A stretch of 64,000 bases of DNA from Trichosphaerium sp. ATCC 40318 (taxonomy: Eukaryota > Protista > Tubulinea). The DNA lies in assembly GCA_038496445.1 (NCBI GenBank), contig JALMLS010000204.1, positions 248,001-312,000 of the forward strand, given 5' to 3'. Shown here in pieces: positions 1 to 64,000 of the stretch; position 1 is the stretch's first letter; every line of letters begins with the position of its first letter. The position numbers and the translations under genes are program-made. The notes beneath the pieces were generated by a model that was given only the letters and a program-made list of their open reading frames with translations, did not search any database and had not been told where the DNA came from.

Positions 1-180
1 TGTGCATCTACAACGACGAACTACTCAGAGTGATACTGGCAGTTAAATCAAAGCAATATTAATGCTGTTATTGTAACAGAAAGCTCGTAATTAATATCAC
101 GTAGAGCGAGCGATTTTACACAAGAAGAAGGTCCTTTTATTGTCTTTTTGGGATCTCATAAATTTCTTACAAGCCTCGCC

Positions 181-3100
181 TTAATCAAAGTTTTTTTTTA
201 TATTAGGAAACTTATCCTTGTTTGCTTTATAATCATCATCTTCACGTACTCTATCACTTATATCTCTTCTTAATTGCTGAAGATATAATGGTGCAATAGC
301 AGAAATATTTTGTGTAATCAGCGTTGAATCAACTTGTGAAACATTCGCACTTGTCATTGCTTTTTTCATTTGTTGCTCTAAATGTTTTTTTCCTCTTTCT
401 TTAATTGGAATAGGATTAGCACTACGCTTACGTCTCTTACTTGGATTTCCTTGATTATAAGCATCAGAGAAAGGTCTCTGTTTCTTAGCATTTCTTTGTC
501 TCTTCAAGTCGCGTTCAATAGAAGGACGCCAAGCATCTGGAAACCCAGCAGTTTGGTCAGTAAGAGGAACAGATTCAACAGGTTCTGTTTGTTGTTGTTG
601 CTGCGTTATTGGCTGGGGTTGTGGTGTAGGTACTGTAGGACTTTGTTGTGGTTGTGTAGGCGGTTGTGTAGGTGATTGTTGCGTTGCAGGTGGTTGTGTA
701 GGTGATTGTTGTGTTGTAGGCAATTGGAAACGCGCAATTGGTGATGCCTGCGAAATATTTTGACGTAATATATAAGCAATAATCTTATTTGCAAATAGAG
801 CTGAATAATCAGGTCCTAGAGTGTTCGAAAAAAGCTAAAAAAACAAAATACAGTTAGTTCATAAACACATGCTACTTGACTAAGATACACATAACGCGAA
901 TATCTGCACAAATACAGCAGCAAGTGTATACCACTAAGTGCTCACAATGAAAGGTTTTTGCAGAAAAATATGAAAGAAAAAAAAAATCAAAATCTGAACT
1001 GAACTTTGGGCGTACCTGTAGTAGTATACTCTTTAGGATTAATGAACATTCTGGAGTACCACCTAAAGTAACACCATCAATATGAACCATTACCCTTTTT
1101 GCAAACACATCTGTCATCATTTGAAGACCAGTAACAAAAGGCAAATGAGTTCCTGGAATCTTATTTGCAAAAAGTATAGCCAAAACACCTTCAAAGTACT
1201 CTCGAAGTGCAGGCTCTATAGCATCCAATACAGACGCCCCAGGCTTGATCTTTGCTATTACTTCCTTTGGTAGTGAATCTATATCAATAGCAGCAAATAG
1301 CTGATTAATAAGTGAGCCAGCATAACTCTTTAATGTAGTTGGACTTATATCTCCCCGCAAGTTTGTTGAAATATGTTTTCGTAGTTTAGGTAGTATTCTG
1401 TTTAATGGAGTCAATATACCAGTTGTCATTATACCAACAAGTTCAGCAAGAGTCAAGCGAGATAAAACAATTTGTACAATACCTAAATACAACTTAGTTC
1501 AAGGCTTGAAAAAAGGGTTGTAAACAGTGCCCTTCAAATTAAAAGAAATTGAAAAGAACTTACCTTCTGTTTCATTAGGACCAACCTGCGGCTGCTCGTG
1601 ATGATGGTGTACTACGTTACTAACTGTTGTCTCATCAAGGGAGTCTTGTAATACACTCATTAGAGACGACAAATGAGGGGTAGGCCCTGATCCAGTATGT
1701 GCTCTACGAGCATTTTGATGAGGCTGAGGAGTTCTCTGAGGAGTTCTTTGAGGGTTTTGTGTATTTCCAGTTGTACCACCTTGCTGTGTATTCACGCCTT
1801 GCATGAATTGTGATGCAAGGGAGTTTAGAACTTGTCCAAGATTTCCAGTTTGTCCCAAAGGAACATTTTGAGTTTGTTGTGTTGTTTGTCCATTTTGTAA
1901 CTGCGTCGTAAGTGTTGAAGTGATTTGAGTGATGGTATTCATCAAATTGTTTGTTCTTTGCTGATTTGTCTGTGCCCCACCTTGTGCTGTGTTTTGAGCT
2001 GTCTGACCAACCATACCAGTTACCTTTAAGACGCATAAGTGAAAATTGTTTACGCGGAAAACCAAAAATTCTAAAAAATTCGTACTTGAGACAAAAGCGC
2101 TGCTATATCAAGCTGTTGTGGACCACCAGTTTGCGGTGCCCCTTGCTGAGGTGTCTGATTACCTGTTGTTGTATTTGGTGTCCCTTGTTGAGTGCCTTGT
2201 GTGTTTGGTTGTTGAGGTGTTCCGTTCACTGTAGTATTTGTTTGCCCGTTTGCGTGGACTTGACGTACAGTGAATACAGGAATGTTCATCCGAATTGGTC
2301 GCTGTTGAGGGTTACCAGGTTGAGCTTGATTATTCGTTGTTCCTTGAGTAGTATTAGGGACGTTACTATTAGCAGTCGGCGTTGTAGTATTGTTTGTCGC
2401 TGTATTATTGACTATAGGCACAGTTGCGTTCAATTGGTTGACAATACGAAATGTCATTGGTTGATTACCGCTCAAACGTTGTGAGAGCGGCCTTAGAACA
2501 TTATTTTGGAATTGATTTAATGCGTTCGCTGCGCGTTGTGCATTTTGTGGGTTACTTAGCATTGATAGAATGTCTGATAGTGCTTTGTTTAGTCTTTCTA
2601 TTAGCGCTGGGGATAAAACAGGTGCCGTTGGTGTAGGTGCTGTAACGAAAGTGTCAGTTTTCATAAAATGTTTTGTTTTGTTGATCAGCTGTTACCCATA
2701 CCTTCTGTCGTTTGGTTTGGCGTCGGTGGTGTTTGTTGTATATATTGTTCTACGTTTGATAATTGCGTAGACAATAGTTCTTCTATGTTCACTTGTGGTT
2801 GTTGAGTTGTTTGTGTATTAGTTCCTTGCTGATTTGGTTGGTTTTGTTGTTGCGTAGTGGTATTCATTAATCCTTGAAGGCCGCCAAGTTGGTTTGTAAA
2901 TTGAGAAATAACGTTACCAACAAGCTACATGTGTTAGAAAACACGGTTTAGGAGCATGATTGAATTCAATCAAAAATTATGACTTTCATGACGTCAGTAG
3001 GTTGTTTTACGTCAATACGACGATTAGCACCCATACATTGATGACGAGGGAACCCAACATACCAAAATCAAGTGTATTTGAAGAAATGGAGCGAGAAAAA

Positions 3101-3671
3101 GGTAAAATGAGTTTGACGTGTTACCTGGTTTATGTTAACGTTCTGTCCAGGAACGTTAGGTATAGTCACTGCTGTTACACTGCCTTGAGGAAAACCAAAC
3201 GTTGAAGCTTCATAAAAATTACTTCGTTGGCTTGTAGGTACGTTGATTTATTAATGGTACCTGGAGGTTGCGCCGGCGGGTTTTGGGGAGAATTTACAGG
3301 AGCATTTGGGCGTTTGCTTACCATGTGAAGTGTTTGGCCATTTTTAATGTCTGTATTGAGTGTTAGGTGTGATATTCGGGCGAATGGGACGTATAAACGC
3401 GTTGCGTACTGTAATCAGATAATTTTGCCTCGTTCTTCAGTACTTTACCCTGAAATATTAAACGTTGGGTGTTCACTTGTACGTTAGACTGTTGAAACAG
3501 TTTTTCTTTCAATTCCGTGACAAGAGCCTCAAATTATTTTAGCTACAGCTTCACAAATACGCGTACATTCGCAGGGAGAACTATAGTATACAATTTATTA
3601 TCTAAAGTCTTAACCTGAATTTGAATATCGTCTCCATCCAATTTGCTTGGCTCAGAGTTGTTTTCAGCCAT
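181..3671 (-). CDS. BAG6: BAG6/Scythe-like large Q/T/P-rich protein with N-terminal ubiquitin-like domain (multi-exon)
   Basis: N-terminal exons read MAENNSEPSKLDGDDIQIQVKTLDNKLYTIVLPAN...QRLIFQGKVLKNEAKLSDY.IKNGQTLHMV (UBL fold). Long Q/T/P low-complexity middle. C-terminal BAG6-like tail WRPSIERD...QRPFSDAYNQGNPSKRRK...RVREDDDYKANKDKFPN (ORF 181..723). Confidence 0.8.
595..722 (-). repeat. Coding tandem repeat (PTQPPTQQ-type units) within the BAG6-like gene
   Basis: Repeated ggttgtgtaggtgattgttg units encode SPTQPPATQQSPTQPPTQPQQSPT. Confidence 0.7.
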
Positions 3672-3927
3672 GTTGTGTTTTACACGAAGGCCTTCAATTC
3701 TAGAACTGAATTGACTGCTTGAAAAATCGTGACGACTAGCTTAGATTTTTCAAAACCTTAGAATTGCAGACAAAGAAGTGACGCTTATCTCGTTCCACAA
3801 ACTTCAAAACATTACTTTCCAATCGTAGAAGCTCATGGTCTTTTTTCTGGACTGCAATCACAACCTACACTGCTATCACGTGATTTACCAGTCATAACTT
3901 TTCTCAAAACTTAAGGTTCTATAGAAC

Positions 3928-4341
3928 ATGAACAGCATCTCCACCTTTATCCTCGTCGCATGTCTAAGCGTTGTATTGTCTCAAGACGTTTTGAAGTTTA
4001 CAGACGTGTCAATAACGATGCAAAACTCCAACGAGTATAACTTCCATTGCAATGACCTTCAAATTGGTACAGGTGGCCCAAAAGACCAAATATTGTTAAT
4101 GAGAGAAGGCGTCTTGTGCGGTACAATTTTGCCAATGCCTTACAAAAAGACTACTCACCTATGGATATGGTATGAAACAGAAAACAAGAACTGTTTTAAC
4201 GGAGGAGATGAAGAAAAGTGCGAATACAAGTTAGGCCAAGGTTCTCCAGCAACAGAAGGTCTGGTACACGGAAGCGTATGTGATAACGATCTATACGCTG
4301 GAGGCGGAAACGCAACTGTATGGCTAAGAAATTCAGAATAA
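3928..4341 (+). CDS. Small intronless secreted Cys-containing protein of unknown function
   Basis: 137-aa ORF with ATG start, signal peptide (MNSISTFILVACLSVVLSQ), several Cys and a clean stop. Confidence 0.7.
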   Translation: MNSISTFILVACLSVVLSQDVLKFTDVSITMQNSNEYNFHCNDLQIGTGGPKDQILLMREGVLCGTILPMPYKKTTHLWIWYETENKNCFNGGDEEKCEYKLGQGSPATEGLVHGSVCDNDLYAGGGNATVWLRNSE

Positions 4342-4501
4342 ACTCAGATATCTTTACAACGAACTAAACTGGTCTTTTTTGTAGCTAACTATTGTTTGGT
4401 TTTTTTTTTTTTTACATTACAAGAATCTTGTATTTAGTTGATTTAAATAAAGAGGTTATTTACAGTATGTACACTTGTAGAGGGAGAGAATATATATGGA
4501 C

Positions 4502-6491
4502 TCAGTGGCGACGAGCTATACCATTAGCTTCAATCTTATGTACAATAGAGTCCTGACAAACAATCTTACACTCCTGGCTTGAATGGTTCGTAGGTAATTG
4601 GTATTGAGAGAACTACGTGGCAAGTCAGTGAAATGAAGAAGCAAAAAAAGAAAAAAAAGGTGAAATAAAAAGATTTTCCGTAAAGTAGTAAAAACATGTC
4701 ATGACAGGCTTACCTTGCCATCAGCAGTAAGAATATAAATACGTGATCCATCACGAGAGAATTCGCATACGCTCTTTTCACCACGACCAAGTTTAACAGA
4801 GGTAAAGGATCGCTCACCACTAAACAGAAAAACAATCAGAACTCCAACAAAGTGAAACGAGCGAAGAAAACAAGCTTCAAGTTGAACCAAAAAAAAAAAA
4901 AGAAAATTACAACGTACGCTGAACCCAACAATGATACGATAGGCACATTAAAGTACGACCCAGAATTCTTCACATGATCATTATCTTCAGCGAGCTTGAA
5001 AACATGAACAGTTCCATTCTCGCTTGATACGCACATAAGAGTAGAATCATGATTGAAAGCGATACATGTTATCTTAGCGCCTAAAAATAAATATGAATAA
5101 AAAACAGTGAACAAAAAATATCTTAAAAAAAGAGATGTTGTCTTGATAAATGGCGTACTTGTGCTTCCGCGTCTGTACGTTAAACGTAAGTCGTCATTTT
5201 CAACAGAATGAACCTTTACAAGCGTGCCCTAACGGAGTGTAAGAAACAACAATTATAACGAAACACAGTATGCGTTATTCTAACCTTCTCTGATGCTGTA
5301 GCGATTAAATATCCATCTCTTGAGAAGACAATGGTCTGTAGAGGAGCTTGATGTGCTTGATGTATCAAACGGCGAACCTATGTGAATCATTACACATTGA
5401 AGAACGCGGCTTTGAAATTTCTTTTTTTTTTGCTTACCTTTAGTTGAACGCAGTCATAAATAATTAAATCGTTATTCGCTGTACCGCCTATATATTAAAA
5501 ACAGTTAATACTTACACCACCATCATGTCATAACTCATGAATTGACATTTACTATTTTTGGAAATATGCAAAAGAAAAGGAACAAAAGTGCTTCCAATGC
5601 ACAAAGAAAATCGGTTAACAAAAAAAATAATTCTACTGGCAGTAAACCGTTATTTTTTTTTGTTACCAGCAGAGGGTTTGTACTAAAGCAATAAGCGCTA
5701 TAACATACCTGGATAGGCCATTAATATGTCACCTTTTGGCGCGTGTGTCAGTGAGCAAAGGCCTTTGGGGTTGGCGTTCCCCAGATCGATTACAGCGAGT
5801 CGAACGAACTGTGGGTGAAGAGCATGAAGGTAAATCTTATCCGTGGTAACGACAGCAAGGCTAAACTATGGTTGGCACAAAAAACACCCAATAATGATTC
5901 ACATGTTCCTACAGGCGCGAGGTACGGCCGTAGTATATGCAATATGCGTCAGTAGGGCGTACCGTTGGGAATTCATCACGACGCGAAGGATTGGTGTAGT
6001 GAACGTTAGAGAGGCTATCTCTTGTCTCCTCCTTTGTGGAGGTCAGTACATAAGCGAGGAGTACGTAAATTACAAAATAACCAAAAATAAGGCGAATAAC
6101 CCGCCAAACTAGAATTCAGCACTATAATGCGTTTTTTAGGTGGGGAGAAGCTTACTTTAGATTCAAAACGCGAAGTTTTCGTCTCGAAGTCTTAGGAGTC
6201 GCGCCATTGCCGACAACCGCAATGAAATTTGATTTGCCTCTTATAGCAACGATTGCGCAGCTTCCAACATCTATTAGACTGGATTAGGATTCCGGAGGAT
6301 CAATATTAACGTTTATGTTGTACCGTGGCTCCCAGACCCACGAAACGGGTCTACCTTGAATATTTCGTAACCATTTTTTGTCCCAACACAGATACGGCTG
6401 CGCAAACGTTAAAAACGTGCTTGTACGCTAAATCGTACTCTGGGGTGAGAAGAGTGTAATTCAGAGGTGATTGAACCTCGTCTATTTCCAT
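4502..6491 (-). CDS. ATG18: ATG18/WIPI-family PROPPIN WD40 autophagy protein (multi-exon)
   Basis: Spliced motifs NPKGLC, HQAPLQTIVFSRDGYLIATASEKGTLVKV, YRRGS (F/LRRG phosphoinositide motif) and AKITCIAFNHDSTLMCVSSENGTVHVFKL. Confidence 0.88.
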
Positions 6492-6831
6492 GTAAAATCA
6501 GTCGTTATCAATCCTTAAAATTGGTGAACTTAACAGCTGTTGGTGCTTGTCAAGCCGTAGCCCTACGTACGGAGATAACAATACAAGTGTGATGACGCAA
6601 TGCTGGTCAGTAACCGAAATATTTCGCTTTTTCAAAGTTAATTAAACTGCATCCCAGCCGCTGCCTTGTACGTTGTAGATACAAGCATTGGGTTCCGTTA
6701 AAGCTGCTGTAGAACACGTTCATAGAAACGAATGACCGATTTTGGTGTGCAAATTATTTTTCAGTTTTTTTGAAGAGCAGACAGGACTTTGTGAAAACTG
6801 AGTTCAAGGTCTTCATCGCCTTCAAAAACGT

Positions 6832-8380
6832 ATGGCTAAATCGGAAGGGCAGAGTATATTGCCCTTTGTTCTTCATGGCATTGGTGGCGGGTACTAATCA
6901 ATAATTGTGACATATACTGACGTTTAAAGCCTTGGTGGTATGACGGGAGCTCTATGCACTTGTCCTGTACGTCTTAAAACATTAAATGCTCTTGCACTTA
7001 CAAAATGCAGTTAGAAGTGGTTAAAACGCGGCTACAGGTACGTGGTGTGCCAAAATGGCATTTTAAGCGTGAAATAGGCAAAAAAACACAAGCAACGACT
7101 TCAAAGGGGTTTCCGCTTTGGCATTGGCACGGCTAGTGCAATTAGGTATCGTATACGTTTTTTGCCGCGATAACGCCTGACTGCTGCAAAGAGAAATAGT
7201 ACGGGAAGAAGGCACTGTCCGCGCGTTGTGGAAGGGTATTGGACCGCAATTGTTTGGCGTAATTCCTGCAAGGCTCGCAAACCAACAAAACTGAGTGTAA
7301 ATGGTTTAATTAACGCTATTTGTAGGACAATACACTTTTGCGTCTATAACAAACTGAAACACTGGCTAACTACTGAGGTTGGATGGGACCCAGAGTTTTC
7401 AGGCGTACACTTCACGTCTGCACTTATAGCTGGTGCGTACTTTATGCGATAAAACAGATCATTTGAGCTCCACCAAAGAAAAAATCCGCTTAACATGCAC
7501 TAGGAGCTACAGTGGTTACTTGTACTTCCCCTATATGGGTTATTAAGACACGATTACAATTACAAAGCAGTGACATGCGACCAGACCAAAGATATAAAAA
7601 TGCTATTGATGCATTAAAGACAATTTACCAAAAGGAAGGTTTTAAAACTCTTTTTAAGGGTATAGGGGCTTCCTACCTTGGTAAGCAACTGCGAATTTTG
7701 AATCACTCAAAAAAGTGACACTTTTTTTTTGGTCTGTTATTAATGAAGAGGAATAGGTCTTTCAGAGACGGTTATTCAGTTCACGTTGTATGAGAAGTTT
7801 AAAGCTGAATTCCAAAAGTATGTTTGTTTTTCCCAAGCTGAGCTCAAAATATGAACTTAGCTTAGTTCTTTGCTTAACAAAATACTTATATCAAATCTCG
7901 TAGGGCTAGAGGCAAAGCTCCTAATGAAAAAATGCACCCAGTACAGTACATAGCGCTCGCCAGTTGTGCAAAGATCTTTGCTAGTATGGCGACGTATCCA
8001 CATGAAGTTATACGCACACGGTTACGTGAGCGTGGTAGTAAATATAAGGGTACAAAAATTTGGTCTTTTTTTCTCTTTCCACAAAATAAAATCTAAACGT
8101 GCTTTGTTTAGGTGTCATTTCTGGTTTGAAGCAAATATATGCTGAAGAAGGAGCACGTGGTCTTTACGGTACAACAATACATCGACAGTTAATGTCTCAA
8201 TTTTTTTCTTTTTGTTCGGTTTTGCTTGACATTTTTTGTGTTTAATTGAACTGTCACTCATACAATGTAGGTGGTATGGGAGCGCATCTTATTCGTGTAG
8301 TACCAAATGCAGCTATTATGTTTCTAACATACGAAATGGTGGTGTCATATGGTACACCTTACTTCCCTCCTGTGCAATAG
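6832..8380 (+). CDS. Mitochondrial carrier, Rim2/SLC25A33/36 pyrimidine-nucleotide-carrier-like (multi-exon)
   Basis: Three carrier repeats with Px[DE]xx[KR]xR-type motifs: TCPLEVVKTRLQ, TSPIWVIKTRLQLQ, TYPHEVIRTRLRE. Also GVIPARTIHF and GLSETVIQFTLYE, typical of Rim2/SLC25A33. Confidence 0.9.
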
Positions 8381-8986
8381 GACCGTTTCCGCGTACACAA
8401 AAAAAAAAAATAGTTGGCAACAATGTAAAGATGGTTTGTTCTTTTTTGGCGATACAACCCTCTCTTTTTTATAGCGTGGAATATAATTTTTTCTTCACGC
8501 ACGAGGGGTTTTTGCGTTTTAATCAAAGAGGTATTCATTTAACAAAACGCCAATGAAGCTCCGAAAAAAAAAACAATTGCAAAAAAAAAAAAAAAAAAAA
8601 AGATGCAGCTGGCTGGTTGTTATTACTGATATATTTCATCTACTCGGCATTTTCTCTCATATAAAAACAATTTAAAATTCACAGAAGAGGGCTATTTACA
8701 ATCTACAAAAAGGACAGACAAAAACGCCAACTACAAACCGAACAAACAACAAACCAAAAGAAAAAAAAAACCCAACATGAAAAAAAAAAAACCTTGAAAT
8801 AAAATAACTACAGAGTTTATTTATTATTATCCAATGTATACCCACTTATAGTATTCAAGCACATGATAAATGGTGTTTTTTTATACAAGAAAAAGTGTGC
8901 AAAGAGAAGAAAAAATCGCGATCCAAAGAAAAAACAAGTTCTGACTTTGTTGCTTTTTTTTTGGCTGCTTTGTGGGGTAGAGTCGT

Positions 8987-10432
8987 TTAGCGAGCGGCAA
9001 AACTGCGCATGGGTTGCTCACTGAAAGGAACAATGGGAATGGTACGCGGGTTGAAGTGTTCATCAATGAAATCAAAAGTGTTCAATTGTACTGGCAGCTG
9101 AGGCATTTTACCCTTACCAGGAGGTTGTAGGTCGTCTAGCCTTTACGAAAAAGTGAGTTGAGGGTTGATTTGATTGACATTTAATGCCCTTACCCGCGTA
9201 GCAGAAAGTAAACATTATCACGAAACTGAACCATTAAATCAATATTGTCAATATACTGTCCTTGAGCAAGATTTTTTTTCATAGAGCTCATCAACTACGC
9301 GCCACTGTAAGAAAAAAAAAAAAATAGACGATTTCGTCAGAAAGAAAAAAAAGCTCCAAAAGCTCTGTTCTACGTACCTTTATATTATCTTCAATCAAAC
9401 GTTGTGTTCTTGGGTCCAAGTCAGGTATATTTTGGTGTGGTGGTACTACTGGTGGTTGTAAATGTGCAGGAGGTGCAGAGTGAGGCATTTGTGGCTTTGT
9501 TTCACGTGTATTTGGAGGGTAAGTCTCGCTCATAGGGAAAGCGGGCGTATAATTTGTTATAGGTGCATTTTTTGGCTTTGTTTGAGGTGATGTTTCCTTC
9601 TTGACCTATAAAGAGTATCATATTAACAACAAGTCCGAACAAAAATCAAATAAAGGAAAGTAAGAAAGAACCAAAAACAAGAAAAAAATTAAATCAAAAA
9701 ACTAGTTTAAATGCGTTTTTGAGTTTTAGGTAAATACTCTTACCTTTTTTGATTTTGCAATAGCTGCTGCTTTTTGCCTTGATGATTTACGTTTTCTTGT
9801 CTGTTTTGGTGGGTGCTAGTACGAATGATGAGTATTTACGGAAGGTACTCGTGAGTAGTTTTTGTACTTGTTTTGGTTGGTAGCTCGTCTTGTGTATAAG
9901 ATTGCGTGTTGCAGTTGGTGGTGGTGGCGTAATATTCATTGTGTCGCCGTGATGGCTGCCAGAGTTTCGTAAAGTGTCTTCTTCCATTGAGTCGTGGCTG
10001 CTTGTTAAACACATAGAACTACTCTGCATCAAGTCCCCTGTCGTTTGGGCACTGTGACGAACTAATGCGTTCGTAACAGGTACAGGCAAATGCTCTGGAG
10101 GCCAGCCCATGCCTAGAAGATGTAAACAACGATTTTGCGAGAAATCAAAACACAGCGTTTTAACATACTAATATCACCCATGTCGCCTAAAGTGTCTCCA
10201 GTGTCCATCCAGTTCTACTAGGTGTCAATATTAACCGGTAAAAGAGCGGTTGCGTAAAAGGCAAAAAAGTAGTGTAGGAGTATGTAAAATGTTTATACTT
10301 AAACGTACACCGTTTATTTCCATGGGAGGTTTCGTATCCATAGCGCTGCGATGTGTAAGAAAAAAAAAAAACAAGTTGGCCTTTTTGTTATTTTACTTAC
10401 CTGGGAGCATTAAAACCATCACCTTCTTTCAT
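8987..10432 (-). CDS. Low-complexity protein with C-terminal DUF3755-like helical motif (multi-exon)
   Basis: C-terminal exons read LIEDNIK..NLAQGQYIDNIDLMVQFRDNVYFLLRGLDDL...KMPQLPVQLN, resembling the plant DUF3755 motif (NINLF..RDNI..IL..MPPLPV.LN). The start codon is tentative. Confidence 0.55.
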
Positions 10433-11081
10433 TATATCGCCCTACACGGTGTAAGCGAAATACTTTGTGCAGGAACAAAAAACCAAACAAACAACTCAAA
10501 CGCACCGAGCCGTCAGTAGTAAGGTTCCAGAAATCTTCATTGTGGCTACTAAAGAACGAAGACATACGGTGCAGTGTACAAGTGATGTGTTTTTTTTTTC
10601 TGTTTTGAGTTATGTTGTAAAAAGTGAAAATCTTTTTTGGAGGCCTAGTTTATCTTAGGCTACGTAGGAGATAAACATACGAAAAGATACGTATTTTGAA
10701 TTCTCTTTGATCGTGTAATGTGTCTTGCAAACTGTTTTTTTTTGTTTTTCTACGCTTCTTTTTTTTTATTATGTAGCAAGTGAGGCGGTTTTACAGGAAT
10801 TCTTTTGTGTATTAAGTATAACAAACAAATTTCAGTAATGATTCGTTTTTTTTTTTTCGAAATCGAAAAAACCAGTTTACAAACTCGCTAGTTATCTCTT
10901 CTTGCACCTCTAAAATACAGCTATACATGTCGTAATGAGCACGGAGAAATATTGAGCCGTTCTAAAAACCTCTGTGTGTACAGTACGATTTTTGTGGTTT
11001 TTTTGTTTATTCTTGTCCAGGGGTATGAGAACGTACTGTGGCTGTTTCATTCGGATTTAAAGTATCTAAAAACAGTAAATA

Positions 11082-11641
11082 TCAAAATGGAAAAACTAGT
11101 AAGAGTGTACGTTTAACTTGCCAATGATGAGCGCAATTGGTACATACTAGGTACAAAGTGACGCCACTAGAACCTTGGAGAATGTTAGTACAAGTACAGT
11201 TGCACAATGTATTACATTACCTTGTATTGGGTAAAAAACAGCTTCGTTTTGGCCACAACTTGCACATGGATCTCTACGTGATCTAGCAAGTGTAGGGTCT
11301 GATGCAATTGCGCCCCAAGCCACCATGCTCTTCCTGGGTTATTGTTAGATGCCTTTGGGTTGATTAAAGTAACTGTACTTGGACTCAGTTTCTTCTTTTA
11401 CGGTGGTTCTGTAAACGACATTTGTTTCTGCGTCCTGTGTATAATTTTCGCCGCATGCATCAATATTTCGACACCTGAGTCATGTTAGAGCTTAATCAAC
11501 GCAAATTGCTGGCGTAGTACCATAAAACCAAGCGTCTATTTTCTTTATCTTCTCTGGGGTAGAGAATATCATTACTAAGGCAACCTGTAAGTAAAAAGTA
11601 TAATTTCACGGAGCGTACCATTCTAAACAAAATTGCATCAT
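11082..11641 (-). CDS. RPB9: RNA polymerase II subunit RPB9 (multi-exon)
   Basis: [22 protein letters not shown]..CRN and a second zinc ribbon DPTLARS..CASCGQNEAVFY...LYLVCTNCAHHW. The 3' end is ambiguous: the stop is at 11082, or at 11007 if a last intron is spliced. Confidence 0.9.
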
Positions 11642-11758
11642 CTTGTATGAATTGGCAAGGAGCTGTTGTCAACCGCGTTTGTTTTTTCAATAATGCTTTT
11701 GACTAGTTGTTAACTTTTCGAAGCTTCAAAGCTAGTAAACACATAATACCAAGCTATA

Positions 11759-12290
11759 ATGTTGCGTGTAGTAGCTAGAAGTCGAACGGTGCGCCGTTGC
11801 GCAGTTAAAAGACGTGTTATAAGCAAACCCAAATTTTATTGCTCTAGTACGCCTGATAATGGTATATACTTCTTAACATACGTATAGCCGTGGAGAAAGT
11901 GCCTGAAGAAAACACAGCGTGGAAACCACCTCCAAACGTACCGTATGAGGAGCTAGTAGCAGAAAAACAGACTATTTTGGGCAAATTTAAACCTGCAGAC
12001 ATTGCCGCAATACAAGTAATGATTAACGTGTATAAAGTGGTAAATAACTATCTCTAGGCGACTGAGTTTGCTCTAGCTGAAGGTAGATTACGTACGCCTT
12101 TACATGAGTTTGTTTATACGTATTTCTCGCTAACTCGCTCTCCCAAGACTACAAAGAAGGAGAAGATGAGATCAAACAAATTGTTGGACCAACATGGAAG
12201 AAGTATGTTGGCAAGGTTCAAAGCGAGCAACTGGAAGCCCTCGAAATACATCAAAAGAACGCTCGTCGCTACGGTTACCACGATTGCTAA
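11759..12290 (+). CDS. Small putative mitochondrial protein of unknown function (multi-exon)
   Basis: Arg-rich, acid-free presequence-like N-terminus (MLRVVARSRTVRRCAVKRRVISKPKFYCSS). Short GT-AG introns join exons ending ...EIHQKNARRYGYHDC*. Confidence 0.55.
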
Positions 12291-12599
12291 AACAACAGAG
12301 CTGCTGACTGTAAAACTCGAATATTTTGGCTCTCAATTGTATCAATACTTTTTTACACTAACCGCGCTTGGTCTACTACAAGACTCATAATCACGTGTTG
12401 TGTGGCATACAGATGTCGCGCAAGCAAGCATCTAACTTACCAATGTGTCAACTTTTTTTTCACCTCAATAAATTAATATGTGCGGTTGCAAATGGCGTTT
12501 TGTTCGTGTGACAATAAATGGTCGAGTTCAATAAAATGAAGAAGGAGCGAAATGACATTTTTTGACCTTTAGAATTCAAATAATTTGTCGGTTAGGCAT

Positions 12600-14645
12600 A
12601 TGACTAACGTAAAAATCGGTGATTTGGTCTGGGTTAAGCTTGGTGACTATCCGTACTGGCCTGCAAAAGTAATTGGATTTTTTACATCAAAACTTGTTTA
12701 TACAGTGTTTCGCCTCGTTTATTATGCTTCACTGCCGCGCTGTTATTGTTTTTAAAAGTTTAACAGCAATTTAGCGGGAAGAGCCAGATGACGCTGAAGG
12801 AGACAACGTACGCGATGCCGATGGTGAGCAGATATTTGTGTACTTCTTTGGAAGCCACGACTGGTACTAAAACGAATTAATACCTGTCACGCCCCTAAAC
12901 AGCTATAGCTCATGGGTAGAGGCTAAAAGTAAACAAGTAAAGTCCTGGAAGAAGCACTACGCTGAGTACAGTAGAATCAACAGATCTTTTACAGATGCGC
13001 GGCTATTTGACGCTGCCTTGAAGGAAGCAAAGGAATATAACGAAACTGGGACTATTACAGCCTTGTTAACAAAAAGCGGTTCAAAAACATCTCGTCCATC
13101 AACAAAGTACGCAGACGACAACGACGATAAAGTATATATGTGTGGTTATTGTAAAACGGATATAACGGTTGTAAGGTAAGCATATTTTACAAAAAAAGGT
13201 GGAAATATTGACACTTTTTTTCTTAGATACAGTAACAACTCTGAGAACTTTCACCTCTGTGAGTTTTGTTATTGTTCAAAGGAAATTCACCCACATCACG
13301 TTGAGAAAGTAAAGATGAAGCTTCCAGGTAATCACAAGCGTGGCAATCACACGAACAATTTTTGTTTGAAATGACTTGAACTTTTTCTTACTTTTTTTTT
13401 ACCTTCAGAGTTGATTCGTTGGGAGTACACTGATCCTGCGAGTGGAAATGAATTGATTTTGACGCCAGTAACCACTGCTTTACCAAATGCGAAAACACTG
13501 CGGGAAAGGAATATTGTAGCTGTACGATAATGTCACATTTTTGATTTTCGGTTTTTTTCAGAACTTCCCAATTTTTTTCCCTCTTTTTCTGAATGGTGTA
13601 ATTTAGGTTCTCTCTGCTATAGATTTAAAAAGAAATTATGATGGTAAAGTTCGTCCTCTGAGAGAACTTTTTTTCAAAAATAGTAAACACTACAGCACTG
13701 TAAAATGCGAGGATTCAAGAGTTGTTTATCATCATGTTGAGATGCAAGATGTGACAAACCCTCAACTTATTCTAAAGCGATCACCAGAACTTTTTGAAGA
13801 TGCTAGTATGTGGATAACTACTGCTCTCAAATACGGGAATGTTTTAGTTCATTGTGAAAGGGTACGTCCAAATTATTTTGTTTGTGTAAAACGTCTTTTT
13901 TGTATGTTTTTTATGGTTTTCTTCTTCACAATAGATTATGACAAGCCACGTGTTATCCGTGTTGGAAACCTGGATCCAGGTCCATGGTGTTACAAAATTC
14001 TCAATATAACTACACGTGACTTATAACCACGACTATGGTGAACTTTCATCAAAAACTACCAAAACCTTAAAAGAATTTTTCTTCTTTTTACTTTTTCTCC
14101 TATTGTACTCACATGTCTATTATAGGGTGAGCGTCGATCATGTACGCTAATGTTAGCATGGCTTATTTCCCAAGGACTCAGCACCAAACAGTACGCATAA
14201 GCCAGATCTTATTAAAACTTTAATTAATTTTTCATCAAATAGAGCTATCAACAAAATCGACGAAGACTACACTGGTGAGATAAGAGATTGGGGAGAAAAC
14301 TATAAGAGAACACGCCAGAAGTGGTGTAGCAAGTTGAAGTCATGGTCTAATAACCATACATCACGTATTGCATCTTGGCGTGTTGCACATGCCAAGAGAA
14401 TAAAAAAATGGAATAAGCTTCATAGGGAGATTAGCTCACTTCCTGTTCACGTGCCAAAACCGTTACCTGTTGTTGATATTATGGAAGAAAAAGAAAACCA
14501 GAACCCAGATCCCGTCCCGGCCAATAACAGCGCATCCTCAAAGAAGAGAAAACGAATAGATGAAGGAGGCGATGACTCTTCAACAAAGAAACGAAAAGTG
14601 AGAACAATGGCTGACTTCCTTGTTAAGAAACCAATCTCTACATGA
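12600..14645 (+). CDS. PWWP + ZZ-like zinc finger + dual-specificity phosphatase fusion protein (multi-exon)
   Basis: PWWP: IGDLVWVKLGDYPYWPAK..IFVYFFGSHDCSWV..FDAALKEA. ZZ-like: YMCGYCKTDI..RY..FHLCEFCYCSKEIHPHH. DSP: GNVLVHCERGERRSCTLMLAWL after splicing 13862-14125. Basic NLS-like tail with a PIP-like end (RTMADFL). Confidence 0.8.
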
Positions 14646-14883
14646 TTATGGTGATCATTCTGGTGATGTTACTAGTATGATTACATATCATAGAGAGTAT
14701 ACTGTACCCATCTTCTTTTTTGTTCCATTGGACAGCCTCCAATGTTGTAAATAAACAAAAAAATTAGATTACTCATTTTTCGAAATGAATCTATTTTATT
14801 CTTTTCTTTTTATCAGCAATGGTAGTAATATTTTACGAGCTTGATGTAATTATATTACTACCTCATCTTTACTGTTAATGTAA

Positions 14884-15693
14884 TTAGTTACTTCTAATTG
14901 GCCACTGTTTTTCCAGCTGGTGTATATTCTTGTCATTTTCCATTTGTCTAACTACTAAATGACCATTGTCCCAACTCTTGTATTCTCCATGTAGTTTTCC
15001 ATTGACATAGTTGCTCTGAACCCACAATTGACCATTTTCATGCCACCTCTCGAGCATCCCTTCTCGTTTACCATTGGCGTAACTGGTCTGCTCCCACAAT
15101 TGGCCATTATCATACCACCTCTTGTACTCTCCTTCTCGTTTGCCATTTATATAACTATACTGCTGCTTCAATTGGCCACGCTTATACCACTGCTTGTACT
15201 CTCCATGTCGTTTACCTTTTATGTAGTTAACTTGTACTCTCAATCGGCCATTGTCATGCCACTCCTTGTACTCTCCATCTTGTAAGCTGTTGATAAAATT
15301 ACATTGCATATACAATTGGCCATCTTCTCGCCACTCTTTGTGTTCTCCATGTTGGCCACCATTGACAAAATTACGTTGCGTCTTCAATTGCCCATTTTCA
15401 TACCACTTCTTGTATTCTCCATGTTGTTTACCATTGACATAATTGTATTGTAAATTCAATTGGCCATTTGAATTTGTATACCAAATATTGCATTCACCAT
15501 GCTCTTTTCCATGTTTCCAATACTGTTGGCGAACTATTTGGCGATTTATTTTGTTCTGCCATTTTCCATGTTTGTTCATCTCATCATCGTACCTTGTCAT
15601 CATTGCTGCCTGTTTCGCAAGAAGTGGCCAAATTAAATACAATGATGTGTCTAGATCAATGATATCTAGTTGAATCTCAACTGGAAGGCACAA
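14884..15693 (-). CDS. F-box-like + MORN-variant (MORN_2/YwqK-type) repeat protein, intronless; possibly pseudogenised at the 5' end
   Basis: LPVEIQLDII F-box-like start followed by about 8 24-aa repeats (GEYKxWYxNGQLxxQxNYxNGK). No in-frame ATG before the F-box: there is an in-frame TAG where the paralog at 45798 has AAG. Confidence 0.8.
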   Translation of the reverse strand: MCLPVEIQLDIIDLDTSLYLIWPLLAKQAAMMTRYDDEMNKHGKWQNKINRQIVRQQYWKHGKEHGECNIWYTNSNGQLNLQYNYVNGKQHGEYKKWYENGQLKTQRNFVNGGQHGEHKEWREDGQLYMQCNFINSLQDGEYKEWHDNGRLRVQVNYIKGKRHGEYKQWYKRGQLKQQYSYINGKREGEYKRWYDNGQLWEQTSYANGKREGMLERWHENGQLWVQSNYVNGKLHGEYKSWDNGHLVVRQMENDKNIHQLEKQWPIRSN

Positions 15694-15774
15694 AAGATGG
15701 CAATCATTTGATTGTAAAGTAAATCCCTATTGTTGTTCATTAATGTCCTTAATTTTGTGCTCAAAGCGTGTTAA

Positions 15775-16515
15775 CAGTACTAAAATGAAAACGGGATTTT
15801 TGTAGAGAATCACCACAAAATCTCTAAAATTGGTGATTTTGTAGTGATTTCCACCAAAAATCTCATTTTCCTCCAGAGATTTTTGAGAGATTCTCTCAAA
15901 AATCTCATTTGGTGAGAATTTGTGGAAAACTCTCTTTTGATTTTGAGAATTTTGGAGAAACTCTCATTTTCTACTAAATTTTGGGATTTTTGGAGAAAAT
16001 CTCTACTTTACGTTTTGAGTCCCCAAACGTATCTAACGTAACTTAATGTTTAAAAGTCATTCCGTAGTATTTAACAAAAAATGACCTCTCATGCGCTCCG
16101 CTTACAAAAAAAAGTACTATCGTTTACATCTAATTTTATTAACATGTACTAGCATTTAAAGTGATTTTTTGGTAGACTGTTCCTTTTTTTTATTTCACTT
16201 GGCCTTACGATACCAACAACTTTGATAGGAGATTAATTGGTGGTTTTTTTGTAATTGTAACTTCATGTATTGTAATAATAATAAATAACTACACTTGTGC
16301 TTTAAAATCTCAATACGTTTACTTGACCTCCTAACCCCTAACTCTACCTTTTTGAAAGTTGAGAAAAAAGGAGAGAATCTCTAGAGAATTCTCTGGTGAT
16401 TTTCTAGAGAATTCTCAGGTTATTTTAGGAAGAAATTCACAGAGATTGGTGGTCCAAAATCTCAGAGATTTTAGGGGGTGAATCTCTCGATTTTTCTCAA
16501 TTTTTTTTAGTACTG
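15775..16515. mobile_element. Non-autonomous TIR DNA transposon (MITE), 741 bp
   Basis: Termini CAGTACTAAAA (15775) and TTTTAGTACTG (16515) are inverted repeats with further imperfect similarity (agagaatcaccacaaaatctct vs revcomp agagattcaccccctaaaatctct). Dense subterminal AAATCTC/AGAGAATTCTCT repeats at both ends, non-coding AT-rich middle, flanked by AA on both sides. Confidence 0.8.
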
Positions 16516-16970
16516 AATTGATACCTTGGATGGGCTAGTGTTGGTACATGTCAGCATTATGAATACAATGGCAATAGACAATTAGAGGTGGCCGGACCGT
16601 TTCACATAAAAATTCCTTACCAGCCTGGACCGTTTATTCTCTCAATGTCTTAAACCAAAAAACGGACGAATCCAGCTTAGACCGGTTTAAAATCTTAACT
16701 TGAACCGTATTTGTCATCTCTTGTTTCCCAGTTGCTTACCATTGACATAATTACATTAATGGTGAAAGTACGGAAGCAATGTAAATTCAGTTTACCATAT
16801 CTTAATGTGAGTATTTCATGGCGCTTGTCAAACTCAGTCGTCAACTACCATCTGACACTTTAACATCATACAACTTTGTTCAAGGCTCAACCAGAGCTAT
16901 TTTCGTTCAGGCAATGAACTGATGATCTTCAGCAACAGTAGTAACTAATGTTTTACTAAATGACCTACAA

Positions 16971-17586
16971 TTATAATACTGCCTTATATTCACCATTGAT
17001 GTAACTTGTAATTGGCCAGTATTCTTCCACCTCTTGTGGTCTCATATGTTTTGTACCATTTAAGTAATTACATTGCATTGAAAGTTTGCCATTGTAGTTC
17101 CACCTCATGTGTTCTCCATGTCGTTTACCATCGATGTAATTGCTCTTCTCCTTTAATTGCCCATTGTCATACCATATCTTGAGCTTTTTCTCGTTTATTA
17201 TGGATGTAGCTACACTGCTCCTGCAATTGGCCATTATTATACCACCTCTTGAAATCACCATGTTGTATGCCATTAAGGTAAAAGCACTGCTCCCACAAGG
17301 TGCCATTCCTATGCCACCTCTCGTACTTTCCTTGTCCCTTACCATTAACAACATTGCCTTGTTCCTTCAATTGGCCATTCTCATGCCATTCCATATACTC
17401 TCCATGTTGTTTATCATCTATGTAATTACAATGCTCCCACAATTGCCCATTGCTGTGCCACTTCTTGTATTCTCCATGTTGTTTACCATCGACATAATTA
17501 CATTGTAAAGTCAGTTGGCCATTTGAATGCGAAACAAAGTAATGTCTGGAACTAAAAAAACATATCACATAGAGTAACACTACCAA
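16971..17586 (-). pseudogene. MORN-variant repeat gene fragment with frameshift (paralog of 14884..15693)
   Basis: Repeats are split across two frames (ORFs 17167..17586 and 16971..17354; shift near 17190). It shares the SNGQL start and WPI(R/T)S tail with the 14884 copy. No F-box exon is visible. Confidence 0.7.
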
Positions 17587-18384
17587 TGGTCAACGCAATT
17601 AAATGATAAATGGTCAACGACGATGACATTACAATTACTTTCATTTCAAAAATTTGAATATATTTCGAAGAATCACGTGTTCAAAATAAAAACATTTTTT
17701 ATTTTTTTCTCAAAACATGAGGTTTTTTGGTTGTTGCTTACAAAATCCATAGGTTTTCAATTAAGGGCGTTCTCCTGGATTAAGAGAAAAGCTTGAAATT
17801 TGCCAATTTTTACACTGGTTATTCTACCCATATAGGGCTTCCTCCTTTGAGCTCGAGAGCAACACAGGTTGCCTTTAAAAAATGCACAAAAAAACCCTGT
17901 TTAAACTCACTTTCCATTTCCGAAAACACTCTAAAACATATTTCACCACACTATAAACGCGTTTTAGACGATTTTACGTCATTTCTTAGTATAAAACCAG
18001 TATTCAAACTTCAGTTTTGGTTTTTATGCTTTCCATAGCGATGGTGATAATATACCAGAGTTCAACGCCAATTCAACTGTGTGTAAAAAAAAAAAATTAC
18101 TAAATTAAGATTTCACTTTCTAAAATAAGAAATTCAATCTTTAAACCTTATATTCGAAGCCAAAACCTTTTGAAATCATACCAAATGGGTGTGGATGCTT
18201 TATTGGTAAGTTTTTAGAGCAATACAAGGAGGTGTAACAAAGCCAAAAAAACAACCAAACTTCAGCAAATACATACCCTAAACTGTATATTCGAAGCTGA
18301 ATTTAGTTTTACTGCTTCTACTTAGTGTGTTTTATGTATAGGATGAGTATCGTTACTATTGGAGGAGGTGTAAAATAGTCAATT

Positions 18385-19014
18385 TCAAACCTGGAGAACG
18401 CCCTTAATCAAACCAGCAACTCTCCAGAACCTTAGTATACCTGCGCGACTTCTAGTAGAGTCATCTATAACGCCATTTACAACATTTACAGTATCACAAC
18501 GTTCAGGGCTCGACCACTCTTTGTACAAACCGTGTACGTACCCATTTTTGTAGTTGCACTCAATTGATTGGTTTCCATCTAGACCCCATTGTTTATACAA
18601 GCCATCCCTCAGATCATCTGTATAAGAACCACACTGTTTTATATTACCGTTTTTGTACCATTCCGTATATTCTCCGTTACGTTTGTTGTCCTTGTACATA
18701 CACCTATAAACAAGTACGTCATCGTCTTTTTGAGTGTGTTCACCGTGTTTTAAACCGTTTTTGTATGTATATTGCAATAAACGTCTTCCACCGCCTAGCC
18801 ATTGCCTATACGTGCCATCTATTACGTCGTTCTTGTATTCAATTGATTTAAATACCCCGCGTACATTCCAATACTTAAAAGTGCCATGCTTTTCAAGATC
18901 CTCGTTGTAGCGTATTCCAGACGTAGCGTAGCATAAACTAGGCCATTTTGTATAAATCTCAGCGTCGTGTCGCCAAACAGCGTAAAGAATCTCAGGAGGA
19001 AGGTTAAGTAACAT
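18385..19014 (-). CDS. F-box-like + MORN-variant repeat protein, intact and intronless
   Basis: ATG start, MLLNLPPEILYAVW F-box-like motif, repeats such as NGEYTEWYKNGNIKQCGSY and DGLYKQWGLDGNQSIECNYKNG. Confidence 0.82.
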   Translation of the reverse strand: MLLNLPPEILYAVWRHDAEIYTKWPSLCYATSGIRYNEDLEKHGTFKYWNVRGVFKSIEYKNDVIDGTYRQWLGGGRRLLQYTYKNGLKHGEHTQKDDDVLVYRCMYKDNKRNGEYTEWYKNGNIKQCGSYTDDLRDGLYKQWGLDGNQSIECNYKNGYVHGLYKEWSSPERCDTVNVVNGVIDDSTRSRAGILRFWRVAGLIKGVLQV

Positions 19015-19564
19015 CGAAATACCTATTAACCGGTTCGTTGCGTAGGTTTATGACAACAAGAGAGAATTGCTTTCAACAAACGGTGACTGTCATAAACATT
19101 CAACTTTTGCTTGAATTTGCAACCCCTTTGAGCTGTAGCAACATAAGATATGTGAATTTTAGAATAAAACGTACTGTGATTAAGTCTATAGTTTTTTACG
19201 GTAAATTTGATAAAAGCACGTGTTATACTTTTCACGCAACAAGTCGTAGCGACAAGAATGATTAGCAAATTTTTACAGTTGTTTTTGGCAATGATCGGTT
19301 TATTGATACCCATGAACTGCTTAATAGCAATAATATGGGCTTTGGGCTTTGTTTCTGTGCGGAAAAGGCCATTTGCTCAGTTCCTAATTTTCTTTTACAG
19401 GAGACTGCTATAATTGTTGTTGTGAGTGCTGGGGGCTCTTGTCTTGTAATATTGGGCTCAATAGTGTATGTATTTGGATGTACATTAAATTCAAGTAAGA
19501 CAGTCAATGAATCATCACTTTAAATTCACGTTTTCACAATAATTCTTAATCCACTGTAGCTGAT

Positions 19565-20801
19565 ATGAAGGTGCGGATGAGAGCAGTCATTATTCTACTA
19601 CCTTTCATCGCTCTGTGTTGTGCTTATTTAGCTGGTGGAGTAGTTGGATTCACTGGACATCCATTTTTCTACTTTGAGAAGGATGGTAATTGAACAAATA
19701 AATTTTTTTTGAGTTTAAGTATCTTTTTAGGCGTTACTACTATCGATTTAGATATATTGGAGAGTATTAATGCTGGTGGTGAAATTCCAGATATATCAGC
19801 TTTTGGATACATATTTACAGAACAGTATAATGTTATTACGAACAGTGCATTGCACGTGATTTAAGCAGAAAAAAAACCCGCAAAAAACTGATTTTTGATT
19901 GTTTGTATCCTGACGTCTGCACTGTAGATGGGGAAGGTACACGTATTTATGTGACAGAGAACTTAATTGTAGTGTTTGTGTCACACCACTTTCTTTCAAC
20001 ATTGGAACAGTGAATGGAACAGTACGTACAATCATATCTTACAATCAAAAGCTAAAAATGGAATGAAGGAGCGTTCTGCGTTTTTTTTTGGTTGTACTAT
20101 CAGAAATAGCGGCGATTGCACAAGCAAAAGAAATGAGTGTATTGACAGATGGTTTGACAAGGGTCCAAAAGGTGAAGCTACCCGTTTATACAATCGAGCT
20201 GGGAAAATACCTAAGTTTCAAAACGTACGTCAACAACATGTCCCTAAGTCGATTTCACTCCTTTTTTCGCTACCCACTAGAGCACAACTTTTGTTACTAG
20301 GTCGGGAGCCTATAAATCCAAGAGTTCTTTTTTTTTTGCCCAGCAATGGTAAATTTCCTTGTTTGTTTGATGCTTCCTCTTTTTTTCTTATTTTTTTGTT
20401 TAACGTTATGTAAGGCCATTTCAAACAGAGGACTTCCTACAGTAAAGAACCCTCTAATATTAGAAGATAAGAATATATACGATACATACGAGACATCAAA
20501 AACAATCTTTATAGGTACATTATTAGCATTAAACATAATATACTTGATGATTGGCTCTTTCATGCTTTTATGGATAAAAATACGATACAGTTATGGCAAT
20601 AAAAAATCACGAAATAATGGAACCTCTAAAAATTCAAATGTTTCAAGTATACAAATGAATGTAAAACCCTCTTCTACTGCAGCTACTGGTGACTCTGGTA
20701 ATTCCTCAGGTACAGGAAGTTCTACAGTTGATCTTCTAGGGGCTGGAATGACTCCTAGAGAATATGGTGACAGTCCTTATGACCAAGAAAGTTCTCACTA
20801 A
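19565..20801 (+). CDS. Type I membrane protein of unknown function (multi-exon)
   Basis: Signal peptide MKVRMRAVIILLPFIALCCA, GT-AG introns, and a last exon with a TM helix (IFIGTLLALNIIYLMIGSFMLLWI) and a Ser/Gly-rich tail. Confidence 0.5.
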
Positions 20802-21010
20802 CAAGATAGATAGTATTGTACATAAACAAAATTACACAACATAGTATTTTAATACAGTTATTTTTTACACAAAGGGTGGGTGTAAATAAGCCCCTGTGTT
20901 GTTAAGAAGCCTTCTTTGACTGAAGAAGTATGGATAAGCAATGTTATTATAATTACATACAAATAATAAAACACAACTTCTAAACCATTTTTATTGTAAT
21001 AGACAACAGT

Positions 21011-23383
21011 TTATGATCTTAACTCCTCTGGGTATGATGTATAAGCTACACATAAACTTCTTATATACCACAAGTCTTGAAATACACGATAACTTGCAGT
21101 TCTGTCCAAGTAACCAACACCTTTTGTTCAAAGTTAGAATTCTACTTCAAATTGAAGGAAAAAAAAAAGTTTACCTGAAGATCCGCCTGTGCCTATACGC
21201 CTTCCAATCATCATTTCTACCATACGTGAATGACGTTGTCTCCATATAGTAACACCTTGTTCCAGCTTTATAAATGCTTCTACAACCTCACATTGGTTAA
21301 GGTATTTATTATTCCATCGATAAGTCATTAAGAATAATGCTGTTGTTCTTGCATCTCCTAATAAATTCAACTGGTTCCCATTACTTCCTTTTATTGGTTC
21401 AGTGCTCCTCGTTATCATTAGCAACAGTACACAAGGAATAAAATACAAAAGAAATGAAAGAAAGGCAAGTGCTGTGTACCTGAAAAATTGTTTCAATGTT
21501 GTGAGTTGAGCTCTTGTATCGGCGTCACTTGCTGCAATATTCTTTATTTGCCTTTGAAGAAGTATTAATGGTTATAGTATATTACTATGATTTATTGGCA
21601 TGGTAATAAAATAGCGTACCGTCTAAGTAAGTCAAGTTGTTTTGACTTTAGTTTAGCGATTATTTTACAGAATGTTCCAAAATCTAAGGTTGTTACAGAT
21701 GGCGGTTGTACTCCAATATCAAGCTTTGCAAGAGCTACTCTTAGTGCTTTTGTTGGATTTGTTTCAAATCCTTTCTTATCTTCGTTGTAAATAGTATTCA
21801 AATGGCTTTAACAAAAACAAGTAAGAAGCGAGAACAAATCAAACAAAAAAAATAGAAAAAAATAAGAAAATATTGTTGGGTCTTTTGGTTTTCAAAGAAA
21901 ACTTTCTGTACGCACCCGCCGTCAATAAGACTTAATAAATCTTCTCTGTTTCTGAATATCTTTGTCTTGACAGCAAGTTGAGATAGCTTCTTTTCAAACT
22001 GGGCTTGTTTCTTCTCAAAGAAACATGCCATAAATTCTGATTTTTTAGGTATTTTAAGTTGAGCTAGCCAAGTGTATAGCGCTGTTTTTAAATTAGTTTC
22101 GCTCAATCTAGCATCTAGAATAGGTGAAAAATCTTCTCTAGGACAAGTGAAACTATCCCTATGAGCAAAAACAGTCAGACAACAATCAAATGAAAAAAAC
22201 CAAAAAAATTTGAAAAACACGATTTCTTAAATTTCTTGTTTGTATCAAAAAGTCATTCTCTACTCGTAGCACGCGCGTAAATATCAAGTGCTTGCGCGTA
22301 GACGAATTAATTCGTGTTGGCGTAAAGACGTTTAAAAGTACTTTCGAACCTGTAGTCATGTCCTGCACATTTAAATCGGCCTTTATCTTCAAGGCCAATT
22401 AAAATCTCAATTTCTCTCATCTGCAGTGATTGAAACCCTGATGCAGGTGATAATACCTCTCTGAATTCTAAAAAGTCGACAGGTTCCTACAAAAAAGACA
22501 AAGGAGTCAAGAAAATGATAAAACAAAAATACAGTTGAGATGACAAACAAAAAAAAATCTTTCGTTGGGATTTGTTTGCTCACCATCGTTTCCATTGCTA
22601 TAAACCCATTGGTTGCAATACGCATAATCTTATCAGCGCGTTTAACTCTGTGCGCAATAATTCTTAGTGCTTGACTGAGTGACAGCTTCGCTTCTTTGTC
22701 TTTTATTATGTTCACTTTCTTAGTTCTCGTAATTTTGACTTCATTCGTGTCAGCAGGTAGAGAGTTGATGCATAAGAGAGCATCACGAACCTACAAAAAA
22801 AAGAAAAATAAATAAAAAAAATCGTTGGTAGGAAAAGGCAAGAGTGCCCGCAATTGTTTTTATAAGCAATGCGCGTACCCAATCTAGTTCCCATAGTATT
22901 TGCTTGAACCAAACCTCAAAAGCTTGATGGACGACAATAAATACTACACAAGGTTAGATTAAAGGATTTAGGAGGTAATAACAGCGTACAATGTTCGTCG
23001 TGGTGATGTAAACCTTTGCCTGTACATAATCATTAGAGCGATATTTCTTGCGTATTGCGTACCTTCTCGGCCTGTTTGGAGTGATTTGAGCTCTTCTGGG
23101 TGTATGTAATTCCAATACCTACGCAAAACTGTAAATGTGCGTGTCATTTGCAACTGACGTACGTTACAGGATATGAATACTCGACAGAGCCAGTTTTGTT
23201 ACCGTCGGCCTCTTATTCACAGTAAGATACGCGTAGAACGACTAACGCACCTGTCATAACGCCCAAGCCAGTGTTGAGGTAATCAAGAACTCTGTCAGGA
23301 GCGGGTACAGCCGGTTTAACTGGGCATTTCGCCTCTCCATTCTCCTTAGTATCCTGCGTACTGTAAGCGCTAGCGTAAGCCAT
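21011..23383 (-). CDS. TDO2: Tryptophan 2,3-dioxygenase (multi-exon)
   Basis: [61 protein letters not shown] and WRQRHSRMVEMMIGRRIGTGGSSGVGYL (heme-His and GTGGS loop). Confidence 0.93.
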
Positions 23384-23563
23384 AGACCATAATTCAACTG
23401 ACCTGCATTTTGTAGACGTTGTATGATCGCTACTTTCGTTGTTTAACTCAAGTGTCAATGTGCCTTTGCAAACTGTTAAATGAAACGCAGGAAAAAGCGT
23501 CACAACAATTCGCGTATTGTCAAGGCGGCGTTTTTTTTAGACTAGTGTTAACGCCCAAACAAC

Positions 23564-25017
23564 ATGAGCTCTAAAACAAAGAAGGAGAAGAAGTCCAGCA
23601 AGAAGGACAAAAAACGCAGTAAAGATAAAAGCAAAAGCACTGAACCGTCTAAAGACAAGTCTGACGACTCAACCCAATTACAAGACGAGCGTGGTGGTTC
23701 ATTGGATGTTTTCTTGCACCCTCTAGTCCTTGTTGCGATCAGCGACCACTACACAAGAGAGAAGGTTCGTAAAAAGATAGAGAAGCCTAGAGCTGTTGGC
23801 GCATTGTTGGGCGTTCAAACTGGACGTAAAGTGGAGGTAAAAACCTGCTATGAGTTGGTTTGTACTCTAGTAGACGGTAAATGGATTATTGACACCGAAT
23901 ACCTCAACACAAAAACAGAACAGAGTACGTGAATATCATTTGCGCCGTTCAGTAAATTAAAAAACTCTCTAACGCGTTATTACAGTCAAGGAGGTGTTTA
24001 AGACGTATGATTTCTTGGGTTGGTATTCAACAGGTGATGCTCTGCTCCCTGAGGATATTGAGATCCAAAAACAAGTACAAGCCCCTTCCTATGTTCTAAA
24101 TATACTAATAAGAGCGCCAGTTGTTGGAATTGAATGAAAATCCTTTGTACCTATTGCTTGGAACAAATATCGCTATGAATGCTCGGGAAATCCCTCTCAA
24201 GATTTACGAGAGTCAAATTAAGTTTGTTAACGACGCTGCTGTGCAAGTACGTAAATTGAGGGTCTTTAATTTTTTTTTCTTCACTGACAAGCGCCATTGG
24301 GTTTAATCAACGCGATTGCGTTGTATTAACCATCAAAAACCAACAAAAAAAACCGTTTAGTTGAAAAACCAGTTGTCGCTTTCATTTTTCTCTTCAAGCA
24401 TTTTTAACTCACCTCCGCCACTAGACTTTTGTTTCAACTGGTTATAAAATCGACACTGGTTCAGCGGAAGGTGTTGCTGTTGATCACGTCGCAAATGCTC
24501 GTGGTACAGAAAGTACAGCGTCTAGATTGACCCTTCACTTGTCTGCTTTGCAAAGCGCTGTTGAAATGTTACATATACGTATTCAAGCTATTGTGCGTTA
24601 TATTAAAGCTGCTCAAGCAGGAGGAGCGAAGGTACAGTAGTAATTTTGTTTGATTTCGTTAAACGTCTTTAATTATTTGTTTAGTTTGATCATACACTCA
24701 TACGTCAAGTGTCAGGGTATGTTACTTTTTTTTTCTTAGTTTAGTTAGTGCGCAATAGTGTATTTAATATTCTTGTAGAATTTGCAACATGCTTCCTGCT
24801 ATAGATAGCGCTGAAATTGGACAAGATTTCGTTAATGTATGTTTTTTATCTTTTTAGGTTTTTTTTTATGTTTACTTATTGTTTTTAGGAATACTCTGAT
24901 GCCTTGCTCGTTACTTACCTAGCCTCCATGACTAACACATCTAACACTTTGAATGAATTGATTGACAAATTTAATGTCACTTATGATAGACATAACAGAA
25001 GAAGAGGCTATTGGTAA
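23564..25017 (+). CDS. CSN6: COP9 signalosome subunit 6 (MPN- domain; multi-exon)
   Basis: LHPLVLVAISDHYTR, AVGALLGVQTGRKVEV, FLGWYSTG, NENPLYLLL, AEGVAVDHVA and EYSDALLVTYLASMT. Confidence 0.9.
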
Positions 25018-25205
25018 AACAAAAGGCTTTTTTGATTACAACTTGAAATAAGTTGTTTTGGTTTGAAATAACCCCCAAATTGGTTTGGTAATGCGCCTGC
25101 CTGCCAACCAAAGAAAAAAAATAAACTGAACTATGATGGCCTTTTATTCAATCATGTGTATAAGAATTTTTTTTGTTGTTCTCGATTCTCACGGTGTTGA
25201 AGTTT

Positions 25206-25968
25206 TCAATTCATTCCAGGCATTTGGACGTTATCAAAATTCAAGTTTGGATTTTGAGCCTTGAGCTTGTTAAGCATCTCCATGTTTTTCAATTGGTCTG
25301 ACGTTGGTTTACCCATTTGTTTTTGTCTTTGGTCGAACTAAACTCGGTGTTAGTACGGAGTTAAACATTTATGAAATGTAACAGTTGTCGATGAAAGTAG
25401 ATACAAGTATCGTTGTACTATTGACTTGCCATCATTTTTTCTACCATTGCGCGTGATTCTCCATCCAAGTCACCTAGTTTAGAGGACTCTGGCTCAATTT
25501 TTGTAGTGTCAACTTCTGGGTCACCAACGCATACACAGGCCCACCATTCCATTTGGTTGACTTTGAAGAGTTCGATTACTAACGATACTTGGTCCTACGT
25601 TGACAATTATTTGTAAATTGCATGTTGTTGCTGACTATTTATTACATACCTCGATATACCACTGTGTGTCGCCTGTACGAATTGCTTTATGTAAATCGCC
25701 CTTATACCATTATTAGTCTTAAATACGTCAAAGCAGAAACGTACATCCACTATGCATTCGGTTTCGCCTCTTTTCTTAACTTTAATGTGGTTTTTTGTAA
25801 TTTGTATGTCCATTTGCTTGCCACGCGTAGCTTCTTTCAAGTCTATTGTCAACGTTACTTCCTTTAGTGTTTGGTTCCATTTGTATGGAAGTGAGCCATT
25901 GTTAGCGCCTGTGCATCATTAGGGTCTGACGTATGATATGAAAAAGTACCTTCTCTTGTTTCCGCCAT
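25206..25968 (-). CDS. NUDC: NudC-family CS/p23-domain co-chaperone (multi-exon)
   Basis: [69 protein letters not shown]. Confidence 0.9.
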
Positions 25969-26067
25969 AGTGTTGAGATAAGATATGTACTAAGTCAGAC
26001 GAGGACTTTTGTACCAGTCAAGATATTTTCAAATCTATTTTCTCATAGCTGTGGGCCTCCGAGAACG

Positions 26068-28394
26068 ATGGCCACAGTTAGTACTATCCCAAATGAAGCA
26101 CTAATTACTGATTGGATAACATGCTTTGCTGTCGTCACGTTTGATCTTGAATTTGGGCAGAGTACGCGCTTTATGTTATCAATTTCGCGTTAACTTTAAT
26201 TTAGAACTCGAGGTAATGTTACCGTCTCGTAAATTTACACAAGAGGAAGTTACCAATATGTGCGTTTGATTTCTAGCGTTATTTCGCGATTACTTGGGAT
26301 AAAACTCCCTACCACCTATTTTACTTCCAAAAGTGTACAACACCGTTACTGTACCTTATACATGCTATTAGATGCTTCTTATCTTTTCCGGACACTACTA
26401 GTACGATTGGAGACACTATATACACATTTCGCATACGGCGAACAAGAGCACGTACGTGTACAACGTTTCTGAATAAAACTGGCAATACCAGAATGTTGTA
26501 CAACGTTTTCCAACATCATAAAACTTATTACCTCATCTCTAGCACGTAGAAAACGCGATAGATTCCTATACGGGTATGTTTTCTTTCGACAAGCAAAGGA
26601 TGCATCCATTTCCCGAGGATATCTACAAAAATCGGTTGTATTAATATCAAAGTACCCTTACGTTGCTCTATACAAAACGGTACGCAATGGTTATCAAGAG
26701 AAATCCCTCAGCGTTCAGTTTGAGCATCGAAAAGCGGTAAAAACTAAAACTAAAAATTAGGTTGTTGAAGTTGTTGGAAGGAAGTTTTTTGAGTTTGGCG
26801 CAGAAACGTTAACTTCAGGAATGAAGCAAGTATGTGAATGGCCGAAAAGAAAAGCTGGTGAACAGTTATCATTATCTGTACTGGTAAGTTTTTTGTAGAC
26901 AGTACAGCTCGTATTGGAGTTTTTTCTTCATACTGACATTTTGACACTTTGACGTTTTCTTTTTCATTTTCTTTGTTTGTCTTATACCTATTTGTAGGGC
27001 ACAACAGTTGATTTTCATGTACCTCACTCTAGTGGTATAGCTATTGTTCATAACGATGGTGCTGATGCGAAGGATCAGCTTATTTCTAATATGGCAGCAA
27101 TTAATTTGTATAAACTTTTTGGGTTTTGTGTTAATAAGTTGTGGATGATTTGGGAGATGGTACTACTTGGTCATCCTATTATGGTTGTTGCACAAGAACC
27201 TACTGTTACAGCAGACGCAGTTTTAGCACTTGTATCAATGATATCGCCAGTAGAATACAGGCAAGCCTTTTTTTTTTCTTTGTTGTCTAAGACCTAAAAT
27301 CTAACTTCTCTTAGCGGTGATTTCCGTCCTTACTTCACTATACATGATCCAGATTTTAAAGAATACACTCAAATTGGTAACCCACCAGCTAATTTAATCT
27401 TGGGTGTCACAAACCCTTTTTTCCTAAAAGCACTTGAGCACTGGCCGCATGTTATAACAATTGGTACCAAGTATGTTTTTTTTTCGTTGTCGAAAGATTC
27501 CCTCTGTGTCATCACGTGATAAATGATTATTGATTTCTTCATAGGTCTGTATCACATATTTCAAAAGGCGGTAAAGGTAGATCAATTAAAGTAACAGATG
27601 GGATAAAGAGTGAAGTTAAAACGAAATTCAAACCTTTTTTTTCACCTGATAAACAAATCCTTAAACAGCTCATAAAAAAGAACCCAGATTCACCTATTAC
27701 AGGTATGTATTTATTTTATTTTCTCATTTATATTATAATATAAACACGTGCTAACTTTTGAAATAAAAAGCTGCTGTAAACAATGAGCTATTGCGCCGGC
27801 ATTTCATCAGAATGACACGTAATTTTATGCTTCCTTTGGAAAAATATATTGAAACACTTGTACCTAAAACATTGACGATACATGGTAATGTACCAAAACT
27901 AAGACCTTTCAGAGAGGCAACATTTATAGCATACTTGATAAAAATGGGTACGCAACATACCTTCTAAGCATCTCAACAAAGAGTGACTAAAACATTTTCT
28001 GAAACAAAAAAGAAAATCTAAGAAAATAATAGGAAAAGCGTCAAAAGAACTTGAGTTGTATCGTGCTTTTATCCGAACACCAAACTTTGTTTGGTGGTTC
28101 CGTGCGAAGAAGAAGGTTGAGTATCATAACTTATACCACAGATATTATAATATGCTTCAAAAGAGGGATGTTATAAAAGCATTCACATCAGAAGTTGAAT
28201 CTGTTGATATGTACCTAAGACTCAAGTCTTTGGTTGAAGCAAAACCACTCATGTTACCTGATGATCTTGTACCAAAGATTAGAGATATGATGGTAAAACT
28301 TGTTGCATCATTACCCGATGATCTTAAGGTATCTGTTTTACAGAACTTGGAAGCAAAAGATAGTACAAGCGAAGAAGGTGAAAGTGTAAAATAG
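26068..28394 (+). CDS. DENND6: DENND6/FAM116-like Rab GEF (multi-exon)
   Basis: [83 protein letters not shown] and [11 protein letters not shown]. Confidence 0.9.
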
Positions 28395-28570
28395 TCATAG
28401 TAGAAATAATCAAAAAATCAAAAAAAGTTATTAACTTCGAGAACTTGTTCTCTTCACATTTTATTTATAAATAGTCATACTCAAGTACATTTCAATTGAA
28501 ACTTGCATTAGAATAACAACAAACGACATTTGTACGAGATTTTCCAAGTGGTGGGTCATGGTCTCAAGTT

Positions 28571-29612
28571 TTATTTCTTTAAACCAGGGTACTTATCACC
28601 ACTTGTTTCTTTGTACCAAGAATCGAATCCTTGCCTAGCACGTTCCTTAATCTTCTTATTAAACTCCACCCATAAATACTCTTTTATAATATCCTTATAC
28701 TCGTCCTCAAAGTCTGCATCAAGCTCTTTTGTGAGCTTTCCTTTGTCCACGTGATAATTTGTGTATTGCAATGTATCATTTTCTTTTGAGTGTTGTACAG
28801 CCTTTTGAAATCTACCAGGTACATCAAATTGAGATCCTAGGTAGTCCAGAAAGTCATCTGCAGTGGTATTCGGTTTTGAACCTTTTTTAACTTGTTGTCG
28901 TTCTTTGAACACAGTGCAAACCATTTTTTGTTTTGTGGGAACAATTTTTCCGTTTTTAGTAAATGAGTGATGTTTCAAAACGACACCCTCAGGAGATCCT
29001 CCCAAGTGAGATTTCAACTCTCCAGCTTCCATTGAAGCTATCATTTCGGCACACTTCTCGAATGGGTTGGCTGTTTCGTCGGTATTTTCAAAAAGAAGTG
29101 GAACTGATTCTAAACCAGTTCTTACGGCTTCTTGAGACATTTCTTGTGCTGACAGGTACTTTTTATCTTTAATGTGGTACAAGTCGTAAAGGATGAAATA
29201 ATACTTTGGCATTCGCTCATACGTCACCACATTATGCCTGAGGGAACCTACAGCCTCACCGTGGTATCTGAAATCCTCAGAAAAAATGTCTAGGACAGTT
29301 AACAATAGAATGTGCGTCAAATCGTACCTTTTATAGCTGATAGCATGCTTATTGTCTTTTCAAACATATTTAGATGCGTTTTAATCGGTTTCCGTTTGTT
29401 GTAGAAGGTAATTTCGCCATCTTTTACTCCGAAAGAGAACTGGCTTCCGTCTATCTTTTCTTGAACGTACCTGAGAGGAAAAGGTTAGGCTGTAACGTCG
29501 GAGTCTAGTTTTGCTTTGAAAGGTCAAAAACATCGATTGTTTACCATTTACTGTTAGGACCGCTCCAATCTCTCTTTGATTCTGCCAAATGAGGTATCTT
29601 TGGGTAGTTCAT
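28571..29612 (-). CDS. Rnl2-family (T4 RNA ligase 2-like) ATP-dependent RNA ligase, two introns
   Basis: Nucleotidyltransferase motifs: YPKI, motif I QEKIDGSQFS, III YHGEAV, IIIa FILYDL, VPLLF, IV EGVVLK, V KQKMV, plus a helical C-domain (RFQKAVQH...KLTKELDADFEDE...GFDSWYK). Confidence 0.82.
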
Positions 29613-30137
29613 TGCGCTGGTAATGTGTATTTTGTTGATTTTGATGCTATTTTTGACAAAATGTTGTGTTTCGTTTGTTGAATGTATTTAACGCTAAGTT
29701 CGAACAATAAGTGAATATGGCACATCTTAAAGTACAAGTCTTTATTGCTTACTTCTTCTAATGTATTATGAGAACATTCTCATTCACACAGAACAAGTGT
29801 AAGTAACCATAGTACACAACTATTTGCTTCACAAAAATATTATACACGTGATAATATACATAAGTCACTGACAAATAACTAATTTTATCTTTGGCAATGA
29901 TAAGATTATCTTAACGTCATTTTGTGGTATTGAATCAATTGTCTGTGTTGTATTAGTGTTGTGGTTATTTGTTGCGTTCAACTTTAAAAAAAGTACTAAC
30001 AGGTCAAACGATGTCTCTACTCTTTGTTGTTTAGAATCAATTGTACAATGACCGTACAAGATGATTTCAAAGTATGAACATAGTAATAGTTCAAACTAAT
30101 TTGATTTATTTGGACAAATTGTGGTGAAGGTTTTTGT

Positions 30138-32338
30138 TCAGTTGATGGAAGCTGTGGTTCCAAAATAATCTGCAATCCATCCTCCGATAATCTTATCTTC
30201 TTGTTCCCTTTACACAATGTCAATAAAAAATGGGCTTGTGTTTGTAATGGTACAAAAAAAAAAGTTACCTTGCTTCTTTGACATAGATAGGATCAGCAGG
30301 GTTAGGTCCACGCAAGTCGAGATGGTGAGCAGCCTCAGGTATAAGTATAGCAGGTAGAGAAGGCTTGATTGTGTGCAATACACCAGAAGAATGCCAAGGA
30401 TCAAGCATTCCATTAGAGAAGATAATATTAGATGCACTCTTTAGCGCTTCGAATCCACCCCCTTTTTCTCATTAATAAAAACAAAACACTGTGGTGTAGA
30501 CGTACAGTGTATGCGAGACCAAGCTGGGTTAAGTGTAACGCCAAACTGCTCCTTACAGCTAGCAATATCGGTAGCTGGGTCGTACTTTGTGTAAGGGAAC
30601 ATACCGCTAAATACAAGTGTTGGTAAAAAGCAAGTTTCAGACTCAAAATTATTAATACAGTAATTTTTTTTTCACTTTCGGGTGAGTTCGTACGTGTTGG
30701 CGTTAGGTAAGTATACTTGTGTACAAGCGAGATAAGGCCATGCAGGACCTGATGCAAAACTTGGTACATCACTAAAAATGAGTATAAGTGAGGTAACACA
30801 ACAACATGTTTCTTCAACAACAAAATTATTAGTCCCCAAAAACCGGCACGCACGTTGTTGGATTGTAGCATTGGAATGATCCAGTATCATTATAAATAGT
30901 TCCCATAGCATATCCCAATGAATCAAGCTAATAATTAGTAAGTTAAATCCAACAATCTTCGGAAGAGACTTTTGATTAAATTTCGTACAGGATCAGAAGT
31001 CTTCAAGATTCTGTTGCATGTGATATTGACAGGGTACCCAGGTAATTTCACACCATAGTCTGTAGGATAAGGGTAATCAAGCATAGCTTGATTAACAAGA
31101 CCTCCAGCAATCCAATCAACAACCTGTAAACAAAAAAAAGTTAGAAAAAAACGAGATGCCATTGAAGGTCCTACGTACAGCAAGTGCTGCGGCTTCATCC
31201 TTTAGAGGACTACATAACTTCAACTTGCTGACAATAGTAGAGCGGCCTGAATCAGTGCTTGCTAGGGTAGTCATGGTCGTCATAGCTTGCTTTAGTGCTA
31301 CATCACAGTTTGGTGCAGCTTGTCTATAAGTATCCGTGGTAGACTCAGCAAAAGCATAAGGTGATACACCTAAAATGCTTAATTAGTTGAAAATATTTTT
31401 TGTTGTTTGCTCTTTATTTTGGTTACCTGTTCCTGCAAAAGCGAATGGAGCTGATCCAGCTAACCCACCAATTGTAAGTTGAGGGTATTTCAATCTTTTA
31501 TAAGAGTCAGACGGGATACGCAAGATGTTTGTTTGAAAAGTTGTTTTTGCTGTTTTTTTTCCCCCCTACCTGAACCATGTTGTGAGCATTCCTCCGTAAG
31601 AGCCACCAAAGGCCACTACTGGGCAATTAGCTGCTCCAGGGATTGTCTCTTTCAAGTGTGGAATTAGAATAGCGTAGTCTGCGAGCGCTTGATCTGAAAT
31701 AGCGTGAGTTAGTTGATATTGGAGTTTGACTTTATCATAATGTCTTGGCGCGTTGCGCGTACCTGCTGATAGGTATCCAATGTTTTCGCGAGTGAATGAC
31801 GCATTACCAAAAGGTAAACTCTCACCGAAATATCTGTGTTCAGCAAAGACTAGGAGGCCACCGTATTTAGGAGCAAGTACCTATTCGTCAAACACGTCAA
31901 TTTTGGCGTACAAGAAGCGTAAAACAGAAAAGTATCACAAATTACATGGAATGTTCCGTAACGGCGAAATAAAGATACGTACTTGCGTAAAAAGGCCGCT
32001 TGCAGTGTAATAATCAGTTACAGGCGATTCGTTACCAGTATAAAAGAAAATAGGTCCTTTACAACCATTTGGGTACGCTTTTCCATGTTAATAGGCGTAA
32101 TAGACGCTAACCGTACACTTTGTTCCCCAGTATTTGTCAGCGTACAAGTATCTCTGTTGATACGTTCCCTGTGTTTGCTGGTTGAAGTTATCTACACAAT
32201 ACGTCAGTAAAAAACAAACACAATGGAATTACCAAGCAGCTGGGTGAAATACTTGGTAGTGTATGGAGGTGGTGGGTCTACAGATAGTACAGACGCCAAA
32301 AAGAATACCAGCGTAATCGCTAGTAGCAGCCGTGTCAT
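30138..32338 (-). CDS. Peptidase S28 (lysosomal Pro-X carboxypeptidase / DPP7-like), secreted (multi-exon)
   Basis: Signal peptide, YFTQLL, GPIFFYTGNE, FAEHRYFGESLPFG, DQALADYA, FGGSYGGMLTTWFR nucleophile elbow, NIIFSNGMLDPW and AHHLDLRG. Confidence 0.92.
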
Positions 32339-32673
32339 TGGTGCAGAAAAATTAACCAACTTAATCTGTTTTAAGTCAACGACATGGCGTCAAAATGGCC
32401 GTAGCACCAATGGTATTGCGTGATAACAATGGCTGAGGTGCTTATGCATGTCTGGGCATGCAAAAGAATGTTTTCTACGCTCAGAAATACAGCGTAAACG
32501 TCGTAATTTTTAATTTGCCGATCTCGGCGTAAAATCGGTTGAATCCAACTTGGTTTGTGTTAATATGTTCTTTGAGGTATCTTGAACGTAGCAGGAGCTA
32601 GATAAATAGGTTTAGTTGAAAGCTGCCTTATCTTCGCCGTTAACTTATTCGTATTCAAAAAATAACAAACAAC

Positions 32674-33593
32674 ATGAACAGAGGAAGCAGAGAACCGAGT
32701 ATACTACCTAAAACAGTACTTACTTTATCAACGTGGGCAAGTGTTTGTGTGACAGGATACCTTACATTTGATTCTGGCTGTTTTTCTATCAGGGATGTAG
32801 TATTAATACAATGCGCTAGTACGGTGGCGTTGCGAACTACAATTGCTATTTGGTACGTTAGATAAAGATATCTTTTCGCTTGTCTTCTTCTTAGCGTTCC
32901 TTAGGGTACTGTTCAAGAGAGCAGTGACGTGGGAAGAGAGTATATCTGTTAGTTTTTTTATAAACTTTAATTTGGGATTAATAGCGTATATGGGCTCTCA
33001 AGGACCAGCATTTGGACTCGTTGACGTTGGATTTCTAGCCATGTATTTGTTTGGGTCGTATTTAAACACGTACAGTGAGTTTCAGCGTATGATATGGAAG
33101 TTTGATCCTAAGAACAAGGTAATTTATGTGGCTCAGATTTTGTGTTGTCCACTTTTTTTTTGTACACGTGTACGTAAACGACTTTTTTCAACTAACAAAA
33201 CACTCGTAGGGTAAATTGTATGTTGAAGGATTATTTGCTTATAGCAGACATATTAACTACTTTGGTGATATTGTGTTGTACACAGGTGCGTCTATTGGTT
33301 ATCTTTTTTTTTCTTTTTTTTTTCATTTCAAAAACATAATGACACAAAGCTCACATAAAGATAATAACGTCCTATTCTTGAATGCTATTTTTTGTACAAG
33401 TTCAAACCTAACAATTCTATGTACAGGTTACGCTCTACTCTCTCGTAATTGGGTTTCTCTTGTAGTACCTCTTATTATGTATCTTGGATTTAAGTTTATG
33501 CATATTCCGGACTTGGAAAAATACCTTACAAAATATGGGGACGACTTTGAAGAGTATAAAAAGAACGTCAGCTCTTTAATACCTTTCATTTAG
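32674..33593 (+). CDS. DUF1295 / steroid 5-alpha-reductase-like integral membrane protein (multi-exon)
   Basis: Hydrophobic helices, SEFQRMIWKFDPKNKGKLYVEGLFAYSRHINYFGD and HIPDLEKYL.KYG..FEEYKK..SSLIPFI. Confidence 0.82.
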
Positions 33594-34108
33594 TGATACG
33601 AAAAATAGTTATAACATTTGCACATAAACACTTTACACAATTGTCTCCACTGTTATTTTTTCTCGTAATGAGCTTTTATTGGTAAACCATCAATGACATA
33701 AAACTTGATACTGCAAAGTAAAGTACAATTTTTTGTTGATACAGAATGTCACACTAGAAGTTTTTGATGTGTTGGCACGTGGTACTGTATGAAGCTACTA
33801 CAAGTGGCTTGCATACCAATAGAAGATAATCGCAACTACTGGTGGTAACCCAAACAATAGGTATAAAAGCACTCTAGACAAGGTACACGAAGGATTTGTA
33901 ACGGAGCTTTGCGAGCACTACTCATTTAGTAAAAGTAAAGGACAAGTTCAACGTAATGTAGTTTTGATCAATCTTTCCTTGCGAGATTGTGTGGACTCTA
34001 AGCTCTGAGGGTACTACCGAGTTTAAGTACTCCTGTTTAAGTGCACAAGGTGAAAAAATTAGAATACTAACGTTTGTAGTTGCATAAACACTAGTCGCAA
34101 ACAGAACA

Positions 34109-34520
34109 ATGCAACTATTTATTAAAATGCTTACTGGTAAACTAGTTGTAGTAGATATTGATCAACATGATACGATAGATGAGATAATACAGAAGATATG
34201 CAAAAAAGAAGGTACAAAAGAGCGTTTTAGGGGCTGATTAGGTAAAAATAGCTGTACTAATAAAACGTTGTAGGCATATCTCCACATCGCCTCCTTTTGA
34301 CATTATCGGGAACATTGCTCGAGGGTTTCCATAGTTGTCTCTACTACAACATTCAAAAGGTACTGTTTTAACATTACTTAGCTACAAGTGAAAAAATGCT
34401 GTACACTCTGTTACTGTTTTCAACAACCCTTCGTCACTCTTGTGTTAGGAAAGTACACTTCACTTAGTAAGCAAAGATGATCCTTCTTGTCCATCACATT
34501 ACAATAATAACAATAAATAA
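34109..34520 (+). CDS. Divergent ubiquitin-like protein lacking the C-terminal GG (3 exons)
   Basis: MQLFIKMLTGKLVVVDIDQHDTIDEIIQKICKKEGISPHRLLLTLSGTLLEG..LYYNIQKESTLHLVSKDD...*. Confidence 0.72.
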
Positions 34521-34942
34521 TGTCAAAGCTATATATATGCTATTCTTGACAGTTTACCCGTGTAATTATTGAGTCATCGTGATGACTAGCAACTGAATGT
34601 GACAACTTTGTATTAACGAACAGGCATTTAGAATAACCGAAACGTTAAAAAGCGCACACATGGTGAGAATACGTGTAAGAGACGTGGCCTTAGTTGTAAG
34701 ATAGCGAGCTTTGTTAACAAGTACTTAATTCAGCATGTGTTTTTACTTACCACTTAAATCAGTATGCAACCTTTTGTTGAATCAAATGGTAAAGTACTAC
34801 GTCTGAAGTTTGATACCTAAAGTTACGCCTACATTGAGGTCATCCCTATAACATTTTTCACTTTCACGTGCCATTGTATAAGGCACCCTTTTCCCTAACT
34901 GTCAACAAATGTCATATTACTTCATCATCAAGTTGACACGTG

Positions 34943-37806
34943 ATGGACACAAATGAAGCGCTACGACAGCAATACGCAGAGAAGAAAAGATTAAAGCAGG
35001 AGAAATTAGAGGCTTTGAGGTACTCTATGCCATAATATCATGTTCTTATGTTGTAAAGTAAATAACCACCACTGTAGAGCGCGAAACAAGCAATACGGAA
35101 ATTTCTCATCCCAATCTTCATTGGCGTCTACTATAAGTTCCCCTACACCTAATGGTCACTCAAGCAGTACTCTAACATCAGAATTATCGCTCCCAAAGGA
35201 AATCTCAGGGATTTTACAAGACGTTGAAAAATCACCTTATAAGCCAACAGTACAAGCTTCTACCACTCCTAATGGCTCAGTTACGTGATAAAAACAACGC
35301 TAAAAATATTTTTATGATAGTTTAACAAACCTTATCACGATAAAAATATCACGTGATCGTATTATACGCATGTGAACATAAAAAGACAGGATTTTGTTCT
35401 TTTTAGACTTCAAAAAAGATATAAATACTAACCTTAATACAAGGTAGCTAATGGCGATGTAACTAGCGTTTCAGCTCAAGAAACGGGCCTAAAACGAAGT
35501 TTAGCACCTCTGGTATTAGTATCACTGGGAAGTTATAACATAGTACCTAAAGAGAGAGTGTTATACGCAAGGGGAACGCAAACAACGGATTCTGGTCTTC
35601 CTAAACCTATGCAAACTAATGGTACTGGGTACGTTTCATTCTTTGTTTCTTTTTTTCTTTACTATGTTGTCTTTTTCGTCACGTGATTGTTTTTTAAGTA
35701 TGCCAGCAAATACTCCACCACGTGTAGATGTACTTCGAACACCTACAAATGTACTTCCTAATACACCGATGCGTAACCAGTACAATTCAACACCGAATGT
35801 GACAGATGTTTTTCGAAATAATTTTGCTGCCTCTTTATCGCCTTACAGAGTTCCTGCACCATCTAAAACTAAACGAAGTGATAAAGGCAAGTTTATCATC
35901 GATGGTTATGCGTGTTAAACAAGATATAGAGGAGGAAGAGCAACCAGAAAGAAAGGAGAATCCAATAGATAGCACACCTAGAGAAGATTCCGTTTTTAAA
36001 CAACACGTTGATGATTTCCCTTCGACGTCATCTCCAAGTGGTATTACTCTACTAGCTACAATGTCTCGATTCCAGCGCGCTATAACAGATATATGCTGGG
36101 TGCACTTAACCTTTAAATAACTCTGTATTAATTAGTTTATAGACAAAGAACGGACAGGTTTTATTGACATCTTATAATGCTGGAAGCGCTAGTTTAGATA
36201 AAGGAACTGGCACATGTTGTTTATGGGATCTAAACAGATCTTCTGGATCAAATCCACAACCACAATTTACATTCAAAGCTGATAGTGGTATAGTTAGGTA
36301 ATCATTAACGAAGTTCTATCGAGAACTAACTGTTGTAGATTACTTCCGTACCGCCATGATCCTGGCCGGCTACTAGCAGGAACATACTCTGGACAGTACG
36401 TTACAAACGACAAATATTTAGATAAAACACGTGTTTAACGTTCCTTTCAGGATTCTCTGTTTTGATGCACGTGCTGGCGAGGTAAGAGATGAAAGAAAAA
36501 ATGCCTTTAGAAACTGACGTTGTGGTAGCGAAGTATCATGAAAACCAACTTTAGTAGTGCTGGACATTGTCATCCTATAGTTGCTATGCAATCATATGGA
36601 GTTGATAAAGGTGGTGGGTTTGTTACGTTATCTTCAGATGGTAGATTATGTTCTTGGGAACTTGAAGGATCTTTGGAAAGTCCAGTAGATGTATGATTCT
36701 TTGAGTTATTTTTTCAATTTGGCGTTCTTATGAGATTAGGTGCTTGATTTAGTTTCTGCAAGGAATAATAAAGAAGTTCCAGGAACAGCACTTTCATTAC
36801 TACCACAAGACGAAAACAGGTATTTCATCGGTGGCGAAGGTGCGTGCCTGTCAGTTAAAAAACGAATTGCAAAACATCCAAGAAAGTGATCAAGGATTCA
36901 TACTTTTCTAGATGGACGGTTGTATACAGGCTATAGACACGGTACTTAGTTCAATATTTACACAGTATTTATATTTTATATAGGAACACATCGTGGCGTA
37001 TATAATGGTAACATATTGTGTAACTAACATAATTCTTCTCTCTTACCTTTTACAGAATTTGCCGTTTCTCAGGCTCCTATCACACGTGTTCAATGCCATC
37101 CACAAGGTTCTCTAGTATTAGCATCGTCTATGGATTGGACATTATCACTATTTTATAAAGAACACGTACGATAATGACCCTCAAATCTGTTTAATCAATT
37201 GTTGTAAAGCGAGATGGTGATTTACGAATTGCTCTTGGTGAATGTACAGATTCAGTATACGGTATTATTATAAATAGCTATGCTTCTTGATATTCATTTA
37301 ATTAATTGATACTTAGATATTGCATGGTCAAAATCCACGTGCACTTTTGGAGCAGTTGATGGAGCTGGAAAATTTGGTGTAAGCAATTTATTGAAAAAAC
37401 CCAAAATGGATCTGAGCGTTGGTTCTTTGCTGACATTCGATTTTTAGGTTTGGGATTTAGAACAGACTTTTGAAGGACCTGTTGCGTCGTATTCACATAC
37501 ATCTGCATTAAGTAAAATACAGTGGGGGTAAGAAAGAGCTATAAACATGTGAAATAATGACTGTTTCATAGACCAGAACCTTATTCATCGAAAGTTTGCG
37601 TTGGTGATGCAGCAGGAGCAGTACTATTAATGGACGTCAACCAAGTATGTATTATCAAAACTAGCGAAGATTATTTAGTGATGTTTAAGTGCATCTTTTT
37701 GCGTTTTGGACCATTGAGTGATTGTAACTCTTTTTTTTTTTTCAAGGATTTATTGGGAGACAGCAAGTATAAAACATTGGAGGCCTTGATTCGCGATCAG
37801 TCGTAA
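34943..37806 (+). CDS. Dynein intermediate chain-like WD40 protein (multi-exon)
   Basis: N-terminal coiled coil (AEKKRLKQEKLEALR), S/T/P-rich linker, WD40s with LLAGTYSGQILCFDAR, GHCHPI...LSSDGRLCSWEL, FIGGEDGRLY, LASSMDWTISL and FGAVDGAGK. Confidence 0.8.
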
Positions 37807-38233
37807 ACATTTGTTGTAATCTTGTTCCATAGGTTTTTAAGTATAGTTACATGAGAAAATAAAACTACAAGACAAATGTGACGCTAAGTAAGAGCTAATG
37901 AAAAAATTAAAAACTTGACAAACTTATTTCTTTGTATCTTTCCTGTCGCCAATAACTAAGTAAACAAGCCGTTTCAAAAACTTAGATCCGTGCTACGACA
38001 AACCTAACTGTTAACTTGCAGACCTGACATTTCTATTTCAACCAAACCATGTACTTCTTGCAAGCATAACAAGCAGTACAAACAAACAAACAAAAAATCT
38101 CCAATCAAAATTTGTGTTGTACACGTGTTTGGGTTTATGGTATTGTAAAAAGAAATAACTAACTTATTACGCTTGCTTCAATAATACACACATACACTTT
38201 GGTTGAATATAATCTTTATTAATTTTTTGTACT

Positions 38234-40619
38234 TCAGTATGGAACATCAGCTAAGAAATAAGAAGTGAAAGAACTTGTATAATTTGCTTCAAGAATATAA
38301 TCACCTGATATAAGCTCATTAACTCCATGAACATTATTAGCATAAAGATAAATATCAGGTGAATTATAAACCTCAAAAACAGATTTTTGAGTTCCATGAA
38401 ACCAAGAATAAAAACCACTTCCATAAAGATGAATATCTCTTGATTCCTTAATATGCATAGCAGGGCTTGATGGAGGGTCTTGCCAGTAAGGTGTTTCTGT
38501 TTGTGTTAGAAGCATTATAACATTAGACGCCTTTGTAAAGTTGTACTGGTACATGTAACTGTGTTCGAATGCTGTTCCGTACATAATAAGATCACCTGAA
38601 GATTCACATAAAAACCCACGTGCATTTTTCACTGTAATATTTTTTCCTGTTACAATATCGTGGTCTGAATGAAAATGAGTTAGGTGGTTGATACTTTTTT
38701 AAATAGAATACTAAGTACCTGCTGTCCATCCCCACATATTTTCAATATAACCTCCAGCTGAGTCTACCAAAAAAAGTGAGTTTCTTTGTTGATTATCGTT
38801 TTTTTGAAGAAAAACCGTTTAAGTTTAGAGCGTACCTGTCATGTGAACCATACCCCAACCTCCATGGTCAAGTCTATAGTGTACATCCCACGTACTCAAG
38901 CTTCCAGAAGAATGTCGTAGAATAATACAACCAGGTAAGTCGCCTTGTAAGGACAACAACAAGTTCGCCATTCTGACATCACAACTTCTATCGTCTGGCA
39001 ATAAAAGCATAGCGGTTGGATCATTGTCATTCATGAATGCAGAGCTTCCGGCTTTACCCATTAACGTGGACCAAGCTTCTCCAATGAGTGCAGTTTTTGT
39101 CTTTAGTTTAATGGTGTCACTGATAAGGTACACGCCAGCTGGAAAGAATACTGAATCTGATGAGTCAATTGCTTTTTGGATTGCTTCAGTGTCATCCGAT
39201 TTTCCGTCGCCCTTTGCTCCAAATGTTCTTACATTAGCTACTGATCCGTCATCGAAATCAGGCCTTTGCTTTTGTACAAGATTTTTATCTGGTCTATTTG
39301 ATGGAAGGTTTCCTTGTACTGCTGGAAGTGCTTTACCTTTCGAAAAAGCAGGTCCTTGACGCCAAGAGTTTACTTTTACTTCACCATTGGCGTTACCTTG
39401 TAGACTCCTGTCGACAATGTAGGCACATTTATTAGTGGTAACGCGATCGAGTAGGATAGCTTGAGCTCGTTTAGGGTAATCTGTAGTGACACACGTGCCT
39501 GGAGAATAAAAAAGTTAAGAATTTATTCGGAATATTTTGTAATATTTATAACCCAACGTACCACAGTTTGTGAAGGATGCATCGAGTATTGTCATTGATG
39601 TAGACGCTCCTCCTTGGAACTGTATACCAACAGGTGAGTTCGTAACACTTATACCGACAGTAGAAAAGACCCAATTCCAGATAACTGCAACGCCGACTTG
39701 GCGGGTGTCTGTTACTTTTATGTTTCGAAATGTCCATTGTTGACCGCCTATTTGTAACCCAATGTTACCCCCGGTTATGTCTAAGTCTGACATGAAGCCA
39801 CCGCTACCGTTTTCGGCTATAGTGAAGGTTATTAAAGGCCATAATTTATTGATAACGGTTACCGAAAACAGCCATGTCGCCACTACCGACGTCAATTTTC
39901 AAGTTTCGCAATGATGTTGCTTGTGCCACTGCCCAATGTATGACAACTGCTGCACTATTTCCAGAGGATATCTTTAAATAACATTAGACTTTCCTTTCGA
40001 AAAAAAAAGGATGGTGGTACCTCAATCTCAAAGTTATGTATTTGATGATAAAAGTTTGAGGTGTGCTCAGAACCACCGTAAGTCGCTTCAAGGACAAACT
40101 TTCTTCCGGTATTGAACCCAGGCGAGTTTGGCGCTAATACTATTTTTGGTCTACACTATCACGTGCGTTAGCACGTGGTTTATTTAACTAGTTTCGTAAA
40201 AAGAGCGTTTTCTGGCGTAAATGAAAAGAAAAACAAAATTACCTTGAAGTTTCCAACGAACTGAGTGCCAAAATATAGAGGTATAGTGCCTGATATCTTG
40301 TACGTTCCAGTTGGTACGTAAACAATCCTTGTGGCATCAGAAAAAGTTGGTGATACGCCTTCTGTTAGAGCTCTTATTATCGCTGCTGTATCATCAGTTA
40401 CGCCGTCTCCCTATTGTAACTGTAAGGAAATACTGTTGTAACTTTTTTTCACGTGTCTCGTCACATAACGCTTACCTTCGCTCCGTAATCTTTTACGTTC
40501 CTAAAAGAAGGCCCATGTTCGGTCTTATCGTACCATGTTTCGCAATCGTCGTACGATGATGCTTTTGTAGTACATACAAGCACAACCACTATAAGGAACA
40601 GTGATACAACGCTGTACAT
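38234..40619 (-). CDS. GH55-like exo-beta-1,3-glucanase (two pectate_lyase_3 beta-helix repeats), secreted (multi-exon)
   Basis: Signal peptide, FRNVKDYGAKGDGVTDDTAAI, IHWAVAQATSLRN, ENGSGGFMSDL..GGN.G..GGQQWT.RN, second repeat NVRTFGAKGDGKSDDTEAIQ, ENMWGWTADHD, GTAFEHS.MYQY and QTETPYWQ. Confidence 0.88.
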
Positions 40620-40822
40620 CACTGGTATGAGCGGAAAAGATATTGGCGTCAAGTTTGGTCTTCAAGGCTTTCAAAAAAAAAAGTTGAAGAAAGAAGGAAA
40701 GTACTGATTATACGGTCAATCGCGGCTCTGGTTGTTCGCCTCCTACCTCCCATTGCCTGGTTCACATAACCAGACATGGGCACATGTGACTGCAGATACC
40801 ACGTGTAATAAATTACAATAAT

Positions 40823-43060
40823 CTAACGCAGTTTTATTCGTTTTCTACATAAAGTCTCATTTAAATCTAAAGGGTGTTGCCTTTTACTATCAGCTACACC
40901 TTCTAAACCATTACCTAGCATACAAATCAACTTCATGTAAAAAGAAAGGAACTGATAGTAAGAAAAAGAGGAAAAGAATAAGCACAAATGGCTGTGGTTT
41001 TTTTTTGTGTTACCAAGTTGACCACCGACAACTCTAAGGTCTGGCTCTAATGCGCACATCTCTAACTTGAACCAAGCATGAGACAATGCTTGATTTGTAT
41101 TGTAACGTTTTCTTGGATCCACTACAAGTAGGTGATCTATCAAATCCTTGGCTGAAAAGAAGTTTGTGTTAGTTGTGTTAATGAAAGGTGAGCACGTTTC
41201 AAACTCATTAATTTGGTTTGGTAGGTTGTTACCTTCAGCTGAGATATCTTCCCATCCTTTGTTATCATCAAACTTAAAATCTCTCTCTTTTATCTTATCA
41301 TAGAGCTGCTTTTCTTGAGTATCTTCAAAAGGGTGATATCCAACTAACCTATTTACAAAACAATTGATTTTTTGTGACATTGTGACAACGTACATTACAA
41401 AAACAATTACGCCTAGTGACCATAAATCACATGTCTTATCATATCCTTTCTTATCTAAAATTTCAGGTGCTAATCACGTGTGTTAGACTAACGATAATCA
41501 CTTTCAGTACTTACCAACATACTGTGGTGTACCACACATAGTTTTCATATTTTTTTCTTCCTCACCAACAATGCGACTAAGGTAACCAATTTTAACACAA
41601 AAGCCAAAAACTCCAACAGCACTTAAACACACTTTAAGTAAACAAAACCAAGACTTGCCTTAATCCAAAATCGCTTAACTTCAGTGTTTCTTTCTCTCCA
41701 TCATCATGTATTAGTATGTTCTCTGGTTTAAGATCACGATGTGCAATACCTGCAAGGATGTAAGAGTCATCATTGGGTGTTACGCAGTAAGCGTACCGTG
41801 GTTGTGTAAGTACTGTATTGCTTCTAAAATTTGTTTGCAGTAAACACGTGCTTGTTTTTCTGAAAATCCTGACTGATTTTCTATTATTTTGTCGAAAAGT
41901 TCACCTCCTGTAGCCCTAAAATTGACTTTAGTTACATCAAATCATACATTATAATACCACTTACAGATCTAATACAAGGTATAGTGTATGAGCAGTAGAG
42001 TAAACATCATAAATCCCAATAATCTAAGAAAAAAAAATAAACAAACCTCAAATCAAACTAGTTTTCAAAAAAAACTCGTCCCACATCGTCCCAAATCGTG
42101 TTCACGTACATTTTTATGAGACACTTTTTGTAAAATTTTAACTTCTTCCATGAGTGCATCAGGTCGTTTGTAGTTGCTTGACAGTAAAAATTTCTTTTTG
42201 CTTATGATTTTTAAAGCATAGTTTTTTCCAGTGACACGATGAACAACACGCTTTACAGTAGCGAAATTACCAGTACCAAGTATTTCAAGAACACTATAAT
42301 CTTTTTGAGGTCCACCTTCTTCAATTTCCTTTGCCACCTCTTTACAGTCTTGAAAAACAAATTTTATGTTTTCTAAATACATATTAAGCGTTTTAAAGAG
42401 CGTGTAGGTAATTTTCAATGAATATCGGCGCTACCATCCAAAACAGGCTTGTAATTTGCCTCCAATCGCTTGAATAATGCTGTACCTTTGTGTTTAGCTC
42501 CTTTGATGAGAACTCCAAGTGTGGCGCCATTTTGAAGCAACTCGCGCTTGCCTTTTCCAATCAATTCGCCATCAATGTACGTTCCATTCGTGCTGTATAG
42601 TTTAATAACAAGATAAAGGGTTTAAAACGAAGTTTGAAAAAGAAAATTCCGCCAATTATTATTTCACTACGTAATCATACTGGTTGACGCGTGTTTATGT
42701 TATAGCGATACTAGCGAGAGTACTTTTAAGCTTTTGTAAATTATAATTTAAAAAAAAAGTACAAAAGGGGTTCCCGTACCTTGTATCCACTACCCACATT
42801 GTGTAGTCGCTATGTATTTGGCTTAACTTTTCTCTGTGGATCTTGCAATGTCGTCCAGATATTGCTGGTTCAGAAAATATGTAGTCGCACTGTGAGGCTC
42901 TACCCATCACAAAGACGTCATTTTCGATGTTTATATTTGGGTGTTTTGCATTTAACGATATTAGACGACCCCACACTTGGTCTTCATCTTCAACCATATC
43001 ATTGAAGCTTTCACAGTCCTCCAGTGGCTGTGTTAAGCCTTGAGTCTCGCTTTCAGCCAT
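40823..43060 (-). CDS. CHEK2: CHK2/Cds1-like FHA-domain Ser/Thr kinase (multi-exon)
   Basis: N-terminal TQ sites, FHA (WGRLIS..GRASQCD..ISGRHC..DTSTNGT), kinase motifs LGTGNFATV, ALK, HRDLKPEN, DFG, CGTPQYVAPE. Confidence 0.85.
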
Positions 43061-43112
43061 TGTCGCTCAAAATTGGTGGTTTTACAGCGCTGACAGTATT
43101 GCTATTATACGT

Positions 43113-43700
43113 ATGAGTGCAGAGACTTACTATGATGATGTGGAAGTACACAAACTAAATAAGGCATTAGAACCAAAACTGACGTCAAGAGAAGTCTTGC
43201 GCACGCGTTCTCAAGTGTACAGGATTGACCAACTTTCTAAAAAGAGATTTATTGCTTCAGACGCTGTACGTACAAGGGTGGTATAGCGAGGAAATACCTC
43301 TCATGGCGACAATCTATTAAGTGTTCGATATGTGAATTGCTTTAGCGAATTGTCGAAAGCAACTGACTATTGTGTAGAATACTTGAAATTGCAAAAGGAT
43401 TTTGCGTGAAACTTTAGTGTGCAAACACATGCCAAAGGGTGTCAAGAACTGCCTTCGTCAGTCTTTTCGTCCTTGCAAAAAAGCAATTCACAGGAGCCCT
43501 TACTTATTACGGTTGCTGCTTTCGAGTTCTACCTACTAGAACGAGTCGCATCTTGATTTACTATTAATACCAAATTACCTGACTAACAGTCCAACAACCT
43601 CCTGCTCAAGAGGTTAAATCTCAATCCGACCAGCCCCATAGTAAATGGAACTACTCATACTTATTTAAACCTATCTAAAAACGAGTCGTACAACAGCTCT
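43113..43700 (+). pseudogene. Possible decayed LRR-type coding remnant
   Basis: Short ATG-started frame (MSAETYYDDVEVHKL...) and scattered LRR-like fragments (ELPSSVFSSL, LLLKRLNLN, YLNLSKNE) broken by stops. Confidence 0.25.
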
Positions 43701-44329
43701 ATAACTTTCAAATAGATAAACTAAAGATTAATCACATGTCCACAAAAAAGTCAAATCAAAGCGTCTTTGTTTTTTTGGTTTTACATCACACACAAAGTCA
43801 AAAATATAGCTCAACAATTAGACTTGTTTTGTTGGTCACGTTCTGATAGTCAAGTTCGTTCTGACCAAACGTCTGAAATGTCTTTCATGTTCAGTCATTG
43901 GAGAATGTAGAACCTCGACGTTTTACGTGAGATATAATTCTCTCCTCAATTTTGTGTATTTATACATACTAAAAACCTACCCTATCTAGGCTACGAATTT
44001 TTGAGAAGATAATAACCACTTACTAACAAGTTGTTGTACATTTACTACACAAAGTAGCTCGTGTAGTTTGACGGAGTCATAAACAAACGACCATTACATT
44101 AATTATATGATTATACTGGTTTTGTATTCTTATTAATTAATCTCCGGCCCATCGAGTCGTCATCAAAAAAGTCAACTTTTGTAAACCCAAAAGTTGTGGA
44201 TTTCACAATAAAGAATACGTAACTCCCCAATGTCACAACAACGCCGTGGCTTTTCCAAGTATTATGACAAACGCCCAAAGGAGCGCGTGTTGAAACGGTC
44301 AAACAGAGAATCCATACAGTATGTACTTC

Positions 44330-45564
44330 ATAATATCTGCGATACTGGCAACTAATATTTCTTTGGGCTCCGATTTTGACAGCAGCATTGAAGCCTTACG
44401 GATTTACCTATGTTGACTATCCCGTGATAGACGTTTGGACTAAACTTAAAAAGCAACGTAACATTATTGGTATTGGAAAAGCCAAGACACCAATGGCATT
44501 TTTCACCTTCAAGTGGGATAATAAGATGTTTGACAACTTGTTATTCACAAGCACATATGAACAACATCACACTGACCTAAAAAATGGGATCACTACCCAT
44601 ATGACGAACTTCTCTGGCATAGTGATATGGCATGGGATTATTGGAATACAGAATATTCGCACATTGTGGAGCACAGGTGAAGCACAAATTTTATTTACTG
44701 GGAAAACAGGTTTGTTGCAACTTAATCACTACTTCAACATCTCTGCCAACATGAAATTTGATGCTAACATGGTACATTCATTTCTAGTGATTGTCTTTAA
44801 GCGCCACATGGTACCAGGTTATTTCACTTGTGCTGATGAAATCTGTATTCCATCATAATATTTCAATTGCCATATAAAAACTCACAACACTAAGAAACCA
44901 TAAGCATGGGCCATAGAATTGAAGCGTCTCGATGATTCGAACTAGGTATCTGATTGACTTTATCAATGCTTTGATATAGCCTCATCTCACACCAAATGAA
45001 TCCTTCTTTCATGTGCAAAATGGTCGAAAACAATTGGAAGGCACTTTTTTAACATGTGGCTCTAATTTTTGTTCAGCCATGGATCTCAACAAGCCGGGGG
45101 AATTTGACTTAGAAGCTACTTCTTCATGTAATAACAACCACTGTCAGTGGCCTTGAAGCAATCACTTGCAAAAAAAGTGCCTGTGGGATACACAAGATTG
45201 GCACCATTGGACAAAACTGTTGCCGTTGCAACAAATAACAATGAAATCGTAAAGTTGGCCACCACTCTCTACTGTGTGCATGATGACAAAAGTTCATTTG
45301 ACAGTAGCAATAAAAGGTATGTTCAAAAATAAAAATGATGACACCAAGGGAAATAGTGATCAATTTGGCCAGCTGGTCAAGTCCTATTGTACAGATAGGC
45401 GGTTCAAAAAATGGAACATGACACTTCTTGTTGGTTGGTTTTACTACACCCTCACAACTGCTTTTATTCTGTATAAGTGTCAAGACGGACCCTTACTCCA
45501 AAGGTTTTTTACAAGAAATTGCAACGGAATTGCTTCTCACAGGGACAGGAAAATAACCTCCTAA
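44330..45564 (+). mobile_element. Decayed piggyBac-family (PGBD/DDE_Tnp_1_7) transposase relic
   Basis: Fragments TPMAFF, PGYFTCADEICIP (PG..L.VDE.MIP), KKP*AWAIELKRLDDS (KP.KYGIK..L.D) and DQFGQLVKSYCTDRRFKKWNMTLL...AFILYK (DQ...Y...RR..KW...L..NA.ILY), with multiple stops and frameshifts. No TTAA-bounded TIRs were identified. Confidence 0.78.
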
Positions 45565-45797
45565 TAAATTTGTGGCAGTTTTTTTTTTCTTGTGATTTTT
45601 CATGACGACTCCTTTGGCCGGGTAATGTCACAATCATCATATTAATATGTGTTCTCTTAATCTCATTTTAACGCTCTGCATTTTGTGTTTAAAATGGTTC
45701 TATTTTTAAGTTTCAAACATACCACGAAGTTCGCCACTCGTCTCTCACAACAACATACAGTGCCACATAAAGGCCATCGCATACTTTTTAGAGTAAA

Positions 45798-46782
45798 ATG
45801 ACAAACCTAACAGACAAGAGTTTTGGTGTAGAATCTGATGAAAGACATCTATTACGCCTTCCAGTTGAGATTCTACTCAATATCATGGATTTAGACGCAT
45901 CAACATATTTAATTTGGCCGCTTCTTTCGAAACAGGCGGCAATGATGACAAGGTTTGATGGTGACTTGAAAAAACATGGAAAATGGCAACAAACGGCCGA
46001 CAACTACAGAATTGTACGTGAGTATTTGTGCCGAAAATAATGTTCGAAGCCCGAAAGCGGCAAATCTTTTTCAACAATGTGTTTAATCTTATATTAGACT
46101 GAGCATTGGTCGCATGGTGAGCAACACGGAGAATACAAGAAGTGGTACAGAAACGGCCAATTGGAGCGGCAGTGCAATTATGTGAATGGTAAACAAGAAG
46201 GAGAGTACAAGCGTTGGCATGAACATGGCGTTTTATGGGAGCAGTGCAGTTATGTTAATGGTTTACTAGAAGGAGAGTTCAAGAAGTGGCATCAAAATGG
46301 CCAATTGGAGCAGCAATGCAATTATGTGAATGGTAAACAAGAAGGAGAGTACAAACAGTGGTTCGATAATGGCGATTTGTACGTGCAGAGCAGTTATGTG
46401 AATGGTTTACTAGAAGGAGAGTTCAAGCGGTGGCATTATAAAGGCCCTTTGCAGTGCCAGTGTAGCTACATCAAAGGTAAAAAAGAAGGAGAGCAAGGAG
46501 TGGTGGCATGGCAATGGCCAATTGATGTGGCACTCTTATTATGTCAATGGTGAGTATGAAGGAGAGGATAAGCGGTGGCATCGCAATGGGCAATTGCTGT
46601 GGCAGTGTAACTATATTAATGGTAAAAAAGAAGGAGAGTATAAACAGTGGCATGACAATGGTCAACTGAAGAGGCACTGCAATTATGTCAATGATAAACG
46701 AGAAGGAGAGTATAAACAGTGGCATGACAATGGCCAATTGAAGAAGCACTGCAATTTTCACAATGACAAAGAGTGCGAATGA
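45798..46782 (+). CDS. F-box-like + MORN-variant repeat gene with one candidate intron (46014-46097) and a +1 frameshift near 46497
   Basis: N-terminus nearly identical to the 14884 copy (LPVEILLNIMDLDASTYLIWPLLSKQAAMMTRFD..KHGKWQ). About 9 MORN-variant repeats with recent 144-nt and 72-nt internal duplications. Confidence 0.78.
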
Positions 46783-47112
46783 TGTGCATTACCACAGGTT
46801 TTAGATACGGGGAAAAAATTTGAGCGTAGTCTTTGTACAAAAACGTTTGATGACATCAACGTCAAACCCAAGATCCTGGCCATAAGTGATCCAATAAAAG
46901 GCAGTTCAAAATATATGTTAATTACAAAACTAGTAAATTTACAAAAAGAACAAAGTTGGTATGGGTGTAATGTATTATTGCCGACATGCTGAGACATGTG
47001 CTTTTTTTTTCTTTTTATTAAATTTAGTTGGGTCTTGTCTAAATTTAGACGCAACCAATTGATTATTGTTTTTTGTTCTTGTTTGTTTCTAGTACTACAA
47101 AAAAACCTTGGC

Positions 47113-49372
47113 TTAACTTGAAATTTCAATTGGGAGTGTATGTAAACAAATACCAAAGAAGTGGTTGATAGTGCCACCTGAAAGAAAAAATCGTCAGAAA
47201 AGAAAAGAAAAAAAAACCATGATAAAGTTTCGTACCAAGTACAAATAAATGCCACAATACATGATAACGTGGTATCTAAAAAAAAAGCCCAGTGAGCACA
47301 GAAAATCAAGTAAATAGTATCATACCTTGTTGCCAAGAATATAGAAAGGTACACCAATAGTGTAGCATAGACCTCCGGCTAATAGCCAATATACCATCTA
47401 AACAACAAATAAATATGTTGGTTTTTTCTAAAAAGAAAATGTCTCGAGAAAAAAAAAAAAGAACTTACATCCATTGACACATAGTCATGTACGTTTTCTA
47501 TCATTATTAATGGACCTGCAGCCCATCCCATTGCTAGAAATTAATAATAAGTTATTTAAAATATACAATGAGCTTAGTAATACCAAGCATGAGTGTTAGT
47601 TTTGCTGCCTTTAAATTTTTCCTGTCGCTGATAGCATCGATGCAAATGCCAATGAAAGCACAAACCCACTCGAATACAAGGACAGCAGGCATCCATTTAA
47701 ATTTATTGCAATTAATTAGCAGTACTGGTGTGTATGTACCTTTAAAGAAAAGTTATTTAAACGTATATTAAAGAGAAAGGACAAGGGTTCGAAAGAGAAT
47801 ATCACGTGCCAGCAATTAAGAAGTAAATTGCGCAATGGTCAAGTTTTTGGAATAAATATCTGGTTCTACCAAGAGTAACGAAACTATGGAATAAGCATGA
47901 TGCCATGTATACACTCAACTAGTTTAAACATTAGTATATTAGTGCACAATATATTAATAGGTTAATGAAATCTAACGTACCATACTGAATCCATAAATCA
48001 ATGCAGCTGCCAAATGCCATGGCGACTTATTGTAGCACTGACTTAGCAAGTACACTAAAGCACAAACAGCGAACAAAATACCAAAACCTGCGAAAAAAGA
48101 ATGTAAGAAAATCATCCGCACGTGACAAAATTTGAAAAAAAAAAAATGTGATACGGTTGACCTTAGTAGGCCGTTGAAACAGTTTCTCCGAAAGCAAGGG
48201 TTGCTAACGGATTGTAGTTGGATTTTTTTGAAAATGTTTTTAGGATGGCGTACCATGGGTTATTGCGTTGAGTATCTCTTCCGCAAGTGAGTTTTTATCA
48301 GTTTCAATTTCAATCTGATGAGGTTCATCTAATGTTCTACGTCTTGTTTCATTACACTTGAGGCAAGCTATACGTAGCTTTGATACCTCACTGTAAGGTA
48401 TCAAATTATTCGTTACATCAAAAAATCTCAAATCGTGGTTTCCTTTCTACGATATCCGTCAGCTTTCTTTAGACTTTGGAGAAACAAAAACAACAATATA
48501 AAAAAAACCAACTGTCTCAACCTTACTAACACCACAACATGCAGTTCAAGGCGCTTTTTTGTGGTTGAAATTCTCAAGATTATTCTTAACGTACCGTTAT
48601 AGCTGTCACGAAAGCAATAGCTCCTTTCGATAGTCTAAAGGTCATACATAAGTTAATAGATATAGAAACGAGGATAGAAGGGAAGTACTTACAGTTTGTT
48701 GCCATGCAAATTTAGAATTTGTAGAGTAGTGTTTGTAAGTAGACTATTAGCCAGAGCACGAGCGCCACGTGGTCCTACACCAGACTCTTGAAGATTAAGC
48801 TTCTTTATATGCTTATCATGCTCCAATACTTTTGCGAGTATGATTACACCGTTAGAGTTTATTTTACTTCGAGAGAAGTCTAGGGAGTCAAAGTATACTG
48901 CCTCTTCAGTGTTATCGACTACTCAACGTCAACAAAAAACGAAACGAAAAAATTCGAAAAAAAAAAAACGTTTTTTGTCTTTCGGTTCCTTCTGTTTAGA
49001 AACTTCGTACCAATATTAGGATCAGTCGGTTTATGCTCATAGTGGAAGTTAGGGGCATTATGGTCCAACATAATCAATTCTGCTAACGCTGCACTAACTA
49101 AATGTGAGAATACGCTAAAAATTAATAGTCGCGTTGTCTTTTTGTGTTACCATTCGTTCTCTGTGTACGGGTGTCCAGGCTACAATTTCAGTGGGTAAAG
49201 ACGATTCGACAGATTAACGAACCTTAAAGTGCGATCTACGCGTCTTCAACGCCATTATTACAGCGGAGTCTGGTTGTATTTGGTATTTCTTTGCCATAGC
49301 CAAGTAAAATTGCTCTTTTTGCATAACAGTAAGCGTACGCTTCGCTAATACGCGCTTTGTTGCCTTTGACAT
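47113..49372 (-). CDS. RI-like LRR domain fused to a hemolysin III/PAQR 7TM membrane protein (multi-exon)
   Basis: LRR exons ([57 protein letters not shown]) splice into one exon running [11 protein letters not shown]...[10 protein letters not shown]. HlyIII motifs follow: [40 protein letters not shown]. Confidence 0.82.
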
Positions 49373-49561
49373 ATTGTCACTCAAGTCTACAAGTCAGTGC
49401 GTTGGGAAACCGCAAACTACCGAAATTGACTTTTATTTATATCCGTCTGAAAAGACATGCTTATCACTTTTATTTGTTGTCTAAAACAACAGGAAATGGA
49501 TGAGTTTTTTTTTATTTGAAATTATTTTAATTTACATTTTTTTTTGTTGAAATTTCTCCGT

Positions 49562-50838
49562 TCATTTTCTTGTCAATAATATGTTATCAATAAGTCGGGT
49601 TGAACCAAGCTTAATGGCAGCAGAGAAAACAGCGCCAGCTTCTCCAATATTCTCAACTTCAATACCTTAAGAATATGGTGTCAATGCATACACAGGGAGA
49701 GTAAAACTGTTAAAAAGAAAAGACAAAAATACAATACCATCGTCTAGATCAGCAATGCTAAAGTAATCTATAACAGCCTCTGGCAAAGTATGCTTCAAAT
49801 GATTCGTTGCGCTATTAATAGTTAGAATGAAACAAGAATTATTCTTTAGTCTCACGTGTCACAGAGTGTTTTGGCATCAAGTACACCATTCTTGTCAAAT
49901 TGAATATTCGCTTTTTGTAAGGCTTCATACAGAGCTGGTGCCTAATTCTGCTTTAGATACCTGACAGTCTTCCCAAAGAATAACGTACTCTCTTTCTATC
50001 TTCTTTGGATAAGTAAGAGTTTCTAGAGCTCATGGCAAGTCCGTCACTTTCTCTAGTTGTTGGTACAACAACAACATCAACAGGTACATTTAAATCCCTC
50101 ATTAATTTTCTAATTGTTAGGTGAGTACGTTAATAACACTGCAATATTTCTCCCTACCTTATAGTAATACATTGTATGGCATCCTTCTGGCCAAAGTAAA
50201 TCTTGTCCGGTTGCACAATATTGTTCAGTTTTGTTACAATGGTTGCTACACCCTTGAAGAAATCAGGGCGTGATTTTGCTTCTCTTGTTTGCTCTACGCA
50301 TATCAGTACCCAACCTCTTCCCCTCTTCTCACTTACCAATGGTCTCAACGTTGACGTATGTAGAGAATCCAGGAGGATAGATTTCTTGTTTTGTTGGTAG
50401 AAAGACAGCGTCTACATTCTCCTTCTCGAGAAGAGACAAATCATTTTTTGTGTTTCTATTTTTTTTTTAAGTTAACGCTAATCACGTGTACTCTGACAGA
50501 TAATTGATTCCGTACTGTGGGTAAGTATCTAAGTCTTCATGGGCCGCAAACTGGGCTGGGTTGATGAAAATGCTAGCAACTACAAATTCAGTCTCTAGGC
50601 GTCAAAAGTTAGTGTTACGCTATGGTTAGCGCATATAACGATAAATAGCGTGTTAACGTTGGTTTGGCTGACACTTTTAAGTAAAACTGCTGAACGTACC
50701 TTCTCTGGCTTTTCTGACTAATGATAGATGCCCTTCATGCAAATAACCCATCGTTGGTACTAAACCAACGGTTTTATTTGCTTTTCTTGTTTCAGCGCGT
50801 ACGCGAGCATACGCAGATACAGACTTTGCTACTTGCAT
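49562..50838 (-). CDS. panC: Pantoate--beta-alanine ligase (pantothenate synthetase; multi-exon)
   Basis: [18 protein letters not shown] (HIGH-type motif), [57 protein letters not shown] and TRLIDNI. Confidence 0.95.
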
Positions 50839-51240
50839 ACTTAAAAAGTTAAAAATTCAGCCAAACAGTAATTTTTTTGTGTAAGAGTCTCGCTTGGTCT
50901 CCTATGCTTGTGTAGTCGAGTACTCTAGCTTCCACCGGTTTCTACGCTTGTGTTTACTGGATAAGCGGCGTTTTATTGTCTTATACGCACGTACGCTCTG
51001 TTTTGATCCGGAATTTCTATTTTTGAATAGTAGACTATTTTTCTGAGCTCTTGAGTTCGCTGAAACTATTTTAACGCGTGTTCATTGCAGTCCAACATAT
51101 TCTAAGACAAAACAAGCAAACAAAGCTTTAAACGCCCACTTCTTACATTAAAAAAGGTTCTGGACCATCTCGCAGTGGTATATTAACATCTCCCACAAGC
51201 CTTCAACTTTTCTCCTCTTTTTCAAAACAACTTCAAAAAA
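50839..51240. promoter_or_regulatory. Putative bidirectional promoter between panC and panB-panE
   Basis: 402-bp non-coding interval between divergent ATGs. Contains the direct repeat CTA(T/C)GCTTGTGT at about 50902 and 50942, plus CTCGCTTGGT at 50889. Confidence 0.55.
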
Positions 51241-54164
51241 ATGTTACAATCCACAAGATTTTACACCGCTTGTCGGCAATCAATACAAATACGTGACAGA
51301 TGTCATCGTGCAACAACCCGTAAATACTCAAAGCCCGTTACAACATCAAAAACATCATTACTTGATTGGAAGCGAAAGTATGAGCAAAAGGCACCAATCA
51401 CAATGGTGACAGCGTATGATTATACTAGCGCAATGCTAGTAGACAAGGCAGACATAGACGGGTACCTTTTTTTTTTTCATTTTATTTTTTTTTTTGATCA
51501 AAAAAGTTTTTCCGGTTTAAAGTTTACCCATCTTTAGAATTCTTGTTGGTGATTCTCTTGGTATGGTTATGCAAGGCGAGAGTGATACTACCGCTGTAAC
51601 TGTAGATGGTACGTATTTTTTACATGAACATTACCAATAACAATTTTAACGGAAGACGTTCTGTGAACAGTTTCAGTTGAAAAAAACAAACTAAAGTTTT
51701 TGTGTTTAACCTTTTTTTACTAGATATCATTCATCATTGTAAAGCTGTATCAAAGGGTTCTAAGAAAAAATTTCTTGTCGGTGACATGCCTTTTGGAAGC
51801 TATGAAGCATCGCCAGAAGATGGTAAGAATTTTCTTTTGACATTCTTCAAACAGTCAAATGACACGTGATGTTTGATTTAGTAAGTAACTTTTCTGTTAG
51901 CTGTTCGAACAGCTGTTCGTATAATGAAAGAAGGACAAGTTGATTCAGTAAAAGCAGAAGGAGGAAAGCGCATAGCAGCGAACATTAAAGCTATTACAAA
52001 TGCTGGAATACCAGTAATGGGTCATATCGGTTTGACACCACAAACAGCCAGCAATTTAGGTGGATTCAAAGTCCAGGGTACTGATAACTGCGTTAAGCAC
52101 TGTGCTTATTTTTCATAGGACGTACTGCTGAAGGAGCACTTGAACTCGTAGAAGATGCTTTAGCTCTTCAAGAAGCGGGATGTTACGCACTTGTCATTGA
52201 AAGTGTACCACGTAAGATAGGAGAATTTATTACGTCCAAGCTGAAGATTCCTACAATTGGCATTGGCGCAGGTAAGCTTATTATCAGTAAACTAGATATT
52301 AACGGAGTTAATCACGTGTAGGTAATTCTACTAGCGGACAAATATTAGTGTGGCATGATATGTTTGGCGTGTACGATGACATGAGTCCAAAGTTTTCAAA
52401 AAAGTTTGCGAACGTTGGAGAAATAATTTCACAAGGATTGTCTCAATACAATACAGAAGTTTCCTCTAGACAGTTCCCAGCTAAAGAACATTCTTATATG
52501 ATGAAACAAGAAGAATGGAATAAGTTTAAGACATGGTTCAATATAGATAAGCAACAAGTAACTCCAGTATTAAAAGCTGAATCGGCAGTAAAAACGAAAA
52601 AAGAAGCGACGTCAGGAGAATCAGTTGCAGTACCAAATATTCAGATAAATGCTAAGAAGCTTAAAATTGCTATTGTTGGTGCTGGTAAGTTCAACGAGGT
52701 TAACTCCTGTCTCTAAACTGTTTTAAAAAACAGGAGCAATGGGTAGCCTTTTTGCAGGTCATTTGGCAAAAGTTAAAGACGCCAATGGCGAAAAACCTGA
52801 GGTACACATGCTGCACGTGTTTCTTATTATTTTCTTAACACTTGGTTTTTTATTTGTTTTCCTTCTTTGTTTAATGTACCACAAAGTCTGTTATCCAGGC
52901 AGTGGATTTTTTACTTTTATTTTCTCTCATTCGGTAAAAACAATTATGGAAAAATTATTAATTTTATGGATAGATTTGGCTAGTATCTTCATGGCGCGAT
53001 CATATTGATAAAATAAATCATGGCGGTTTAACACTAGAGACAGTAGATACTTCTTATAATACTTTTGATAATATAAAAGCAACACACAATCCAGAGGAAG
53101 TTTTAAAAACTGGTCCGGCAGATTACTCGATGGTTATGGTACAAGAACGATAAGTTGTTTGGAGTCTATACTAACTTATTCCTAAGGTAAAATCTCCGTA
53201 CACTGAAAGTGCAGCACAATGCGCTGCAACTGTATTAGGAGATAATAAGAAAGGTCACATCATTACACTACAAAACGGAATGGGTAATCGCGAGATAATA
53301 ACTGACATTTTACAAGATGAGAATCGTGTTATTCAAGGGACTACAAGTCATGTATGTCATTGTATTGTTTTTATCCCAATCTAACAGTATTATTATTAGG
53401 CTGCTATGATAGTTGAGCCGGGATGTGTGAGGCACACTGGTATTGGTGACACGTATCTTGCTTCAAACAAATATAATGAAAAAGAAGTACAATTACTTAG
53501 TGATATGTTTAGTAGTACTGGTATTGATTCACAGGTTCGTCAATCACACGTGATATTTGTCGTTTATTTACAAAAAATTAACATTACGATTAAGGTTCAA
53601 AAGGATCTGGATTCTCTTTTATGGGGAAAACTCATTATAAATGCCGGCATTAACCCTCTAACCGCAATCTTTGGCCTAAAAAATGGAGACTTGACTGGTT
53701 CAGAGAAACGATTGGATCTTCTTACAAAGACTGTTGGCGAAGCTGCTAATGTAGCATATGCTAACAATATAAAAGTAATTATTTCTAATCATTTTCCATT
53801 GAGTTAACGTATTTTTTTTATAGTTACCTTTTGATAATCCACTCCAAAAAGTTTTGGAAGTATTAAGAAATACAGCGCCTAATCAATCCTCAATGTTAGC
53901 TGATATTCTACGTGGAGTAACAACTGGTACGTTACAGTGTATTAGATTAATAGTTTAGTGCTATAGCAACTCCAGAAAATGAAGCTGACTTACTTTTTTT
54001 CCTTAGAAATCAAACACATTAATGGCGTTATTGTGAAAGAAGGAGATCGCCTTGGTCAACCTGTAGATATCAATAGATTACTTGTTGGCATATTATCAGA
54101 CTTTAAAGGTTCTAGGCCAAAGGATTTACCTAATATGTTAGCTGCAAGGTTGATGGCTTTATAG
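51241..54164 (+). CDS. panB: Bifunctional ketopantoate hydroxymethyltransferase / ketopantoate reductase (PanB-PanE fusion) with mitochondrial presequence-like N-terminus (multi-exon)
   Basis: PanB: [69 protein letters not shown]. One exon (ORF 52348..52716) runs without a stop from the PanB C-terminus through a linker into PanE KIAIVGAG|AMG. PanE motifs: [34 protein letters not shown]. Confidence 0.93.
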
Positions 54165-55363
54165 AAGAAAGTGTTTATGAATTATCATTTTTGTACATAC
54201 AGTAATTTTACGCACTCTTCGAACTACAAACAATAAAAATACTTGCCTATGACTCTTGTATATCGACAATATCAATTACATTTACCGTCACTGTTTGATA
54301 GTGTACAGTGACAAATGTTGATTTCTTGTGACGTACAAAGAATGTTGATAGGCCAGCCATTGTAATTACATTGAGCGTACAGTAGGCTACTCATAAAAAA
54401 GAGCCATCACGGGTAAACTTCAACAGATTACTTCCCGTTGCAGCTTTTGCTGACTCTCTTCATCCGAACAGGGTGAACAAAGAAAAGGGTTTCAAAGCCC
54501 TTTCAAACATAATTTATTTCATATGAAACGGGTTTTAGGTTTTGTTGAGGTACATAATGTAGGGTATTCTAGAATCTTAGTGTTGTACTCATAAACAATA
54601 CGTGTTCAAAATCCAGGACGATTTTTTGTCGGCTTTTAGGGCTAAAGTCGGAGCCTTCCAACTTGCGACATAGAGGCAAAACTACATGTCGTGGGACAAG
54701 TACAACTGTAAGCGCTTTCGCTACCAGTAGAAATCACGTGTAGAGGTTCTCAAACAGGTTACAACAAATCCGTTCTGACTAGGATAGTCACGCAAAACAG
54801 CAGTTAACTGGATGTAAGGGTAAAAAACAGCTTAGCGCTAGTTTACCAGGTACTACAGGATGTGCACTCTTTTTTCCAAAGCAGACATTCACATAAACAC
54901 ATGAAGTGCGTTCGTTTTCTGCATCGGCCGCAACTTTGTGTTACGCTACTAGTTTCTGTTTCGCTCTGATTCAAAGTACATAAACCCAATATATCCACAC
55001 AAAGATCCATGAGAACCATTGACTTTTAAAGTTATGCACTTTTTCACTAATGACTCCAGAAAAAGCCAAAACTATGCCAATGTTCTTTGTAAGGCGTTCT
55101 ATACACATTGGGTACGTATCGGCTCTAATGGGTGTTGGCTGCCGAAAGTGGTTTGCGGGCATCTTTTTCTCCAACACTCTCCCTTTTTTTCTTACTTTTT
55201 TTTTTCATCTTATTTGGTTCTAGGAGCATTATTTGGTACCTCTGTTCGAATTCTATTGTCTAACTATGCTGGTACCAGAGTGCCCGCAAAATGCGGCCAG
55301 AGTTTTGTGCACGTGACTTTATCAATTTTATCTATTGCCAAAAACACCAAAAGCATACTAAAC

Positions 55364-57704
55364 ATGAAGCTACTCCTAATCGCACTCATTTGTGTAACAG
55401 GTACTTATTTTGTCAACGGTAAAAGTGCTACTTTATGCATTAGTTCTTTAATTAATCCAACTCCGCGGATTTAAACTGTATTAACCCCGTGGCATAGTTT
55501 GTCTTGCTCAAGACGTCGACTTTGACTGTAGTAATACGGACTGGTCTTCGTTATTTGATAAATGTAAAGCCGTTATAGCTCGCATTAGTAACGCCACAAG
55601 ACCTGTACGTCTTCTTTAATATAGTAATGACCAGTTATTCGTTTAGCCTTTTTCAACGAAAGAGTTTGACTAAGTTGTCAATAGGCAGTAGATAACGACA
55701 GAGTCAATGACTTGCCTACACGATCAGCAAATGATATGGCTTTCAGTGGCAGAGATACAACTAAGCGTTCCCTAGCAGATTTTGAAATCAGCAACGGACG
55801 TATTGATGGTGTTTGTGACGCACTCTCGGAGTGTGCTGTTGCGTACAGAAAATACTCACGTGTCATCGCTTTTTGCGCCAATGACAGCCGAGTTGCTACA
55901 GCTATAAGAGGAAGCAATACCGCCCTTGTTCGTACCTACACAATAAGAAGAATCCTTGACTTTTTAAGAGAACAATGGTAAGACCCTTCGACTCGTCATT
56001 GTTACTTACTGTTTTTCTTAAGCTCTCCTGAACCAGAAGATAGACGTTGTCGTCCAGCTATGTTGGAACGTTTCAAAGATCTCGCTGATACTGTCGTTCA
56101 CAACTGCTTTATGAAAGATAACATTTTGAATGGTGTTTGCTCTGAACGTTGCGATTTCGCTCTCCGTGCACTTGCAAATATTGCCAGATTCTGCATTCAT
56201 CGCCCAGCTGTATTGGAAACAATGAGGAGACTCAAACCGCTTGTTATTCGTCGTAAGATGATATGTGATCGGATTGAAAACTGTGGAGAATTGAGGCAAC
56301 GACTTGCTGTTCTTTACGAAAGATGTACAGCAGCAGTAGAGGGTGGTGTACGCATATTCACTTTTGGTTTTTTTTGCCCTTATGAGTATCACGTGTTGTT
56401 TGGTTTAAGTGGCTAACAAACTGACTTTAGGAATGCTCTCCGGCTTGTAGACTCCTTCGTATTGCCGGAAGACGATACATCAACTACTGCACAAGAAATA
56501 ACGCTGGAGATACTTCAAACGAGCTCACTGACGATGATAGAGAAAAGCTAATTAAAATTGATGAGAGTTGCAACTTTGTACGACGTGGTGATGTTGATGT
56601 TGTTGAAGAAAACGATGGTAGAATAATACGTGCTACTGTAACACGACCAATTGATTTTCCTGGTGAAACAATTGCTGAGGTACTATCACCTTTCAAACCA
56701 AACTAGCTGTTGATGATTTCTATGCTAACTCTGTGTCTAGTGTGTCTCCGAAGTCAAAGATAATGACAACAAGGCTCCGTTCTTGAGATGTCTATTTGGT
56801 GCATGTAAGGATAATGTACAAACTACCCTCGAAATGGTTATTGATCGTGTTTCCGAATGTCTTGAAGCAAACATTGATGATCCAGATTCCTGCTTCGAAA
56901 CTCGTGATATGGTTGATAACGGCGATGGCGACGATTCTACCGACCTTGGAAGAGGATCTGTCGATGCTGATTCCACTACTGGAAACGACGGTGATGGAGC
57001 GGAAGTATCAACAGTAGTCCAATCCATGTCTTTCCTTGACGGATGCAGAATGCTTTTCAGACAAAAAGCAGCAGCTACTGATGCCGTTGACACGGTCGCC
57101 GATACACCAGTTGGCGCTGGAATCGAGAGCGTAATGACTCTAGCTCAATGTGTTCGCAAAAACAACAAAACAAAGTAAGTTAGTATGCGTGCCTTTTTGC
57201 TTTGCCATTTCGCCTTCACTAACTTTCTTTTCAAGACGTGTTGTATCTCTCCATCTACGCTGCAGCGGAGACTTTGGTCCTCTTGAAGATGATCCAGATC
57301 AATCAGATTTTAAGAGAATCACGTGCGGTTGTGGTGGTATCTTTAGAGCAAAGAAAACAGCAACTTGTACAACTTGGGACGGCGAGGTTAAGGAAGTTAC
57401 TGTTGTTCTAAAGATTATCACAAAGATTAATGCTAAGGTTACTGAAAGACAACCAAAAGGTGCCGCTATGAAACAAATCCGTGTTTTGGGTCAAGTCATT
57501 GGAGGAGAAGACTGTGAAACCTTTGAATGGGATCCATCTGTTACTGTTAATGAGTCCACATTGGATTCTTCAGTTGATCAAAACCCTGGCACTACAACTA
57601 CTACACAACCTCCAAGTGATACAACTGAGCCAAGCTCAAGCGATTCCATATCCCTATTCATTGGCATTGGCCTTTTACTATCTGCCTTGTTGTTGAGCTT
57701 GTAA
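55364..57704 (+). CDS. Secreted Cys-rich, probably GPI-anchored surface protein of unknown function (multi-exon)
   Basis: Signal peptide MKLLLIALICVT, many Cys-spaced helical segments, an acidic insert, a Thr/Ser-rich stalk and a hydrophobic C-terminal tail (SLFIGIGLLLSALLLSL*). Confidence 0.7.
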
Positions 57705-58146
57705 AACATGTATGAACAATAAACTTAGCTATTCTGTTACGCTTTTGCAATTGGTGAGATGTTATATATTAGAATTCTTGTGTCTGATAGCCTAACTTAG
57801 CATTCACTTCTTCTATCGCTAGGTAAGATAAACGTAGAAAATAAGTTTGAACAGAAGTAAGCTGCTTGAGGGACGTTTGCTTTAGCTAAATAGAATTCTC
57901 GTGCAGTTTTTTAATGTTATATCAGACTCATCAACAGTACCGGTCATTACAAGAGATGGCATAAAGGCCAATAGCAGGAGCAACATACTTATGTCAATGG
58001 TAAACTCGAAGGAACGTAAAATACAAGATAGCGTGAGCATTTTAAGCAAAGGTAACTCAAAGGTAGTAAGTGAAAGAACTAAAATCAATGGTAATCAAGA
58101 AGTGTAAAAAAAAAGTACAGTATCGACACCCTTTCAAAGTTTGGTC

Positions 58147-63434
<5,288 letters not shown>

Positions 63435-63593
63435 GGTTACTTCCCACTTCAATTGAGGTTAACAGAAAACAAGCGGCAGTTAAGTCAAAAATCGTCAAAG
63501 GCGTTCAAATTTTTTAACACTTTACTCTCTGACAGGCACCTTAACACTTCATTGTATTGGTCCATACGAGATAGCCAACAAGCGTTTGCTCAC

Positions 63594-64000
63594 ATGGAGC
63601 CGCTTTTAACCGACAGTGCATTAGCTGAGCTTTTACAGAGAGCAGAATACGAGAATGAGCAACGCAGGTATGGTAGACGCATTTTAACTGCTGTAGAATG
63701 CGATGTAAGTATTTTTCCTAGATTGAATACCGCCAATGCCACGAACATTGATAAAGATGACTTGATTGACCCAACACCGGATGTAAGGGCGTTATTTGTA
63801 CAATTCAACCGAGAATACTTTGATGGTATTCTAAGTTGCGTAGAAGTACGTTGGAGCACGCGGATGACACTGTACGTGCGTTCATAATTCAATAGCACCA
63901 ATTTAAACAATATGCAGTTTTTCGTGTCAAAAACAAATCTGACAATCACTAAAACCGTCACAGGTGCGCTGGAGTATGTGAATTCCGACGTGGTCATTGT
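63594..64000 (+). CDS. SPRTN: SPRTN/Spartan SprT-family DNA-protein crosslink protease, 5' part (runs off the window)
   Basis: DSALAELLQ, DLIDPTPDVRALFVQFNREYFDGILSCVEVRWSTRMTL|CAGVCEF (SPRTN signature), with an intron at about 63873-63963. Confidence 0.88.

Follow-up and report, generated by a model that had tools for sequence, protein, structure and literature searches.

The pan locus and its gene models

The window, i.e. the whole 64,000-nucleotide stretch of Trichosphaerium sp. ATCC 40318 DNA analysed here, carries two genes for pantothenate synthesis that diverge from each other, panC on the minus strand and panBE, which encodes a PanB-PanE fusion, on the plus strand. Hand-built gene models place their start codons on either side of a spacer of 402 bp (50839-51240, ATG to ATG), in agreement with the head-to-head arrangement put forward in the preliminary description.

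50838-49562, minus strand: panC coding region, 8 exons, 7 GT-AG introns of 43-105 nt, 285 aa
50838-50700, 50594-50516, 50455-50337, 50293-50158, 50109-49989, 49941-49856, 49811-49738, 49665-49562, minus strand: panC exons
51241-54164, plus strand: panBE coding region, 13 coding exons, 12 GT-AG introns of 41-172 nt, 685 aa
51241-51461, 51538-51608, 51724-51822, 51901-52077, 52119-52271, 52322-52684, plus strand: panBE exons 1-6
52734-52801, 52974-53138, 53187-53351, 53400-53534, 53595-53774, 53824-53926, 54007-54164, plus strand: panBE exons 7-13

Altogether, the pan pair contains 20 spliceosomal introns (intron 2 of panC begins at 50515), and seven introns of the locus are confirmed by spliced contigs assembled from public runs. 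Spliced joints are direct evidence for panC intron 7 and for panBE introns 4, 8 and 10, while panBE introns 5 and 11 are supported via loose ends of spliced contigs. In the run X2, which is 100% identical, a spliced antisense transcript may extend across panC. The earlier statement that these are intron-rich eukaryotic genes rather than bacterial contamination thus holds. The base composition of the pan locus is the same as that of the remainder of the window.

Exon pieces or database proteins served as queries in all searches; a search for PanC relatives was run with the stand-alone PanC P0282 alone. Within the window no second pan copy was detected, and tblastn with E. coli PanD revealed no panD-like sequence, as had been noted before. 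A Pfam scan of the ORFs flanking the pan pair yielded no usable match, and no further gene of the pathway was recognised adjoining it.

The encoded enzymes

Pfam analysis showed that the exons of panBE map in order to Pantoate_transf (PF02548, positions 3-258), ApbA and ApbA_C, which subdivides the fusion protein as follows.

51241-51345, plus strand: N-terminal extension, ~35 aa, without counterpart in the E. coli PanB alignment
51346-52482, plus strand, with introns: PanB (ketopantoate hydroxymethyltransferase) domain, ~aa 36-294, PF02548
52483-52659, plus strand, inside exon 6: inter-domain linker, ~aa 295-353 (~58 aa), no Pfam match
52660-54161, plus strand, with introns: PanE (ketopantoate reductase) domain, ~aa 354-685, PF02558 and PF08546

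The best PanB exon piece matches PF02548 with E = 6e-22, and the domain shares 45% of its residues with E. coli PanB (reference taken from NC_000913.3), with D45, S46, D84, K112, E114, H136 and E181 all conserved; D45, D84, K112, E114 and E181 are metal-binding and catalytic residues of the E. coli enzyme. In the PanE part, single exons match ApbA with E = 2e-8 and ApbA_C with E = 5e-11. The GxGxxG motif aligns at G360, G362 and G365, and the equivalents of E. coli K72, N98, K176, E210, N241, S244 and E256 are conserved. K176, E256 and N98, which are catalytic in E. coli PanE, have K551, E634 and N469 as their counterparts in the fusion. The PanE domain is a putative ketopantoate reductase, as sequence does not reveal substrate specificity within the ApbA family.

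The fusion is real, since exon 6 (52322-52684) represents a single open frame that spans the C-terminus of PanB, the linker and the GxGxxG start of PanE. Moreover, an expressed contig (X1 record 4) is contiguous over 52459-52685, that is, the linker is transcribed together with both domains. The linker is poorly conserved across PanB-PanE fusions, and an ESM Atlas search with exon 6 retrieved generic PanB fragments only. The closest database matches to the window protein reach 63% identity for PanB and 50% for PanE. The N-terminal extension comprises eight Lys or Arg, one Asp or Glu and ten Ser or Thr among 36 residues. This basic, hydroxylated stretch, which is missing from E. coli PanB, is probably a mitochondrial presequence, a reading that also draws on the mitochondrial localization of the PanB-PanE fusion of T. 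gondii (PMC8717973).

The exons of panC match Pantoate_ligase (PF02569, positions 2-267) in order. The protein shares 41% of its residues with E. coli PanC, among them M30, H34, H37, Q61, D152, Q155 and S187-S188-R189, and contains the motifs HxGH and SSRN (H34, H37; S185-S186-R187-N188). It has no N-terminal extension and is probably cytosolic. Domains and catalytic residues agree with the previous proposal that two genes encode the enzymes leading from ketoisovalerate to pantothenate in three successive steps. Taken together, gene structures, domains, splicing and expression show that the pantothenate locus is real and expressed and consists of two genes.

The intergenic spacer

A spliced contig extends the panBE transcript into the spacer, which also contains a short direct repeat.

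50839-51240: spacer of 402 bp, read from the sequence, candidate bidirectional promoter region, includes the panBE 5'UTR
50902-50913 and 50942-50953, plus strand: two copies of the 12-nt direct repeat CTAYGCTTGTGT, candidate promoter element
50942-50990, plus strand: panBE 5'UTR exon, minimum extent; X1 record 2 joins 50990 to 51157 and covers 49 nt upstream
50991-51156, plus strand: panBE 5'UTR intron, 166 nt, GT-AG, from the spliced-contig joint

The 5'UTR exon reaches at least to 50942, which is where the spliced contig ends and not necessarily the true 5' end of the transcript, and comes within ~100 bp of the panC ATG. With so little DNA between the 5' exon of panBE and the start codon of panC, a shared bidirectional promoter is most likely, which might co-regulate both genes. 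The 5' end of the spliced contig falls at the second copy of CTAYGCTTGTGT. The repeat is peculiar to this locus, shows no enrichment in the rest of the window and is thus not a general promoter motif; it may also be a chance match.

Linkage of panC and panBE in other eukaryotes

The preliminary description had called for a synteny comparison with related protists, and this proved informative. Two genomic contigs (L175 and L176), which fall in a 90%-identity cluster containing Vermamoeba vermiformis EP00029, carry panC and panBE head-to-head as well, with a spacer of 289 bp (panC, minus strand, 8822-7526; panBE, plus strand, from 9112). Window and Vermamoeba-like proteins are 50.6% (PanBE) and 52% (PanC) identical, and four of the five Vermamoeba panC introns as well as one panBE intron match the window in position and phase. 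According to tblastx, the window and the Vermamoeba-like contig are collinear only over the two pan genes, while their flanks differ. The two spacers gave no alignment above shuffled controls and have no motif of at least 9 nt in common. Being common to a distantly related amoeba, the pairing is probably no accident, which upholds the earlier argument that adjacency of these genes by chance is improbable. Recovery of the same arrangement in independent assemblies also argues against an assembly artefact, which had been named among the findings that would overturn the case. The conservation of the panC/panBE head-to-head linkage across two amoebae is what is new here.

In most eukaryotes sampled, the linkage is missing. 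No panC was found within 8-10 kb of the fusion gene in Dictyostelium, Cavenderia, Planoprotostelium and Balamuthia, and the genes are likewise unlinked in Thecamonas and a Diplonema-like contig; linkage is therefore dispensable. A second lineage, represented by two species of compact picoeukaryotes, has panC and panBE adjacent in tandem, in the order C then B-E. The head-to-head form was seen in two organisms only. The contig with the closest stand-alone PanC (P0282, contig L170) includes 341 bp upstream of panC, less than the length of the window spacer, and is too short to reveal linkage.

Distribution of the fusion and phylogeny of its domains

The PanB-PanE fusion itself is neither new nor special to Trichosphaerium. 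It has been published for Toxoplasma, Perkinsus and chromerids, and trifunctional PanB-PanE-PanC proteins for Chromera and Vitrella (PMC8717973). Among database proteins, we found PanB-PanE fusions over Amoebozoa, apusomonads, ancyromonads, Diplonema and others. Trifunctional proteins also occur in choanoflagellates (Salpingoeca rosetta, S. infusionum), a green alga (Chloroparvula japonica) and environmental eukaryotes, and the amoebozoan Stenamoeba yielded an ApbA_C-plus-PanC fragment. Fusions of pan genes recur as B-E, B-E-C and B-C.

Separate phylogenies of the three domains, which had been suggested as a check for a common bacterial donor, place all of them in eukaryote-wide groups. In the PanC tree, the window groups with the Vermamoeba-like sequence and three stand-alone PanCs (SH-aLRT 97), nested in 20 eukaryotic sequences that include the trifunctional PanC domains (support 99). 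For PanB and PanE, the trees place the window with Amoebozoa, with all prokaryotes across a branch; these positions, at moderate support, point to an amoebozoan-like and probably tubulinean host. The closest sampled prokaryotic relatives of PanB, PanE and PanC alike are Chloroflexota; as the trees come from quick searches, with skewed sampling of prokaryotes and only the distant E. coli as outgroup, this designates sampled relatives and does not imply a donor. A preprint likewise describes Chloroflexota as the sister of the eukaryotic pantothenate enzymes (10.64898/2026.05.08.723234). Chloroflexota account for 65 of the 80 loci with the best prokaryotic PanE relatives; in 67 of the 80, panB directly precedes panE, and in 21 of these 67 panC is next as well.

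The idea that the locus is the relic of an operon is therefore borne out for the fusion, whose B-E(-C) order is that of panB-panE-panC in Chloroflexota, but not for the head-to-head arrangement, which is not operon order. Acquisition by horizontal transfer in this protist lineage, also considered at the outset, does not stand, because the domains belong to eukaryote-wide groups and introns are held in common with Vermamoeba.

Origin and maintenance of the gene pair

We consider it the best reading, with a probability of roughly 60%, that the two-gene locus is an inherited head-to-head pair, most likely served by a shared bidirectional promoter, with an ancient fusion derived from a Chloroflexota-type operon. 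The PanB-PanE enzyme, probably mitochondrial, would produce ketopantoate and then pantoate, and the separate, probably cytosolic PanC would ligate pantoate to beta-alanine. A bidirectional promoter between the genes could let both respond alike to the need for vitamin B5. The pairing would already have existed in the common ancestor of the Trichosphaerium window and Vermamoeba and would have outlived all surrounding synteny. The fusion, being widespread, would be older than the pairing and most likely stems from a bacterial-type panB-panE-panC operon, as found in Chloroflexota, that was acquired early in eukaryote history. The shared promoter with its co-regulation, the compartments of the two proteins and the operon origin of the fusion are what we infer.

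Alternatively, the two genes may be neighbours by happenstance that have merely remained unseparated in two amoebae, without shared regulation or selective value. The linkage is indeed missing in at least six other eukaryotes that bear the fusion, the two amoebal spacers have no sequence in common, and we estimate that one chance adjacency of same-pathway genes somewhere in a genome would not be very unlikely. However, the pan pair is the sole collinear segment relative to the Vermamoeba-like contig, despite only ~51% protein identity, a second lineage has panC adjoining panBE in two species, and the same genes have been fused recurrently. On balance, neutral adjacency appears possible but rather unlikely. 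Still less probable, and indeed quite improbable, is that the pair arose from an ancestral trifunctional PanB-PanE-PanC gene that was split by one inversion. Flipping the promoter together with the B-E part would give exactly the head-to-head geometry and leave the old promoter between the halves, so that the linkage would be a direct descendant of the fused operon. The trifunctional proteins of Salpingoeca, Chloroparvula and environmental eukaryotes, the Stenamoeba fragment and the grouping of the window PanC with trifunctional PanC domains are compatible with such a course. However, an intermediate form was not found, the stand-alone PanCs of Amoebozoa make up a separate clade instead of nesting among trifunctional amoebozoan sequences, and the C then B-E tandem of the picoeukaryotes is not obtainable by this route.

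That the locus was recently transferred from a bacterium as a pan operon, is contaminating bacterial DNA or was misassembled is in effect refuted. Identity between the window PanC and the PanCs of Chloroflexota is 50-55%, as high as with other eukaryotic PanCs, and could at face value suggest recent transfer. Yet the window genes are neither on one strand nor intron-less nor nested in bacteria, as would be expected for a bacterial operon or its recent transfer; their introns are in part confirmed by splicing and in part common to Vermamoeba, their base composition is that of the rest of the window, and the arrangement recurs in independent assemblies. The membership of all three domains in eukaryote-wide groups likewise argues against recent transfer. 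In a more speculative and unlikely scenario, all eukaryotic pan genes would go back to one Chloroflexota-type operon, whose linkage would persist as B-E and B-E-C fusions, as the panC-panBE tandem and as the tubulinean pair, the latter produced by a single inversion of a trifunctional gene and held together by a shared promoter.

The pan pair provides a small, testable case, in which a whole vitamin pathway resides in two genes that are conserved over deep divergence and separated by a short, dissectable spacer. To our knowledge, few conserved clusters of primary-metabolism genes exist outside fungi, and amoebae have provided hardly any documented case. The pan locus is hence a candidate system to learn how operon-derived genes remain linked in eukaryotes. 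Studied in coccidian parasites as a peculiar drug target, the PanB-PanE fusion gains a wider evolutionary frame, as it spans many eukaryotic supergroups in the order of the bacterial operon. The practical gain is modest and consists in better annotation, most database entries naming PanB alone.

Comparison with known systems

The KPHMT-KPR proteins of Toxoplasma gondii, other coccidians and Perkinsus marinus resemble the window protein in having PanB followed by PanE and an N-terminal extension, and in the T. gondii type PanC (PBAL) is likewise encoded by a separate gene (PMC8717973; PMC8764084). However, T. gondii PBAL measures 88 kDa, whereas the window PanC is compact (285 aa) and its host amoebozoan-like. 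The window also has its panC and fusion gene head-to-head, while gene adjacency in apicomplexans is not mentioned in PMC8717973 and PMC8764084. The annotated amoebozoan fusions of Cavenderia (XP_004361098) and Mastigamoeba ('putative fused ...'), and the 833-aa protein of Dictyostelium discoideum AX4, annotated as 3-methyl-2-oxobutanoate hydroxymethyltransferase, have the same PanB-ApbA-ApbA_C architecture; amoebozoan fusions are 55-63% (PanB) and 37-50% (PanE) identical to the window protein.

The trifunctional proteins combine the same three enzymes, and their PanC domains belong to the same eukaryotic clade as the window PanC, but they constitute one polypeptide in the order B-E-C, whereas in the window they are divided between two genes that lie on opposite strands. 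In Chloroflexota (Anaerolineae and relatives), the operons comprise the same three genes, and their B, E, C order is the domain order of the eukaryotic fusions. However, they consist of separate ORFs (65 of 66 checked) on one strand and are intron-less and polycistronic, while panC of the window lies upstream on the other strand. Among primary-metabolism genes of eukaryotes, yeast GAL1-GAL10 and the DAL cluster exemplify pairs and clusters that have divergent promoters in common. In pairs of the GAL1-GAL10 type, adjacent genes of the same pathway are driven from one intergenic region; the pan pair likewise has adjacent genes of one pathway, whose regulation may be shared, but, unlike in GAL1-GAL10 and the DAL cluster, the pathway makes a vitamin and the host is an amoeba.

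Structure and expression of the panC/panBE gene pair

The pan region reads as a series of short ORFs, which yield two complete genes after joining at GT-AG sites:

49562-50838, minus strand: panC, pantoate-beta-alanine ligase gene (ATG 50838, stop 49562; 8 exons, 7 introns of 43-105 nt; 285 aa)
51241-54164, plus strand: panBE, PanB-PanE (KPHMT-KPR) fusion gene (ATG 51241, stop 54164; 13 coding exons, 12 introns of 41-172 nt; 685 aa)

Each exon was translated separately and compared with Pfam. The panC pieces span positions 2-267 of the Pantoate_ligase profile and those of panBE match Pantoate_transf positions 3-258 in order, followed by ApbA and ApbA_C. The exon models and Pfam matches confirm the divergent pair with a 402-bp ATG-to-ATG spacer reported in the preliminary description. 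Exon 6 of panBE runs as one open frame from the C-terminal 53 residues of PanB through a ~58-residue linker into the GxGxxG motif at the start of PanE, which shows that the fusion is no artefact of the model. The G+C content of the pan region (35-40%) is no different from that of the remaining window. In many of the short panC/panBE introns, TTAAC is found 15-35 nt upstream of the acceptor, frequently within GTTAAC or TTAACG; this motif is probably the branch-site consensus of the organism. The surroundings are gene-dense: the next minus-strand gene apparently begins ~180 bp past the panC stop with an ORF (49214-49384) that has no Pfam match. An ORF of MORN-like repeats (YVNGxxEGEYKxW units) is located at 46161-46553, 3 kb from the pan locus.

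Contigs from public sequencing runs (X1-X3) were mapped to window positions 49400-54400. Contigs of X1 and X3 lack panC intron 7 as well as panBE introns 4, 8 and 10, with the boundaries exactly as predicted, indicating that these two runs contain spliced RNA of this organism or a near strain (8 substitutions); loose contig ends are consistent with panBE introns 5 and 11. One contig joins 50990 to 51157, thereby removing a 166-nt intron from the panBE 5'UTR, whose upstream exon extends to at least 50942. As only ~100 bp separate the transcribed panBE sequence from the panC ATG (50838), we infer that the two promoters overlap or are one. Within the spacer, a 12-nt direct repeat, CTAYGCTTGTGT, is present at 50902 and 50942 and has no further copy in the whole window; it may represent a promoter element or a chance match. 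An X2 contig that is 100% identical to the window has panC unspliced yet skips 49917-49956 (40 nt, plus-strand GT..AG), which could reflect either a deletion allele or an antisense spliced transcript over the panC 3' half. Another X2 contig (53902-54400) keeps panBE intron 12.

Predicted enzymes and their probable compartments

Domain alignments with the E. coli K-12 proteins (taken from NC_000913.3) revealed identities of 45% for PanB, 28% for PanE and 41% for PanC. All catalytic and ligand-binding residues checked are conserved in the three enzymes. These residues, selected on the basis of structures from E. coli and M. tuberculosis, are D45, S46, D84, K112, E114, H136 and E181 in PanB, the GxGxxG motif, K72, N98, K176, E210, N241, S244 and E256 in PanE, and M30, H34, H37, Q61, D152, Q155 and S187-S188-R189 in PanC. 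The N-terminus of PanBE is ~35 residues longer than that of E. coli PanB, and the composition of this extension (8 K+R, 1 D+E, 10 S+T) is typical of a mitochondrial presequence. PanC has no such extension. The first half of the pathway is therefore likely mitochondrial and the last step cytosolic. The same layout has been published for Toxoplasma (PMC8717973).

Distribution of pan gene fusions

The PanB-PanE fusion as such is already known and widespread. According to a review of apicomplexan CoA metabolism, coccidians and Perkinsus encode a bifunctional KPHMT-KPR, and Chromera and Vitrella possess a trifunctional ORF that includes PanC (PMC8717973; also PMC8764084). Database searches detected the fusion in every dictyostelid sampled, in Planoprotostelium, Protostelium, Cavostelium, Arcella, Echinamoeba, Rhizamoeba, Vermamoeba, Balamuthia and Mastigamoeba, the protein of the latter being annotated already as 'putative fused', and beyond Amoebozoa in Thecamonas, Fabomonas, Parvularia and Diplonema. 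Trifunctional B-E-C proteins were found in Salpingoeca rosetta, S. infusionum and the green alga Chloroparvula. In a compact eukaryote (contig L178, 4656-6722), PanB is fused to PanC in a protein of 688 aa that lacks a PanE domain; PanE is here either encoded elsewhere or replaced. No database protein exceeds 63% (PanB) or 50% (PanE) identity to the window, so the collection contains no close relative of its organism.

A fusion is also recorded on an 892-kb contig of the oribatid mite Oppia nitens (P0180). Its PanE adjoins dictyostelid sequences in the PanE tree (SH-aLRT 99), and it could derive from a social amoeba by horizontal transfer or represent contamination. In the PanB tree, a rotifer (Rotaria) sequence groups with protostelid sequences.

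Conservation of the head-to-head arrangement

Genomic surroundings of fusion genes were searched with the PanC of the window. No panC was detected within 8-10 kb of the fusion in Cavenderia, Balamuthia, Planoprotostelium, Thecamonas, a Diplonema-like contig and two assemblies of Dictyostelium discoideum. Two related compact picoeukaryotes from metagenomes (L003; L171-173) carry panC immediately upstream of panBE on one strand; G+C amounts to 67% in one and 55% in the other, and they share 69% identity in PanC and 76% in PanBE. Arginine-pathway genes lie a few kb from this tandem (L003 13113-16677, L171 1-2690), namely ArgJ, an AA_kinase plus NAT gene and a Semialdhyde_dh plus Aminotran_3 fusion (ArgC-ArgD-like).

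The decisive evidence on linkage came from the best-scoring relative of the window, whose 90%-identity cluster combines a Vermamoeba vermiformis transcript protein with exon-sized ORFs on long genomic contigs. Two of these, L175 (324 kb) and L176 (112 kb), are 97% identical in the pan region. Here, too, the genes are head-to-head, with a spacer of 289 bp:

7526-8822, minus strand: Vermamoeba-like Pantoate_ligase exons (8822 down to 7526)
from 9112, plus strand: Vermamoeba-like fusion gene (start 9112)

Identity to the window is 50.6% for PanBE and 52% for PanC. Intron codon and phase are common to both loci for four of the five Vermamoeba-like panC introns and one of the five panBE introns. 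In tblastx comparisons, collinear similarity is confined to the two pan genes, with no match between the flanks; the spacer sequences have no detectable similarity either. Shared introns and collinearity limited to the pan genes, despite ~51% identity, indicate that the pair is orthologous in both amoebae, old, and retained while its surroundings were rearranged. The cluster noted in the preliminary description is thus real and conserved as a head-to-head pair, and panC and panBE may be co-regulated, as proposed there. This conserved divergent pair in amoebae appears to be the novel element, full-text literature searches having retrieved no description of it. The CACGTG palindrome occurs 53 times in the window (~7.5 expected) and TCACGTGT 18 times (1.75 expected). 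All six copies in the pan locus lie within panC or panBE introns and none in the spacer; the Vermamoeba-like spacer has two (L175 at 8929 and 8948).

Bacterial relatives and probable origin

A profile of the eukaryotic PanE domain was used to scan metagenome contigs together with prokaryotic genomes, one for each species. Among the best 80 named prokaryotic genomes, 65 belong to Chloroflexota, mostly Anaerolineae. In 67 of the 80 best loci panE is immediately preceded by a panB in the same orientation, and panC comes next in 21 of these 67; the ORFs are separate at 65 of 66 junctions checked, and metagenome loci display the same pattern. Separate HMM-scored searches likewise ranked Chloroflexota proteins top for PanB and PanC. 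The 80 best matches also include the Asgard MAGs L146 and L149 (Freyarchaeota, Jordarchaeia), which cluster with Thermodesulfobacteriota and Clostridia, apart from eukaryotes, in the PanE tree.

In quick maximum-likelihood trees of PanE, PanB and PanC, one branch parts prokaryotes from eukaryotes in all three cases, and the window groups with Amoebozoa. These groupings argue against a lineage-specific horizontal acquisition. In the PanC tree, the window clusters with the Vermamoeba-like sequence and three stand-alone PanCs (SH-aLRT 97), nested in a group of 20 eukaryotic sequences including the PanC domains of trifunctional proteins (support 99). Since the prokaryotes were picked by similarity, E. 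coli was the sole distant outgroup and searches were quick, Chloroflexota are named as closest sampled relatives, not as donor. A 2026 preprint independently lists pantothenate metabolism among cofactor pathways with Chloroflexota sisters to eukaryotic clades (10.64898/2026.05.08.723234). Taken together, gene order, top matches, trees and this preprint argue for an old and probably single origin of bacterial type for the whole pathway, and against a recent transfer into the protist.

One idea for the rise of the head-to-head form is that in a trifunctional gene the promoter and the B-E portion were inverted, leaving the old promoter between the two halves. A single inversion of this kind would yield exactly the observed geometry; the picoeukaryote tandem needs a different route. 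The proposed operon relic holds in part: the head-to-head arrangement differs from operon order, but the fusion itself looks like a relic, as the eukaryotic B-E and B-E-C fusions have their domains in the gene order B, E, C of Chloroflexota-type operons.
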